Part shown: piece after piece, positions 1 through 64,000 of the stretch
Numbering within the stretch: the first letter of the stretch is position 1
Layout: each line of letters begins with the position of its first letter
Virus record (IMG/VR): IMGVR_UViG_3300013093_000023
Location: 1 to 64,000 of that record
DNA length: 64,000 bases
Reading direction: 5' to 3' (one strand)
Source: an uncultured virus (IMG/VR IMGVR_UViG_3300013093_000023)
Taxonomy: Duplodnaviria > Heunggongvirae > Uroviricota > Caudoviricetes
Made by a program: the position numbers and the translations under genes
Notes under the pieces: generated by a model
What the model was told of the DNA's origin: nothing
The model's input: only the letters and a program-made list of their open reading frames with translations
Databases searched by the model: none

Positions 1-395
1 ACTGGATCATATTTTTCTTTAACGTGCTGTGGCAAACCTTTGTGCTTAGTAGCGGCAAAATCACGAGCATCTTTTTTGCCCATTGACTTAGCAACTTTAG
101 CAACTTCTGGACTTGCGGCCTTTGCACCTTTTTGTGCGGCATGAACCATACCCATAAACTTTTGTTGAGCTTGGCTAACTGCTTTTTCGTTAACTTGGCT
201 TTCAGCAAACTGTCGAGCTAGACGTTGTTCAACTGAACTAACATCACGTAGACCTTTAAGGATAGAACCTTGACTTTCGACGCTTTCGCGGATCTGTTGT
301 ACTTTAGCATTGTGACGTTCTTGTGGAGTTGGTTGTAGTGCTTCCAACTTGCCTAGGATGCTATAGATATTATCGTGTGGATGGTTCTTGCTCAT
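1..395 (-). CDS. Partial CDS (runs off left edge), DUF3008-like domain protein, probable internal head protein
   Basis: Not in ORF track. My translation from ATG at 395: MSKNHPHDNIYSILGKLEAL...VNEKAVSQAQQKFMGMVHAAQKG...SMGKKDARDFAATKHKGLPQHVKE. The AVSQAQQK...DFAATKHKGLP segment resembles DUF3008. Starts 1 nt after the stop of the upstream gene. Confidence 0.7.
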   Translation of the reverse strand, partial: MSKNHPHDNIYSILGKLEALQPTPQERHNAKVQQIRESVESQGSILKGLRDVSSVEQRLARQFAESQVNEKAVSQAQQKFMGMVHAAQKGAKAASPEVAKVAKSMGKKDARDFAATKHKGLPQHVKEKYDP

Positions 396-396
396 T

Positions 397-984
397 TTAA
401 TTGCCTTTGGGTTTGCGATATACTACATTTTGTGTTGTTCCAACTGGACTCTTATCGCTCATTGGAGCATCGTTGGTTGTTTTGCCTGCTTCATTACTGT
501 TTTCAGCAAATTCAAATTTACGTGATTCTAATTCTTTTAATAGACTGCCGATGCGACTCTGGCCTGCTAGTTCTTGTGCACCTGGTGCATCTTTTAATTC
601 TTCTTCATCTAATAAAGCACCATCATGGTCTTGGCCAAGAGCTTCTGCTTCTTCGGTGTCAATGGCTTCATTTAGATTACGCACGGCTAACCAGTCTGGA
701 TTTAACTGGGCACGTTCTTTTAATGTCTGGCGGATTTGTGGAACAGTTACTGGATAAGCAACTTTAACATCAAACTGCCAGCACTCGCAAGGACCCCATT
801 GTGGGAATTCGCGATGCTCCTGAATTGGTATACTTTTAACAGCACTAACACTTTCTAGCTGATATGTATCTAGTGCGTTTTTAATTTGGTCCATTACACT
901 ACTTGGATTAACGGTTGCCATCTTAATACGAAATTCGTATGGCTTATTAATTTCAAAAATGTATGATTGGAATGGTTTCATCAT
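397..984 (-). CDS. Hypothetical late protein
   Basis: 195-aa ORF with AGGA SD and a TATAAATA promoter at 1003-1010. N-terminus MKPFQSYIFE. Confidence 0.75.
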   Translation of the reverse strand: MMKPFQSYIFEINKPYEFRIKMATVNPSSVMDQIKNALDTYQLESVSAVKSIPIQEHREFPQWGPCECWQFDVKVAYPVTVPQIRQTLKERAQLNPDWLAVRNLNEAIDTEEAEALGQDHDGALLDEEELKDAPGAQELAGQSRIGSLLKELESRKFEFAENSNEAGKTTNDAPMSDKSPVGTTQNVVYRKPKGN

Positions 985-1002
985 TATAATCCTATTATTG
1001 TA

Positions 1003-1010
1003 TATTTATA
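1003..1010 (-). promoter_or_regulatory. T4-type late promoter TATAAATA
   Basis: Exact T4 late consensus upstream of the SD and ATG of 397..984. Confidence 0.75.
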
Positions 1011-1019
1011 CAGATTGCA

Positions 1020-1508
1020 TTATTTGCTCTGCTTGTTGCTGAGTATCTGTTTTAATAATTCATTACGATCTAGTACAACGCCGTGTCCTTCTACAGCTTC
1101 TTCAACTGGATCTTTAGTGTCTTTTTTAATTTGATGATCTAATTTGGCTTTAGCTAACTGTAGCTGTACCATTTTTAGTTTTTTGTCTAGTTTAGCAGTT
1201 TTAGCTGTAATAGCGTGTCCTAGCATCACCCCAGCTGTTTGTAGAATAACACCCGAAAAGCGTGGTTCAACGTTCATACCCAAATCAATAAGATCCTCAG
1301 CTTTGCTTTGTGCTAGTTTAGCTAGTTCATCTAGCTCATTGTCACCTGTGTCTAGGTCATTGACTGTGGGTAGAGCCGCATCAATTTTATCTATGGCCTG
1401 ATCAACATCCGTAATTAGTTCGCGATGTTCAGCAATAGTTTGCTCAGTTTCTTCTGGAGTAGCATCCGCAGATGGGAGATTGAAAAGTTCTTCTAATTTC
1501 TTGGTCAT
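1020..1508 (-). CDS. Probable terminase small subunit (T4 gp16-like)
   Basis: 162-aa helical protein. The central EDLIDLGMNVEPRFSGVILQTAGVML segment and C-terminal VLDRNELLKQI resemble T4-like gp16 organisation. Adjacent to gp4. Confidence 0.55.
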   Translation of the reverse strand: MTKKLEELFNLPSADATPEETEQTIAEHRELITDVDQAIDKIDAALPTVNDLDTGDNELDELAKLAQSKAEDLIDLGMNVEPRFSGVILQTAGVMLGHAITAKTAKLDKKLKMVQLQLAKAKLDHQIKKDTKDPVEEAVEGHGVVLDRNELLKQILSNKQSK

Positions 1509-1519
1509 ATAGTATTTAA

Positions 1520-1951
1520 CTATCGACCCATGTGGAATATATCATTTTCCGTAACAACACGAAACTTTAGTCCCTGTGCCTGGCACCAGGCTTTGGCTGA
1601 TTCCCATTTGGCCATATTAAGTATAGCCGCGGCTTGGTTGCGTGGGTTTTTGCCAGCTTCAACTAGGTTAGTTTCTTTTGTGGGTTTAACTTCAATCACT
1701 TCTGCGTGTTGTTGGCCACGAGCATCTATATAGGTAATTAAAAAGTCTGGAACATATATAGTATTTTTGCCAGTCAATGGATTACGATAGTTAATGTGTA
1801 CTGCTTCGCTAGCCCATTGTAATACGCTAGGATTGTTGTCGCAGAATTGCATAAACACTAACTCCCAGCTAGACCGATACGTTGGACTTTTGTTACCTAC
1901 GTATTTGGCTGGGTTAATTATTTGATATTTTCCTTGGGAATATTTACTCAT
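1520..1951 (-). CDS. gp4: Head completion protein/nuclease (T4 gp4-like, TnsA-N-like PD-(D/E)xK)
   Basis: NPAKYVGNK.PTYRSSWE..FM..CD.NP....WASE, YVPDF, IEVKP, AKW..A..WC...G..F.VVTE motifs. Confidence 0.9.
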   Translation of the reverse strand: MSKYSQGKYQIINPAKYVGNKSPTYRSSWELVFMQFCDNNPSVLQWASEAVHINYRNPLTGKNTIYVPDFLITYIDARGQQHAEVIEVKPTKETNLVEAGKNPRNQAAAILNMAKWESAKAWCQAQGLKFRVVTENDIFHMGR

Positions 1952-2337
1952 AATAAGATTGTTCGTTTAATGAACGAACTAGTTGAACTGGTAGTCTTGA
2001 TACCTAGTGCGCTAGTCGGCACTCGTGTTGAATTTAAAAAAGCCAACAAATAACTATTCATTTGATCTTTAGGCAATTTTTGAAAATTGTCCAAGACCAA
2101 CATTGGATTTAAATTTTGAGCCTTGGCGGTGTACAATACTGTGCCGGCTAAATTTTGTCCAGCAATTTTATTACCAGTGTACTCTTGAAAAAATGCCACT
2201 AACGCATCATTTGTGTCAGGGCCAATGCTTAGATCAATTGTATATAAATTTGTAAAATACTGATTAGTATCTAAATTAGAGGCACTACTGGCATTTGGGC
2301 CAGATATGTTTGTTGCCGAAGTGGTATTTGTATTCAT
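1948..2337 (-). CDS. Hypothetical virion-cluster protein
   Basis: 129-aa ORF tightly packed with its neighbours (4-nt overlap with the gp4 start). Confidence 0.7.
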   Translation of the reverse strand: MNTNTTSATNISGPNASSASNLDTNQYFTNLYTIDLSIGPDTNDALVAFFQEYTGNKIAGQNLAGTVLYTAKAQNLNPMLVLDNFQKLPKDQMNSYLLAFLNSTRVPTSALGIKTTSSTSSFIKRTILL

Positions 2338-2340
2338 AGA

Positions 2341-3930
2341 TTAAAGGTTAACAAATGAGCCAATGTTAACAGCCTGGTAGCCATATAAATCAGCAATCGC
2401 TGGATCAAACCCAAGAGTTTGTAGTGAAGTAGAAATTTGTTCCGATGTTGCTCCGCCTGCGGCAAGACCTAATGCATAATCTTGAGAGCCTAGTATATCG
2501 CCAGGGCCAACTGCAACATAAGATGCTCCACTAGCACCAACAGAATTTACAACAGTTCCGCCGCCAACAAAAGCCTGGTATTGTGCTGATGCGTATGATG
2601 ACACATCTCCAAAAGCTGATGTAATTGGTTGAGTAATATAATTATTAACACCTTTAGCAATAGCATTTGATAAATCATTTATATACGGTGTAGTGGTGTT
2701 AATAGCCCACTGTGCAACTTTTTGTGTTACATAGGTTACCGCAATATTTTCAACTGCGGCTAATGCGGCCTTAGGATTGATAATAGCACTAGCAATACCG
2801 CCAACAATAGCGCCTCCCTGTGGACCAAGTCCTTTAGCAATACCGCCTACAACACCATTGGCAAAATTAGCTGTAACAGTACCAGCTATTGTTGATGCGG
2901 CTGTTTGTAGCTGTGCGGCAACCAGACTTGCGTTTGTTGCGCCTTGTGTTAAACTACCTAGGGTTGGAATATTAAAGCCACCACCGGCACCATTGGCACC
3001 AGATTGATTTGTAGCAGATTGAAATGCCTGACCAAAAGATAAAGCCCCGCCTTGTCCGCCAACAGCATTAATGCCCATTGATATACCATTACTAAATCCT
3101 CTCAATGGATCAGTTAACGGATTAGTATATGCTAAATCTATAACGTCAGTTGAAGTCTGTACTGTTCCGCCCATGTCATCAGCTATCTGATTTACATTTT
3201 GACCATTGGCATTTGGACTTGGGGTATTGTCGTAGTGTAAGTCTATATATCCGCCAGCTGTGCTTCCTGTTGTATAGCCAGTTAGATACTTTACTGTTTC
3301 AAATTGAATACTCATTGAGTGTTGTACTAGGCCATTATTGTCTGCCTGGTTATGTTCACCGTGACTAAAACTAATAATTGTTGGATTAACTAACTGATAT
3401 TCGCTAAAGTTTTTTTGATATAAACTATAAATTCGAATACCCTGAATATATTGGTAGGGTTGGTATTGCCCACTACTAACATATTTGCCTAGTGTTGGAC
3501 GAAGACTATATCCCCAATCAAATGTTGGGCGGCGTTGATATTTGCTTATACCTTGATATGTTGCATCAGCGTAGTCACTGTCTCTGTAGTAAAAACTATA
3601 ATAGTCATACCAAAAATTACGAACCACGTCGGCCTGGTCATCGTGGAATGTAATTTGTACCGGATCGTATTTAATTTTATGCTGACTGATGTTTACACGA
3701 TTGTAGGCATTTTGTATTTTATGATCGACTGTAAATTTTGGTAACGATACCGTTTTAACAATCATTCCAAGTTCTTGGGCGGCGTTATTGCTAACACTAG
3801 TAATTAACGGATTAAAATCAAATTCAACATAAAATAGAAAACCGTACTTGGGGCTTAGTCGGAAATTACCATCAGTAAAAATTCGACTAGCGTGTTGGTA
3901 ACTGCGAAGCGTAGTGTTTTGTAAGGCCAT
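2341..3930 (-). CDS. Tail tube-like baseplate protein (gp48/gp54-like tube initiator) with Gly/Ala-rich C-terminal extension
   Basis: N-terminal half has the tube-fold pattern (VKTVSLPKF...YDPVQITFHDD...FW.DYY...YQLVNP.I.SF.H...MSIQFE). Lies directly downstream of the tube gene. Confidence 0.65.
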   Translation of the reverse strand: MALQNTTLRSYQHASRIFTDGNFRLSPKYGFLFYVEFDFNPLITSVSNNAAQELGMIVKTVSLPKFTVDHKIQNAYNRVNISQHKIKYDPVQITFHDDQADVVRNFWYDYYSFYYRDSDYADATYQGISKYQRRPTFDWGYSLRPTLGKYVSSGQYQPYQYIQGIRIYSLYQKNFSEYQLVNPTIISFSHGEHNQADNNGLVQHSMSIQFETVKYLTGYTTGSTAGGYIDLHYDNTPSPNANGQNVNQIADDMGGTVQTSTDVIDLAYTNPLTDPLRGFSNGISMGINAVGGQGGALSFGQAFQSATNQSGANGAGGGFNIPTLGSLTQGATNASLVAAQLQTAASTIAGTVTANFANGVVGGIAKGLGPQGGAIVGGIASAIINPKAALAAVENIAVTYVTQKVAQWAINTTTPYINDLSNAIAKGVNNYITQPITSAFGDVSSYASAQYQAFVGGGTVVNSVGASGASYVAVGPGDILGSQDYALGLAAGGATSEQISTSLQTLGFDPAIADLYGYQAVNIGSFVNL

Positions 3931-3935
3931 AACAA

Positions 3936-3943
3936 TATTTATC
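3936..3943 (-). promoter_or_regulatory. Late promoter GATAAATA, 5 nt before ATG (leaderless)
   Basis: Minus strand reads GATAAATA-ttgtt-ATG. Confidence 0.65.
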
Positions 3944-3947
3944 TCAT

Positions 3948-3980
3948 AAAAAAACCCGGTGTTTTAAGCCGGGCTGTTTT
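3948..3980 (-). terminator. Rho-independent terminator after tail tube gene
   Basis: CCCGG/CCGGG stem (3955-3959/3969-3973) followed by a T tract on the minus strand. Confidence 0.75.
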
Positions 3981-3995
3981 AAATTTTCGTTTAAA

Positions 3996-4610
3996 TTAGT
4001 TAACTGTATCGCCTGGGGTATTAGTTGGCCAATTAGAACCAGCTGTACCATAAGTTTGTGTCGCGTTATCAAATTTAATGTTTAGTGTAATCAATGCAGG
4101 ATCACTTGAGTTATAAGCCATGTCTCCATAGTCAACCTGACTTAGGAAACAACCATCAAGTACCCAAGATTCAAGTACTGTTGGAGCAATAGCGCCGTTA
4201 CCACCATCCAACATATCAAACTCCAATTGGAACTTGTAGTTGATACCACTTGGAGCACTAGCTTGCTCTAAGAAATCAAATTGCTTCTGGATTTGTTGTC
4301 CAACCAACTTGCTTACTGCACCAGAGCTGTCATCACGTAATGAAACTGTAGTCTCTTGCCATTCTGGTTTACCTTGTAAGAACACCTTACTGTTGTAAAC
4401 ATCAATAGTAATTGGGTTAAAGTTTACGTTAGGACGTTTGATATCCTGAACCTGTTTTGTTAGCTCTGTTGTACCTGTCCCTGTAGCACCAAAACTAACA
4501 AATGTCGCACGGAAACGATATTTGAGTTTTGGCATCAACAAGCCCTGGTTGTCAGGGCTTTGATTGTTTGCCAATGGTACTGTAAATTTACTTAAACTTG
4601 CTACGGCCAT
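3996..4610 (-). CDS. gp19: Tail tube protein
   Basis: MPKLKYRFR...RPNVNF.PITIDVYNSKV.LQGKPEWQ......RDD...ESWVLDGCF..QVDYGD..Y......ITL.IKFDNA. Directly follows the sheath gene. Confidence 0.9.
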   Translation of the reverse strand: MAVASLSKFTVPLANNQSPDNQGLLMPKLKYRFRATFVSFGATGTGTTELTKQVQDIKRPNVNFNPITIDVYNSKVFLQGKPEWQETTVSLRDDSSGAVSKLVGQQIQKQFDFLEQASAPSGINYKFQLEFDMLDGGNGAIAPTVLESWVLDGCFLSQVDYGDMAYNSSDPALITLNIKFDNATQTYGTAGSNWPTNTPGDTVN

Positions 4611-4628
4611 GTTATTCTCCTATATTCT

Positions 4629-4636
4629 TATTTATC
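4629..4636 (-). promoter_or_regulatory. Late promoter GATAAATA
   Basis: Upstream of the GGAG SD of the tube gene. Flanked by direct repeat CTATATTCTTA (4620-4630, 4636-4646). Confidence 0.7.
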
Positions 4637-4643
4637 TATATTC

Positions 4644-7600
4644 TTAGGTTGACTGTTGGCCCAAGGTTGCGATAGCACCTGGGTTATACAATGCTATTGG
4701 AATGTAGATAAACTCGACATCCTTCATTGGCTCAATTGCTACATCAACAAACAATTGATTATTAGCGATTGTGCTTGATGTGTTATTGCTTGTATCACAA
4801 ATTACCAAGAAGTCATACAAACCGCGCTTGCTCAATAGGTCGTGTAACGCACTTTCAATTTGACTTGCGATACTCTTACGAGTAATTGTATCGTTAGGTT
4901 CAAACAAGTAACCATTACTTACACGCTTGAAGATTGTACGTAAGTAGTTTTCTAAACGTACTACGTTTACACGATTACGTGCTGTACTATCACCACTGCG
5001 TGTTTCTTGACCCCAAACTACTAAACCAACGTTAGGTAGTTGAGTAATTGGGTTAAGTTTTAAATTGTAAAGCGCATCACGTAAGCCTTGATTAACAGCA
5101 TTGTGTACAAATGTACCAGTTGCGGCATTAACATAACCAACATCGCTTAGGTTACTTACCAAGCCACGGTTTACACCAGCTGGAGCAAACCAAGGATAGC
5201 TTACATTGTCGCTGTACAAGAATGTACGTAGAACAGCGTGGCTAGCTGGGACTACAACTGCGTTACCAGATAAGTCGTTTGTTAAACCTGCTGGGTAGTA
5301 TACAGCTAAGTATGGACTTGCTGTTGCTAAACCAGAACCATCTGCATCTGTTTCCCAGTTAGTAATATCTACAATGTTTGTGCCTAATGTCAATGGTGTG
5401 TCGCCAATGATAAACGCTGTATCACTACGGTCATCATTTAATGATACCATATTAGGAATCAACTCTGGATAACCAGGAGCGCAAATAATATTAAATGCGT
5501 AGCTGTCTTCACGAACATCTAAGTTAGAGTCAACTGCGGATTTCATTGCGGCAACAACAATAGCACGTTGCGCGGCAGAACCTGCTAGCATACGACCTTT
5601 GCTATCTGTACCGCTGTCGCTTACCCATGCATCAGCAATTTGTGGTAATGAATTGGATGTACCTGGGATTGAACCTGGGTTAGGATAGCTAACATTGTTA
5701 AAATAGTTCTTAACGTAACGTTTAACGTTGAAACCTGAACGACGTGTATTAAACAACAATGTACCTTTTGGATAACGACGTGGATCTGGTGCGTCTTGAT
5801 CTAAGTAGTCACTAGTCAATAGTGATGTAATACTTGGGAAGCTGGCGTTAATAACATCAGTCTGACCATTTGTGTCCCAACGTGCATCAGCAAATATAAT
5901 ACCGTTTGCTGTCACGTGGTCTGTGTTATCAATTGCTACCCACTTAGAACCATCCCAACGACTTAATTTAGGATAGTTAACTAAATCACTGCTGTCTAAC
6001 CAAATGTCACCGGCTACTAGTGCTGTTGCATCTGTTTGACTTGTTGGGGCACTTGCCGCAACAATAACACCGTTTGGATCTGTTTGGTTCAATGGATAGT
6101 TACGGATATCGTTAGTAACGTTTTTGTAACCTTTCCAATGACCGCCGTTGTTGATCATAATATCTACATCGGCAAAGTTGCTGTAGTACCAGTATGTACC
6201 ATCAGCTGGTGCTGTGTATGGGCTTGATGTAGTGTAATTAATATCGTTAGTGATGTTTGAGAAACTACTGATAATAACCTTACCATTTGTTGCATTAACT
6301 GAGTAACCAGAACCATTTAGTGCTGGATTAACATTAGAACGGAAACCTAGGTCACCTAATAATGTATTTGGGCTACCCAATGCTACACCGCTACTGTTAC
6401 TTGGAGTCAATACAATTTGACCACCTAATGTATGTGTTAGTGTAATTGTTTGTTGTTCGCTACTTGGAATTGTTCCTGTGCTACCACCAGTTGTTGAAAT
6501 ACTAGCAGTTACATAAGGAATATTCAATGATAAAATTTGTTGTACAATACTTGCTGGAGTACACGCTGTACCACTAGCCGCTGTAGATACTAGACCATAA
6601 TTAATCAATGAAGCTAATCCTGGATATGTAGCACTTACAGTAAAGTATTGGCTATGGTCTGCTGCCAAGGCTGCCGCAAATCCACTGGTGTTGTAATCAA
6701 TTACACCGCCAGTTGCTGAAGCAGATGTGCTTTGACCTTTAACCTGGAAACGTAAATTGTTACCACGTGAATTGTCGCTGATATAAAACTCAGCAATAAC
6801 CTGACCAGCTGGTACGCTTACGCCACCACCTGTTGGATCTAAACTAGCTAATGCTGTAGGAATGTTTTGATACATTGGAGCACTGACCGCTGTCCATTGG
6901 TCTGAGCTTGCGCTGTATTGCTCAAGCACCGGATTCCAACCGCCACCTAAAGCAGAAGTTTTCCACCACACAGAGCTACTTGGACGTGGCATTGTATCAG
7001 TTGTGCTTAGACCCCAACCTTGATATGCGCCACCAGATGTAGTTGGAGCACTTGCGTAGTCACCGTAGAAGAAATATGGGCTACCTTGAACAGTTGTTGG
7101 AATACCCAATCCTAAAAGTGTAGTTCCTGAAATCTTACCGCCAGTTACAAGTACGCCGGTATCAGCTGTAGATAAGCCAGCGTTGGCACCTGTACTGTCT
7201 GCGGCGCTAGTTGCGTATAGATATAGTACACCACCGTTTGACTGAGCATAAACACCAGTAATGTGTGTGCTACCAGTATTTGCTGTATTAATTGCTGTAG
7301 CTAGTCTAGACGCTGTCAATGGATATGCTACACCACTTACCCAACCTGGGAAATTGGTTGTATTTACAATAACATTAACACCGTTGATACTAAACAATGT
7401 GTCACCTGAACTAATGCCAGAAGATGGGATTGATAAGTTACCATCAATCTTGCTTGACTGCCATACAGGAATACTACGTTGCCAATCTTTGCTACCAACT
7501 TCAACCCATTGATTTGACAATGTGCCAGTGATATTATCGCTACCATCAACACTTACGCCTAGTGCAGAATTACCTGCGCTAGAACTACCATAGCGTCCTG

Positions 7601-8273
7601 CTTTGTAGAATAAACGTAGGATTGGTGCGCTTGTGCCAGGTAATCCATCAGTTGTTGCTGTGCTTGAGCTGTCGTTTACAAATACAACAGCGTAGTCGCC
7701 GATGGCGCCAACTGAGTTGCTTGGGTAAGCAAATGGAGTGCCACCATAATAACCAAATGTGTCATTAGTTAATTGTGTTAGGTCTGTTAATAACCAAGGC
7801 TCGATATGATCAAACCCGCCAGTGTTACGATTTAAACTGTAGATACCAAATTCTGTAGTTGCTAGATTCAACCAGTATGTACCATCCATTGGCATTCCAA
7901 CTGGACGATTAGCTGTGCCGGTTAATTGTGCTAGGTCAATATCAGCACGAATAGCAAACAATTGATTGCCTAGTCCCAATGCTGAGTAAGCTGCCATTAA
8001 GCCGTATTCGCTAACTTCGCTAGCATTAACCGGTGTACCAGCTGAACTAATCTGGAAACTTGGAAGTCCCATTCCAGTTACTAAGTCACGTTGACTTGTA
8101 AAACTTAATAGTTTGCCAGCATTGGCTTTGGTTGTGCCTGACGCTACAGAGCCGTTATATGCTTTATCTTGCGCTGTAGCTAATAAAACTAGTGGTACTG
8201 AACCGACCTGATTTGGTACGTATTGACTTTGATCGGTTACGGAAATTTGAATTCCTGGGGATACTAGTGCCAT
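4644..8273 (-). CDS. gp18: Tail sheath protein, enlarged (1209 aa)
   Basis: N-terminal MALVSPGIQISVTDQS. C-terminal sheath core: YPWFAPAGVNRG, LNPITQLP..G.VVWGQ, RVNVVRL, YLFEPND..TR, VDVAIEP.K.VEFIYIP. Confidence 0.95.
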   Translation of the reverse strand: MALVSPGIQISVTDQSQYVPNQVGSVPLVLLATAQDKAYNGSVASGTTKANAGKLLSFTSQRDLVTGMGLPSFQISSAGTPVNASEVSEYGLMAAYSALGLGNQLFAIRADIDLAQLTGTANRPVGMPMDGTYWLNLATTEFGIYSLNRNTGGFDHIEPWLLTDLTQLTNDTFGYYGGTPFAYPSNSVGAIGDYAVVFVNDSSSTATTDGLPGTSAPILRLFYKAGRYGSSSAGNSALGVSVDGSDNITGTLSNQWVEVGSKDWQRSIPVWQSSKIDGNLSIPSSGISSGDTLFSINGVNVIVNTTNFPGWVSGVAYPLTASRLATAINTANTGSTHITGVYAQSNGGVLYLYATSAADSTGANAGLSTADTGVLVTGGKISGTTLLGLGIPTTVQGSPYFFYGDYASAPTTSGGAYQGWGLSTTDTMPRPSSSVWWKTSALGGGWNPVLEQYSASSDQWTAVSAPMYQNIPTALASLDPTGGGVSVPAGQVIAEFYISDNSRGNNLRFQVKGQSTSASATGGVIDYNTSGFAAALAADHSQYFTVSATYPGLASLINYGLVSTAASGTACTPASIVQQILSLNIPYVTASISTTGGSTGTIPSSEQQTITLTHTLGGQIVLTPSNSSGVALGSPNTLLGDLGFRSNVNPALNGSGYSVNATNGKVIISSFSNITNDINYTTSSPYTAPADGTYWYYSNFADVDIMINNGGHWKGYKNVTNDIRNYPLNQTDPNGVIVAASAPTSQTDATALVAGDIWLDSSDLVNYPKLSRWDGSKWVAIDNTDHVTANGIIFADARWDTNGQTDVINASFPSITSLLTSDYLDQDAPDPRRYPKGTLLFNTRRSGFNVKRYVKNYFNNVSYPNPGSIPGTSNSLPQIADAWVSDSGTDSKGRMLAGSAAQRAIVVAAMKSAVDSNLDVREDSYAFNIICAPGYPELIPNMVSLNDDRSDTAFIIGDTPLTLGTNIVDITNWETDADGSGLATASPYLAVYYPAGLTNDLSGNAVVVPASHAVLRTFLYSDNVSYPWFAPAGVNRGLVSNLSDVGYVNAATGTFVHNAVNQGLRDALYNLKLNPITQLPNVGLVVWGQETRSGDSTARNRVNVVRLENYLRTIFKRVSNGYLFEPNDTITRKSIASQIESALHDLLSKRGLYDFLVICDTSNNTSSTIANNQLFVDVAIEPMKDVEFIYIPIALYNPGAIATLGQQST

Positions 8274-8305
8274 GGTTATGTTCCTTTATAATACATAGTT
8301 AAAGT

Positions 8306-8313
8306 TATTTATC
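8306..8313 (-). promoter_or_regulatory. Late promoter GATAAATA for sheath/tube
   Basis: Upstream of the AAGGA SD of gp18. Confidence 0.7.
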
Positions 8314-8375
8314 GGAATGAACCAAAATTTGCCGTGTTACAGGAGCCTTTGTAAAGGTTTAGTGTAAATAACTAT

Positions 8376-8726
8376 ATGCTAAAACGCGATTTATGTCCAA
8401 TATGTTTAGATAGTTTGGTTGCTATCAACTATATTCGTGATGGTGTTAGGCATTATAGAAATACCTGTGCGGCCTGCATTCGTAAAGGGAAGAAATTAAA
8501 ACCGCAACCGCCAGCGTGGGCAAAGTCGGGCTATAAGAAAAAAGAACGTTGCGAACTCTGTAACTTTAAATCTAAAACTGCTCGGCAAATGTCAGTGTTT
8601 CATGTTGACGGCAATCTTAAAAACAACAACTGGCTTAATTTAAAAACTGTTTGTGCTAACTGCAGAATAGAAATACAAGGTAATAAGCTACCGTGGAAAG
8701 CCGCCCCTATCGAACCAGATTTTTAA
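8376..8726 (+). CDS. Small Zn-finger/HNH-family protein
   Basis: CPIC...CAAC, then CELC...FHVDGNLKNN.WLNLKTVCANC. TGTAAATA late-like box at 8363-8370. Confidence 0.75.
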   Translation: MLKRDLCPICLDSLVAINYIRDGVRHYRNTCAACIRKGKKLKPQPPAWAKSGYKKKERCELCNFKSKTARQMSVFHVDGNLKNNNWLNLKTVCANCRIEIQGNKLPWKAAPIEPDF

Positions 8727-9351
8727 TCTGTGTGTACAGGTCTTCAATAGTTCCGTTGTTGTCAATTTCGGCATCAAATTCAGTACCAATCCAGGCCCAC
8801 TCACTGGCGTGTACATTAGGGTACTGATACTTCATACCTATTTGTTTTTTCTCTTTGCTTTCACTAGCGTGGCGACCTTGACTTTTATTATCGAGTAAAG
8901 CACAACTATACCACTCAGGCAAATCACCACGCTGTACCCAAAGAACTTTGCCGCCGGCGTTTTTAATACTTTTAATTTCATTTGGAAACCTACAATCACT
9001 AATAATAATATTATCTCCAGAACTCTGTAGCTTGTGTTCTAGGCTAGCAATCCATATATCATCATGGAAACTCTTACGTGCTACTTCTGTGCCCCAATAT
9101 TGTAGTACCCAGCGTGGGGATAGATTAGGCATATCCAATCGTTGTGCCCACCAAGGATCTACTTGCTCACGCCAAGCACGTGCTTCTTTAGTACGTCCTT
9201 CTAGTAGTTCTCTGTCCCAGCCAAATACTGCGCTGACTGCGTCCTTGAGTGTAGCGGCAAAACTGTCTCGTCTAAACTCGTGAAAGTTTACCAAGTAGTC
9301 TGCTACTGTGTCTTTACCACTACCAATAAAACCGCATACGCCGATGATCAT
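8707..9351 (-). CDS. gp1: Deoxynucleoside monophosphate kinase (T4 gp1-like)
   Basis: MIIGVCGFIGSGKDTVA P-loop, SFAATLKD, PRWVLQYWGTE, ISDCRFPNE, HASE, IDNNGTIEDL. Confidence 0.92.
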   Translation of the reverse strand: MIIGVCGFIGSGKDTVADYLVNFHEFRRDSFAATLKDAVSAVFGWDRELLEGRTKEARAWREQVDPWWAQRLDMPNLSPRWVLQYWGTEVARKSFHDDIWIASLEHKLQSSGDNIIISDCRFPNEIKSIKNAGGKVLWVQRGDLPEWYSCALLDNKSQGRHASESKEKKQIGMKYQYPNVHASEWAWIGTEFDAEIDNNGTIEDLYTQIKNLVR

Positions 9352-9383
9352 AAAAAAGCCCTCTTCTATTAAGGGCTATTTTT
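9352..9383. terminator. Bidirectional hairpin terminator
   Basis: AAAAAAGCCCT...AGGGCTATTTTT. Confidence 0.6.
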
Positions 9384-9406
9384 ACATACTTTTTGGTATT
9401 TGTCAA

Positions 9407-10024
9407 CTATTTCTTTTTAAGGTTTACCATTCCGCGGGGATCTCGTGGAATTGTGTTGTCGGTATTTTTTGTTACAGTTGGGAAATTTGGATTATATTTT
9501 CCTTGCGCCCTGGGGTTCCATCTGGCTTCTATACGTGTTTCCAAATCTTCAATAGCACGAGCATAGTCTTTATCGGTAATATTTCCAGGTTTGTTAATTG
9601 GATAAAAATAAATTTTAATTCCTTCTAAATCTTTAGCAACCTGACTGCTGTCTAACGCACTAACACCTTGTGCTAAAAAAATCTGAGCAAATTCTTTCCA
9701 TCTTTTGGGATAGTAAACTTTAGCACGATTTAATAATTTCTGAGTATGTGCATCCCATCTTTGCCCTAAATTATCTGCCCGAGCAATACCTACATAAAAA
9801 ATACCAAACGTTGGATGAGTCCAAATATACAATCCTTTTTGTTGTAATACTGATTTAGCTGTCTGTTTCCAACTTATTGTAACATACTCAGGATTATTTT
9901 GGCTAGGACAAACATCTGCCAAACTTAAAAGTTTATGAGCCTGTGGTCTTTCTAATGGTGGAGTAATTCTGATTGATGTTGTTTTTCCTGGAACTGGTAA
10001 TCCCAACACTTCGTCAATACGCAC
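9407..10024 (-). CDS. GIY-YIG-like nuclease domain protein (GTG start)
   Basis: KGLYIW...IFYVGIA....LGQRWDAH and a distal LETRI...WNP, matching the GIY-YIG/R/E/N pattern. Confidence 0.6.
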   Translation of the reverse strand: MRIDEVLGLPVPGKTTSIRITPPLERPQAHKLLSLADVCPSQNNPEYVTISWKQTAKSVLQQKGLYIWTHPTFGIFYVGIARADNLGQRWDAHTQKLLNRAKVYYPKRWKEFAQIFLAQGVSALDSSQVAKDLEGIKIYFYPINKPGNITDKDYARAIEDLETRIEARWNPRAQGKYNPNFPTVTKNTDNTIPRDPRGMVNLKKK

Positions 10025-10028
10025 GATA

Positions 10029-10976
10029 TTATCCCATTAACCAAGTTAAGGGCTGACTGTTGTCCACATATTGTTTGAGTTCTTCTTCGAGCTTTTCCAT
10101 ACCCTCTTTGGCTTCGCCTTTTAGGGTAGCACCATTTAGTGTAGTACCACCTTGTGGTCCAGCAATTTGGCCAAACTTTTCGCGAGCTTCACCTAGGATC
10201 ATTTTACAGAAGTTGTAGGCATACTCTTGGATCCAAGGATAAATGTAGGGGTCGTTAAACAACATTTGGTCCGGTTTTTGATTGAATACCCAAAGTAAAA
10301 CATTTTCCATTTGTGTTTGATCTGGGTTGGCGCCTTGCCAAGGCATTTTACGAACCAATGTTAACTTTTTAGTAATCGGATTAAAGGTAAAATTAATGTG
10401 TCCACCAAACATCTTCATTGCTAGTTTTTGATAGTCAACAAATAGTTCGTAGTTAGTTAATCCGCCAACACGTCCGGCTACCAACATATAAGTGTTTAGA
10501 TAGCCTGAACTAAATGGTTCAAACTGGCTACCAGTACCTGTTACGCTACCAATACCGCGGCGGAAGATTTGGCGCACTTGCATAATTTCTTTTGGTAGTA
10601 TGTATTCTTGTGTTTCAGGAAGCAAAGTCATACTTACATAACTTTCTTCTGTAGAATTTTGAGCACGTTGGCGATATCTAATCAGGGCCTGATTAATACC
10701 CATTTCGTAGTGTTCTTTGTCTAGCTCAACGTCAACAATGCCATCGGCCAAACGCATACGAATGTAATCTGTTATTGCGGCACGTAGGCTATTAGTGGTA
10801 TCACCGTACTGCCAATTTGGATCAGTGTTGCCAGGAGTATATACGTCAGGCGTACCATTAAACTCGATGTGTCCGGGGCCGGATCCTGTTGTAGGGTCGT
10901 ACAGGCTTTTAGTCTGTACGTTTAGATTTGCTGTGAATCCGGGATCTTCTACTACATTACCGGTAAATGGTGTCAT
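10029..10976 (-). CDS. gp13: Neck (head-tail adaptor) protein
   Basis: DYIRMRL.DG.VDVELD..HY...I..AL, WIQEYA....K.ILGEAREKF..IAGPQGGTTLNG..LK.EA...M.KLEEEL. AATAAATA box at 10999-11006. Confidence 0.88.
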   Translation of the reverse strand: MTPFTGNVVEDPGFTANLNVQTKSLYDPTTGSGPGHIEFNGTPDVYTPGNTDPNWQYGDTTNSLRAAITDYIRMRLADGIVDVELDKEHYEMGINQALIRYRQRAQNSTEESYVSMTLLPETQEYILPKEIMQVRQIFRRGIGSVTGTGSQFEPFSSGYLNTYMLVAGRVGGLTNYELFVDYQKLAMKMFGGHINFTFNPITKKLTLVRKMPWQGANPDQTQMENVLLWVFNQKPDQMLFNDPYIYPWIQEYAYNFCKMILGEAREKFGQIAGPQGGTTLNGATLKGEAKEGMEKLEEELKQYVDNSQPLTWLMG

Positions 10977-11004
10977 TGTGCTTTACTCCGTTATACAGTA
11001 TTTA

Positions 11005-12174
11005 TTACTGAACTCGGAGTAGCACCGTTTCTGCGTTTATGCGGCCATTAAGTTTGGTATCTGTAGCTTTGATATCTTCTAAGAATTTGCGTAGCTGTAC
11101 TTTAGTAGCCTTAGCAAATTCTTTGAGTTTTTCCTCGGGTTTACGCAGGGTTTTTGTCACTGATTTAAACTCATCAAAACCGGTAATTGTAGTACCTTTA
11201 ACATTCAGTGGGCCACGTATGCTATCAGCTATGTACTTGCCCAACTTGCGTGTTTTAGTGTTGTAAACCCACAGCTCTTGTGCGCCAATGATGTCGGCTG
11301 GGTTGATACTTACAATTTTAAGCGTTTTGTCTTCTTTGGCAAATTTTAGTTTAGCAACAACTTTTTCTTTGCTGACACTACGTGGAGCACGAACTTTCTT
11401 AGTGGCTTTTTTAACATTACGATAGGCCATAATGTCATTTAGTATTTGATCGATAAAGCCCATAATACGTTTAAAGTCGGCTGTTTTGTAATGGCTGTAA
11501 CCTTCAGCTACCTGCTCGTCCTCTTTATTAAAGGCCTGTGCTAGTTCCACAAAACGTCGTTGGAATAGTTCTTCGTATTTGCCAAGTTGACTTTGTGGTA
11601 CGTTATTAGCTACTAAAAAGTCGTAGGGTTTGAATGTATATTTCTTGTCGGTGATAAACTGATCGTAGTGTCCTTCAAGTTCGCCAATGGTTTCGCTGGT
11701 CTTTTCATTTAGACGATCTTGTATGGTAGGTACATAGGCCTTGGGTTTGGCATCCACCGCAACTTCAACTACTTCGTCCGTGGCGTGTGTAATGGCTCGC
11801 TCAATTTGAGTATCAATGTAGGCTATGTGTTCAGCCAACAATGGCATACCTTGACGATGTGCCATAATCAAACTACATACTGTCATTTCTGTAGCACGAT
11901 CCGGACTACGCTCGTAGGCTTTAATTTCCTCTTTGGTAAATTCGGCTGTTTTCTTTAACCACTCAACTACATACTTCTTACAGTCTTTTTGATTGTAGTA
12001 ATAATTGTAGTAGTAAAAACTCTTACGCATATGATGGTCAAAGTCTTCTTTAGACATTGCCAAGGCACGTTCAGTGTCCCACACTGGTTCGCCACCGGTA
12101 TACTTTTCATCGTGTAGTGCCGGATTACGTTGTGCCTTATGTCGAGCCTTTACTGTCTTACCGTTGAGTTTCAT
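11005..12174 (-). CDS. Hypothetical protein of unknown function (Lys-rich C-terminus)
   Basis: 389-aa ORF overlapping the upstream exonuclease gene. C-terminal SINPADIIGAQELWVYNTKTRKL...KTLRKPEE...NGRIN block. Confidence 0.8.
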   Translation of the reverse strand: MKLNGKTVKARHKAQRNPALHDEKYTGGEPVWDTERALAMSKEDFDHHMRKSFYYYNYYYNQKDCKKYVVEWLKKTAEFTKEEIKAYERSPDRATEMTVCSLIMAHRQGMPLLAEHIAYIDTQIERAITHATDEVVEVAVDAKPKAYVPTIQDRLNEKTSETIGELEGHYDQFITDKKYTFKPYDFLVANNVPQSQLGKYEELFQRRFVELAQAFNKEDEQVAEGYSHYKTADFKRIMGFIDQILNDIMAYRNVKKATKKVRAPRSVSKEKVVAKLKFAKEDKTLKIVSINPADIIGAQELWVYNTKTRKLGKYIADSIRGPLNVKGTTITGFDEFKSVTKTLRKPEEKLKEFAKATKVQLRKFLEDIKATDTKLNGRINAETVLLRVQ

Positions 12175-12670
12175 TGTGTCTTTCCCTTACTAAAGGTTTG
12201 TATGCGAACATATTGGCGTGGGCATCATACAATGCCATATGCTGTTGCCAACCTATTGTGTCTTTCTCTAACCAAAACCAATCCAGGGCCTGTTTATCTA
12301 GGTCACCCCAGATATTTGTAGCCTGGATATTTACAAATAATTCTTCTTCAGGTAGTAATAATAACATTTTGGACATTAAATGCCAATCGGTATTATAATC
12401 AAAACATATGGTAACAATAGTACTTTGGTAGTACTTTAACCATTCGTTAAGTTTTATAGCAATACCGTAATAATTATCTACTACACGATCTGGGTGCCGT
12501 CCCAATAATGGTAGCACTATTTCCCGAACAAAATCTGAACAGGCTTCTTGTCTGTACTGTGTGCTTTCTGCGTAGAATTCCCTACCATTTTCGTCGACTA
12601 ATCCAATGGATATTAAATCGCATTCGGATTCGGCAAAGTCAGTAAATTCGGTGTCCAAGAATATTAACAT
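12158..12670 (-). CDS. DEDDh 3'-5' exonuclease/exoribonuclease-like protein
   Basis: IFLDTEFTD...LISIGLV.E.G.EFYAE, DYNTDW, HMALYDA (ExoI-III motifs). Confidence 0.8.
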   Translation of the reverse strand: MLIFLDTEFTDFAESECDLISIGLVDENGREFYAESTQYRQEACSDFVREIVLPLLGRHPDRVVDNYYGIAIKLNEWLKYYQSTIVTICFDYNTDWHLMSKMLLLLPEEELFVNIQATNIWGDLDKQALDWFWLEKDTIGWQQHMALYDAHANMFAYKPLVRERHNETQR

Positions 12671-12675
12671 AAACT

Positions 12676-12704
12676 ATTATAACATTTTGGAAATATTTAG
12701 TCAA
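12676..12704 (-). promoter_or_regulatory. Sigma70-type early promoter TTGACT-N17-TATAAT (extended TG)
   Basis: Minus strand: TTGACT aaatatttccaaaatgt TATAAT agttt ATG. Confidence 0.75.
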
Positions 12705-12943
12705 CCATTGAGCAAAGTAGCAAAAACCAAATACTGCTCTAATAAGTTTACATCTTCTTCAAGCTCTTGTTTAAGCTCTATCATACGAGCAGTATCTCTG
12801 CCTTTTCTGCGACAAACTACATCTTCCCGGCTGATCTCATCTTCTGTGCGTTTACAGTTGTGCCATATACGCTTAAGATCGCGTTGGTGCTCTTGCTTAC
12901 AGGCAATAATTTTGAAGAATAGCTCGTCAATTCTCTGGCTCAT
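12701..12943 (-). CDS. Hypothetical early protein
   Basis: 80-aa ORF directly after a consensus sigma70 promoter. Confidence 0.7.
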   Translation of the reverse strand: MSQRIDELFFKIIACKQEHQRDLKRIWHNCKRTEDEISREDVVCRRKGRDTARMIELKQELEEDVNLLEQYLVFATLLNG

Positions 12944-12949
12944 AATATG

Positions 12950-12978
12950 ATTATAACATTTTGGGAATTAGCCGTCAA
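12950..12978 (-). promoter_or_regulatory. Sigma70-type early promoter TTGACG-N17-TATAAT (extended TG)
   Basis: Minus strand: TTGACG gctaattcccaaaatgt TATAAT catatt ATG. Confidence 0.78.
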
Positions 12979-12983
12979 CAGGG

Positions 12984-12991
12984 GATAAATA
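12984..12991 (+). promoter_or_regulatory. Late promoter GATAAATA for gp14-gp15-NUDIX
   Basis: Followed by AGGA SD and ATG at 13012. Confidence 0.7.
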
Positions 12992-13011
12992 CTAGACTAA
13001 TAGGAATAGCT

Positions 13012-14154
13012 ATGCCACGTTTAAGTCTTTGGAAAGACGGTCAACACTCAAATGATTATAAGTTTTTTGATCGCAGAATTTCAGAAATGTTTACCATTGG
13101 CGGTACTGGTGTACTATTAAACAAGTATCTTGGGCCAGTAGAACAAACTGGTAGCACAGACCCGACCCGTCCAGATTATTTAAATCAAAGTGAGCAGAAC
13201 ATTCAAGACCTGCTATGGGTAGAAAATCGTGACCGCAAGTACAGCCAAGACGTTTATAAAATGCGTGGAATTTATCAACGTGCTGATCAAGACTTTGACT
13301 TAAGTCAATTTGGTTTATTCTTACAAACTGGTACAATCTTCATGGTGTTCCATTTGCGTGATATGGTGGATACCATTGGCCGTAAGTTAATAGCCGGCGA
13401 TGTACTAGAACTTCAGCACCTAAAAGATTATGATGCTTTAGACGGAGACTTACCAGCGGCACTAAAACGTTACTATGTTGTTGGTGATGCTAGTTTTGCG
13501 TCAGAAGGTTTTAGTCCAACCTGGTGGCCACATTTATGGCGTGTTAAACTCAACCCATTGGTAGATAGCCAAGAATACAAAGACATTCTCAACAACATCA
13601 AAGCTGGCCCCGGAACAGATACGCCAGTTGGACAAATTTTAAGTACCTACGATAAGTTTATTAATATCAACAATTCCATTGTTGCTCAGGCCGAACTTGA
13701 CGTTCCTAAATCTGGTTACGACACAAGCCCATTTTATGATTTAGCTACCAACAACGATGGTAGCCCAGTTGGGGGCAATAGCAGTTATCCTGATGATAGT
13801 TCTACTACTATAACAGCAGACAATACTAATATTACTGCAGACTCAACTCCAGTGAGCCCAACAAGTAAAGTACAAGGTTACTTAACCGGCGATGGCCGTG
13901 CGCCAAATGGCCTAGTAACTGGTGCTGGCGTAGCGTTCCCGGCTCAACCTGCTATAGGAGATTATTTCTTGCGTTTAGACTATTTGCCAAATCGCCTATT
14001 CCGTTTCAACGGTACTAGCTGGATCAAGATTGAAGATAGTGTACGTGCTAATATCACACCTGGAACAGATACTTTGACACAGCGCATGAGTTATGTAAAT
14101 AATACTACTACTCAACCACTAAGCAAAATTTTAAGACCAAAGGCCGATAACTAA
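13012..14154 (+). CDS. gp14: Neck protein (T4 gp14-like) with C-terminal extension
   Basis: MPRLSLWK...IQDLLWVENRDRKY...FDLSQFGLFL....IFMVFH..DMV..IGRKL..GDVLEL.H. Precedes gp15. Start moved to ATG 13012 on the basis of SD and promoter. Confidence 0.75.
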   Translation: MPRLSLWKDGQHSNDYKFFDRRISEMFTIGGTGVLLNKYLGPVEQTGSTDPTRPDYLNQSEQNIQDLLWVENRDRKYSQDVYKMRGIYQRADQDFDLSQFGLFLQTGTIFMVFHLRDMVDTIGRKLIAGDVLELQHLKDYDALDGDLPAALKRYYVVGDASFASEGFSPTWWPHLWRVKLNPLVDSQEYKDILNNIKAGPGTDTPVGQILSTYDKFININNSIVAQAELDVPKSGYDTSPFYDLATNNDGSPVGGNSSYPDDSSTTITADNTNITADSTPVSPTSKVQGYLTGDGRAPNGLVTGAGVAFPAQPAIGDYFLRLDYLPNRLFRFNGTSWIKIEDSVRANITPGTDTLTQRMSYVNNTTTQPLSKILRPKADN

Positions 14155-15557
14155 TGCCAGTACAATTTAACTACGATGGACAAATCCGTCGATTTGTAAT
14201 ACAGTTTATTCGTATGCTATCTAACTTTCAGGTTGAATTTGGCAAAGACGAACAAGGCAATCAGACACTACAAACTATTCCAGTCTACTATGGTGATCAA
14301 AGTCGTCAGGCCGCAATGATCCTACGAGGTAATAGCGAGAACACTCTTAATGCTGTTCCTGCTATTGCTGTTTACATTGGCGGATTAGCGTATGATCGTA
14401 ATCGTTTACAAAATCCCTACTTTGAAGATACTAGACGTGTTCGTGAACAATCATTTGACCCGGTATCACAGAGTTATGTTGGCAGTCAAGAAGGTATCTA
14501 TACTGTAGAGCGCCTAATGCCAGCACCGTATAAGCTAACACTCAAAGCCGATATTTGGACCAGCAACACTGAACAAAAACATCAAATTATTGAACAAATA
14601 CTACCTTTGTTTAATCCGGCATTGGAAATACAAAGCACAGACAACTATCTTGATTGGACCAGTTTAAGTGCTATAGAGTTATCTGATGTTTCTTATACAA
14701 GTCGTAGCGTACCAATGATGGGCGACGATACACAAATTGATATTGCTAATTTAACTTTTGAATTACCAATTTGGTTAACCTTACCTGCTAAGGTCAAGAA
14801 AGGCGGAGTAGTTGCGGAAATTATCGCTAGCATATACGACGCACAAGGAGATCTGAGTTCGGGTGTTGTTACTGTTCTTAACGGCCTAATGAGTCAACAA
14901 CGTTTTACTCCGTTGGGCTACGAAGTTGTTTACACTGGTCCTAATATTTTAACTTTGTACACTCATACTGCTCACGACAACGATGGTGTTGTTGTAGGTG
15001 AAAAAGCCGACTGGAACGGGTTAATTAATATGTATGGAAAGATAGTCAACGGTATCAGTCAGGCTCGTTTACAATTTCCATACCCAGGTGGTAGTCACGA
15101 GATAGTTGGTACTGTAGCAATGAATCCTGTAGATCCTAGTCAACTTATATTCTCGGTAGATGATGCTACCAAGCCTGCCAATACATTACCACCAGTTAAT
15201 GCTATCATTGATCCATTTACTGTTACTGTTGATAGTAATATCTTAACCCCTGCATTACATACTCGTTACCTTATACTAAATCCAATTGGTAGTTTTGACA
15301 GCGAAAGTGCCGCGGCCTGGGCAGGTCCTGAATCAACCCAGTTAGTAGCCAATGCCAATGATATCATTGAGTGGAATGGCAGTTATTGGACTGTGAGTTT
15401 TGATAGTCAACGTAATCCAGGTATACAGTATGTTTCAAATTTAAGAACTACTGTAGCCGGTAATCCAGCACCAGTACAATATCGTTGGTACGAAGGTGAA
15501 TGGACTAGAAGCTATGAAGGCCTGTACAAAGCCGGAGAGTGGAGTTTGGTTCTATAA
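14154..15557 (+). CDS. gp15: Tail completion / sheath stabilizer protein
   Basis: YDGQIRRFVIQF.R..SNF, IPVYYG, MPAPYKL....DIWTSN.EQK.QI.EQILPLFNP. Confidence 0.85.
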   Translation: MPVQFNYDGQIRRFVIQFIRMLSNFQVEFGKDEQGNQTLQTIPVYYGDQSRQAAMILRGNSENTLNAVPAIAVYIGGLAYDRNRLQNPYFEDTRRVREQSFDPVSQSYVGSQEGIYTVERLMPAPYKLTLKADIWTSNTEQKHQIIEQILPLFNPALEIQSTDNYLDWTSLSAIELSDVSYTSRSVPMMGDDTQIDIANLTFELPIWLTLPAKVKKGGVVAEIIASIYDAQGDLSSGVVTVLNGLMSQQRFTPLGYEVVYTGPNILTLYTHTAHDNDGVVVGEKADWNGLINMYGKIVNGISQARLQFPYPGGSHEIVGTVAMNPVDPSQLIFSVDDATKPANTLPPVNAIIDPFTVTVDSNILTPALHTRYLILNPIGSFDSESAAAWAGPESTQLVANANDIIEWNGSYWTVSFDSQRNPGIQYVSNLRTTVAGNPAPVQYRWYEGEWTRSYEGLYKAGEWSLVL

Positions 15558-15988
15558 TGTCAGATAAACACACCGAAGGTGTTGGCGCATTAATTTACGC
15601 CAGGTCTACCAATCGTTATCTTTTTTTACTGCGTAACAAAAGTCGCCAACAAGGCTTTTGGGGTATTGTTGGTGGAAAAATAGAATCCAACGAAACTGTT
15701 ATACAGGCATTGGTAAGAGAAATACAAGAAGAAATTGGTGTTGATTATACCAAGAAGAAATTTATTCCCTTAGAAACATTTACATCAGACAATAATAAAT
15801 TTGTTTATTATACATTTTTAGTAAACGTTGATACAGAGTTTGTGCCAACTCTTAACAAAGAACACCGAGGGTATTGCTGGGTAGAAATGCAGGATCATCC
15901 CAAGCCACTACATCCTGGGCTGTGGCGTAGTTTTAATTTTGATATTATTAAAAAGAAAATTAAGACTTTAGAAAGTATTCTAAACTAA
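15557..15988 (+). CDS. NUDIX hydrolase
   Basis: Nudix box GGKIESNETVIQALVREIQEEIG. ATG overlaps the gp15 stop (TAATG). Confidence 0.88.
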   Translation: MSDKHTEGVGALIYARSTNRYLFLLRNKSRQQGFWGIVGGKIESNETVIQALVREIQEEIGVDYTKKKFIPLETFTSDNNKFVYYTFLVNVDTEFVPTLNKEHRGYCWVEMQDHPKPLHPGLWRSFNFDIIKKKIKTLESILN

Positions 15989-16725
15989 CCTAAGTCTGAT
16001 TCAGTAACAAATCCACGATAGTCAATTTGTCTAAAATTAGTAATACCTTTCCATCCGTCGGGAATGTAAGCGGCTGTGTTTGGCATCACTCTTATAAATT
16101 CAACATCACTGTAGGTTGTCATTACCATATTTAAAGACTTGGTAAAGAAGTCGCCATTTAACACGTGATTGTTGGCTGGATAACCGTTTGTATCTTTGTA
16201 AATGTTATTTGTTGTTTCAGGACCTGGATAGTTGTCAAAGCCAAGTAAAAAGACTTTAGTATGTCCATCAAAGCAGGCTAGGTAAGCGGCCAATGCGCCG
16301 GCATCGTAGTGTAGGTTTTGTGGTACCAGATAAAATTGTTCAGGATACTTTAATACAGATTCTGATGTTGCGTAACAAATATTGTCTTTGGTATATTCAC
16401 TTTGAGCAATTTCGTCAACTATTGTATCGCCAATTGCTACTAAAAAATCTGGTGTAAAATCTCTGTACAAGGCATTACATCCATAGCTTTGTAATTTGTC
16501 GGCTGCTAGTAATCCGCCTTTGTGATTGGCAATATGCTGTAGATTAAATCCTTGACGGCTTTCACCGTTGCCAATAACAACCGCCCGACTAGTTGTGTGT
16601 GTATTAAACACCGCATTAGGAATGTACTCTGTGCTTGGATCCCAGGCATTATCGGACAACGTGAGTTTTCCAACAATGTGTTCGCCGGCATAGTTTGAGC
16701 GGTATATTTTTCTTAATTGTTGCAT
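15985..16725 (-). CDS. Maf/DUF115/sialyltransferase-like Rossmann protein (putative glycosyltransferase)
   Basis: AVVIGNGESR, YGCNALYRDFTPDFLVA, AG.LA.YLA...G...VFLLGFD motifs. Confidence 0.55.
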   Translation of the reverse strand: MQQLRKIYRSNYAGEHIVGKLTLSDNAWDPSTEYIPNAVFNTHTTSRAVVIGNGESRQGFNLQHIANHKGGLLAADKLQSYGCNALYRDFTPDFLVAIGDTIVDEIAQSEYTKDNICYATSESVLKYPEQFYLVPQNLHYDAGALAAYLACFDGHTKVFLLGFDNYPGPETTNNIYKDTNGYPANNHVLNGDFFTKSLNMVMTTYSDVEFIRVMPNTAAYIPDGWKGITNFRQIDYRGFVTESDLG

Positions 16726-16731
16726 AATATG

Positions 16732-17487
16732 CTATACCCCAAAACGACCACGTGTAGCCGTAAAATATTGTAATATTTCGTCGTTGTTTAAATTGCGTTG
16801 ATAAATGGCGCACTGACTGATAAGTCCAAAATACTGGCTAGCATTGGCCGGGTTAAAGTCACCGTTATTGTAAGCACCAAGACTACATATACCATCATTA
16901 AACGTGGCGTTTGAACTAGATATACTACCAACAATACTACTAGGACTGCCGTTAATGCTTAGTTGATACTGTGGACTTGAAGTAGAAAACTGCCAGGTCA
17001 TCATTACCCAACTGTTTGGATAGCCAGGTAAACTTTGTTGACTATATCCTGAATTGTTAAATCCTGTGCCGTGATCGTTATCGTACATACCAACGGCCCA
17101 ACTGCCTGCTTGAAATATAACCTGATGGTTTTGACTGCCAGATAGTCCACGAAATAGTGTACGCCAATTGCCTGTGCTGTTTAGTGGAATACACCAAACA
17201 ATGGCTGTTATATTTCCACTGATGTGTATGTCTGATCCCGATGCCGATTTAGCACACCCGTAACTACCATTGAAATTCATATATGCCGGTGTACCACTAG
17301 CCCAGGCACTAGACACAATATTCATGTGATTTTGACGACCACTAAGATCATACCACACGCTACCCGAACCCGGGTAGCTGGATAGATTACTTGCATCTAA
17401 GAATAAAAATAATCCGTTTGATGGAGGCGTTTGATTTCTTCTAAAATCTTTTACGCTTGCGCCGCCTAGTGTACTTAATGCTGGCAT
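16732..17487 (-). CDS. Concanavalin A/LamG-like lectin domain virion protein
   Basis: GL.L.LDA.N..SYPGSGS.WYDLSG..N, F.G.IS....Y.R.L...EI.Q.F.A.RGRFGV. Confidence 0.8.
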   Translation of the reverse strand: MPALSTLGGASVKDFRRNQTPPSNGLFLFLDASNLSSYPGSGSVWYDLSGRQNHMNIVSSAWASGTPAYMNFNGSYGCAKSASGSDIHISGNITAIVWCIPLNSTGNWRTLFRGLSGSQNHQVIFQAGSWAVGMYDNDHGTGFNNSGYSQQSLPGYPNSWVMMTWQFSTSSPQYQLSINGSPSSIVGSISSSNATFNDGICSLGAYNNGDFNPANASQYFGLISQCAIYQRNLNNDEILQYFTATRGRFGV

Positions 17488-17495
17488 AGCGGATC

Positions 17496-18815
17496 CTATG
17501 CGAACTTGGTTATGCTACCAAGTACAGTATATACAGGAATACAAGTTGGTGGGGTTACAATTTGTGTAGCGTAGGTACGTATAATAGTAAACGAATAAAC
17601 ATCAATACTATTAGCAGATCCATAACTTGGAGAAGCACCGTTTTGCCAACGAACTGATTGTGCTATACCATCGATTTGAAAGCCGGTTAGATAATAAGGA
17701 GTACCACCGTTTGTGTTTAAGAAGGTAATACTTAAACTCTGACCGGGCTGTAATAGTGTACTCAGGCTGGTACCAGTTGTACTTGTTACAGCGTATCCGT
17801 ATATAGCAGACTGTGCTGGTAAGTAGCCCCAGTTGTTTAGTGTGTATGTACCAGTTGTGCCTGAACCTGTTTGTATTACTGTGTTAGCAAATAGTGGAGG
17901 ATAAGTAGCACCATTGATAGTATAACCTGCAGATCCAACTTTCATACCTGAAGTAAATGATCCAGTACCAACTTCATTAATAGTCATTGTATAGGCATTA
18001 ACAGTACCCTGTGCCTGGACTGTTGGAGTTGATGAATATACGTTTACATTTGACCCTAATACATTAATTGTAAAGTTAGAGGTAGCAGTACCTTGATAAT
18101 ATAGTACGCTTTGACTAGTTACATAAAAAGGAATTGTGCCACTTACCGACGCATTAGACACAGTAGCTACTTCGCCAATGTTGGTAAACATTGATGAAAG
18201 TTGTGTTGTACTACCGTTAAAAAATTGTGTAGTGGTAATGGTACCAGGCGAGTACGGAATACCATTGGCCCAGTTAACACCATTAGTAGTTACTAAACTA
18301 CCTACAGTACTGGTTCCAATATTAGTAATATTATTAACAATTAGATTGCCGGTGGGGTTAGGGGTGCCACCTTTTACTACAACTTTCAATGGTTGTGGAC
18401 TTTTGGTTTGGTTTGTATCTAAACAGATTGCCAATACTGTTGGGGCAATACCCATACCACTAACTGTAGTTGGAGGATTTTGTTCCAAGCTCATTAGTGT
18501 GCCAGGAATGTTACCTGCTACTAACTTATCACCAGCAAACGCTGGCCCTTGTACTAAAGCAATGGTTCTACCGTGCGTAGTAACTGGAATATATGCGCCG
18601 CCTTGTCTGACTGTTAAATCAGCATCAGCGTTTGATAATATACCAGGGTTAGTACTAACAACGCCAATTGGTTGAGTACAATAAGGTGTTACACACAATG
18701 TAACTTCGTATGGATTATTGCCGCTAGGTTTGACTAGGGTACCTACTGGGTAGGCTGCCTCGCTTAGATATAATTGGGCTGTTTCTGCTCCGCTACCGAT
18801 AATATTAGTTGCCAC
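17496..18815 (-). CDS. Fibre-associated protein with N-terminal Peptidase_G2/cement-like domain (GTG start)
   Basis: N-terminus is paralogous to the C-terminal DLAE domains of the two upstream genes. C-terminal fibre-tip module V.WQNG..P.......IDVYSFTII. Confidence 0.65.
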   Translation of the reverse strand: MATNIIGSGAETAQLYLSEAAYPVGTLVKPSGNNPYEVTLCVTPYCTQPIGVVSTNPGILSNADADLTVRQGGAYIPVTTHGRTIALVQGPAFAGDKLVAGNIPGTLMSLEQNPPTTVSGMGIAPTVLAICLDTNQTKSPQPLKVVVKGGTPNPTGNLIVNNITNIGTSTVGSLVTTNGVNWANGIPYSPGTITTTQFFNGSTTQLSSMFTNIGEVATVSNASVSGTIPFYVTSQSVLYYQGTATSNFTINVLGSNVNVYSSTPTVQAQGTVNAYTMTINEVGTGSFTSGMKVGSAGYTINGATYPPLFANTVIQTGSGTTGTYTLNNWGYLPAQSAIYGYAVTSTTGTSLSTLLQPGQSLSITFLNTNGGTPYYLTGFQIDGIAQSVRWQNGASPSYGSANSIDVYSFTIIRTYATQIVTPPTCIPVYTVLGSITKFA

Positions 18816-18828
18816 GGTTAGCCCTCAT

Positions 18829-19530
18829 TTAGAAACGACCAATAACGACTTCGATAGTTCCCACAGAATTATCTTCAATTTTTCCTAGTGCTTTACCTAA
18901 AATACATCCAGGAACAAATTTAGCATTATCAATTTTTTGTGCGATACCGTATTGGCTACTAGTAACTAGAACATCACCAATTTCAACTGGGCCTTGGACT
19001 TTAGTCGGAACTCGTCCAGTTAAGGCAATAGGAACCATAAAGCGATTGCCTACATCTGCCACATTCATCAAGTAAGCTGGATTGTCAGAAACAACTCCTG
19101 CTACACGAGTATCGTATTCTTTTTGTACAGCAGTAACTTCTGCTGAGCCACCAAATATCATAACAGTACCTGGCATATAGTCGTCGCGGTCACCTAAATA
19201 GTTCTCTGCCAAGTCAGCGTATTGTGCCTGTGTTGACTTACCGTAAAATGTACGGAACCATTGTGTACTACTACCAATGTCAACTGCGGCATTGGATGCT
19301 GGCAATAGTGGTTGTGTACTGGTCAATGTAACTGTACCAGTAATAGTAGTTGGTCCACTAATGTATAAGTTTGGACTTGTGATAGCACTGGTTACCGCAA
19401 TAGAAGCCACAGTTAAGTTTGTGCTACTACTTGTTGTACGTTGCCAGGCTGTTTTACTACTGTTATAGGTGTATACTACACCGTTAACGGTAGCCTGTTG
19501 GTTTGATGATGGTGATGATGGAAATGCCAT
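18829..19530 (-). CDS. Short fibre protein with C-terminal ADLAE (Peptidase_G2 intramolecular chaperone-like) domain
   Basis: MAFPSSP...NG..Y.Y.....W N-module; QYADLAENY...PGTV...AGVVS.NPAYLMN...IALTGRVP.KV.GP...GD.LV. Confidence 0.7.
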   Translation of the reverse strand: MAFPSSPSSNQQATVNGVVYTYNSSKTAWQRTTSSSTNLTVASIAVTSAITSPNLYISGPTTITGTVTLTSTQPLLPASNAAVDIGSSTQWFRTFYGKSTQAQYADLAENYLGDRDDYMPGTVMIFGGSAEVTAVQKEYDTRVAGVVSDNPAYLMNVADVGNRFMVPIALTGRVPTKVQGPVEIGDVLVTSSQYGIAQKIDNAKFVPGCILGKALGKIEDNSVGTIEVVIGRF

Positions 19531-19531
19531 A

Positions 19532-20425
19532 TTAGTATCTTCCTACTGCTATTTCAATTAATTTAACGCTATCATCTTCAATAGCATTCAAGCTCTTGCC
19601 AATGATACAACCTGGCTCATATTTTTCTTTTTCTAAACGTCCGGCTACGCCCGGAGCCACGTTTACCAGTCGATCGCCTTTGTCTACTGGGCCTTTTACT
19701 AAACAAGGAACACGACCAGTTAAAGCAACTGGTAATCCGTCAACTCCGTCGTTCATTAAGTAAGCTGGATCAGTACTGATAACACCAGCGGCACGTACAT
19801 CGTGGCTGATAGCACTTGTTGTAATTTCTTTTTCACCGCCAAACACAACTACAGTACCAGGAGCATACGCTTCATCTGCTATATAGTTTTCTGCTAGGTC
19901 GGCATATTGTGCCTGTACGCTGATGCCGTTAAATCTTACAGCATATACGTTGCTATACCAGGTACTTGTACTACCAATATTAGAACTAATATTAGACTGT
20001 GGTGTTAGGTTACCGGTTAGGATAAAGTTTTGTGCTGTTAGGTAGCCACCAACTGTAGCATTACCTGTAACAGCTAAAGTTTGATAGTTTACAGTTTGAC
20101 TGGTATCAACCCATTGATAGTTAGTACCGTCATATACATATTTGTATAGTATATCTGAACTGCTGTCATACCACTCATCACCTGCTACTGGACTGCTTGG
20201 AGCAGAAGATGCTGTTGAATTCTTAAATACGCGAACGTTATTTTGATAAATTGTGGAACCGTAAATAACACCGTTTGCTCTTACTAGAGTATTACCACCG
20301 GCTGTAACACCATCATGTACGTGTAGAGTGCCAAGTGTGGTATCAACGGTGATTTCACCGACGGCTCCCGTAAACGCTTGGTTTTGGGCATTAGTTCCTC
20401 GTCTAAACTGTACTTGTGTTGGCAT
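19532..20425 (-). CDS. Fibre protein with Mtd-N-like N-terminus and ADLAE C-terminal domain
   Basis: MPTQVQFRRGT......FTGAVGEITVDT....L.VHDGVTAGG. GATAAATA at 20449-20456 and GAGG SD. Confidence 0.75.
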   Translation of the reverse strand: MPTQVQFRRGTNAQNQAFTGAVGEITVDTTLGTLHVHDGVTAGGNTLVRANGVIYGSTIYQNNVRVFKNSTASSAPSSPVAGDEWYDSSSDILYKYVYDGTNYQWVDTSQTVNYQTLAVTGNATVGGYLTAQNFILTGNLTPQSNISSNIGSTSTWYSNVYAVRFNGISVQAQYADLAENYIADEAYAPGTVVVFGGEKEITTSAISHDVRAAGVISTDPAYLMNDGVDGLPVALTGRVPCLVKGPVDKGDRLVNVAPGVAGRLEKEKYEPGCIIGKSLNAIEDDSVKLIEIAVGRY

Positions 20426-20458
20426 TTTTTATATCGTCCTCTATATCTTATTTATCCG

Positions 20459-23400
20459 TTAAACAAATGAGTTGCTACCTAAATCTAAAGTCTGTAAGGT
20501 AGTTTCTAATTCATTGAAATCTACTGTATATGTGCTTAGAGTTTGCCCAAATGGGTCACTGTAAGGGCTACCGCCAGAGTTTACATAACTCTCGCTAGCG
20601 CCAAAATCGTTAATTGGGCTACCCGAGAAGTTGGTATATCCTGAGAAATACGCACCAGCTATTGCTGTGCCACTACCGCCTCCACCCCCGCCACTAACCA
20701 CAATACTGCTTAAAATACTAGCACCGTTGGTACTCCAGAAAAAGCCCGGAGCATATACGCCAGTAGTAGCTGTTACTGTTGCGGCATTAATATTACCGCC
20801 AGCACCTAGTGTTCCGCTTGGTGTAATAATATTACCAACATAAATGTTAGCAAAAGAGTAGTTTGCACTACCAAGGTTGTATGATACGTTGGCATTTGGT
20901 AAAATACCATTAACATAGGTAGTACCAGATACGTTTAAATTAGAAGTAGTTGATATGTTACCAGTTGCTGATAGCGCACCAGTTATGCTTTCTGATGTGG
21001 TAACTATTTCTTGTGTTAGGTATGTAACGTTGGCTACAATTAAGTTGCCTTGAATAATAGCATTACCACGTACAAATAACTGACCATTTGTTGTTAGGTT
21101 ACCAGAGCTGACATTGCCTTGGTACCCCGGTAAGTATTGGTCAATGTTGGCCGTACTAAATGATGTAAACGTACCTTGACCATAGCTAACACCATTGGGC
21201 CAGAAAATACCGTTTGTAGTAATAATGTTACCGGCTGTAACAGCACCAGTAGAGTTAACTGTAGCACCTTGAATCGCGGCGCCTGTGTTACCAATTGTGG
21301 CGCCATTAATAGTACCAGCGTAAACAGTACCTAAGTATGCTGTTACCAAATTACCAGTTGTACTATTGATACCGGCTGAATAAACTTGTCCACCAATACC
21401 TGCGCCACCAGCTACACGTAGTGCACCTGTACTTGAACTTGTTGCGGCTGTAGAGTTTGCCGCATAGAATTCACCAGTTTTAATTGTGCCATAGGTATTA
21501 CCAATGAATACGTTGGCAACACCTTCATAACCAGTGTTGTAAAATTCCAAGAATCCTGAATCATTGGCACGACCCAAGAAGGCTAAATTATCACCAGTGG
21601 ATAATACACTATCGTAGTAGTGTAATTTAAATCCAATGTCGCGACCGTCGTTTGTTGTCAACGGTGCCAGGTTAGCGGCAGTATGTAAGTTGATAATTGA
21701 GTCGTTGACAGTTAAGTCTGTGGATCCAATTATTGTGCTTGCGCCTTGTACTGTTAAGTTACCAGCAACTATTAAGTTTGTAAGTGTACCGACTGTAGTA
21801 ATGTTTGGCTGACTGGCTGTCATTACTGTGCCGTATAGCGGACCAACTAGTCCGCCAGCTGTAACGTTACCACCAACACCAACACCACCTGAGCCAGAAA
21901 CAGTGATAGCACCAGTACCTGTACTTGTACTTGCTACACCACTTGCGGCTAAAATATTACTGTAGAATGAAGCAACACCTTGTACGTTTAGCGCACCAGT
22001 TAATGCGCCTAAGTTAGCTGTTGTAATGTTAGCATAGGTAGTGTTTAGGGTAGGAATATAAGCACTACCAACGTTAATCTGACTACCGTTAAATACTGCT
22101 CCAACGTTACCAATTGTACCAGCACTGATGTTTGATGTAAAGATACCTAGGCCAATGTTACCCCAACCGGCTACCTGTAGTCCAGTTAATGTACCAACGC
22201 TGGTAATTGTTGTTTGGCTAGCTGTACCTAGACTACCAATAAGTGTAGTTCCGATGTTACCAATGAGTGTAGCATTAACAGTACCAGCATTGATACTTGT
22301 AGCAAAGAATGTATTAAAATACGCTTGGCTGGCAAAGGTGTTGATAGAACCTGTAACAATACCTGTGGCGTAAACGTTGCCCCAGTAGTTTGCTGGGCCG
22401 CCTAGGTTTAAGTTACCTGTCCAATATGGTTGAAGACCAAGATTGGTATCCCACGATCCGCTACCGCCCATGGCGTTATTGTCATAACGGAAGTAGCCGT
22501 AGTTTGAGCCGCCAGCAACGCTGTTTAAATATATACCAGCGCCGTTGGCCGCAGTTTTACTAACTGCATTATTGGCTAGTGTAAGATATAAATCATTGGT
22601 TGTAATCGCATTGGCGTTGATTGTAGTTGTTTGTCCAGAAACATACAAGTTACCGCCAACGTATAAGTCGTTTGTGTATTCGCCTTGTGCCGCAACTACC
22701 AAGTTACCGTTAACGGTTGTAGTTCCGTTTAATGTAGTTGGGCCACCAAAACTGCTTGAGCCAGTTACTGATATACCATTTGTTACAGTTAAACCGTTTA
22801 ATGTACCGACACTGGTAATGTATGGTTGGCTTGCTGTACTAATGGTGCCGCCAAGATTTCCTGAGTACTGAGATAGATATCCGCCAACGTTGGCATTACT
22901 ATACGATGTTAATCCAGCAGTATAGCTTACACCATTGGCCCAATATATACCATTGGTGGTAGTAATTTGGCCTTGCGCTAAAATGTTTGTATTGCTGGTT
23001 AAATTACCAGCAATTACGTTATTAGAATAAAGAATGTTACCACGAATTACACCACCGTAGACTGTTAATAAACTACTTACGTTAGCGTTTGAATATGCTG
23101 TACCCGAACCGTAAGGACTACCGTTTGCCCAGTAAATACCTTGCGAACCTAAGGTAACACCATTTTGAACAGTGATGGTATTTACCCCCGGTAATCCTGT
23201 AATGTAGGGCTGATTGCCTGCTACATATCCGCCTAGGTTACCTGAGAAGTTTTGTATATAAGTCGATACGTTAGCATCGCCGTAGTATGGAGATCCATTG
23301 GCCCAATACACGCCATTGGTAGTTACTACTTTACCGCCGGTAAAATATTGTGTGTTGGCTGTTATAACGTCGGCTGTGATGCTACCGATAGTAATGATGT

Positions 23401-23758
23401 TACCTGTGGTAATTAGGTTACCAGTATAGGCACTTAATAATAGTTGTACGTTTGCGTTAGAATAAACTGTACCAGATCCGTACTGTGCGCCGTTAGGCCA
23501 AAAAATACCTGTTGAGTTTACAGTAATACCACCTATGTTAGCATTACTGGTTAAGTATACGTTGCTTAAAGTTGGCCCTGTTGTCCAAACACGACTACCT
23601 GATATATTTGTAGATAAGATGGCATTATTAGAACCATAACCTAAGTTAGGTTCTGCCTGGTCCAAGCTCAAGAACTGATATCTTGAACTTGATACTTGGG
23701 TCGGGCTTACTACTGGTACGCGACCCGAAACTGCTCTACTAAATTTAGACTGGCTCAT
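20459..23758 (-). CDS. Long repetitive fibre protein (1099 aa)
   Basis: G(I/V)(Y/F)W.NG..Y and YSNANV..YL repeats, TGAL.V.GG.GI.G repeats, C-terminal DFG/DLG motifs. Confidence 0.8.
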   Translation of the reverse strand: MSQSKFSRAVSGRVPVVSPTQVSSSRYQFLSLDQAEPNLGYGSNNAILSTNISGSRVWTTGPTLSNVYLTSNANIGGITVNSTGIFWPNGAQYGSGTVYSNANVQLLLSAYTGNLITTGNIITIGSITADVITANTQYFTGGKVVTTNGVYWANGSPYYGDANVSTYIQNFSGNLGGYVAGNQPYITGLPGVNTITVQNGVTLGSQGIYWANGSPYGSGTAYSNANVSSLLTVYGGVIRGNILYSNNVIAGNLTSNTNILAQGQITTTNGIYWANGVSYTAGLTSYSNANVGGYLSQYSGNLGGTISTASQPYITSVGTLNGLTVTNGISVTGSSSFGGPTTLNGTTTVNGNLVVAAQGEYTNDLYVGGNLYVSGQTTTINANAITTNDLYLTLANNAVSKTAANGAGIYLNSVAGGSNYGYFRYDNNAMGGSGSWDTNLGLQPYWTGNLNLGGPANYWGNVYATGIVTGSINTFASQAYFNTFFATSINAGTVNATLIGNIGTTLIGSLGTASQTTITSVGTLTGLQVAGWGNIGLGIFTSNISAGTIGNVGAVFNGSQINVGSAYIPTLNTTYANITTANLGALTGALNVQGVASFYSNILAASGVASTSTGTGAITVSGSGGVGVGGNVTAGGLVGPLYGTVMTASQPNITTVGTLTNLIVAGNLTVQGASTIIGSTDLTVNDSIINLHTAANLAPLTTNDGRDIGFKLHYYDSVLSTGDNLAFLGRANDSGFLEFYNTGYEGVANVFIGNTYGTIKTGEFYAANSTAATSSSTGALRVAGGAGIGGQVYSAGINSTTGNLVTAYLGTVYAGTINGATIGNTGAAIQGATVNSTGAVTAGNIITTNGIFWPNGVSYGQGTFTSFSTANIDQYLPGYQGNVSSGNLTTNGQLFVRGNAIIQGNLIVANVTYLTQEIVTTSESITGALSATGNISTTSNLNVSGTTYVNGILPNANVSYNLGSANYSFANIYVGNIITPSGTLGAGGNINAATVTATTGVYAPGFFWSTNGASILSSIVVSGGGGGGSGTAIAGAYFSGYTNFSGSPINDFGASESYVNSGGSPYSDPFGQTLSTYTVDFNELETTLQTLDLGSNSFV

Positions 23759-23761
23759 ATA

Positions 23762-24094
23762 TTATGGGTTCGCTGTTTCTAATATGCTTAATAAGATTTG
23801 TCCGGAGACGTTATCACTACCAACAACCTGAATACTATCGTAAGTGGCTAAGATTAATTTACCAGTCAACAACGAAACTGCGTCACTTACTGGTACTGGT
23901 ATGTTAGCTACCAATGTTGTTGGGACTCCACCGCGCACGTGTTGTCCAGTTACGTAGTAGACGTTGGCGTTACTGTTGTTGGCTACTTGAGCAAGTAGTA
24001 CAACTGTAGTATATCCAGTTGGAGCAGAGTAAATTACGTTAGACGTAGTAGTTACGTTTGCTACAATAGTTTTGAATGCGTTTAAGACTGCCAT
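23762..24094 (-). CDS. Small beta-sandwich virion protein (probable paralog of 44074..44388)
   Basis: 110 aa; IY.AP...TTVVL.AQV.N...KL.L...D.I.V pattern. Confidence 0.7.
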   Translation of the reverse strand: MAVLNAFKTIVANVTTTSNVIYSAPTGYTTVVLLAQVANNSNANVYYVTGQHVRGGVPTTLVANIPVPVSDAVSLLTGKLILATYDSIQVVGSDNVSGQILLSILETANP

Positions 24095-24106
24095 TTTTCT
24101 TTCCTT

Positions 24107-26131
24107 TTACGATAACGCCGTTTGTAGTGCTAGTATGTATGGTGTTACCAACGCAAACATACTTCTGTTAAAGCTATCACCTGTGATAGTACCAGTAACC
24201 TGGTTAATAGTTAAATTTGGACCAATCATAAAGTTACCTTTATGGTCAGTTGCTGTGTAAGTAACGTGTCCACCATTAGTTTGTATAACTGAATAAGTTG
24301 GGTCTGGAATACCGCCAAACTGTGGTAGTGCGTTAGACATAAAATTACCAGCGCCTACATATTCAAATGTGTGTGCTGACGCAATAATTGCACTACGCTG
24401 ATAGAATGCGATATTGGTCACCGGTGCTAGGTTACTACCATAAGTTTCCAACACTTTCACCTGCCAGGTATTAGCATAAGTTCCAGTGTTACCAACAAAG
24501 GAAACTGTGTCAATACTGTAGTAGTTTGTATCTCCGTTGATAATCATAACCTGATTAACTTTAGGAGCAATATTTCCATTCATGTTTACGTTAAACGAAC
24601 CTAGTGCGCTATACCCAAGAGTATTACCATAGGTCAGTAGTGGGCCGTATCCATCGGCACGTAGAGCCACGTTACCAATACTGGTGTCTGAACCGTTGAG
24701 TGTTACAAAGCTACCCGACTGTGCTACGATACCTTGTTCGCAACCAATTGTGTATATGTTAACTAGCTGACTGTACGCTGAATTCTTTAGAACAATACCA
24801 TAACCGTTTTGGTTAATGATTGTAAAGAAACCAATAATCATTGCCTTGAAACCACTGCTACACAAGTTGCCGTCAATGGTTACTGCGGTAGAAGTTGCGG
24901 CAGTTGTTTTACTTGTAATGTTTTGAATATACGGACTTACTGTTGCCGCAATATTACCTGTGCTAGGATAAGCAAAACCGCTAGCGTTATAGTCACGTAG
25001 AGTGAAGCCGTTGATGAACACACCCGGGTTAACCCAAATTAAATCACTGTTAGGATTTTGTGGAGTAATGAATACTGTACGCAAATCGTTGCCTAACAAG
25101 CTGGTATAGGCTGGAACTGTAATTGGGTTGTTTTCTGTGTAAACACCAGGACCGACTTGAACTGTTTGTCCAGCCTGTGCTACTGCCAACGCGGCCTTGA
25201 TTGTCTTGAATGGATTATTAAATGTACCTGCGTTAAGAGCACTATCGTTACCGTTGGATGCGCTAACATAAATTGTTCCACCTTGCCCAGCAATACCAAC
25301 ACCAGAAGTAATGTTTCCTGCTGTCAGGTTACCAAGGGTCATATTACCTTGGAAGGTGTTAGTCAAGAATCCAGCTAATATTGAAGCACCGTTACTGTAA
25401 AAATATCCACCACCGGAATACATTGACCCAGTTGATGTAATAGTACCAGCCACACTTAAATTAGCAGTAGAAACGTTGCCAGCAATTACACCGCGACCGT
25501 TGACTGTTAGGTTAGCAGTAACTACTTCGCTTTGATTAATAATTTCGGTATTAACAGTTGTAGTTGTACCTAGTACTGTTAGATTGCCACCAATAATTGC
25601 GTTACCGCCTGTGTAGACATCTCCCGCAATTCCTGCTCCACCGCCAATTTGTAAAGCACCAGTTGTGGCACTGGTTGAAGGGGTATTACTAGTAATTTGT
25701 AAGTTAGCAAAAATACCAGTTGAGCCGCTAACATTGTCACCAGTAACACTAAATGATCCGCCGGCTGGGTTAATAATTGTAAAACTGTTGCTGGTAGTAG
25801 ATAATATAGCATTACCAAGGTAAATTGTATTACCAGAAACATATAAACTCTTAAATGGATAAGCGGCGTTACCTAAGGTATATAAATTACCTGTTGTTGG
25901 AATTATGTTACCGCTGATTGCTTGTGTACCAACTAAGTTGGCACTAAAAATACTTTTGTTATAGACGTTTTGTGCGGCATTGGCACTTAATATAGGCCAA
26001 CCGCCCGGGGTAACGGAGTCGTGTAGGGTTAGCGTGTTGCTGGTCGTATTGACCGTAACTTCGCCCGGCGCACCTGTGAAGGCTGCTGTTTGGGCCGCTG
26101 TTCCTCGTCTAAGTTGAAATTGTGTTGACAT
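24107..26131 (-). CDS. Tailspike-like protein: Mtd-N-like N-terminus plus pectin-lyase-like beta-helix
   Basis: MSTQFQLRRGT.....FTGAPGEVTV; IYVS...GND.....GT...PFKTIKAAL..A..G.TV.V.PG.Y.E.NPI.VP. GATAAATA at 26159-26166. Confidence 0.75.
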   Translation of the reverse strand: MSTQFQLRRGTAAQTAAFTGAPGEVTVNTTSNTLTLHDSVTPGGWPILSANAAQNVYNKSIFSANLVGTQAISGNIIPTTGNLYTLGNAAYPFKSLYVSGNTIYLGNAILSTTSNSFTIINPAGGSFSVTGDNVSGSTGIFANLQITSNTPSTSATTGALQIGGGAGIAGDVYTGGNAIIGGNLTVLGTTTTVNTEIINQSEVVTANLTVNGRGVIAGNVSTANLSVAGTITSTGSMYSGGGYFYSNGASILAGFLTNTFQGNMTLGNLTAGNITSGVGIAGQGGTIYVSASNGNDSALNAGTFNNPFKTIKAALAVAQAGQTVQVGPGVYTENNPITVPAYTSLLGNDLRTVFITPQNPNSDLIWVNPGVFINGFTLRDYNASGFAYPSTGNIAATVSPYIQNITSKTTAATSTAVTIDGNLCSSGFKAMIIGFFTIINQNGYGIVLKNSAYSQLVNIYTIGCEQGIVAQSGSFVTLNGSDTSIGNVALRADGYGPLLTYGNTLGYSALGSFNVNMNGNIAPKVNQVMIINGDTNYYSIDTVSFVGNTGTYANTWQVKVLETYGSNLAPVTNIAFYQRSAIIASAHTFEYVGAGNFMSNALPQFGGIPDPTYSVIQTNGGHVTYTATDHKGNFMIGPNLTINQVTGTITGDSFNRSMFALVTPYILALQTALS

Positions 26132-26177
26132 TTATATTCAAATTCCGTTATATTGTTATATTTATCTAAACTATATC

Positions 26178-29100
26178 CTAAGGTGCTACAGAGCCTAAAT
26201 CAAACACAGCAGGGACCGGGGCAGTAGTATCTGTAATAAAGCCCATATCCAGGTACGGGAATAAACTACCTGTACTCATTGGATAACCGTTACCTTGCCA
26301 GAAAATACCTGTTGTAGTATAAACTGCGTTGGCAAAAATGTTGCCAGTAACACCCATACCACCCACAATCTGCATAGTACCGCTAACGTTACTGGTTGAG
26401 TTAACATTACCGTTAGCTAGAATTGTATTATTACCTGAGTTGTAAATTAGGTTTGCGGCTGCAAGTACACCACCATTATTGTACTGAATAGCACCAGAAA
26501 CACCCACTGGGCTTCCGCCACCGCCGCCGATGCTGATAATGTTATTATTGCCTGCCCAATACAGTCCAGTTGTTGTATAAATTGCGTTGGCATATACGTT
26601 ACCCGGGGTACTGATACCACCAGCTACTTGTAGTGCTCCAGAACTGACGTTGGCTGCCGGACTAGTAGACGAAACAGTAACAATACCTATATCGCTGATA
26701 CTAAATCTAGATGTTAGTGTATTGCTAGGTGCGCCAGGAGTTTTGGTATAAAAATTCCAGCTGGCGGAATAAACTCCGTCATCAATGACACTAAGTCTAG
26801 CTCCAGGTGCTGTACTTGTAGCCTGATTGGTATAGGTGTAAAAATCAATAGCACTACCAGCACCAGATGACCCACCTGTGTTGATCAGGTTCAGCTGAGT
26901 TTTTACGCCGCCGGTTAAGCTGTTATTTAAATTCAACGGTGCTATATTATAATAACTGTTAGTACCAGTTGGTATACCGCCCGAGAATACATTTCCGGTA
27001 TAGTTAATATTACCAGAAATATTCAAATTGCCGGTTGAGGCATTAATATTAGATGCCAGATTGATAACGTTAGCAAATAAATTGTCAACTCCACTAATAT
27101 TACCGCTGGTACCTGTAGTTTGTATGTTAGCAACTGTTAGGTTACCACCAACGTTTAAAGCTCCGCTGATACCCGCACCACCAACAACTACCATAGCACC
27201 AGTGCTTACATTAGAACTTGTTGTTCCAGAGTTAGCAACCAAATTACCTGTAACCACTTCACTTGTGCTGACAAATTCTTGATTTAAATATGTAATGTTA
27301 GCAACTATCAGGTTGCCGGTGATTGTAGCATTACCAAGTAAGTAACTATCGTTAGTAACAATTAAATTACCGCCGACCTGAATATTACTATTAGTACGTA
27401 CCTGGCTAGCAAATAAGAATCCGCCATAGGATGTTAAGTAAGAAGCTACGTTGGCATTACCGTAGTTGCTGGTAATAAATGGTGCGCCGTTAGCCCAGAA
27501 ATATCCACTAGATAAAATATTACCTGTGCTAATATTTCCGCCTTGCCCACTGGCACTGGTTACTAACAAGTTACCAGCTTGTAGATTGCCTTGATAGTTT
27601 GGCAATAAGGTGTTGCTTACATAAGCATTAGCGGCAATGTTACCATATACTATTGAGAAGCCATTGGCTGCCCAGAAATAACCGTTACTGTAAACTGTGC
27701 TGGCTAAGACGTTACCACCATAGGTTGGCAAATAGCCGGCTACGTTGGCATTACCATAAACACCAATTGCGGCACTAATACTGGATCCATAGCTAACACC
27801 GTTACTCCAGAATAAACCTCCACTGGTTATAAGTCTGTTGCTGGCAGTGATATTACTAGTAGCAATTACGTTACCGCCATCATCCAGAGAAAAGATAACT
27901 TGACTATACCCACTGTTAACAATTTCCAATCCGCCGGTGCTGTTTAAACGGAACCATTTGGTCGGAGTAGTTGCTCCAGTGTAGGTATTTGTAACTTGTA
28001 AGAAATCGTGATAACCAACTCCGCCGCGCCAGCTGTTACCAATGATCTGTAATGCTGGTTGATTGGTTAAGTTATTAATTACCTGATAACCACTGACAGT
28101 AGAGTTTAGGCCAACATTTAAGTTAGCACCAGCATAGACGTTTCCACTAACACCAGCACCACCGATAACAACCAACGCACCCGATGTGGTATTAGTACTT
28201 GCTGTGCCACTTGCGGCCACCAAGTTGCCTTGTATAGTATCTGTTGTGGTAATTATTTCTTGGTTTGTGTAGATAATATTAGCAACTGTTAGATTACCAG
28301 TGATAGTTACGTTGCCGGCACGTAAGTTACCTGAGTAAACCGGCAAAAATGCCGCTGCCGCTGTATTACTGTAGCCAAACGGTGTATTGTTACCTGCCCA
28401 ATACACTCCACCTAATGTGTAAACCGCGCCAATGTTGCCTGTGTAGGTTGGTAAGTATCCAGCTACGTTACTGTTACCATAGTTTGTAATACCTGCTACA
28501 ATACCAGACGAGTATGAAATACCGTTTGGCCATAGCAGGTTAGTAATTGTTAAGTTGGCAATGTTAGCATTACCAGTAATGGTTACGTTGGCAGTACTTG
28601 TACCAACATAGATATTACCAACGGTGTTGCTGGTGTTCCATAAATTACCAAATGCTGTAGTTGATTGTATTGTACCAGTATAGGTATTGGTAATATTGGC
28701 AATGTTTATATTAGCATTACCGCCAACAAATAAGTTACCACCAATACCAACACCACCTGTTGGAACTGTTAATGCTCCGGTAGTGGCACTAGTGCTTGGA
28801 GTAGTATTGGCAATAACTGTATTGCCAAATAATGTTGTTACGTTACCAACACTTAATGAATTTAAATTGCCAACCTGTAGTATGTTAGTCTGTATTGGTG
28901 TAATAATAGCACCGTAATATTGACCATTAAAGTTTACCGCGGTTAAGTTACCAGAACTTGGTTGGAAGAATAAGTTTGTGCTACTAGCCCATAGTTGTGT
29001 ATTACCAGCTGTAATATTAGCAAACGTTGGATAGTAAATACCCGAGCTAGTTGAGTTGGTAATTTGTGTAGTAAGAGCTACCTGCGCTGTATTTGCTGTA

Positions 29101-31763
29101 CCAGCTAATCCGCTGGCCGCAACACCAGTAATACCTGAGCCATTACCAACCAATTGTGTGCCAGTGTTACCAATTGTATAGGCAAATATGTTACCAATGA
29201 TTAAATTGCCCGATGGTAAACTAATATTACCATATGGATCTAGTGTTGTTGTGTAGGCGCCAGACGTGATTGTTACGTTAGTATACGTACCAACAATGTT
29301 GCCACCAACAAATAAGTTACCGCCAACACCAACACCACCATAAGGCACAACAATAGCGCCAGTTGTGGCACTGGTACTATTAGTGGATGAATTTGAAACA
29401 ATGTTTGCTTGTGTAATAACTGGCGTTGTTAACGTGGTCAGGTATGACGCTACGTTGGCATTACCATAAACAGAACCCGAGCCATAACTTTGACCATTGG
29501 CCCAGAATATACCGCCGGTAGTTGTGATATTACCAGAGCCAATATTACCAGCATAGATCGGTAAATAGCTGGCTACGTTAGCGTTACTGTAAGTACTTGT
29601 AGCAAATGCTACACCATTAGACCAGAATAAGCCATTGGTTGTTATTAAGTTACCAACTGTGGCTGCACCGGATAGACCTAACGTAGCACCAGTTAAGGCG
29701 GCACCTGTGTTACCAATGGTTGCGGCTGTTACTGTTGTAGCTGTGATTGTGTTTACGTATTCGGTGTTGGTTACATATTCGTAGTTAAGGAACTGAACGT
29801 TACCTGTAGCTGTTAGTGTTCCACCAACAGTTAAATTACTTGTTACTATAACATTACCAGACGAGTATATGTCTCCGCCAACGCTTAACCGATGCGCTGG
29901 TTGGATGTTGCCACCAACACCTGTATTTTGTCCGTTACGTGCTAATATTAAATATCCAACTCCCGGTTGAACATCAAGGTTGAATGAATCAACAAAACCA
30001 ATTGTAGCAGTTCTAGAACTTGATGGGGAATTAATAATCAGTGATGCATTATTAAATTTACCAATGGTAATGTTACCGGCTGATGTGTTACCGCTAATAC
30101 CTAAATTGCCGCTAAAGTAGCTGTCGCCAGTTACACCTAAACCGTTACTGACTACTAGGCTTTGTCCAGTTGCTTGCGTGGCACTTGGTGTACCGGCCTG
30201 TACTGTAGTAATGATACTGTTGTTAATGCCAGTATAAACTCCGCCACCAGATGGAGCATTAAATGTTACCGACGTACCATCTGTAGTCATTGCATAATTT
30301 TGAGCACTAGGTACAATATTAGTATTGTAAATTGCGGCACCTGTTCCGCCTGCTAGTGTTCTAAATATTAACCCGCCTTGGCCTGATCCGTATTGTATTG
30401 TGCCGGTAGCCTGTACGTTACCGCCAACGATTGCGTTACCAGCAATACCTGTGCCGCCTTTAACAACTAATGCACCTGTTGTAGTACTTGTACTTGGTGT
30501 TGTGGCCGCCGCTACCAGATTACCTTGTATGGTTTCAGTAGAAGTAATAACTTCTTGATTGGTATAGATAATATTAGCAACGGTTAAGTTACCAGTGATA
30601 GTTACGTTACCAGCTTGAATATTTCCGGTATAGGTTGGTAAGTAAGCACCAACGTTGGCTGTGGTAAAATAAGAAAGCGCATATGGTTGGCCATTTGCGT
30701 ATAATAGTGTATTGGTTAATACGTTACCAGCAGTAACGTTTCCAGTAACATATACCTGTGCAGTCGGAACTACAACGCTACCAGAACCATCTGGTGATAA
30801 ATTTAAGTTAGCATTAGAACCAGCAGTGGTTGTGTATATGGTGCTGATTATATTACCAGCCGATACATTGCCAGTTGTAGAAATACTGTTTGATCCAAAG
30901 TTAGTTGATAAGAATTTAGCTACGTTTGAATCGTTGTAGGCAATGATACTTACATTTGTTAAGTAAGCGGTTAGGTTGGCGTTTGAATAAAAACTAAATG
31001 CGTATGGAGCACCATTGGCATAGTAGATGCTATTGGTCAATAAGTTACCAGTTGTAACAGATTGATTATATATTGCGGCATTGGCCAGCAAGTAGTTAAC
31101 ACCAGAAATATTACCAGCAATACCTTGTGCTGTGGTAACAATATTACCAGCATAAATGTTACCTGTTGATGTAACAAAGTTACCAGCTAAAATGTTTGCT
31201 GTAGTTACTAAAGCATTACCTGCGGATCCGGCAATATTAATATTACCACCAACACCAACTCCGCCAGTAACAATAAATGCGCCAGTAACTGAGTTGATAC
31301 TAATAGTGTTGCCACTGATTTTTAACGGGCTGTTTATTGAAACGTTAGCAGAGCCTTTGGCACGTAAATTTAAATCAATGTTAGTGTCTGCTCCAGCTAC
31401 AGTAATAGTTGGACCAAAGCCTGTTGCGCCGCCATTGGCTGTTAGATAGTTTGTTGAGGCGGTACCAATTGCAACGTTGCTGGTTACATTTAGTCCGTAT
31501 GTGGTTAAGTTAGCATACCCAGCGGAATTGATATTGCCGTTAGAAGAGCCGTCATCGGCTGTATAACCGAGTACAAATCCTTGGCCGGCTTCATTCCAGT
31601 ATAATGCTACGTTAGCAACACTACCTACGCCATCTGTTCGATTAAAAATAAAGCCTACATCGACGTTGGCCTGCGTTGCCGCAGAATTAATAACCGTTAA
31701 ATTATCGGTTAGGCTGGCCGAATTTGTTAATAATTGCCCTAAGCGCGGTCTAGTTAATGCCAT
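26178..31763 (-). CDS. Very long repetitive fibre protein (1861 aa)
   Basis: More than ten YxNANVxxYL / G.FW.NG repeats, TGA..V.GG.G..G repeats, C-terminal DMG/DLG motifs. Confidence 0.85.
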   Translation of the reverse strand: MALTRPRLGQLLTNSASLTDNLTVINSAATQANVDVGFIFNRTDGVGSVANVALYWNEAGQGFVLGYTADDGSSNGNINSAGYANLTTYGLNVTSNVAIGTASTNYLTANGGATGFGPTITVAGADTNIDLNLRAKGSANVSINSPLKISGNTISINSVTGAFIVTGGVGVGGNINIAGSAGNALVTTANILAGNFVTSTGNIYAGNIVTTAQGIAGNISGVNYLLANAAIYNQSVTTGNLLTNSIYYANGAPYAFSFYSNANLTAYLTNVSIIAYNDSNVAKFLSTNFGSNSISTTGNVSAGNIISTIYTTTAGSNANLNLSPDGSGSVVVPTAQVYVTGNVTAGNVLTNTLLYANGQPYALSYFTTANVGAYLPTYTGNIQAGNVTITGNLTVANIIYTNQEVITSTETIQGNLVAAATTPSTSTTTGALVVKGGTGIAGNAIVGGNVQATGTIQYGSGQGGLIFRTLAGGTGAAIYNTNIVPSAQNYAMTTDGTSVTFNAPSGGGVYTGINNSIITTVQAGTPSATQATGQSLVVSNGLGVTGDSYFSGNLGISGNTSAGNITIGKFNNASLIINSPSSSRTATIGFVDSFNLDVQPGVGYLILARNGQNTGVGGNIQPAHRLSVGGDIYSSGNVIVTSNLTVGGTLTATGNVQFLNYEYVTNTEYVNTITATTVTAATIGNTGAALTGATLGLSGAATVGNLITTNGLFWSNGVAFATSTYSNANVASYLPIYAGNIGSGNITTTGGIFWANGQSYGSGSVYGNANVASYLTTLTTPVITQANIVSNSSTNSTSATTGAIVVPYGGVGVGGNLFVGGNIVGTYTNVTITSGAYTTTLDPYGNISLPSGNLIIGNIFAYTIGNTGTQLVGNGSGITGVAASGLAGTANTAQVALTTQITNSTSSGIYYPTFANITAGNTQLWASSTNLFFQPSSGNLTAVNFNGQYYGAIITPIQTNILQVGNLNSLSVGNVTTLFGNTVIANTTPSTSATTGALTVPTGGVGIGGNLFVGGNANINIANITNTYTGTIQSTTAFGNLWNTSNTVGNIYVGTSTANVTITGNANIANLTITNLLWPNGISYSSGIVAGITNYGNSNVAGYLPTYTGNIGAVYTLGGVYWAGNNTPFGYSNTAAAAFLPVYSGNLRAGNVTITGNLTVANIIYTNQEIITTTDTIQGNLVAASGTASTNTTSGALVVIGGAGVSGNVYAGANLNVGLNSTVSGYQVINNLTNQPALQIIGNSWRGGVGYHDFLQVTNTYTGATTPTKWFRLNSTGGLEIVNSGYSQVIFSLDDGGNVIATSNITASNRLITSGGLFWSNGVSYGSSISAAIGVYGNANVAGYLPTYGGNVLASTVYSNGYFWAANGFSIVYGNIAANAYVSNTLLPNYQGNLQAGNLLVTSASGQGGNISTGNILSSGYFWANGAPFITSNYGNANVASYLTSYGGFLFASQVRTNSNIQVGGNLIVTNDSYLLGNATITGNLIVANITYLNQEFVSTSEVVTGNLVANSGTTSSNVSTGAMVVVGGAGISGALNVGGNLTVANIQTTGTSGNISGVDNLFANVINLASNINASTGNLNISGNINYTGNVFSGGIPTGTNSYYNIAPLNLNNSLTGGVKTQLNLINTGGSSGAGSAIDFYTYTNQATSTAPGARLSVIDDGVYSASWNFYTKTPGAPSNTLTSRFSISDIGIVTVSSTSPAANVSSGALQVAGGISTPGNVYANAIYTTTGLYWAGNNNIISIGGGGGSPVGVSGAIQYNNGGVLAAANLIYNSGNNTILANGNVNSTSNVSGTMQIVGGMGVTGNIFANAVYTTTGIFWQGNGYPMSTGSLFPYLDMGFITDTTAPVPAVFDLGSVAP

Positions 31764-31771
31764 ATATTCTC

Positions 31772-31800
31772 ACCATTTTGTATATTTATCACAAAATGGT
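31772..31800 (-). promoter_or_regulatory. Late promoter GATAAATA (31783-31790) in the loop of a perfect 10-bp inverted repeat
   Basis: ACCATTTTGT (31772-31781) / ACAAAATGGT (31791-31800). Confidence 0.7.
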
Positions 31801-31822
31801 AAAGGGCCCGTATAGGCCCTTT
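31801..31822. terminator. Hairpin terminator
   Basis: AAAGGGCC-cgtata-GGCCCTTT. Confidence 0.7.
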
Positions 31823-31851
31823 GGTGTGTTATAAAAATTAGCAATCGATTG

Positions 31852-34800
31852 TTAAATCAGCATATATTCTTTTTTAACTCTTACCTGCGTTGTGGCATTT
31901 ACTGCTGTGTAGTTCAATATTGCGTTGCCACCACTGACTGTAGCACTTACTACACCCAGGTTAGAACCTAATGTTACGTTACCATAGCCTGTGATTGCCG
32001 CTGTGGTACCGTTTTGTATCATTAAGGCTTCATAAGACTGATAATTTGAACCGTAAGTAGCCTGAATTGTATACTTGGCTGTACGATAAGTAGATGCGCT
32101 AAAGCTGTCAATTTGTACCGGAACACCAGCACTACCAACTGCTACGTTTGCTACTCCACATACTTCAGCACCGTTGCTTAAATAGCTAGTTGTAACAACA
32201 GGAACACTAGTACCAGTGGTAATATAGGCACCGTTGTTGTCAACTGATACCTGGAATAGTCCGTTCAGGCTGGCAATTCCAGTGACTGTTTGTGTTGTTG
32301 TTAGAATACGTACATCAATAACGTCAGTGTTTGCTGGAGCTTCTGTAAATGTTAATGTTGTACCACTTACAGAGTAAGCTAGTGTTGGAATCTGTATAAC
32401 ACCGTTAATACTTACAAGTGTACCAGCTGTTGTTGCTGACTGACTTAGTGTAAATGCTGTTTGGCTACCCGTTCCTGTAAACTGTTGATCAACAATTACA
32501 GTAAAGTTTGTAGTAGCACCTTGCCAACTTGTGCCGTTATACCATTCTATAAATCCTGAAAAATTGTTATAACGCAACATACCAGCAGTATCAACCCCGC
32601 CACTGTTACCAGGACGCTGACTGTTACTACCACTTGGTAATAAAATAGAATCTGTTGTGTTAATAATTAACTTAGCACCAGTGACTAAAGTACTAGTAGT
32701 GGCTGAGTTACCAATAACTACCTGATCATATGTTGATCCAGGACGTGCCCAAATTAATGTAGCATCGTTTTTACCTTTGACTATTACATCATTACCAGCT
32801 GTGCCGCTACCGTTGAATAAGGTAGCACCGCCGTGGTATACGTTACCCGTAATACTTGCGCCACCCCAGAGCTGGAATGCTCCAGTATTGGCAGTTAGGT
32901 TATTGTTAGTAGGTAGTTTTAATGTAAAGTTACCTGAGTTATTTACGTTACCGTGGAATCGCGCGACTTCAGCATTGGCTATAAATCCACCTACACCAAT
33001 AACTATGTCATTGTATCCACCAGTACTGCCAGTTGCCATAACCAAATTGCCGCCAACTGATGTGTTAGCACCAGACGCAAATACGTAACCATCGTTTGAT
33101 TTGGTAATTGTATAGTTAACGTCACTGAACGCATCGCCAGTGAAACCCATGTCCATCCACCCTTGGTCGCCAACTGCTAGGTTATAGTTATTGGCGTAAG
33201 CAATAAAGTCACTTGAACCAGTATTAGTACCATTGATTAAAGCGTCTTGTGTATATTGTACACCAGCACCAGTTGAGCTTGTGCCACGTTTAACAGCGAT
33301 TGCACTTGTTAATGGAGTTGCTTGTGCTAACGACCCAACAAACAGCTGACCTGCTGAGTTAATGTTACCAGTAACTGCCAGGCCACCGTTTGGAATTACC
33401 AATGCACCGGTTGTGTTGTTGTTTGTGTTAGTTGCGGCTGTTAATAATAGGTTAGCAGAGAAGTTGCTGATGCCACCAACGTTTAATGCGCCGCCAATGC
33501 CAGCACCACCGGATCCGGCAATTACCAATGCGCCAGTTGTTGTACTTGTACTTGCTGTACCACTATTACCAACAATGTTACCTGCGTGTATCGAAGTGCC
33601 AGTTGATACTATAGTAGTAAATGTAGCGGCAGCCGGAGTAACATTACCAATTATTACGTTGTTTAGTGTACCACCAGTTACGTATGCGTTTGGTGATGAA
33701 AAATTGGTTGGAATTAACGATGTTGTAGTTAAATTTGTAATCGATGCTGTGGTTATTGTTGCGTTAGTTAACGCACTAATATATCCGCCGCTGATAACAG
33801 CGTTGGCTGTATTGATACTACCAGCATACAAACTATTTAAAATGTTACCATATGTGGAGTTTAACGGACCTGAATAAATTGCGCCAGCAATACCAGCTCC
33901 GCCAGAAATACGCAAGGCACCAGTTGAACTACTTGTACTAGGTGTTGTGTTAGAAGCATAGTATTCGCCAGATTTAATTGTACCATATGCTGTGCCTGTG
34001 AATACGTTTGCTGTATCTGTACCACGAGCATACCATTCCAAGAATCCAGTGTCATTAGCACGACCAAAGAATGCCGCAGAGTCTGAAGTATCATAATAGT
34101 GAATTTTAATACCAATATCAAATCCGTCGTTACTTGTCAGCGGAGTTAGATCGGTTGGTGTATGTAAGTTAATAATTGGGTCTGTTACACTTAATGAACT
34201 CGAACCAATGCTTACACTTTGACCAGTTACTGATAAGTTACCAGTGACAGTCAGGTTGCCAGTGATTAATGCCTGACCACCTACGTTTAAGTTACCACCT
34301 ACTCCTAAGCCGCCAGTAACAACTATAGCTCCAGTATTAGAAGTTATGCTGTTAATAGCAGAACTAATAAACAATTGATTAGTACCGCTAATAGTTGTAA
34401 ACGCACCAGAACTCTGTGATGATGCTCCAACCGGAATGCCGTTTAAACTACCGCCAGTGATTACAGCGTTACCGGTGGCAAAGTTTGTAAAGGTTCCATA
34501 GCTGGCGCTAATGTTAGAGATACCGGCAATGTAACCACCGGTGACTACTGCGTTGGCTGTGTTTAATGAACCAAAGTAACCAGTTGTAATATTACCGGCT
34601 ACTGCGTTAACAGCGGCGCCGGTGAATGTACCACTTGCGATTGTTGCGTTAGCGGCATATAAGTTTGTTACTGTGTCAAACGTTGTAGTTACGTTAGACA
34701 ATCCAGTTAAGTAGCCGCCAGCAATTCTTGCATTGGCTGTATAAAAGTTTGTGGCAGTTAAATTGGTTACTGACTGTGTTGTAACAGCTAGGTTTGGTGT

Positions 34801-35580
34801 GCTAAAGTTTGTGGCATAGGCTGTAGTAACATAAATGTTAGCTAGGTTAGTGATGTAACCACCATTTATAAAAACGTTACCTGAATAAAAGTTTACCGCG
34901 GTATCGTTAGTAATTTGTGCTGTAGTTAAACTGGCATAGCCAGCATAGATGTTGGCAATTGGTGTACCACTTGTACCAATATATGTTTGGCTGCCTGTAA
35001 TTGCGGCATTGCCTGAGTTAAAGTTTGTTGCCTGTAGTGTTGTAAAGGCACCAGTTGTAAATGCGCCTGTGTTTGGTGTAACACTTCCAATTGGAGTATT
35101 TTGTACACCGCCTGGCGAATAAATTATACCAGTGGTGGTAGTTAAACTGTTGGCAAATAAGTTGCCAGATTTAATGTTGGCGTATCCGCTGATTCCTACA
35201 GCGCCGGCAGTTTGTCCTGTTTCAGTTGTAACAATGGCTTCAAATGCCTGATCCGCTTCTTTCCATATAAACGCTGTATTTTGTCCTGAAGCATAACCTG
35301 TTAGTGTGCCTAGAGCACGGTTTACTAACATACCAATATCGTATGCTGGCACACCAGCGTAACCATTGTTGAATACAATCAAGGGATCGTTAACATAGGT
35401 GTTAGTAGAGTTGATTGTTGTGCTGTTACCGCTAACAGATAAATTACCAACAATAGTAATGTTGGAATTTAGCGTCAGTGTTGGGTTAAAAACAGAGCCG
35501 ACTAAGGTACCAGGTGCAATTTTTTGGTACTGAATGGTTTGGTCAGTAATCTGGTTATTTTGAATTCGGGTAACAGCCAT
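31852..35580 (-). CDS. Long fibre/baseplate-associated structural protein (1242 aa)
   Basis: N/T/G-rich repeats; LPSG...QRP....GMLRYN....EWYNG..W and F.G.G..T.F.L......LVSINGV.Q.P modules. GATAAATA at 35612-35619. Confidence 0.8.
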   Translation of the reverse strand: MAVTRIQNNQITDQTIQYQKIAPGTLVGSVFNPTLTLNSNITIVGNLSVSGNSTTINSTNTYVNDPLIVFNNGYAGVPAYDIGMLVNRALGTLTGYASGQNTAFIWKEADQAFEAIVTTETGQTAGAVGISGYANIKSGNLFANSLTTTTGIIYSPGGVQNTPIGSVTPNTGAFTTGAFTTLQATNFNSGNAAITGSQTYIGTSGTPIANIYAGYASLTTAQITNDTAVNFYSGNVFINGGYITNLANIYVTTAYATNFSTPNLAVTTQSVTNLTATNFYTANARIAGGYLTGLSNVTTTFDTVTNLYAANATIASGTFTGAAVNAVAGNITTGYFGSLNTANAVVTGGYIAGISNISASYGTFTNFATGNAVITGGSLNGIPVGASSQSSGAFTTISGTNQLFISSAINSITSNTGAIVVTGGLGVGGNLNVGGQALITGNLTVTGNLSVTGQSVSIGSSSLSVTDPIINLHTPTDLTPLTSNDGFDIGIKIHYYDTSDSAAFFGRANDTGFLEWYARGTDTANVFTGTAYGTIKSGEYYASNTTPSTSSSTGALRISGGAGIAGAIYSGPLNSTYGNILNSLYAGSINTANAVISGGYISALTNATITTASITNLTTTSLIPTNFSSPNAYVTGGTLNNVIIGNVTPAAATFTTIVSTGTSIHAGNIVGNSGTASTSTTTGALVIAGSGGAGIGGALNVGGISNFSANLLLTAATNTNNNTTGALVIPNGGLAVTGNINSAGQLFVGSLAQATPLTSAIAVKRGTSSTGAGVQYTQDALINGTNTGSSDFIAYANNYNLAVGDQGWMDMGFTGDAFSDVNYTITKSNDGYVFASGANTSVGGNLVMATGSTGGYNDIVIGVGGFIANAEVARFHGNVNNSGNFTLKLPTNNNLTANTGAFQLWGGASITGNVYHGGATLFNGSGTAGNDVIVKGKNDATLIWARPGSTYDQVVIGNSATTSTLVTGAKLIINTTDSILLPSGSNSQRPGNSGGVDTAGMLRYNNFSGFIEWYNGTSWQGATTNFTVIVDQQFTGTGSQTAFTLSQSATTAGTLVSINGVIQIPTLAYSVSGTTLTFTEAPANTDVIDVRILTTTQTVTGIASLNGLFQVSVDNNGAYITTGTSVPVVTTSYLSNGAEVCGVANVAVGSAGVPVQIDSFSASTYRTAKYTIQATYGSNYQSYEALMIQNGTTAAITGYGNVTLGSNLGVVSATVSGGNAILNYTAVNATTQVRVKKEYMLI

Positions 35581-35650
35581 GCTCAGATCCTCAGTATTTG
35601 GGTAATATTGTTATTTATCGCTCTAGCAAATAATGTAAAGTGCGCTAAAA

Positions 35651-36610
35651 TTATGATATTGAGCCCCAAACTGTACCTGTAGCTACCCAGATTATACTGT
35701 AGCCATTTGTTTTAATAGCTGGCCCGCCGGCGCCGCCATAGTAAATTGGATTACTAGTACCAGTGGTTGTAGAAACACCGGCACTATTTGCAGTACCGCC
35801 CGAGCCTGACTGTATTGACCCAACGTTTCCTATTATTGCGTCGTTTCCAGCATTTCCGCCCGGTTGACCCCATCCGCCACCACCAGCCCCAGCATAGTGC
35901 CAAACCTGTACTGTTCCACTAATATAATTTCTTGTAGCGGCTCCACCACTGCCACCTGAGCCTCCACCGTACCCCGGGAAATCGTAATCACCAGGAACAC
36001 CGTTGGTACTTACATATCCGCCACCAGTACCGGGTATTACACACCCACCGCCGCCTCCGGCGGCGTAATTAGATAGACCATTAAATCCAAAGCCACCTAT
36101 TAGGCCGCCCTGACCACCACCATTGGCACCGGATTCTATGGTATTACCACCGTATCCACCCCCGGCGCCACCACCACCTCCGGCAAAATTGTCAGAAGCT
36201 CCGCCACCGCCTCCACCAACAATATAACTGTTATTTCTAATAGCTATACCGTCAGTGAGATTAATAGCCGGGCCGCCATTGCCACCATTGGCGCTTCCGT
36301 ATGTGCCACCTTGTCCGCCCATACCCATAATATAGCCATTATTAATTACTGTTACTCCCGATGGCCATTTGCCACCCATATCAAGTGCGGCGTTGGCAGT
36401 ATTAGCACTCCAGATATAAACCCCAGAATTTATAGTAACAGTAACAGCACTATACCCGTCCCAGACATTAAGATTTGCTACAAAGGTAGATAAGTTTAAT
36501 TCTTTTTGTGAACTACTAATTGTTACCGAAATTGGATTATTGGGCAAGCCGGTGAAACCAACTTTGATGTTGCCACCTAATGTAATTCCCGGTTCTATTA
36601 CAATGCCCAT
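35651..36610 (-). CDS. Glycine-rich receptor-recognition adhesin (T2 gp38-like), paralog 1
   Basis: VTVTINSGVYIWS.NT.NAAL......V.VINNGYIMGMGG.GG...GG.AI....IRNN.YI.GGGGGG plus polyglycine loops. Confidence 0.75.
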   Translation of the reverse strand: MGIVIEPGITLGGNIKVGFTGLPNNPISVTISSSQKELNLSTFVANLNVWDGYSAVTVTINSGVYIWSANTANAALDMGGKWPSGVTVINNGYIMGMGGQGGTYGSANGGNGGPAINLTDGIAIRNNSYIVGGGGGGASDNFAGGGGGAGGGYGGNTIESGANGGGQGGLIGGFGFNGLSNYAAGGGGGCVIPGTGGGYVSTNGVPGDYDFPGYGGGSGGSGGAATRNYISGTVQVWHYAGAGGGGWGQPGGNAGNDAIIGNVGSIQSGSGGTANSAGVSTTTGTSNPIYYGGAGGPAIKTNGYSIIWVATGTVWGSIS

Positions 36611-36627
36611 ATTTTATTGTCCTGCTG

Positions 36628-37794
36628 TTATGAATTCAGTCCAAATATAACCTGATTGGTATCGCCGCCACCTGCATATATCCACGGAGATCCGTAACTG
36701 GGCGCAGTAGTATTCTCTGCCCACTTTAATCCATTTGTGCTGGTATAAACAACTCCCACATAGCCTGAGTTATAAGCAGTAAAATAATAAACAAACATTC
36801 CGTTGGTGTATATCAAATTAAACATACTATATCCAAGGGGAACGTCCCATGTGGCATTATAATTAAATGCGTTTGGATTGGCTGTCCAAGTTGTTCCATT
36901 TGAGCTGGTCCAACAGGTACCTTTATGAATAGGATCCACAATAACGTAAGTGCTATTTCCGTAAGCAAGCGTCGGAGTTGACGAACTTGACATACCGGTT
37001 ACTGTCATGGTACCACCAGTCCAGGTACCACCGTTTGAACTTGTAAGATATGACATCTGGTCGGTTGTTCCTTGACTCCATGCCATATACCATTGACTGC
37101 CAGTCCATACTGGAGTACTATAAGGACCTATGCCTGCTGGCCAACCACTAGAAGCCGGAGCAACGTTGGTCCAGCTAGAACCATTTGTACTATATGCTGT
37201 GTGCCCATCCTGGGAATACATTGTGAAATTATTACCGGCTCCGGTCAACCCATTCCAATTTGATGCTGTTACCGCACTGGTGCTACTGGTCCAAGACGAA
37301 CCATTATTGGTCGAATAGGCAATTTGTCCCGAAGGAGTAAATGTACCAGTATTAGAGTATCCGGGCTGGGCTACCCAGGTGCCGTTGGCGTATGCTAAAA
37401 ATCTCCATGCGTTGTTAGCTGAAGGATTAAGCGTCGGTAATGAAGTTGCGGTAGACCAGGTAACTGAGTCTGTAGTTGTTACCACTTGTCCAGTTGTAGA
37501 AATAGCCATTATAACCGACCCACTAGAAGCGACGGCAATAAACTGAGCAGATGTGGCTGGTGTTGTTGTATAAGATGTCCAAGTTGCCGTCGGGGTTATT
37601 TGTGTTCTAATATATGAACTTTGCATGGTAGTACTACCAGCATTGTAGATAGATTCAAGCGCATTAACTAATACTATTCGGCCAGTGAATGTCGGTGCAG
37701 TTGCGGAATATGCCTGCAACCAAGTTGGTGGCCATGGTGGAGATATAGATATCCCACCTCCCATACTAATACCGTTTTCAATTGTTATGGCCAT
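36628..37794 (-). CDS. Beta-propeller (Asp-box/BNR-like repeat) virion protein
   Basis: Repeated YSTNNGSSW / TSSNG.TW / LAYGN..(W/Y)V blades. Confidence 0.7.
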   Translation of the reverse strand: MAITIENGISMGGGISISPPWPPTWLQAYSATAPTFTGRIVLVNALESIYNAGSTTMQSSYIRTQITPTATWTSYTTTPATSAQFIAVASSGSVIMAISTTGQVVTTTDSVTWSTATSLPTLNPSANNAWRFLAYANGTWVAQPGYSNTGTFTPSGQIAYSTNNGSSWTSSTSAVTASNWNGLTGAGNNFTMYSQDGHTAYSTNGSSWTNVAPASSGWPAGIGPYSTPVWTGSQWYMAWSQGTTDQMSYLTSSNGGTWTGGTMTVTGMSSSSTPTLAYGNSTYVIVDPIHKGTCWTSSNGTTWTANPNAFNYNATWDVPLGYSMFNLIYTNGMFVYYFTAYNSGYVGVVYTSTNGLKWAENTTAPSYGSPWIYAGGGDTNQVIFGLNS

Positions 37795-38774
37795 TATGAT
37801 ACATTTCCGTATACAGCACCGGTGTTGCTACCTTGCCAGGTCACAGAAAAATTATTTAACTGTATAGCACTTCCTCCCGTACCACCACGATAAAAAGTAC
37901 TTGTGCTGTATGTCCCAGTTACTGTAGTATTTCCGCCCTGACCTGACCCACTGCCTCCAGCGCCTGATATGTTTGCGTATGCCACAACAGAAATATTTCC
38001 GTTGCCATCTCTGTTGTCAGAATAATACACAGCATCTCCCCCTTTGGCTCCCCAACCGCCGCCACCTGCACCTGCATAGTGCTCGGCGCCAACAAAAAGA
38101 AAGGACCATGTGCCATAAGGACTATTTAAGTATGAGACGGATTGTGTGTAAGCGGATCCGCCACCGCCTGCACCACCACCATTTGCCCCAACACTTGTTG
38201 AAGATTGTATCCCGGTAGTATTTACACTAGCGCCGCCTGTGCCTGGTAGTATCCGTCCTCCTGCTCCGTATAATCCAGTCTGTCCTGGAGCACCACCTGC
38301 CACGTTGCCAAGCGCCGATAATCCGCCGCCTGCACCGCCTCCGCCCAAACCACCCCATCCGGCACCGCCGCCGCCTCCGCCGGCTATGTATCCAAGATTT
38401 ATTATATTTGCATTGGTAACTAAATTGATAGCGGCTCCACCCGGAAATGCATTACCACCGCTAGTGCCGTTGCCTCCCATTCCCATGATGTACCCGTTGT
38501 TGACTAAGGTCAATCCGTACTGCCAAGAACCAGTGGTCAAAGCGGCATTGGCAGTATTGTTGCTCCAAATATACACCCCAGAGTTTACAGTGATATTACC
38601 AGGTTGGTTAGGTTTCCACCCTTGACTAGTAGCCCAAGTGGCTAAATTTAATTCTTGTTGATTGCTTGTTATAGTAGCGGTAAAAAGACTGCCAGCTACC
38701 GAAACAGCTCTTTTTACTTTTGCAGGTCCTACGCTAGAGGGGGATAAAATTCCAGTAGTTCTACCAAATTTCAT
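37794..38774 (-). CDS. Glycine-rich receptor-recognition adhesin (T2 gp38-like), paralog 2
   Basis: ITVNSGVYIWSNNTANAAL...LVNNGYIMGMGG. Shares HYAGAGGGGWG with 35651..36610. Confidence 0.75.
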   Translation of the reverse strand: MKFGRTTGILSPSSVGPAKVKRAVSVAGSLFTATITSNQQELNLATWATSQGWKPNQPGNITVNSGVYIWSNNTANAALTTGSWQYGLTLVNNGYIMGMGGNGTSGGNAFPGGAAINLVTNANIINLGYIAGGGGGGAGWGGLGGGGAGGGLSALGNVAGGAPGQTGLYGAGGRILPGTGGASVNTTGIQSSTSVGANGGGAGGGGSAYTQSVSYLNSPYGTWSFLFVGAEHYAGAGGGGWGAKGGDAVYYSDNRDGNGNISVVAYANISGAGGSGSGQGGNTTVTGTYSTSTFYRGGTGGSAIQLNNFSVTWQGSNTGAVYGNVS

Positions 38775-38778
38775 AGAA

Positions 38779-41628
38779 TTATCCGTAGTTACCGATTTGT
38801 CCCAATACTCTATAAATAGTACCGTTTAGATTAAACATACTAAAGCTGGCAATGTTAGTATTGCTTGCAGTGACATAAGGAGACAAGCCGCCAGCCCATC
38901 GCACAGTTTGATTAACTCCATTGATTTGTATGTTACTGATAGTGTAAGGGTTAACATCTAGATCAAAAATAATTGTAGCACTAACTGTGGTGCCTACTGC
39001 CGGAATTACGTTGGTAAAATTAGCTGTAACATTACCTGTTAAAGCGGCATAGAATATGTCGCCGGAGTTTAAGTTGCAGGTTAGGTTACCACCGGAGTTG
39101 GTTACGTTACTAAAGTTTTCATAGTAACCGCTCTGTTGGAAAGTATTACCTATCGTAATATTACCAGTAGTTAGGTAGCTGGCCACATTAGAATTTGAGT
39201 ATAAACCATTTAGAATACTTACCCCGTTGGCATAAGCATACGTATTACCAAAATGCACGTTAGCAGATATATTTCCTGAGTAAGTTGGTAAGAAACTGGC
39301 CACCGTGACGTTACTGTATAAATTTACTCCGTTGTAGGGTTGATTATTTCCGGCCCAGAATACTCCACCGTATGTATAAAGTCCGTAAGGCCAATTCTGG
39401 AAGCCTACGTATACATTGCCATATGCAACTACGCTGTTGGCTGGGTTATAGCCAGCATATGGTGTACCAGCATATATTGTACCGCTAGTACTTATTCCCA
39501 TAAAATTTGTATTATTTTGTCCAACATTAATATTACCATTGAGTACGTTTAATGCTGTTCCAGTTCCGCCCATAGTTACCGGTGAGGAAAATGATTGATT
39601 GTAAGCCCAAGTTAAAAATTGGCTAGTCATATAATTTGAAACACCATACATATAACTTGTACCGTTAGCAAAATATATGTTGCCAGTCAACAGGTTACCG
39701 CTTGTGATAGCATTAGCCGTAAGCCAATTTACACCACTGATATTAGATGATGTACTACCACTAGTAATAATAGTGTTAGCCACAAGATAATTGGCATTGA
39801 TATTGCCTGAATAGCTGGACAGCGCACTGGTAATGTTGGCGTTACCTGAACCAATAGCAAATGTCAGGTTAGCATAGTTCTTGAATGCTGTTAAGCTAGA
39901 GTTGGTCGACGAATTGCCCAGGTACAAGGTGCCAACGTTGGCCTGTATAGTTGATATAGTAGAATCTGTACCACTAACCAAATAGCTGGCCACATTACTA
40001 TTACTATAAGTTGAACCTTGCGGATTAGCTAGAAGATAAGCGGCAACCTGAGTGTTACCATACGATGAGGTTGTGGCCAATGCCGCACCCAAATAACGAA
40101 TATCAATTACGTCAGTTGTCAATGGTATTTCAGAAAATGTAATTTGTGTTCCGGCACCATTGACTGTATATGTGTTTGGATTTTGTACAACACCGTTAAC
40201 GCTGACTAATATACCACTTGCAGTAGTTGCGCTATTTAAACTGAATGATTGACTAACACCATCACCACTAAAGGTTTGATCTGAAATAGCACCAGTGACG
40301 CTAACCCATATTGTGCCATTGAAATATTCCAATGAATTTATATCGCTATTGTATCGAGTATAACCGGCTACGTTTGCCGGACGTTGTAGTGTAGTTCCTA
40401 CTGGTAAACTTACTGCTGTATTGCCTATTAGGTTAGTAACACTTAATCCGCCAGGTTGAATATTTACATTACCGTTGCCACCTAACACCCAGGTAGTATT
40501 TACGTTGCCATAAAATGGGCCGACTAGAGCGCCGGCATATACATTACCAGACGCTATCAATGTAGATACGTTGGCCTGTGGAGTATATAAATTACCAGTT
40601 ATGGTATTGGCTGTTACGGTTAAATTGGTAATTGTACTTACTGCGCTGTTTAAATAGGTAAATGTTGCGACATTACCTACTGCTGTTGTAATATTTGCAG
40701 TAACAATATTAGCGGTAGAAATATTTGCGACTGTAGAAATTAAATTTACAATATTGCCATTGGTAGCCAATAGGTTGGCTGTTGTTGTATTACCAGCCAC
40801 TGTTAAATTGGTCAGTGTACCAACTGTGGTAATTAATGTTTGTGTTGGGGTCGATACTGGTCCAATTAAACTGCCGTTGAATTGAGTTGCTGTTACATTA
40901 CTAACTGTTAAGTTACCAGTGCTGGCATTTAGTGTAATAGCAGAGCTGACAAAATGTTGCGTGTTACCACCAAATATATTACCTAAAATTGGATAGTAGT
41001 TAAAGTTAGTTGATGTTGTTAAAACGTTGGCATATAAGCCAACGTTGGCTGTAGCTAGTGTACCAACAATAGTATTAGCATTAATGTTACCAATACCAAT
41101 AATACCATTGTAGACTGCTCCAACAATATAGATAGTTTTTGTTCCGCCGGCTGCGACTGTTGTGGGAATGTTATCTGGGAATGTTAGTACACCTGCGTCG
41201 TAGTCAAAGAACCACTCGTCGTCATTACCGGTACCATCTGGGAATAACTGTGTTCCAGATGTCTGTGGACTAATTGTGCTAGTACTATCCCAATAGACTT
41301 TAACAGAATAGGTTGCGCCAAAGCTAGGATTGATCCATCCGGTAATACCAGTTTTCCAGGTACGGTATGTTGTACTAGTTGAGTCTGCTGTAGTTTTAAT
41401 AGTATTGCTATTAGCATCACTGTAGACTGTAACTACTCCAGTAGACGATGATGGCTGTGTGGCTGGTATCAGTCCAGACTGTTGCCAAATTACGTCGCCA
41501 CGTAAGTTTAAAGGACTGGCAATAGTTTCGTTACTAGGACTCTTGGCCGTGGTAGTATCTGTCTTAGCTACGCTATAACCAATTTTCTTAAAGAGATAGT
41601 CTACCTGGTTGGTCTGATTAATTGGCAT
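38779..41628 (-). CDS. Fibre-like structural protein (949 aa)
   Basis: EWFFDYDAGVL N-domain, LPVGTT.QRP...RYN and SVNGVVQ.P modules, YSN.NVASYL repeats, fibre-tip C-terminus. Confidence 0.78.
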   Translation of the reverse strand: MPINQTNQVDYLFKKIGYSVAKTDTTTAKSPSNETIASPLNLRGDVIWQQSGLIPATQPSSSTGVVTVYSDANSNTIKTTADSTSTTYRTWKTGITGWINPSFGATYSVKVYWDSTSTISPQTSGTQLFPDGTGNDDEWFFDYDAGVLTFPDNIPTTVAAGGTKTIYIVGAVYNGIIGIGNINANTIVGTLATANVGLYANVLTTSTNFNYYPILGNIFGGNTQHFVSSAITLNASTGNLTVSNVTATQFNGSLIGPVSTPTQTLITTVGTLTNLTVAGNTTTANLLATNGNIVNLISTVANISTANIVTANITTAVGNVATFTYLNSAVSTITNLTVTANTITGNLYTPQANVSTLIASGNVYAGALVGPFYGNVNTTWVLGGNGNVNIQPGGLSVTNLIGNTAVSLPVGTTLQRPANVAGYTRYNSDINSLEYFNGTIWVSVTGAISDQTFSGDGVSQSFSLNSATTASGILVSVNGVVQNPNTYTVNGAGTQITFSEIPLTTDVIDIRYLGAALATTSSYGNTQVAAYLLANPQGSTYSNSNVASYLVSGTDSTISTIQANVGTLYLGNSSTNSSLTAFKNYANLTFAIGSGNANITSALSSYSGNINANYLVANTIITSGSTSSNISGVNWLTANAITSGNLLTGNIYFANGTSYMYGVSNYMTSQFLTWAYNQSFSSPVTMGGTGTALNVLNGNINVGQNNTNFMGISTSGTIYAGTPYAGYNPANSVVAYGNVYVGFQNWPYGLYTYGGVFWAGNNQPYNGVNLYSNVTVASFLPTYSGNISANVHFGNTYAYANGVSILNGLYSNSNVASYLTTGNITIGNTFQQSGYYENFSNVTNSGGNLTCNLNSGDIFYAALTGNVTANFTNVIPAVGTTVSATIIFDLDVNPYTISNIQINGVNQTVRWAGGLSPYVTASNTNIASFSMFNLNGTIYRVLGQIGNYG

Positions 41629-41629
41629 A

Positions 41630-43639
41630 TTAGTTAGTTGCGGCCGCTATACTCAGCGCCGTCAATGATTGTCCTGATGTTAATTTAACTCTAACGTAGA
41701 TATAGTTATTGGTACTACTTGTTGAACTTGCTGTTCCAAATGTACCAGTAATACTATATGTACCTGATGAATTTAATGTGGCATTACCGCCAACTGCGGC
41801 TCCTGTACTACCGTTACCGCCTGAACCTGTTCCTGGAACTCCTGATCCTAGGTAAGCACTGGCTAAACTAGTCCACCCTTTTGTTGGGCTAGCATAGCTA
41901 ACGTCAGTTACTCCAGGTAGTGCGATCCATAGTCCGGCTAGTATACCAGTGTAGGAAACGTTAAACTTACTTAACGCACTACGCTGGAATCTGAATGTAA
42001 AATATTGTGCCGATCCCTGTGTTGACAGATTAGGACCAACTGGTAAGTAACCAGTAGAATAGTTTGTTTGATCAAATTGTATTTTATTTGCTACTGCTGT
42101 TGCATCAGTTGTATAAAACGCACCTGTTTGACTGTTGAATGCTGATTCACTACCAGTGTAGGTAGGATTATCTGCGGCTGTACCGGCGTCAGGATTAACA
42201 ATACGATATCCGTTGCTACTGTATCCACTACCTAAACTACCCGGTACTGTAATAATAGTTTCTTCGATGGTATTACCTGTACCATTTTTATATAAAATAG
42301 TTACGCCCGGACTAAAAGTTTGGTTAGCAGTATTATAGCCATTGGTAACCTGTACCTGTGGCCCAGTTGCACTAGAACTAAAACCCGAAGCTACAATATT
42401 AGTAGTTGTTTGAAAATACGCACTACCAGAACTGACATAAAGATTTCTGGCTAGCGGGGAAGTAACTCCAAATCCAGCATAGTTTAAACTTACCGGCGCT
42501 TGGAATGCTCCGCCGGCTATACCAGCCAACGGAGTTGATGTGTTTGGGTATGTATCACCACTTAGGTTACTTACGTTGCCTTTTAAGGTAAATTGTGCTG
42601 AGCTAGTAAACATTGGTATTGTACTTGAATACGTTACCACGTTTGATGTCAATGAAATACTGGTATTGCTGTAAGTTGGGTTACCCGGTGTGCTTGAATC
42701 ATAGTACCAGGTTGCGTCATTGGTCGCGGCGCCTGTACTTGAATCATAAAGACGTACACGATTCCACCCTGGCAACATACCACCGGTGGCTGTAGCATAA
42801 GCACTAAAGCTAGTCCAGAAGCCAGCTGTCACACTACTTACTACGTTGTGGTAATCTTGTACGTTATAGACATAAAGGTTACCATTGGTTGTATTTGAAT
42901 TTGATCCTGTTAATGTTACGTTACCGTTTGGCACGTTATTAATATAGGCAGTAATAGTACCAGAGCTACCAGGACCAACGTTTAATATAGGAGTACCGCT
43001 GGTACTCATTGTTGCGGCACGTAAAGTACTAACGCCGGTGCCTGCGCTGACACTAAGATTGCCCCAACCTGAATTATCTGTTTGTGTAAAGTTACACATC
43101 AATCCAGTGTTAGTAGTTCCAACAGAAATTGTAGTACTATTAGGAAATGGTGGTGGGCTTGGAGGTACTAGTTTGCCTAGTACATAGTTTAATTGTGTAA
43201 TAGCGTTTGTCACTGACGTAGAAGTTGTTAGTGATACTGCGTTACTAACCAAGTAACCTGCTGTGTTGGCACCAAGGTTAATGGTATTACCAAACGCACC
43301 ACTGTTAGTAATGATGCTGGTAACGCTGTTCCAAGACATATTACCATTACCGTCTGTTGTTAACAGATTATAAGGAGCGCCACCAGTGATAGAAATATTA
43401 CTAGTAGAACCAAGACTAATAACGCCTGTGTTACTACTGATTGTGTTGCCTAATATGTATAGATTGGCAATACGAGCATTACCAGTTGAATCTAACGCAT
43501 AGGCCGGACTGGCTGTGTTAATACCAACGAAACGATTAGCTACATCAAAGTAAACTAAGTTTGCGTCAATGGATAAGGGTACACCCTGGCGTTCCAGGTT
43601 GTTGTATAACATTGTCCCCGTTATTTTACCAATTGCCAC
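41630..43639 (-). CDS. Structural protein (669 aa, GTG start)
   Basis: Ser/Thr/Gly-rich beta protein with a VGINT.SP...LD..G fibre motif; co-transcribed within the fibre cluster. Confidence 0.75.
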   Translation of the reverse strand: MAIGKITGTMLYNNLERQGVPLSIDANLVYFDVANRFVGINTASPAYALDSTGNARIANLYILGNTISSNTGVISLGSTSNISITGGAPYNLLTTDGNGNMSWNSVTSIITNSGAFGNTINLGANTAGYLVSNAVSLTTSTSVTNAITQLNYVLGKLVPPSPPPFPNSTTISVGTTNTGLMCNFTQTDNSGWGNLSVSAGTGVSTLRAATMSTSGTPILNVGPGSSGTITAYINNVPNGNVTLTGSNSNTTNGNLYVYNVQDYHNVVSSVTAGFWTSFSAYATATGGMLPGWNRVRLYDSSTGAATNDATWYYDSSTPGNPTYSNTSISLTSNVVTYSSTIPMFTSSAQFTLKGNVSNLSGDTYPNTSTPLAGIAGGAFQAPVSLNYAGFGVTSPLARNLYVSSGSAYFQTTTNIVASGFSSSATGPQVQVTNGYNTANQTFSPGVTILYKNGTGNTIEETIITVPGSLGSGYSSNGYRIVNPDAGTAADNPTYTGSESAFNSQTGAFYTTDATAVANKIQFDQTNYSTGYLPVGPNLSTQGSAQYFTFRFQRSALSKFNVSYTGILAGLWIALPGVTDVSYASPTKGWTSLASAYLGSGVPGTGSGGNGSTGAAVGGNATLNSSGTYSITGTFGTASSTSSTNNYIYVRVKLTSGQSLTALSIAAATN

Positions 43640-43642
43640 TGA

Positions 43643-44071
43643 TTAGTCTCCGATTGTTTTGGTACTAGTGATATTGTGAATAACTATGATTTGGTTAGGA
43701 TTCACACCAGGAGCTGGTGGAGCACTTGTAAAATGAATAGTAGTTCCGCTGACTGTATAATGTGTTGTAGGGATTTGATAAACACCACCAATGGTTACTA
43801 ATATAGCAGTTGGATCTGTTTCGGCCTGTGACATTGTAAAATCTGTCTGTGAGCCAGTGCCGTTAAACGAGTCTGCTACTAGTTGTGTAGATCCAATCTT
43901 AGCTACCTGATTCCAGGTGCTGTTATAATAGAATTCAATTTTACTGTTGTCTTGGTTAAATCGCATCTGACCATTAACAGCCTGATCAGGACCAATGGCA
44001 CTAGATCCTAGAGGGATCTGAATTGCTTTACTCCGACTATTCAGTTGGGCGTTTTTAAGAAAGCGTCCCAT
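43643..44071 (-). CDS. Small structural adaptor protein
   Basis: Made only of the GQMRFN...EFYYN..W and F.G.G..T.F....V.IGGV.Q.P modules that also occur in the long fibres. Confidence 0.75.
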   Translation of the reverse strand: MGRFLKNAQLNSRSKAIQIPLGSSAIGPDQAVNGQMRFNQDNSKIEFYYNSTWNQVAKIGSTQLVADSFNGTGSQTDFTMSQAETDPTAILVTIGGVYQIPTTHYTVSGTTIHFTSAPPAPGVNPNQIIVIHNITSTKTIGD

Positions 44072-44073
44072 GA

Positions 44074-44388
44074 TTAGATACCTATACTGCTTACTGTTGC
44101 TACAACGGCATTGTTTGTTCCAGCATTAGCCTGTAACATATCACCGGTGCCTAAGAAGATTTTCTCCACGTCCATAATATAAGTTTCATTTGTAGTTAAT
44201 ATAACGTTGCTATAAATGATGTTGTTGCTACTGGCAATAGATCCGGAACTTACAGCATACAGATTAACAAGAACGTTTGATGCGCTACGATTGCACAAGT
44301 AAACGGTAGTAGTTGCTGTTCCAAGAGAACCGCTGCCAACTAAAATGTTAGCCACTGTGGTTGATAAAACTGTGTTCTGTATACTCAT
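44074..44388 (-). CDS. Small beta-sandwich virion protein
   Basis: 104 aa; TT.YLCN...V.LY.V......N.I...ETY....EK..L..GD.L.A. Confidence 0.75.
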   Translation of the reverse strand: MSIQNTVLSTTVANILVGSGSLGTATTTVYLCNRSASNVLVNLYAVSSGSIASSNNIIYSNVILTTNETYIMDVEKIFLGTGDMLQANAGTNNAVVATVSSIGI

Positions 44389-44397
44389 TTTTTATTC

Positions 44398-44970
44398 CTA
44401 AAGAAGATTATTATAAATCAAAGCCATACGCTTTGATATCAATTCGTGATTGCCAAGATATGTATTGCTGTATACACCAGTACCGCCTGCGCCAACGTTG
44501 CTGATGTTTGCTGAAACATTACCTGTTGTGCTGTCGTATATTGTGTGGCTGTTTAAATTTATGTTAGCACTTAGTTTAGGTGCTGAGTCCTGAAACAAAG
44601 CTGTAATTGCTGTCCCGCCACCAACACTGGTAGCTACGTTAGAAAAATTACCACCAGTTTGATCACTGACTTGCCAGGCCTTAACTGATTCATTCCAAAG
44701 TAAGCCAACGTTTGCTAGACTACCTCGGTTAATTTCAAGACCAGCTGTGTTTAAAGTTACACCCGGGCCGGCATCACCTGAATTTAAATAAATGATATTG
44801 TCTGTGATTGCTGTATCGGTACGTGTAACCTGTTGGGCATTTCCGCCAACAATTAAATTACCATCGATATACAATGTGTTAGTGGATATTGTTACGTTAG
44901 ACGAGGTCCCTAGAGTAGGATCTCTGTTAATTATGGTATAATTACCTTTGATTCTTTTGGTGACGCTCAT
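44398..44970 (-). CDS. Structural protein, first gene of the fibre operon
   Basis: I.GNL.V.G......I.DN.I.LN....AG.EI.RG......WNE...W motif shared with the long fibres. CATAAATA at 44992-44999. Confidence 0.75.
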   Translation of the reverse strand: MSVTKRIKGNYTIINRDPTLGTSSNVTISTNTLYIDGNLIVGGNAQQVTRTDTAITDNIIYLNSGDAGPGVTLNTAGLEINRGSLANVGLLWNESVKAWQVSDQTGGNFSNVATSVGGGTAITALFQDSAPKLSANINLNSHTIYDSTTGNVSANISNVGAGGTGVYSNTYLGNHELISKRMALIYNNLL

Positions 44971-45027
44971 TTAAGTATCCTGTTTATACTATATTTATGC
45001 TCTATAGATCTTATGCTTAAATCAAAC

Positions 45028-45050
45028 AAAAACCCGCCGGAGCGGGTTTT
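45028..45050. terminator. Rho-independent terminator
   Basis: AAAAACCCGC-cgga-GCGGGTTTT. Confidence 0.8.
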
Positions 45051-45070
45051 ATTATCTAAATTAATTTAGA

Positions 45071-45511
45071 TTAGTACGAAGCCACGTTAGCAAAACCGTT
45101 GCCGGCTACTGTTGGGCTTAATACATAACGCATTTTGTTACCAGCAAAATCGTAAACAAATTTGTTAGTAATACGGCTTGCGTTAAATGCTACGTTACTA
45201 GTGTTGTAACCAGTAATAGTACCTTGGCTAGCTGTTCTTAAATTACCTGTAGCATTAACCAATGTAACTGTAGTAGCGTTGGCTACAGATTGATCAACTA
45301 CACGGAACTTATGAGCACCTTTTTGTGCTACAATGTAACCGTTAGCAATTTGAGCATTTGCTGTAGTATTGTAAGCGATAGCGATAGTTTTTACGCCAGT
45401 TGATGTGATAGCCTGGCTAGCACCACCTGTACCACCTAATTTAGATGGACCAGTATATTGATCGTGTAGTGTACCGTTTGATTCTTTTGCCGCGATTTTT
45501 AATTTTGCCAT
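45071..45511 (-). CDS. Probable abundant virion (head decoration-like) protein
   Basis: Monocistronic: own CATAAATA (45583-45590), strong AAGGAG SD, own terminator. YIVAQKGAHKF.V motif. Confidence 0.6.
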   Translation of the reverse strand: MAKLKIAAKESNGTLHDQYTGPSKLGGTGGASQAITSTGVKTIAIAYNTTANAQIANGYIVAQKGAHKFRVVDQSVANATTVTLVNATGNLRTASQGTITGYNTSNVAFNASRITNKFVYDFAGNKMRYVLSPTVAGNGFANVASY

Positions 45512-45585
45512 TTTATTTTCTCCTTTAAATAGCGTTCTAGGCTACCCGAAGTGGCTACTCCGAGAGTTCTAATGAACATAACTAT

Positions 45586-46458
45586 TTATGCTATTTGACT
45601 ATAAAGATAGTCAGACCATAGTCTATGACCCTCAGGATTAGGATGACAAGTACTGCCTTTTAAATTGTAAGGACTTGATCCAAGAAACTTCCAACGTGTT
45701 CCTACACGTTCCATTATGTCTAGGAACTCTATTTTTTGTTGATCTGTTGTAATGTATTTTTCGTTTAATGGATCAATTGACATCTGTCCTATAAAAGGAA
45801 CTGGACGTTGATAGTCTGAGTATTGGTACTGTTCCTGTATTATATCGCACCAGGTTTTATCTAGCAGTAGCGGCCTAGTTGTCCAGCTGTCAGTAAACGC
45901 TCTTGATACATAGGCCTCTACCTGGGGCAACTGTTTAAAATAATGCTCTAGGTTATTGAATAAAAATTGTTCTACTTTAATTAAAAAATCTTTGATAGTT
46001 TCACTAGTGTCCCAAAATTCTCTGTAGGGACGGTCAACATTTAATCGGCGTGTGTATGTTGCTTCACGTAGATCTTCTGTAAGTGTAACTACTACAACAA
46101 CTCGTTGATAGTTGTTGTTGGCCAAATGCTTTTGTATGTCTAATAATTGTTCCAGCATCCAATAGTTGCTACATCCAGGACGAGCTAGATTAACCCAATC
46201 AGCATCTAACCGGTCAGCTAATAGTCTACCAAATATTTGTTTCAGCCGAACAGGATCATCGCTGGCCTTGTCCCAGTCTATGTTGCCTAAGTGGTCTCCC
46301 CAGGTCCAGCTATCACCTACGGTCATTAGTAGTGTGCTTTTTCCTTTGATATCTTCTGAGTACCATTGACGATATGTTTCCATACGGTCAGGTGACCAAT
46401 CTGTGTGTTTGTGATCTAGGCTAGCTTCAAAAGTAAGTTCCGGGTAAAATTTAAACAT
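45586..46458 (-). CDS. SGNH/GDSL hydrolase-fold protein
   Basis: VGDSWTWG, NLARPG.SN, HPNPEGH..W. Confidence 0.75.
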   Translation of the reverse strand: MFKFYPELTFEASLDHKHTDWSPDRMETYRQWYSEDIKGKSTLLMTVGDSWTWGDHLGNIDWDKASDDPVRLKQIFGRLLADRLDADWVNLARPGCSNYWMLEQLLDIQKHLANNNYQRVVVVVTLTEDLREATYTRRLNVDRPYREFWDTSETIKDFLIKVEQFLFNNLEHYFKQLPQVEAYVSRAFTDSWTTRPLLLDKTWCDIIQEQYQYSDYQRPVPFIGQMSIDPLNEKYITTDQQKIEFLDIMERVGTRWKFLGSSPYNLKGSTCHPNPEGHRLWSDYLYSQIA

Positions 46459-47422
46459 TGAGAATTTTTAACAATCTATTATCGTATGGTATAGTTTTTA
46501 GACATTGTTGGTTATGTAAAAACATTGTGTGGTGTTTGCTGTGTAATTGGTATAAATCTAAATCTAATAATCTGAATAATTCAGTTTTAAATTTTTCAAA
46601 TCTTAATGCCACATCTGGTTCTTGATCGTAGCTATAGTCTATAAAGTCCGGCAGCTCAAACCCTAGTGTTTGTATACGTGATATAGTTCCAGGATTACTA
46701 AACGGCAATATAAAATGTCCTTTAACCAATGGTTCATAGGTTTTTTCAGTGATGTGTATTAATTCTGGTCGAACACAATTACTTTCAACGTATACACTTA
46801 AACAACTATTTAAGTAAAACTTGTTAGGCGCAGGAACAAAAGCACCAACTATATCTTGTTGTTCTAAAAATATTCCTTTGGTACGGTTACTGATGTATCC
46901 ATCTAAGTCTTTAACTAAGTCAAATAAATGTGTACGATATCCATATTCTCTACCACACAAACTCATAAACTTTTTCTTTTTATCTGCTGTTGTTAGATCT
47001 GGTAATTGATATGCTGTAGAGCCGGCATAGTGATGTATGTTACCCGGAGGCGGCGTGTCTGTATAGTAGGCACGATATCTGTTCCACATAAAGTCCCAAG
47101 GTATGATGTTTATATTTTGTACCTGGAATTGTTGTTGATTAACTGTTAGCCAATGTTTATTGGGGTGCGGAAAGTTTTTAGTAAATGCACAAAATCTTGG
47201 ATGTTCCCAATCTCCTGAATTGACTATATCATAAAATATCACAGCGCGATAATTTTTTGATTGTTCTATAGTATCTTCAACAAATGATTCTGTGTGTAAT
47301 CCATAATGATTGTTTAATGGGATAAACAATATGTCTTTGGGTAATTGAGTAATATCCGCACCTAGTAATTTTAGGTGCCAGGCTATATCATCACCTTCTA
47401 TTCCTTGATAAACTGTAATCAT
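46451..47422 (-). CDS. Putative glycosyltransferase (GT10-like C-terminus)
   Basis: Y..SCLSV.VES......ITEKT..PL..GH..LP.S.PG....I..LGF......DYSYD. Confidence 0.55.
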   Translation of the reverse strand: MITVYQGIEGDDIAWHLKLLGADITQLPKDILFIPLNNHYGLHTESFVEDTIEQSKNYRAVIFYDIVNSGDWEHPRFCAFTKNFPHPNKHWLTVNQQQFQVQNINIIPWDFMWNRYRAYYTDTPPPGNIHHYAGSTAYQLPDLTTADKKKKFMSLCGREYGYRTHLFDLVKDLDGYISNRTKGIFLEQQDIVGAFVPAPNKFYLNSCLSVYVESNCVRPELIHITEKTYEPLVKGHFILPFSNPGTISRIQTLGFELPDFIDYSYDQEPDVALRFEKFKTELFRLLDLDLYQLHSKHHTMFLHNQQCLKTIPYDNRLLKILNV

Positions 47423-48105
47423 ATTTTTGTATATAATAATTTTGCTATTTGTTCGTGGCCGTATATATTAGGATGTGATATCTTTCCTTCAAAACAAGGA
47501 TGCTTCATTACGTCCTTGTTGGTATAGTCCATTCCTGTTATCGACCGTGTGATTGTTGTTGGATGTATGACTGTAGTATCAATAACATCAGTATAACTAG
47601 AAAAATCAAATTGATCAAAATAGCTAAAAAAATAGCAAGTAATATTTTGATTCGTACAATATTGTTGAAATTGAAAAATAGTCTGTGCCGCTAAGAATGT
47701 GTCCCATTGTGTGTGCTGTACACGTCGATATGTTTCACTGCTAATAATATTAAAATCTTGTACTGTGTCTGGTGGCTTACCACTGTGGTGTAGGTCACCT
47801 GTGCGGTAGTTTGCTTCTGGTGTGATGTTTACAAATTCTTCAAGTTGATTACTATAACTAAGGTAACGTGTAGATCCGGTTAACCCCACCATAAAAATTT
47901 TATGGTAATCATTGTAGGTATTATTCTTAATAAAATCAAAGAGTTGTATACTTAAATGACCAATACTGCTTGCCGGTGTTCCTTTATTGATACTAGGACA
48001 CCCTACTAAATTTGAAAGTTGGTATAGCCAGCATTGACTGGCTGGGCGATCGAGTTCTGATCCAAAGGTCCAGCTATCGCCAAACCCCACTAACATTTTA
48101 TTCAT
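47419..48105 (-). CDS. SGNH/GDSL hydrolase-fold protein
   Basis: FGDSWTFGSEL, HPN..GHEQIA. Confidence 0.75.
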   Translation of the reverse strand: MNKMLVGFGDSWTFGSELDRPASQCWLYQLSNLVGCPSINKGTPASSIGHLSIQLFDFIKNNTYNDYHKIFMVGLTGSTRYLSYSNQLEEFVNITPEANYRTGDLHHSGKPPDTVQDFNIISSETYRRVQHTQWDTFLAAQTIFQFQQYCTNQNITCYFFSYFDQFDFSSYTDVIDTTVIHPTTITRSITGMDYTNKDVMKHPCFEGKISHPNIYGHEQIAKLLYTKI

Positions 48106-48135
48106 CTAGTATTTACTGTACAAAACATACGGTCA

Positions 48136-48160
48136 ACAAAAAAGCCCCTTGCGGGGCTTT
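48136..48160 (-). terminator. Rho-independent terminator
   Basis: AAAAAAGCCCC-ttgc-GGGGCTTT. Confidence 0.8.
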
Positions 48161-48164
48161 AGTT

Positions 48165-48392
48165 TTACGCTTGATCTACAAACTTCTTGAGTTCTTCGGC
48201 CTTGCTCACAATGTCTGTGCTAGACGGAAAATCTGGTAAGGTTGGAAACGGATGCGTTCCTCGATTAGCGTCAGTTAACTTAGAGTGATACTCATCAGTC
48301 AATGCTTGACGTTGTTGGAAGACTGGCGTCACAAGGATTTCGTTAGCCATTTTGAGTAGTTCGAGACGAATCTCGTAAGGTGTTTTGCTCAT
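48165..48392 (-). CDS. Small hypothetical phage protein
   Basis: MSKTPYEIRLELLKMA...FPS..DIV.KA.EL..FV. AAGGAG SD; own late promoter at 48454-48461. Confidence 0.8.
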   Translation of the reverse strand: MSKTPYEIRLELLKMANEILVTPVFQQRQALTDEYHSKLTDANRGTHPFPTLPDFPSSTDIVSKAEELKKFVDQA

Positions 48393-48481
48393 ATTTTTCT
48401 CCTTTAATGTGTGTATGTGTGTTAAACACGAGCTGTAGCTGTTGCTACAAAAATATTTATCTTATGTATCTCACCGCCAAC

Positions 48482-48507
48482 AAAAAAGGCTCCGAAGAGC
48501 CTTTTTT
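48482..48507. terminator. Terminator after major capsid gene
   Basis: AAAAAAGGCTC-cgaa-GAGCCTTTTTT. Confidence 0.85.
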
Positions 48508-48541
48508 ATTCCTTCCCATCCCTGGGTTAGACAATCCAATA

Positions 48542-49720
48542 TTATTGGAATGATAAGTTTGCTACAGCAATCTCACCAACGTAGTCGCCAGCGTTACCTA
48601 GAGATGATGCTGTGTTTGTTAACTCAACATATCCATAACGTGTCATAAACGAAACTACTGGTTCGAATGTGCTTGGGTCTAGAACAACACCAGAGCTCAT
48701 CAATGGGATATAAGGGCAATAGAACGCGGCAGCATCTGCCTCGCTAGAACCTTTGTAACCAACTAGAACTGCTTGGCTGTCGTTAGCATAACCGTCAACA
48801 TAAATCTTCATTGCGCCATTCAATGTACCAACAAACTTAGTGTTTGTAGGAGCTTCGAATGTACCTTCTGTTGTACGAGCAAATGCGCTAGTAGTAGCAG
48901 ATTGTAGAACTGTCAATGAAGCTGGAGAAACAACTGCCCAGTTACCTGCGCCACGACGTGTACGTTGTGCGATCAAGTTAGCTGTACGGTTGATTAGAAC
49001 TGCCAATGCGGCGTGTTCGTCACCAACGAAAGTTGCTGTACCAGAAACGGCAGATTGGTCAAATGTGTAATCAGTTGCGGCAAGAGCACGTAGAGAACCT
49101 AGAATTTCTTGGTCGATCTCAACTGTGATTTCTTGTGCTAAAGCAGCCATAATTTCTGCTTCAACATCCAAACCGTGCATAGATTGTGCATCTTGCGCGG
49201 CTTCAAATGTCCAACGAGCAGCCAATTTACGTGTCTTAGCTTCAACAACTTGTTTCAAGATTTGAACGTTGATACGGTTACCAGCTACGCCTTCAAGTGC
49301 CGCTGTTGAAGTAGCTTGACCAGTAGCGTTGCTACCAGAATATGCTACAGCGATCTTGAATGGTGATAAAGCTTCATCACCAGCTGTAACGCTAGTTGCA
49401 TAACCAGAACTATCAGTTACTGGATCAGCGTAACGTACACGTAGTGTATGAATTTGTGCTACTGGACCTGTCATTGGTTGTACACCAACGATTTCGTTAG
49501 CGATAACTGTTGGCATTACACGACGGATAACTGGTAGAATAACACGGTTAAGTGTTGCTACGTTACCTGCTTGTGTAGAGCCAGCTGTTGCGTTCTCAGC
49601 TAACATTTTACGAGTGTTTTCTAAAATCACACCCATTGTGGTGCGCTTAGAACCTTGTAGGCCTTCTAACAGGGCTTCTTTGGTCTCGCCCCAACGGCTT
49701 TCTAATAATGCTTGTGTCAT
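48542..49720 (-). CDS. gp23: Major capsid protein
   Basis: LPVIRRVMP..IA.EI.GVQPMTGPV.QI..LR.RY, VEAKTRKL.A.WT.EAAQD....HG.D.E.E, RRGAGN, FYCPYIPL, F.P...FMTRYG. Confidence 0.97.
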   Translation of the reverse strand: MTQALLESRWGETKEALLEGLQGSKRTTMGVILENTRKMLAENATAGSTQAGNVATLNRVILPVIRRVMPTVIANEIVGVQPMTGPVAQIHTLRVRYADPVTDSSGYATSVTAGDEALSPFKIAVAYSGSNATGQATSTAALEGVAGNRINVQILKQVVEAKTRKLAARWTFEAAQDAQSMHGLDVEAEIMAALAQEITVEIDQEILGSLRALAATDYTFDQSAVSGTATFVGDEHAALAVLINRTANLIAQRTRRGAGNWAVVSPASLTVLQSATTSAFARTTEGTFEAPTNTKFVGTLNGAMKIYVDGYANDSQAVLVGYKGSSEADAAAFYCPYIPLMSSGVVLDPSTFEPVVSFMTRYGYVELTNTASSLGNAGDYVGEIAVANLSFQ

Positions 49721-49745
49721 GATATTTCCTCTTTCCTTTTAGGGT

Positions 49746-50861
49746 TTAATTAAGCCCTGCTAAACGTTTCATTTCATAAACATTTGACATTACGTCGGAT
49801 GCTTGTGAATTGTCAACGGCAGTTTTAGCAGTTTTATCACCAGTAACTTCTACACGGCTCTCTGTTAAAGCAACCTTAACGGCTGGCTTAGCAACAGGGG
49901 AGTTGTTTAGAACTGCTGGTAGATACTTTTCGTATGCAGTCTGAAGACGATCAGTCTGTACACTTTCAAGAAGGTCACGCATAATTGCTGACTTTTCTTT
50001 GTTCAAAGGCTTCAACATTTCAGCAAGTTTTTCCTTGCGTTCTGCCGATTCCTTAATAATTTTGATTTCTGTTTCTTTTGATTCAACTATTGCTTTTTTC
50101 TCTTCAATTGCTGATACTGCTTCAGACAATTTAGTAGACAAGATACCAACAGTATCTTGTAGCTTGCGAATTTCTTTGTTCTCATTTAAGTGAGTACCAG
50201 CAAATTCACTAGCAAAAGCTTCGAATAGACGACGTCCAAACATATTCTCGCGAGCGAGTTGGATGTCTTCTTTCAGTTGAGTCAATTCTGACTCTAACGA
50301 ACTGGTTACAGCCTCTTTAACAGCGGCAGCAGATTGAGCAACAAATTTTTGTTGTAGTTCAGCTAATTTAGCTTTACCTTCGGCAACCAAACGAACCTTA
50401 GTTTCCACTACGGCCTGTTTATCTGCTTCAAACTCTTTGATTTCTTCTGCCAGCGCACGGATTACAAAGTTTTCTAGTTTGCTTACAGCACCTTCGTATA
50501 CTTTGCGATCGCTACGTAGTTCACGGATTTCTTCAGATAATTTTGATACCATAAAGTTGTTGAACTTTTCTGCGCTTTCGACCATATGTGTTTTAAATTT
50601 AACACGGTCTTCTGCTAATTGTTGTTTTTCGTCTGCAAACTCTTTGAGTTCAGCAGTGAGAGACTCTGTTACCATTTTGTCTAGAGCTTCAACCATAACT
50701 TGCTTGTCATGTGAATAACGTTGTGCGAATTCTTCACGTAGTTCAGCACGAACTTGTTCTTTGGCTTCAGTAATACGAGCTTCCCAAGCCTCAGAAATCG
50801 CTGTGCGAGTTTCTTCGTTAATAATTCCGTTATCCAACAATGGTTTGATAGCATCTAACAT
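49746..50861 (-). CDS. gp22: Prohead core scaffolding protein
   Basis: Long Glu-rich coiled coil between protease and capsid genes; FGRRLFEAF. Confidence 0.85.
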   Translation of the reverse strand: MLDAIKPLLDNGIINEETRTAISEAWEARITEAKEQVRAELREEFAQRYSHDKQVMVEALDKMVTESLTAELKEFADEKQQLAEDRVKFKTHMVESAEKFNNFMVSKLSEEIRELRSDRKVYEGAVSKLENFVIRALAEEIKEFEADKQAVVETKVRLVAEGKAKLAELQQKFVAQSAAAVKEAVTSSLESELTQLKEDIQLARENMFGRRLFEAFASEFAGTHLNENKEIRKLQDTVGILSTKLSEAVSAIEEKKAIVESKETEIKIIKESAERKEKLAEMLKPLNKEKSAIMRDLLESVQTDRLQTAYEKYLPAVLNNSPVAKPAVKVALTESRVEVTGDKTAKTAVDNSQASDVMSNVYEMKRLAGLN

Positions 50862-50873
50862 TGGATATTTCTC

Positions 50874-51512
50874 CTATAGTTTTAAATCTTTGATTAGGCG
50901 TGTAATGCCTTCTTGTACATACTTCTGTACTCTTTGATTACTTCCGGCTTCACGTGCCATTTCAAATACCTGCATCCCTCCACGCATATTCATCAGACCT
51001 TCATAAATGGCCTTAGGATAAGCATGAGGAGCACTAGGTTGCGCTACAATGTCCACGGTAATGATTTCAAAATCACTAACGTGTCCAGAACCTTCGTTAA
51101 CGTTACCGGATCCACGTGAGCTAACACCTAGTTTTACGCCTGATGTAATCATAGCTTCAACTAGCTTGCCCATTGGTGTTGGTAATATTTTTAACTTACC
51201 ATGACCGCAAGGACCATCCATCCACATTTCGCAGATCATATGGCTTACGCGATCAAGATTAATTTTTAGGTCATCTGGGTGGTCAACTTCACCTAATACA
51301 GAATAACCTTCTTTGACCTGATTATTAATAGTAGAGACAGCTTTTTCAATTTCGTGAACGGGATATACACGTTCGTTAGCGTTTCTCACGCCTCCTTCGA
51401 TGAATATCCCTTTCATATAGAGATCTTTTCCCTTCCCGTCGGCAGATTCAGTAGATTCAACTACTATATTTGCCCGGTCGAACGTCAAGTTCTCTTTTAG
51501 GTACAAAGCCAT
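50874..51512 (-). CDS. gp21: Prohead core protease
   Basis: LYMKGIF......NAN.R.YP, GE.DHP....INLDRVSH, ILPTPMG, GVSSRG.G, D.VA.PSAP.A. Confidence 0.95.
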   Translation of the reverse strand: MALYLKENLTFDRANIVVESTESADGKGKDLYMKGIFIEGGVRNANERVYPVHEIEKAVSTINNQVKEGYSVLGEVDHPDDLKINLDRVSHMICEMWMDGPCGHGKLKILPTPMGKLVEAMITSGVKLGVSSRGSGNVNEGSGHVSDFEIITVDIVAQPSAPHAYPKAIYEGLMNMRGGMQVFEMAREAGSNQRVQKYVQEGITRLIKDLKL

Positions 51513-51534
51513 TTTATGTTCCCTAATCTATTAA

Positions 51535-52566
51535 TTACTTCTTACCAGCATTTTGTTTCTGTACAGACTTGCTGTTTACAGGAACGCTACCGTCATTACC
51601 AACTGTTTTACCTTCTGGCTTGTGTTCTGTTTCATACTTTGTGCCAGTTGTTTCTAACTTGTCAGCCTTGCCACCTGGAACATTACGGTTACCAGATTTG
51701 ATTTCGCCTTGGCCTTTGTTATATTCGTTGCTTGCTTTAGTTGGGCTTGTGCCGTCTTGGTTTTGCTCGCCACCTTTAGGGGTAGCTGTGTGTCCACCAA
51801 AGTCTGCGCCTGGGCCTACTGAACCTGGCTTAGTGTTAACTGCAACTTTTTTACCGGCTGCACCAACAGCATCACCTTCGCTAGCACCTGTTAGATTCAT
51901 ATCTTGAATCTTGTCAACGTATTCGCGCATTAGTTCGCTTGTAGATTTTTTGCCTTCTGTTTTACCAGAACCGCTCTTACCAGACTTGCCAGATGCGGCA
52001 GAACCAGATTTACCTGATTGTGCTGAACCTGATTTACCAGAACCTTTTTTCAACCACTCTGGTTGCTCGCCTTCCATCATGCCTTGTTCAGCAAAAGCTT
52101 CTTCGCCGTGCTCGTCGCCCATTGCTGGCTCTTCGCCACCAAATTCGTCGTCCATAGCTGGCTCTTCGCTGTGCTCTTCACCGCCCATGATTTCGTCAAA
52201 CTTAGCTAATAGCTCGTCCAACTTAGCGTCGATGTTCATTACAACTTCATCGTGACCTTCTTCACCGGCTGGCTCTTCTTCACCGCCGAAAGCTGGCTCT
52301 TCGCCGCCTTCTTCGCTGTCGTGATCACCGCCGAGTTCAAATTCTTCACCCTCTTCATCATCTTCGCCCATGGCTTCTTCGTGGCCTACTTCGTCAACCA
52401 TATCTTCAACCTGGTTTCCGGCTACGTTTTCTTCCATTTGCTCTTCGTCCATAATGGACTCATAGATGTCGCGGGATTTTTCTACTACGATATCGTGAAA
52501 CAACTCACGTGCTTTTTGATCTTCATCATTAATGATGTATTCAATTAATTTTTCAAACTTGTTCAT
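51535..52566 (-). CDS. Acidic low-complexity prohead core protein (gp67/68-like position)
   Basis: Glu-rich EEPA repeats and SGKSGS repeats. Late box at 52599-52605 and GGAG SD. Confidence 0.65.
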   Translation of the reverse strand: MNKFEKLIEYIINDEDQKARELFHDIVVEKSRDIYESIMDEEQMEENVAGNQVEDMVDEVGHEEAMGEDDEEGEEFELGGDHDSEEGGEEPAFGGEEEPAGEEGHDEVVMNIDAKLDELLAKFDEIMGGEEHSEEPAMDDEFGGEEPAMGDEHGEEAFAEQGMMEGEQPEWLKKGSGKSGSAQSGKSGSAASGKSGKSGSGKTEGKKSTSELMREYVDKIQDMNLTGASEGDAVGAAGKKVAVNTKPGSVGPGADFGGHTATPKGGEQNQDGTSPTKASNEYNKGQGEIKSGNRNVPGGKADKLETTGTKYETEHKPEGKTVGNDGSVPVNSKSVQKQNAGKK

Positions 52567-52663
52567 GAGAACTCCTTATATAAGTGGCTTTGTAGTATTA
52601 TTTACAAAACTACGTATATTTTGGGGTTAAATGGGTGTTTTTTGAAGGATTTTGACGGAATAA

Positions 52664-52897
52664 TTACAGACCCATCGGGCCTGCGCCTGCTTCCGGTGCT
52701 GGTGCGTACTGTTTAGCTACTGCTTCTAGCTTCTTTTCGTGTTCCAGTTTACGCACATCGTGACTCTGACGTAGCTGGTTTAGGTGTGCTAGTGTAAGGC
52801 GAGTTTTGCGACTATCAGACATTTTAGCCACGCTTTGATCGGCTTTTTCGTCGTGATAGCCGTCGGGTGATTGGTCAAATAGTTCCATTATATTCAT
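52664..52897 (-). CDS. Small head-cluster protein
   Basis: RKTRLTL..LN.LR motif. GTTAAATA 5 nt before ATG. Confidence 0.75.
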   Translation of the reverse strand: MNIMELFDQSPDGYHDEKADQSVAKMSDSRKTRLTLAHLNQLRQSHDVRKLEHEKKLEAVAKQYAPAPEAGAGPMGL

Positions 52898-52921
52898 GTT
52901 AGTATTTAACCTTTTTTCAAT

Positions 52922-54613
52922 TTAAAGTGGACCGCCACCTGCGGCTGCACCGGGGCCAGCTGGGCTTCCGGCCATTTCTTGTCCGGCAGGAGCGCCTACT
53001 CCTGTGTCTTGTCCTAGTCCATCTAGTTCAGCATCAACACGACCTGGGGTAATGTTTACACCACCTAAGCTAGGAGCATCAGGTTTAGCTAGTTCAGTAT
53101 CGCCACGTTCTTCGGCCCAGGCTGTTTCGTTTTCACTTAGCTCTTGTTCACTCATACCTAAGTAACGTTTCATTAAGAAACGTTTGCTCAAATAAGGAAC
53201 CTGTTCTAACTGTGCGAAGTTAGTAATACGTGCGGCATCAATATCAGCCTGGCGATATTGAGCAAAGTTTTGCGGTTCATTGAATGTTAAATCAAATAAT
53301 GATCCATCAATATTAAAGCCTCTCCAACGCATAAACAGCTTAAACTCACTGTCTAACTTGTCGGCAATCATTGCCTGTAAACGCTGGCAATATTGGTTAA
53401 AGCGCCATTCTTGTATAAGTGCTGTACCAACACGACCGTCTGTGTAGGCCTGGCTACCGTCTTCGGCTGTAGTAGGCAAGTAGCTACTAGGAATACGCAA
53501 ACCACGGAATAACTTGTTGGTAAAGAAGCGTAAGTCTGTAATTTCGCCTAGGTTTTGTCCACCCTGTAGTACGTCCACTTTACTGCCACGGCCTTCGGCT
53601 GTTACCGGAAAGAAGTAGTCTTCGTTTTGGCTCAAAGGATTATATGTAGAATCCATCATACTTTGTCCGCCGGTGTTATTAGCACTAGGCATACGACGCT
53701 GATGAATTTCATTTTTAATACGTTCAACAAATGCCATGGCCATATGACTTGGCATATTACCTACGTCAATTGTAAACACACGACGCTCTGGAGCACGTTG
53801 TACACGATAGATAATAATACTATCTTCTAACAGTTCTTTTTGTTTAAACACCTTAAAGATGTTTTCTAATACAGAGTTACCAAATGGCCAATATACGTCT
53901 AAGCCTTCAGTTAGGCTAATATGAACCACGTGTTCGGCATTAATAACTGCTTCATTTTTACTGTGACTAAAACGTGAACCACCGCCAAATGGGCTTTGTG
54001 GTTGTGTATAGCTACCGCTTGGGCCACCAACCTGTGGGTGATTCATATATGTGTCTGTTGTAGCTACTGCTGTTACTGTTAAGTTTTGAAAGTTAGGATT
54101 TAGGTCTTTAACTAGGTACTGCTCGGGCTTTTTGCCTTCGCCTTCATTGACAATAACTTTAGTAACCTTAGACATTTCTGTCCAATATAATTTAAAGTTT
54201 TCTGGATCACGTAGGAACACTTGGTCTCCGTATTTGAATACGTTGCGTACCATTTTAAAGATACGCTTGTTAAATTCATTAAGTGCTACCCATTGTTGTA
54301 GCTGTTCTTTAATGATTTTAACTTCGTTATCACTAGGTTGTTCTTTGAACTTGACAGTAAACGCTGTGTGGTTTTCTAAGTTCTTTTGTGTACAGAATTC
54401 AGCAAGAATGTCTAGTGCGGCATTAACTTCTGAATCCATATCCATTTGTTCGTACTGATTGTAACGTTCAACACGATTTGGTTGACCAGTATACACTTCA
54501 GGTAACTGACTTTGATAGTTGCGATAACCAGGATCCGCTAATCGTCCGCCACCTAAGGGGCTGATGTTGCTAGGTAAGTTACTGGTTTTAAAGTATTTTT
54601 TCCAACCGGCCAT
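52922..54613 (-). CDS. gp20: Portal vertex protein
   Basis: Y..MD.D.EV.AALD, LLED.I.IYR.QRAPERR.F.IDVGNMP...A, EDYFFP....GRG..V..L.GG.NLG.I.D...F..KL.R.L.IP.S. GATAAATA at 54634-54641. Confidence 0.96.
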   Translation of the reverse strand: MAGWKKYFKTSNLPSNISPLGGGRLADPGYRNYQSQLPEVYTGQPNRVERYNQYEQMDMDSEVNAALDILAEFCTQKNLENHTAFTVKFKEQPSDNEVKIIKEQLQQWVALNEFNKRIFKMVRNVFKYGDQVFLRDPENFKLYWTEMSKVTKVIVNEGEGKKPEQYLVKDLNPNFQNLTVTAVATTDTYMNHPQVGGPSGSYTQPQSPFGGGSRFSHSKNEAVINAEHVVHISLTEGLDVYWPFGNSVLENIFKVFKQKELLEDSIIIYRVQRAPERRVFTIDVGNMPSHMAMAFVERIKNEIHQRRMPSANNTGGQSMMDSTYNPLSQNEDYFFPVTAEGRGSKVDVLQGGQNLGEITDLRFFTNKLFRGLRIPSSYLPTTAEDGSQAYTDGRVGTALIQEWRFNQYCQRLQAMIADKLDSEFKLFMRWRGFNIDGSLFDLTFNEPQNFAQYRQADIDAARITNFAQLEQVPYLSKRFLMKRYLGMSEQELSENETAWAEERGDTELAKPDAPSLGGVNITPGRVDAELDGLGQDTGVGAPAGQEMAGSPAGPGAAAGGGPL

Positions 54614-54646
54614 ATATGTTCTCTCTTATACAGTATTTATCGCTAG

Positions 54647-57226
54647 TTAGATGAGAGACATACTAATATTTTCCGAAACATCCTTGTGCGCTTTAGTAAC
54701 TCGTACTAATTCTTTAACTTCATTGATTAATTCAGCCATTCCGGGCAACATACCATTTTTTAAAGGTGTAATTAATTCGTCGCGTCCGCCTTCGCCGACG
54801 TTAACGCCCACTCCGCCAGTTTTGGAACTAACAATAGCGCCATCTTTAAGTTCTGCGTGGAAATGGCCGCCAATGGCAGCATCACTCGGTTTAATATATT
54901 CATCGTCAACTGTTTTAAATCCAAGTGCTATAATAGCGGCTTTAATTGCTTCGGATCTTTTTAATATTGTTGGATCTGTGTCGTTTACCTTGGCGTTATA
55001 GCCAGGTATAGTGATATCCATTGCACGACCAATGCCGTGCTTTGAATTGCGATGTGGGGCAAATGTTGTAGCATCGTTAGCTGATGATATCGTTGCGCCT
55101 TTTAAAGGATTGTTGGCATCAGTTTGTGCTTTTGCTAAGTTAGTGATTGCGGCCTGTAGATCTGGAGTGATTTGTCCGTATCCTTGTGCACCGTTAGTGT
55201 TTACTCCAGAGAAATCTGGAGTTTTTCCATCCTTAACACTAGGGATTCTACTAGATCCCCCATCTTTTCTTTTTTGATATTTTTCGTAGGCATCATAACT
55301 AGCAGTTCCAAGACCTAAGGCACCAGTGCCAATTATTGCTGTACTACCACCTAAGGTAAATGGTTCGGCGATTGCACCAACACCTATCATAACAGCACCA
55401 AGCAAACCTTGGGCAATATCTAATCCGTAGGCTTCCCAGAATCCCTCATCTTCACCTTTGTATTTGCCAATTTCTATATAAAAGTCTCTGAGAGCTTTAT
55501 CTAATGCTCCTAGGATTGCTGTAGTATAAAGAGCAAACTGTCCTAGTTCGTTTTTAGCCAGGTTTTGTAAAGTTATAGCAAAGTTCTGTGCAGTATGAGC
55601 GGCTTCAACCATTTGTGTTGTTAGGCCGTCATTGGCTGTTTTAAGACTCTCAGCATTTTGTTGTGCTTTTCTAACACCTTCTTCAGAAATTAAATCAGAC
55701 TTTCTAATTTGGTCGCTAAGTGCTTTGTTTAGTTCTGACATTCCGCCTGCAAGACCAGCAATACCAATTTGTGTAAATGTATCGATTTGTTTCATAAACA
55801 TATCGTTAGTTTTACCTTGTAGTTGCTGATTTTCTTCTAATTGTTTTTGTGTGCTTAGGTTACCAGATTTTATAGCTTCAACTGTTCCGTATATTTGCTC
55901 TGATATTGCCGCACTTTGACTTGACATTATCGCACCTTCAGTATTGATTACCTGACCAAGCAATAATCCTTCCATAACGCTTTTTTGCATTACCGGAGTC
56001 ATAGTAGCCATTGCAGCCAATGTCTTTTGATATGTGCCAGGAAACTGGTTTTCTAATTCCAATAACTTAGCCCGGAATGCCGCTTGTGTAGCTAACCCTC
56101 TAACTTCTTCCATTTTCTTACGTGCGTCTTCGCCTGTGATAGATGATATCACACGTAGATTTTTAGCGTATTCTTCGGTAGCTCTTGCTATGCCAGCCGG
56201 ATCTTTTATCATATCCGATCTAGATGCTCGCATATCTGCGATAGTCTCAGCTACTAGTTGAACCTGCTCTTCAAATCCGTAGCCAAGTCTTAATAAATTG
56301 TCAGTCATGTTAGTTGCCTTCATAACCTGACCAACTCTGCCAACCATCTTAACAGTCTCTGTAATACTCATACCAGAGGCAGCAAAAGTTTCTGTGTTCT
56401 TGGCTACAACATTTGATAACTGTGTAATTGTTAATCCAGCTTTATCAGCGGCATCATACATACCAGTCATGCCATTGGCAAATGTAGCACCTGCGGCTGT
56501 TAATTTATTAAACGATTCCATGGTCATTTCTAACTGCTTGACCATAAAGTTAACAATGAACTTACCAGTAGCCGTTGCCGCATCTGCTAGTCCGCCAAAT
56601 GCCATTGCTAAACCAGTTGTGGCTACTCCAAGAATTTTCCAATACCCTGGTAATACCTGGGTCATTCCCATACCAACGGCGCTCATACCAGCCGCCAGGG
56701 CCTGTGTACCAGCATTGGCTACATCCATAGCACCATTCATAACACCACCGGCTAGACTAAAAGCACTTGCTCCGCTTTGTAATCCGTTGGCTAAATTGCC
56801 CATCGACCTTGCGGCAATACCAACGGCCGACACACCAAATCCTGCTAGTGCTTTTGTGCTAGTTAATACTGTGTCTATAAAGGCTTTTTTTGCTATATTA
56901 GACTTTTGAGTAATTTCTAACTCTTTTTTCATTCCCTGCAACTGTTCACGTTGCTCGGCAGCCACTTCACCTGTTTTATCAGCTAATTCTTCAAGTTTAT
57001 CTTCAACGTCACTTATTTGATATGTTAGATCTTTAAACGCCGCTTTACCAGCTAGCATTCCTTTAGTGATATCTCCAAAGCTGGCTTTGTTACGTTTTAA
57101 TGCGGCTTCAAACTTAGCCATTTCTTCAATAGGGTCACCCTTGAAGGTTGGTCCGCCAAACGAACCACGCGATTCCCGCATAGCATCCATAAATGCTTGT
57201 TTTAGATCATCTTTACTAAAGTCCAT
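54647..57226 (-). CDS. Tape measure protein with C-terminal M15/LAS-type peptidase-like domain
   Basis: Long Ala-rich helical protein with hydrophobic segments. C-terminal SKHGIGRAMD...GGHFHAE, then VGEGGRDELITPL. Confidence 0.75.
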   Translation of the reverse strand: MDFSKDDLKQAFMDAMRESRGSFGGPTFKGDPIEEMAKFEAALKRNKASFGDITKGMLAGKAAFKDLTYQISDVEDKLEELADKTGEVAAEQREQLQGMKKELEITQKSNIAKKAFIDTVLTSTKALAGFGVSAVGIAARSMGNLANGLQSGASAFSLAGGVMNGAMDVANAGTQALAAGMSAVGMGMTQVLPGYWKILGVATTGLAMAFGGLADAATATGKFIVNFMVKQLEMTMESFNKLTAAGATFANGMTGMYDAADKAGLTITQLSNVVAKNTETFAASGMSITETVKMVGRVGQVMKATNMTDNLLRLGYGFEEQVQLVAETIADMRASRSDMIKDPAGIARATEEYAKNLRVISSITGEDARKKMEEVRGLATQAAFRAKLLELENQFPGTYQKTLAAMATMTPVMQKSVMEGLLLGQVINTEGAIMSSQSAAISEQIYGTVEAIKSGNLSTQKQLEENQQLQGKTNDMFMKQIDTFTQIGIAGLAGGMSELNKALSDQIRKSDLISEEGVRKAQQNAESLKTANDGLTTQMVEAAHTAQNFAITLQNLAKNELGQFALYTTAILGALDKALRDFYIEIGKYKGEDEGFWEAYGLDIAQGLLGAVMIGVGAIAEPFTLGGSTAIIGTGALGLGTASYDAYEKYQKRKDGGSSRIPSVKDGKTPDFSGVNTNGAQGYGQITPDLQAAITNLAKAQTDANNPLKGATISSANDATTFAPHRNSKHGIGRAMDITIPGYNAKVNDTDPTILKRSEAIKAAIIALGFKTVDDEYIKPSDAAIGGHFHAELKDGAIVSSKTGGVGVNVGEGGRDELITPLKNGMLPGMAELINEVKELVRVTKAHKDVSENISMSLI

Positions 57227-57236
57227 GTTTTTGCGC

Positions 57237-57271
57237 CTATAAATATACTCGAGTATATCAACTATTTATAG
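57237..57271. promoter_or_regulatory. Face-to-face late promoters TATAAATA (+, 57238-57245; -, 57263-57270) around a 16-bp palindrome
   Basis: CTATAAATA...TATTTATAG, with ATATACTCGAGTATAT at 57243-57258. Confidence 0.75.
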
Positions 57272-57281
57272 GAATCAAAAT

Positions 57282-58136
57282 ATGGATACAAAACCAATTA
57301 ATCCTTTGGTCAAGCATTTTAGACGCCCAACAATTTATTTCAAATTACCAAGCAACGGACGTTTTTGGCCAGACGACGCACTAGATTTACCAGTAACTGG
57401 AGAAATCCCGGTTTATCCAATGACAGCCGGAGACGAAGTAACACTAAAAACTCCCGACGCACTAATGAACGGCAACGGTATAGTAGATGTTATTAAAAGC
57501 TGTTGTCCAAATATCAAAGACCCCTGGCAAACACCTAGCGTTGATGTTGACTCTATTTTGATTGCTATACGTGTTGCTAGTTATGGACAACTTATGCCTA
57601 TCAATGCCAAGTGCCCATATTGCGACCACGAGCACGATTATGATGCCGATTTATCAGTAGCCAGTAGCGGAATTAAATGCCCGGACTACGATACTACAAT
57701 TGAATTTAACGATTTAAAAATTAAACTACGTCCGCAAAAATATTTTAACGTAACTAAATCAAATATTATTAATTTTGAAGAACAACGTATAATCCAATCT
57801 TTACAAGATACTAGCATCACAGAAGAAGTTAGAAATGCTAAACTTAAAGAAAGTATGAGGAAAATAGTTGATTTAAACAATCAACTAATTGTTTCTGCTA
57901 CAGAATACATTGAAACAGATGATGGCTCTAGAGTAACCGACGAAGAGTTTATTAAAGAATTTTATCAAAACGCCGAAGCCCAGATTACTAGATTAATTGA
58001 AGCAAGATTAACCGCTATTGCTAATGAAGCCGCTATCCCACCATTTAAACTTAAATGCACAGAAACAGACTGTGGCAAAACATTTGAAGTACCAATGGAG
58101 TTTGACTACTCACGTTTTTTCGCGATCGGCTCTTAA
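57282..58136 (+). CDS. gp26: T4 gp26-like baseplate hub / tail assembly chaperone
   Basis: Reads on the PLUS strand (ATGGATACAAAACCA at 57282; the track label is wrong). LPS.G, PMT..DE..L, D.D.IL.AIR..SYG, CPYC and C....C Zn pairs, ends ..FFAIGS. Confidence 0.85.
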   Translation: MDTKPINPLVKHFRRPTIYFKLPSNGRFWPDDALDLPVTGEIPVYPMTAGDEVTLKTPDALMNGNGIVDVIKSCCPNIKDPWQTPSVDVDSILIAIRVASYGQLMPINAKCPYCDHEHDYDADLSVASSGIKCPDYDTTIEFNDLKIKLRPQKYFNVTKSNIINFEEQRIIQSLQDTSITEEVRNAKLKESMRKIVDLNNQLIVSATEYIETDDGSRVTDEEFIKEFYQNAEAQITRLIEARLTAIANEAAIPPFKLKCTETDCGKTFEVPMEFDYSRFFAIGS

Positions 58137-58351
58137 CACTCTCTAACGAGGAGACTATAGATCTCCTTAATCGTTACGAAAGAGATGCAAGGGCCGTTAA
58201 AGAAGAAGCACTTAAAATGAGTTGGTTTATGCGTGGTGGAATAAGCTACGACGAAGCTATGATGTTAAGTAATCAAGAGCGCGAGATTATTGCTAGTATT
58301 ATTAAGAAAAACATGGAAACCACTAAAGAATCGGGTTTACCATTCTTTTAG
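58115..58351 (+). CDS. gp51-like C-terminal frame, probably reached by -1 frameshift from gp26
   Basis: Not in ORF track. -1 frame: FFRDRLLTLSNEETIDLLNRYERDARAVKEEALKMSWFMRGGISYDEAMMLSNQEREIIASIIKKNMETTKESGLPFF*. Confidence 0.7.
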   Translation, partial: FFRDRLLTLSNEETIDLLNRYERDARAVKEEALKMSWFMRGGISYDEAMMLSNQEREIIASIIKKNMETTKESGLPFF

Positions 58352-58800
58352 AGTTTTATACTTTCGAGACTTACTACGTAAGTCTATTTCTTTCACTGCG
58401 TTCAGAAATTATTTTTTTTATTAGTGTTGTTCTAAGTATCATCCAGATTAATCAGTCACACTTTGCCCGCTAAAGGGGCAAAATGAAATTGTAGCATCAT
58501 CCGAGTAGCACAATCACTTAGCGTTACAACATTACAGAGGCGGTCGTCCGGTACCTCGAGTTGCGTCTTTATACGACGGCGGCACATATTCATACGCTAA
58601 CACAAATATGTACGTAGGGTTTTTCTCCCTTCTTTTAGCCTTTTCCTAAAATCTTTTCAAATAGCAAAACCGGTTCCGTAGGCATATCCGATCTTCGTCC
58701 TGTTAAGGATAGTTGCTAAGTGCTCATTACAGCGATGAGTCTTCCGTCCCTGCGATCCTAGATCCAGTTGTCTTAGGCACACGAGTTTGACCTGTGCTAG
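58352..58800 (-). ncRNA. Candidate large structured RNA/DNA element overlapping the 3' end of the GIY-YIG gene
   Basis: Longest non-coding gap in the window. About ten hairpins plus an 8-bp long-range helix CACTTAGC/GCTAAGTG. Family not recognised. Confidence 0.55.
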
Positions 58801-59257
58801 TCGTAACTGTGGACTTGGTGTCTAGTGAACTTATCTTGTTGATAATATGTGAGCCATGTACACGGACCTGTATGTGTCCGTTATAATAATCTTCTGTTTC
58901 TAATACTCTGCGAGCAAATTGTTCTCTCGCTTCAATGTAACTGCATTCTGCTTTGCTTGAGCAATAGTATAAGATTTCTCTACTAAAATTGTCAACGCCT
59001 AATGCTACTACATCTTTTGTTAATTCGGGACTTGAGCCATAATATGTTTGCCAATCACTGTCGATACTTCCACGTATCTTTTTTCTTTTCTTCTTACCGT
59101 TTTTAAGTTTTACCATACGATAAGTTGTTTTTTTAAAACGTGCTAATTTTTTTCCAATATATTTCCTGCCAGTTAGTTTATTTGTAATCAAATAAACAAA
59201 ACCAACACACGTTTCAGGTAAAGTTTCTACTACGGAATTTTCGAATAACCATGTCAT
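58727..59257 (-). CDS. GIY-YIG (Seg-like) nuclease-domain protein
   Basis: GFVYLITN...GRKYIGKK, SDWQTYYGSS, F.REIL..C, Y.EA.EQF...VL....YYNG.I. Confidence 0.85.
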   Translation of the reverse strand: MTWLFENSVVETLPETCVGFVYLITNKLTGRKYIGKKLARFKKTTYRMVKLKNGKKKRKKIRGSIDSDWQTYYGSSPELTKDVVALGVDNFSREILYYCSSKAECSYIEAREQFARRVLETEDYYNGHIQVRVHGSHIINKISSLDTKSTVTTSTGQTRVPKTTGSRIAGTEDSSL

Positions 59258-59290
59258 ATAGCATACTTAATTATGCCTCTTTCGCTATAT

Positions 59291-59734
59291 TCATAATTTT
59301 TCTCCGTAAATCCACCCTAATTGCTGTGTTCGATGTATCCAAGTAAAAATAGGAGTGGTAAACGACAGCTGCCATTCGCCATTCCAACCTAAATAATTGC
59401 TTTTTAAACTATCCCTACCGGTTGGGTAGTATGTAGCTTGGTACATAAAATCATCTAACTTGTAGCCCTCTATTTCTATAGGATGTATGTAAATTGCTTT
59501 GTCTGATACAATTTTGCCGTCATTAACAACAGTATCAGCATCAGTTTTATTAGTTAATCCAACACTGAGCACGTGTTTGCCGTCCTCTAGTGTAACATCA
59601 AAATTGTAAGTGAGCTGTTCTTTTAGTATGCCCTGATCCTGCAGGTTATCGTCGATCTTAATAAAAAACTCTGGCCAGCAATCGTCGTAGCCCTTAGGCT
59701 CTATAGTTAATCGAAACTGTAAATTAGTAGCCAT
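59291..59734 (-). CDS. Hypothetical beta-rich protein co-transcribed with the radical SAM genes
   Basis: ATG 59734 overlaps the end of the upstream radical SAM gene; ends YLGWNG.W.L.F..PIF.W.H. Confidence 0.7.
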   Translation of the reverse strand: MATNLQFRLTIEPKGYDDCWPEFFIKIDDNLQDQGILKEQLTYNFDVTLEDGKHVLSVGLTNKTDADTVVNDGKIVSDKAIYIHPIEIEGYKLDDFMYQATYYPTGRDSLKSNYLGWNGEWQLSFTTPIFTWIHRTQQLGWIYGEKL

Positions 59735-61028
59735 TTGATTCAAACCATTCTTGTAATACAGGAAACGCCGCCACAACACTATTCTTACGCATAGTATCTA
59801 ACTGCTTGAACTTTAACACACTAGCTCTAGCAAGGTCTACATCAACGTTGCCCGGCTCTAAACTACAAATTGCCGCTTCAATTTCTTTTATTAGATTTTC
59901 TAAAACATATTCTTTGTTTCTAAAGTTAGTTAGACCTTTAATACGATGATCGGTTAAAGCACGATAACGTTCTAATTGAGCCTGAAATTGTTTTTGTAAA
60001 GGTATTTTTATTGAATCGGGCAACAATTGAATCTGTTGCCACGGTGGATCAACAGCAAAATAACTGTTTAGTAAAAAGTCATTGTCATAGCACCAATCAA
60101 TTAATTGACTGTATTCTGTAATGGTCAACAGCGTTGGAACTGTGCGAACAACAAAATCTACATTGTCTGGAGCAGACATTTGAAACTCAGCTATGTTTAA
60201 TAGTATAGCATCTATGCTACTACCATAGCGTACATAGTTGTTGGATTCGCTGACTGTTTCTACACTCATACCAATCTCAACACGCTTAAACTTGGCTAGC
60301 TTATCCCACAGATCATCAATAGGATGCATACAGTTAGTAGTAAAACTAAAGCTAAAGTCTGTGCGATTATTGCTGACAAATAGGTCTATTAGTTGTCTAA
60401 ATCGCTTGTTTATAGTAGGCTCGCCGCCGATAATATGTAGGCTGAGTAAATCAGTAGTTAGTAGGGTTTGACAAAAGTTATTCCAAATGTCCTGATCATC
60501 AGTCCAATTAAGCCTGCGAGCATCTTTAGCCCAACCTAAGACTTTATAATCCTGTGCTAGTTTAAAGCTGGCATTTGGACTACACATAATACAGGATAAA
60601 TCACATTCGTTGCCCAGGCTCAAATGATAACTTGCTGGCTTTGTAACTGTAACACCATCATTGGCCAGACTGTATTCAAATGCGGCTCTGTGCGGGCTTT
60701 GTTCAAAACTCTTATAAAAATTCTTGTCGTAAAAAATAACACTCTTTAAGTTTTCTTTGATACGTTTACTGTGATTACCTATTGAGTCTTGATGTTGGCA
60801 AACACTGCAGGCAGGATTGGGCACATCTGACATCTTGCTTAATCGTTCATCACGTAACCTACGACTTTGCCAATACTCTGCCACAGGATAATTACGTATG
60901 TTCCACTCCCGAGCATCTGCCGTGTCGGTAATAAGCTCACTCATACAGCCACAAAGATCATAGCTACCATCGTGATTGATGTGTAGCTCGTACCAGGGTA
61001 TGTTACAAAATATATCTTTATTCGGCAT
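59724..61028 (-). CDS. Radical SAM enzyme with N-terminal SPASM/twitch-like Cys cluster
   Basis: CDLSCIMC (CxxxCxxC), GGEP, TTN; N-terminal FCNIPW...LCGC...CSVC. Confidence 0.9.
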   Translation of the reverse strand: MPNKDIFCNIPWYELHINHDGSYDLCGCMSELITDTADAREWNIRNYPVAEYWQSRRLRDERLSKMSDVPNPACSVCQHQDSIGNHSKRIKENLKSVIFYDKNFYKSFEQSPHRAAFEYSLANDGVTVTKPASYHLSLGNECDLSCIMCSPNASFKLAQDYKVLGWAKDARRLNWTDDQDIWNNFCQTLLTTDLLSLHIIGGEPTINKRFRQLIDLFVSNNRTDFSFSFTTNCMHPIDDLWDKLAKFKRVEIGMSVETVSESNNYVRYGSSIDAILLNIAEFQMSAPDNVDFVVRTVPTLLTITEYSQLIDWCYDNDFLLNSYFAVDPPWQQIQLLPDSIKIPLQKQFQAQLERYRALTDHRIKGLTNFRNKEYVLENLIKEIEAAICSLEPGNVDVDLARASVLKFKQLDTMRKNSVVAAFPVLQEWFESNGY

Positions 61029-62007
61029 TTTTACACTTTAGTTTACAAATATCTAGTGGTGCTATTTCAAAGCGTGTGTACATTTCGTCCCATAATGGAT
61101 CATTGATAATTTCAGTAAGTGTACGATGTTTAATTGACAACTGTTCTCGATGTTTTTCAAAGAAATCATTTTCCAAGTAACCTGAATTAAACCAAGGACA
61201 AGGAAATACATAACCATCTACATTGATAAACATAGGTATGTCCCAATTGGCACATCGAGCCCACGAGTGGCGTTGACGTGTTTCATAAAATATAACAGGG
61301 ATACCGCTTTTTAATTTTTCCTGCATAACTTCATACTTGCCTGTAGCAACCCATCCACCCACAGGCTTCAATGGGTCTACACCGTTGACAAGATACTGAT
61401 TGTCAAACTTTGTACTCAGTACAGCTTCAAATGTATCAAATTCTAATTCACGTGCTAGGTCTTGTATCCAGGGCATCTTATCTTCGTTAAACTTGAAATA
61501 GATAGCTGACCAATTCATTTGTGCCTTAGTTACTCGTCTTAAAGCACGAGCACCTGCTACAATTGAATCAAAGTCGCTGTTAACACGATACTGTTCATTA
61601 CTGGCCTGATCCCACCCGTCAACACTAAATGTAACTTTGTCATTGGGCCTTAGGTACATACCTAGTTCTTGCCACCACGCTTCGGGCTTGTAACTACCAT
61701 TAGTAACAATAATCAAGCTGACATTGAACCGTGATCGCTTAATGTACTCCACAATAGGTAAAAAGTCGCGAGCATATATAGGATCACCTATGTCGCCACA
61801 GAAAGTTATTTCCTGTATCTCTTTTAGTAGGTCCGGGGTAAAGGCACGCTGAAACTCTAATAGAGTAATTTCTTTGTTTAGGCTATCTGGATGTAACTCC
61901 GTGCGAGGGCATCGAGGGCATTTAAGCGTACACTTACTACTTAATTCGATGTGTATTCTACGATGACTCAGTAATCTCGACGTCGGTGTTGTAACTTGTA
62001 TATCCAT
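61018..62007 (-). CDS. Radical SAM enzyme with C-terminal SPASM/twitch domain
   Basis: IELSSKCTLKCPRC, CG..GDP, TNGS, FSVDG; C-terminal C......G...PC...C..KC. Confidence 0.9.
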   Translation of the reverse strand: MDIQVTTPTSRLLSHRRIHIELSSKCTLKCPRCPRTELHPDSLNKEITLLEFQRAFTPDLLKEIQEITFCGDIGDPIYARDFLPIVEYIKRSRFNVSLIIVTNGSYKPEAWWQELGMYLRPNDKVTFSVDGWDQASNEQYRVNSDFDSIVAGARALRRVTKAQMNWSAIYFKFNEDKMPWIQDLARELEFDTFEAVLSTKFDNQYLVNGVDPLKPVGGWVATGKYEVMQEKLKSGIPVIFYETRQRHSWARCANWDIPMFINVDGYVFPCPWFNSGYLENDFFEKHREQLSIKHRTLTEIINDPLWDEMYTRFEIAPLDICKLKCKNAE

Positions 62008-63736
62008 TTTCTTTAACTACGTGTAAGGTGTTGTTTACCCGACCCGACAATTCATCCTTGTGCGACACTAACCAAACACTCTTGTTACTGTCCCTTGACA
62101 TTTTCTTTAGTATAGATAGTGCGTTTTCTACACCCGAACTATCCATACCTGAGTCAACTAACTCATCAATGAATAACAGGTTAATAGGTTGATACAGGCT
62201 TTCCCAAACATCGCGGAATGCCCAGCTTAATGATAAAATTAAACGATTGCGTTCTCCGCGGCTTAGGTTATCAAAATCTAAATCACGCCCTAACTCGGTG
62301 ATTTCTACACTAAGGTCATTTAGGAATTTAACAGTATGCGGTAAACCAATACGATCTAAGTACTGCCCAAGGCGAGCATTTAGATAACTTAAATTTTGAT
62401 CAATAATACGTTTACGAATAAACGAATCTTTATTAGTCAACAGTTTAAGTAGGAACTCTTGATGATCACGCAGATTAGTTAATTCGTTCATGACATCATA
62501 GGTAATCTCTTCAATGCCCTGCTCGCTCATTTCGGCAATTTGTTCTGTGTAGGGATCTACTTCTGCTGACTTAGTTGCTAATTGTTGAATTAAATTATCA
62601 ACTGTGGCCTGGTGATGAATAGCATCTGACTCTCGATCGTAGAATGTTTCTGGACGTGGGCCTAGTTTGCCCAACCCATCGTGAGCAGACTGTAATTCAG
62701 CCAGTGTGGCAGCATGGGTTCTCTGATTTTCTTGTGCTGTTGATAAGTCTCTCTGCTTCTGTCCCAATACTTGTTGGTGCTTTTCGTCATGGAACTCTTG
62801 ACCGCAGGTATGGCACGTATGATTTTCCAGCGAAACGAGTTCTGTAGATATCTTTGCAATAGTTTTCTCTTCCCGAACAAGATCCATTTTCGTCCGACTA
62901 ATCGCCGACGATAATTCATTGATATCCTTTCGAGTTTGATCCCAGGTTTTAAACGCTTGGTGTGCCTGAATCTCGGCCTCGATGTCGATTTTCTGAAGCT
63001 CTTCAATTCCCGTCTGTAGTTTCTTAATCTCTTCTTCATGTTTCGTAGTCCACTGCGTTTGCCGACGTTTTAATGATTCTATTTGTTCTTCAATACGTTT
63101 GTTAGCATCGCCTACAGCTTTGATACGAAACTCTTCGGCTGTAATAGCTTCTTTAGTGGCTTTTGCTGTTTCTTTTAAACGATCAGCTTTTTCACTTAGT
63201 AGTGTAATACCCAACAGTTGTTCAATAATAGTACGTTGATCATTGGCTTTTAATGACAAGAACGGTTCTGTATAAGTGTTTAGAGCTACAATATGTTTGA
63301 ACATATCGTGACTCATACCCAGCATACGTTCTATTTCTTGCTGTGTTTCTCTTGAATCACCTTGGGCATCGTCTGTAATTTCTTTTTCTTGATCGCCTAC
63401 AAAGAACTTCATTACGTTAGGCTTACGCCCACGCTCAATTCTATATGTTTCGCCATCCTTTTCAAAATCAATAGTGACCATTAGGCCTTTGCTGTTGGTC
63501 TTATTAATTAAGTTATCTTTTTTAATGTTAGTCAAGGCATTGCCGTACATGGCAAAACTAAGAGCATTGATAATGGTTGTTTTACCTGTACCATTACGTG
63601 CGCCCGAGTCGTCTCCTCCTAGGTCCAAGTTTTCGCCCAAGACCAATGTTAGGTCTCGACGATCAAAATCTACAGCCTGAGTAATATTACCCACGCTCAT
63701 AAAGTTTTTAACTGTGAGTGTTTTTATTTTAAACAT
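61958..63736 (-). CDS. gp46: Recombination endonuclease ATPase subunit (SbcC/Rad50-like)
   Basis: KNFMSVGN, Walker A NGTGKTT, CHTC hook, LSRGE signature, LFIDE, VSH. Confidence 0.95.
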   Translation of the reverse strand: MFKIKTLTVKNFMSVGNITQAVDFDRRDLTLVLGENLDLGGDDSGARNGTGKTTIINALSFAMYGNALTNIKKDNLINKTNSKGLMVTIDFEKDGETYRIERGRKPNVMKFFVGDQEKEITDDAQGDSRETQQEIERMLGMSHDMFKHIVALNTYTEPFLSLKANDQRTIIEQLLGITLLSEKADRLKETAKATKEAITAEEFRIKAVGDANKRIEEQIESLKRRQTQWTTKHEEEIKKLQTGIEELQKIDIEAEIQAHQAFKTWDQTRKDINELSSAISRTKMDLVREEKTIAKISTELVSLENHTCHTCGQEFHDEKHQQVLGQKQRDLSTAQENQRTHAATLAELQSAHDGLGKLGPRPETFYDRESDAIHHQATVDNLIQQLATKSAEVDPYTEQIAEMSEQGIEEITYDVMNELTNLRDHQEFLLKLLTNKDSFIRKRIIDQNLSYLNARLGQYLDRIGLPHTVKFLNDLSVEITELGRDLDFDNLSRGERNRLILSLSWAFRDVWESLYQPINLLFIDELVDSGMDSSGVENALSILKKMSRDSNKSVWLVSHKDELSGRVNNTLHVVKENGYTSYNTDVEITESS

Positions 63737-64000
63737 TAGAGATTTTTATAAATGTCCAGTAATAGGTTTTTATTAAACTGCTCCGATTCGATACTGCTTA
63801 GTTGTCCATAGACAATTTGATCTACACTTTCGAACTCTATATTGCCTTGTATTTCGTAGTCGGTTAAGTCTGTGACTTTGGCAGGAATAAGTGTAAGCTC
63901 ACGTAAATTATACTGCGGAACAAAAGTTTCTTTAATAAAAGTGGCTTCTTCGTAGCTGATATCTACGTCCAAATTAACACGAACGTGCATATTGGGTTTA
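63736..64000 (-). CDS. gp47: Recombination endonuclease nuclease subunit (Mre11/SbcD-like), C-terminal part
   Basis: Open to the window edge and coupled to gp46 (TAATG). HVRV.LD.DISYEEA.FIKE...FESVDQIV...L..IY..L. Confidence 0.75.
   Translation of the reverse strand, partial: KPNMHVRVNLDVDISYEEATFIKETFVPQYNLRELTLIPAKVTDLTDYEIQGNIEFESVDQIVYGQLSSIESEQFNKNLLLDIYKNL

Follow-up and report, generated by a model that had tools for sequence, protein, structure and literature searches.

The TnpB and IscB systems combine a nuclease carrying a RuvC or HNH domain with an RNA encoded beside the nuclease gene, and in ColE1 a segment of the RNA re-pairs with the template further downstream. According to parts of PMC5043065, the ColE1 RNA of 550 nt forms a persistent hybrid, and helicase is loaded on the displaced strand; sections of PMC5043065 and PMC5935869 describe a pre-primer with a downstream single-strand initiation site. 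Hairpins of the type GCGNAGC/GCGNNAGC are far more stable as DNA than as RNA, and DNA mini-hairpins are known at the G4 and ssiA priming sites and at N4 promoters (PMC13037366, in part). The Polynucleobacter-1 RNA motif is listed as a possible cis-regulator (Weinberg et al., 2010; PMC2864571); the part of that paper considered here gives it no function, and gene context or extensions may stand in its supplement.

The locus described here lies in a window of 64,000 nt at the start of a viral contig of 124.5 kb with a completeness of ~34%, whose source is a T4-like large phage (portal PF07230, baseplate PF12322, SbcC/gp46-like ATPase) with relatives having genomes of up to 316–347 kb. The window has, as the original prediction stated, a single long non-coding gap, the only one exceeding 150 nt between open reading frames of at least 60 aa, contig start excepted. 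Here lies a conserved, heavily folded large phage RNA element, catalogued only in part; it occupies ~440 nt at 58365..58802 of the minus strand and is present in single copy in genomes G000, G003, and G004. The same strand carries, at 58727..59257, the gene for a single-domain GIY-YIG nuclease (PF19835 SegE_GIY-YIG, E 4e-31; phrog_447), whose conserved part (58832-59257, 142 aa) is followed by a 34-codon tail running into the RNA (58727..58831, minus strand). Upstream of it, also on the minus strand and in a recombination operon context, is a gp46/SbcC-like ATPase gene (61958..63736). Two radical SAM/SPASM genes are located between gp46 and the nuclease (59724-62007, minus strand), in an interval where insertions vary from one relative to another. 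Convergent with the element are a gp26-like baseplate gene (57282-58136, plus strand) and a small gp51-like frame ending at 58351, the pair spanning 57282..58351; a TTTTTTC run is seen at 58115-58121 (plus strand), near the end of the gp26-like gene, and the gp51-like frame is open across it. These neighbors are not constant, the first downstream genes of 112 loci falling into 24 different clusters. In G000, the coding strand and the AT skew switch at ~65,900, 7 kb from the element. Genomes G001–G005 each have a stand-alone frame of 175–195 aa matching part of DNA polymerase III alpha, plus a full Pol B.

The 5′ domain of the element, 58659-58802 (minus strand), is Polynucleobacter-1 (RF01718), scoring 116.7 bits against a cut-off of 37 in the Rfam scan and covering full model positions 1-141. 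The original prediction of an undescribed element is thus contradicted for the 5′ third (144 nt), the remaining ~290 nt being outside the Rfam model. The 141-nt model describes the exchangeable 5′ domain only (here called type A), while the ~290-nt conserved core, the repeats, and the hairpins are beyond its reach; in relatives, the 5′ domain is exchanged for unrelated sequence (types B and C). The model is passed by 15/15 tested type A relatives and missed by types B and C. A search of the literature outside subscription papers yielded no description of the full element; nor were the matching direct repeats, the switch from RNA loops to DNA mini-hairpins, or the link to cow-rumen-2 (see below) found described there, although supplements may differ. 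Blastn with the element gives no match in cultured phages, and the element models have none beside the resolvase of PA5oct, SCTP-2, and Phosso (best E 0.25). In the bacterial genome collection there are 19 pattern matches and 5 strong model matches, all on short MAG contigs and 3 with GIY-YIG; these are probably binned phage DNA. ARAGORN reports 0 tRNA or tmRNA genes in the window, and it contains no tRNA-like Rfam match.

Single-sequence folding is unremarkable (MFE z −1.0 for the minus strand and −0.65 for the plus strand), therefore homologues were tested. The stems listed in the original prediction are all exact reverse complements (10/10). The covariation set comprises 90 non-redundant type A elements, 56–89% identical to the window, and was analyzed by our own simplified R-scape-like procedure with the threshold set at the highest score of 20 tree-based null alignments. 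Above all 20 nulls are 36 column pairs, 30 of them Watson–Crick or GU in at least 88% of sequences; 17 of these 30 significant canonical pairs fall outside the Rfam model, and covariation in the 90 homologues carries the fold out to ~58365. Three of the top signals reflect identity between direct repeats 58 nt apart, not base pairing. In the 190-nt core, 38 named pairs were followed in 37 sequences; 92.9% are paired and 25 pairs are changed on both sides, while 0/500 shuffles score as high and slid controls give 35–47%. Over 33 helix positions in the 90 homologues, G-U exceeds A-C by 186:27, hence the minus strand is the folding strand, as had been suggested from the G-U extensions of the stems.

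Three pseudoknots are supported. The 5′ domain holds an H-type pseudoknot (58802-58778; supported pair 58801:58790) and the helix 58718-13/58662-67, as well as a covarying U-C/C-U pair at 58709/58697. The core (58518..58630, minus strand) consists of a hairpin at 58630-16; a hairpin at 58612-58583 with the loop 58600-594 paired to 58524-18; GUYRU at 58577-73 paired to AYRAC at 58547-43; the helices 58563-60/58527-30 and 58557-54/58537-40 (minus strand); and the near-invariant motifs CCGU and GGUA..GG..ACCGCC. The 8-bp long-range helix proposed earlier is not borne out: its pairs 58722-20/58515-17 are kept in 84–87 of 88 sequences without compensatory change, its two middle pairs hold in 26/90 only, and 58518-24 forms a pseudoknot with the loop 58594-600. 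The arm considered as its alternative, 58718-13/58662-67, is a conserved helix (89–90 of 90, compensatory); with this helix conserved and 58518-24 engaged in the pseudoknot, the proposed switch-like pairing is unsupported. GGAUGAU at 58438-44 and 58496-502 and CUGA at 58452-55 were verified in position, but the likeness to box C/D k-turns fails, as AUAA replaces AUGA in 51/122 loci and CUGA is not conserved. A/T-rich insertions of 30–90 nt are seen in L004, L012, L029, L088, and L245 at one fixed core point, after ACCGCC; a number of them contain small tandem repeats, e.g., ACTATAGTCA. In L093 and L146, the type B element is immediately preceded on its 5′ side by short tandem repeats that include TAGGCAC, and type B elements often have AGGCA(A/C) at their 5′ edge.

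The direct repeats are ACTCGGATGAT (copy 1, 58496..58506) and ATCTGGATGAT (copy 2, 58438..58448), both on the minus strand, and between them is a hairpin followed by the conserved AGTGTGAC (58462..58482, minus strand). The 7-nt variable part is identical in the two copies within a locus in 122/122 type A and B loci, with eight variants observed and 20 identities expected if the copies were independent; this count is inflated by kinship and shared ancestry. The variants are scattered over the nuclease tree, and the nearest GIY-YIG neighbor has the same variant in 66/115. A complementary partner for the repeats has no fixed position in the fetched flanks of 69 loci, and elsewhere the repeat motifs give a few scattered matches per genome. 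Type C elements, inspected by eye, keep the repeat–hairpin–repeat layout with other sequences.

Next to repeat copy 2 is an A/T-rich linker of varying length (58409..58436, minus strand), where many relatives have a GCTTCGC hairpin (GCGAAGC on the other strand); G+C is 27% for 58352-58435 vs. 45% for 58436-58810. It is followed by a hairpin with an internal GA-rich loop and a GNA/GNNA cap, of DNA mini-hairpin type (58387..58408, minus strand), and by an 8-bp hairpin with a c-GTA-g triloop (58367..58385, minus strand); read on the plus strand, this last hairpin has a terminator-like score. The DNA-type mini-hairpins covary. Among the 3-bp-stem hairpins of 89/90 type A sequences, a crude count gives GNRA 74, UNCG 8, and GNA triloop 32 for the 5′ part (374 nt), and GNA triloop 64, its complement 38, and GNRA 9 for the 3′ part (93 nt), so that the GNRA/UNCG loops predominating up to repeat 2 give way beyond it to c-GNA-g, its complement, and GNYA. 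The penultimate hairpin is capped by GNYA in 30 and by GNRA in 32 cases. The 347 kb of G004 contain a single c-GNA-g hairpin whose stem has 7 bp or more, and it lies at the element; there are two long-stem ones in G000 (one at the element) and three in G003 (none at the element).

A protein search gave 80 GIY-YIG loci out of 598 candidates, and the element is on the same strand in 77/80 (71 by nhmmer, 6 more by covariance model). Two of the other three are truncated 163 nt or less from the stop, and the third, L076, is a GIY-YIG gene in a complete 164-kb genome with no element match. Among element-first loci with at least 2.4 kb upstream, a same-strand GIY-YIG gene is present in 60/63; the three exceptions have a PF24608 PD-(D/E)XK nuclease (two loci, the RNA being of type A in one and of type B in the other) and a MazG-like gene (one). 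The start of the RNA varies in homologous loci from ~12 nt before the nuclease stop to 1.2 kb after it, and about one tenth of the loci have unrelated inserted genes of 230–360 aa that separate the element from the nuclease. The overlap of the reading frame with the RNA, one of the observations behind the original prediction, is real here, but the tail is private to this genome: 0/80 homologues have it, all ending at 141–150 aa.

The PD-(D/E)XK nuclease has the element directly downstream in 30/38 PF24608 loci, which include many near-duplicates and 5 loci used in model training, and no GIY-YIG gene is found within the fetched flanks (up to 3 kb) of the 38. In PHROGs, the PF24608 protein is a RusA-like Holliday junction resolvase (phrog_244). 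Among 17 genomes searched, one has the PD-(D/E)XK nuclease, namely the one without GIY-YIG, and no genome has both. RuvC and RusA were not found in G001–G004; Endonuclease VII is seen in 0/5 genomes, with the control also silent. In L269, L276, and L278, long hairpin-rich non-coding tracts downstream of the PD-(D/E)XK gene are missed by the element models; the L269 tract has a repeat pair and GNA hairpins, hence further RNA types probably exist.

All six inspected cultured phages with GIY-YIG lack both a long gap and the element. The Sinorhizobium phage Phosso (PV764938.1; L389, 986-2001) has no annotated genes over the ~1 kb separating its Holliday junction resolvase gene from an RNase HI gene; this is a hairpin-rich tract with GCGAAGC-type and long c-GAA-g hairpins and no element-model match, which is possibly an analogue of the element in a cultured phage. 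The Pseudomonas phage PA5oct (NC_071039.1; L387, 981-2495) has, between the baseplate hub side and the resolvase, a stretch with tiny open reading frames only, a perfect TTGACA-17-TATAAT promoter, and long hairpins; this is the syntenic position of the element, with no sequence match, and the four ncRNAs seen by RNA-seq in PA5oct lie elsewhere.

RNA types A and B are intermingled on the GIY-YIG tree, a quick tree with many open forks; proteins of different RNA type can be as much as 96% identical, while nearest tree neighbors share the RNA type in 108/115 cases; the mean GIY-YIG identity is 73.5% within an RNA type vs. 73.7% across types. Inspection of the alignment reveals no guide-like variable segment. 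The locus resembles TnpB/IscB–omegaRNA loci in having a nuclease gene beside a structured RNA on the same strand, but differs from them in that the protein has the PF19835 GIY-YIG domain only, the overlap is not conserved, the RNA is shared with another nuclease fold, and the element has no guide or transposon features. The original prediction of a nuclease–RNA unit holds as far as a covarying structured RNA tightly linked to the gene (60/63) is concerned; the partnership of the two, on the TnpB/omegaRNA model, is unsupported, given the private overlap, the RNA behind PD-(D/E)XK and MazG-like genes, and GIY-YIG relatives, both close and distant, without the element. A retron was also considered and rejected: the reverse transcriptase PF00078 is found in 0/5 genomes, and the control was detected in 3/14.

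An alignment-based model of the nuclease (pLDDT 95) has a GIY-YIG domain and a basic beta-hairpin. Its best structural match is the I-TevI catalytic domain (Z 8.2, rmsd 2.8, 83 aligned), and the match to Slx1 (Z ~3) is below those to I-TevI, UvrC, and T4 EndoII. Foldseek gives no match at E 0.001 and the single-sequence fold is poor; sequence search of solved structures retrieves nothing for either the GIY-YIG or the PD-(D/E)XK nuclease. The family phrog_447 is labeled “NAD synthetase” in PHROGs and in many phage records; according to Pfam and to the structure model, it is a family of GIY-YIG nucleases. Free-standing homing endonucleases have a sporadic distribution and a separate DNA-binding domain. 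A SegE-type homing endonuclease was rejected, since each of 494 records of cultured phages has this family at a single place, and its members, of 141–150 aa, have only the catalytic domain and the beta-hairpin. From the genomic context we infer that the GIY-YIG protein is a conserved stand-alone branched-DNA nuclease, neither a selfish gene nor an RNA partner, and by the same context it probably fills the junction-resolvase slot of the gp47–gp46 operon.

Just before the start codon is the motif ATAA(N)TA (59268..59275, minus strand), a variant of the ATAAATA preceding structural genes; TAA.TA is present within 40 nt of the start in 93/115 homologues. By comparison with the T4 late promoter consensus we call the motif late-type, and, judged from sequence, it is probably a promoter for a joint transcript of nuclease and RNA. 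An internal sigma-70 promoter (58995-58966, 11/12) was discarded as not conserved, 10/12 being reached in 12/110 homologues.

The Rfam family cow-rumen-2 (RF02947) scores 19.5 bits on the core in the window, below its cut-off of 66, and 14.1 in L279. A 16-mer of its consensus retrieves 86 stretches, 19/20 of those tested passing the RF02947 cut-off, and also occurs in one type A locus, L365. The cow-rumen-2 loci are units of ~400 nt with a promoter-like motif and varied non-nuclease neighbors, with 3–4 copies per complete genome of 411–424 kb. Shared with our element are a UAGC-loop hairpin, GCCGYCAU, the GGAGUACAGGAUGACC core, a hairpin flanked by short repeats, and the ~400-nt unit; in contrast to it, cow-rumen-2 is multi-copy, has its own promoter-like motif and no nuclease neighbor, and mostly lacks the mini-hairpins (8/30 have one). 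Measured by the longest repeat, cow-rumen-2 loci do not exceed shuffled sequences. Model R1, built on type A only, hits 3/15 cow-rumen-2 loci in the right place at E 0.03–0.9 and 0/13 decoys; model R2, for which some training loci had been chosen through the shared 16-mer, hits 2/15 and 0/15 decoys; in whole-genome searches, the best match is on a cow-rumen-2 copy in 2/3 genomes (E 0.57 and 0.99). None of these matches is significant, and homology of the two is a weak lead. In the literature searched, cow-rumen-2 appears only in two Rfam 15 listings.

Tentatively, with a probability of about 0.45, we read the element as a site acting in cis where replication of the phage DNA is started or restarted from an RNA primer, in the manner of ColE1 RNA II, because of the order of its parts: folded RNA (a ~370-nt pseudoknotted minus-strand fold), repeat pair (co-varying, around a hairpin), A/T-rich linker, and DNA-type mini-hairpins. 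The RNA would form the 3′ portion of the transcript that carries the nuclease gene; the folded core would keep the 3′ RNA hybridized to the template, as in ColE1 RNA II; the repeats would bind a phage protein twice, or let the RNA of copy 1 pair again with the template at copy 2; and the displaced strand would expose the mini-hairpins for loading of primase or helicase. The GIY-YIG nuclease may act at the site of the element. The evidence in its favor is the DNA-type loop shift, the repeat identity in 122/122 loci, the single copy per genome, the ColE1-like order and size, the fact that the other occupant of the nuclease slot is annotated as a Holliday junction resolvase and shares no genome with GIY-YIG, and the absence of RuvC and RusA from G001–G004. 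The second idea of the original prediction, a structured primer RNA for replication, is the one that fits best, unproven as it is. The likeness to ColE1 RNA II extends to several hundred nucleotides of folded RNA followed by DNA hairpins on the would-be displaced strand, while the differences are a Pol B and a helicase encoded by the phage itself, the lack of RNase HI, and no identified antisense RNA; no sequence likeness is expected. As regards a counterpart of the antisense RNA I, a consensus scan of the window gives no plus-strand promoter over the element.

Several observations count against a replication site. In two near-complete genomes, the cumulative GC skew passes the element without switching, and after correction for coding bias no strand preference is left at fourfold-degenerate sites. 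A promoter motif of late-type appearance, as seen here, would not be expected for a first origin. The element of G003 is without the long c-GNA-g hairpin, one element stands behind a non-nuclease gene, and the possibly related cow-rumen-2 is multi-copy, with a mini-hairpin in 8/30 only. The T4-like polymerase and helicase are located far from the element, and a phage RNase HI is found in none of the five genomes searched (0 in 5/5).

A rather doubtful alternative is a free trans-acting large ncRNA, GOLLD/ROOL-like in kind, cut out of the nuclease transcript or ending it, for which the repeats would be two sites for a non-nuclease phage protein and the 3′ hairpins would only end transcription between the convergent genes. 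The dense tertiary-type conservation (U-C/C-U pair 58709/58697, three pseudoknots) and the terminator-like score of the last hairpin on the plus strand agree with it, as do the cow-rumen-2 loci with their own promoter-like motif, ~400-nt unit, 3–4 copies, and no nuclease; however, the homology to cow-rumen-2 is not significant, the element holds one genomic position, and the triloop and GNYA caps are DNA-type, not RNA-type. An improbable alternative is a late DNA-processing site, where transcription would open the DNA and the small nuclease encoded upstream would cut the extruded hairpins or junctions, either launching recombination-dependent replication or resolving concatemers for packaging. 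The alternation of two unrelated nucleases in the slot (60/63; 30/38) with varying downstream genes and the late-type promoter motif are in its favor, and the Ssn nucleases, which are also small single-domain GIY-YIG proteins beside hairpin DNA, cut hairpin ssDNA near their own genes (PMC11893778, in part). Yet Ssn belong to another GIY-YIG clade (cd10448, a cultured relative of this GIY-YIG being annotated cd10444), and the hairpins here are single-copy and part of a large RNA-coding element; moreover, the GIY-YIG family occurs without the element and the repeat variants do not follow the nuclease type.

A specific, possibly RNA-guided, ribonucleoprotein of GIY-YIG and RNA, as the original prediction had it, is very unlikely. 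Tight linkage, probable co-transcription, and a long Lys/Arg-rich beta-hairpin (residues 40-66), with no invariant Arg among the conserved residues, could be cited for it, but this basic hairpin belongs to the consensus of 82 family members, the overlap is private, the 5′ domain is swapped between proteins 92–96% identical, and the same RNA types stand behind the PD-(D/E)XK fold; the equal protein identity within and across RNA types (73.5% vs. 73.7%) gives no sign of co-evolution, and the single-copy element has neither a guide-like segment nor mobility. Equally improbable is a cis-regulatory 3′ element controlling stability, termination, or translation of the nuclease/recombination operon transcript, despite the position at the operon end and the listing of Polynucleobacter-1 as a possible cis-regulator (PMC2864571, in part): it leaves the DNA-type hairpins unexplained, and the unrelated genes of 230–360 aa come between nuclease and element in ~1/10 loci. 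GUY can pair with either 58567-65 or 58545-43 in 89–90 of 90 sequences, an alternative pairing that would suit such a regulator; being nearly invariant, it cannot derive support from covariation.

Extended beyond this locus, the replication-site reading would have three parts: T4-like jumbo phages build an R-loop replication or restart site with a modular multi-pseudoknot RNA, having swappable 5′ domains, DNA mini-hairpins, and a repeat pair threading the RNA back onto the template; Polynucleobacter-1 and cow-rumen-2 are fragments of one superfamily; and the PF19835 GIY-YIG proteins are an unrecognized class of phage junction resolvase. That all three hold jointly is unlikely. The element is most likely not TnpB-like and acts on its own DNA. 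If the replication-site reading is true, a 15-year-old orphan RNA motif gains its full length and a testable job, and the locus illustrates a possible mode of replication start or restart in very large phages whose skew signal is unclear. A function is also suggested for a nuclease family that goes under a wrong name in hundreds of genomes from cyanophages and other T4-like phages. Should the origin reading fail, the RNA, with its 440 nt, three pseudoknots, and naturally swapped domains, is still a good structural target.
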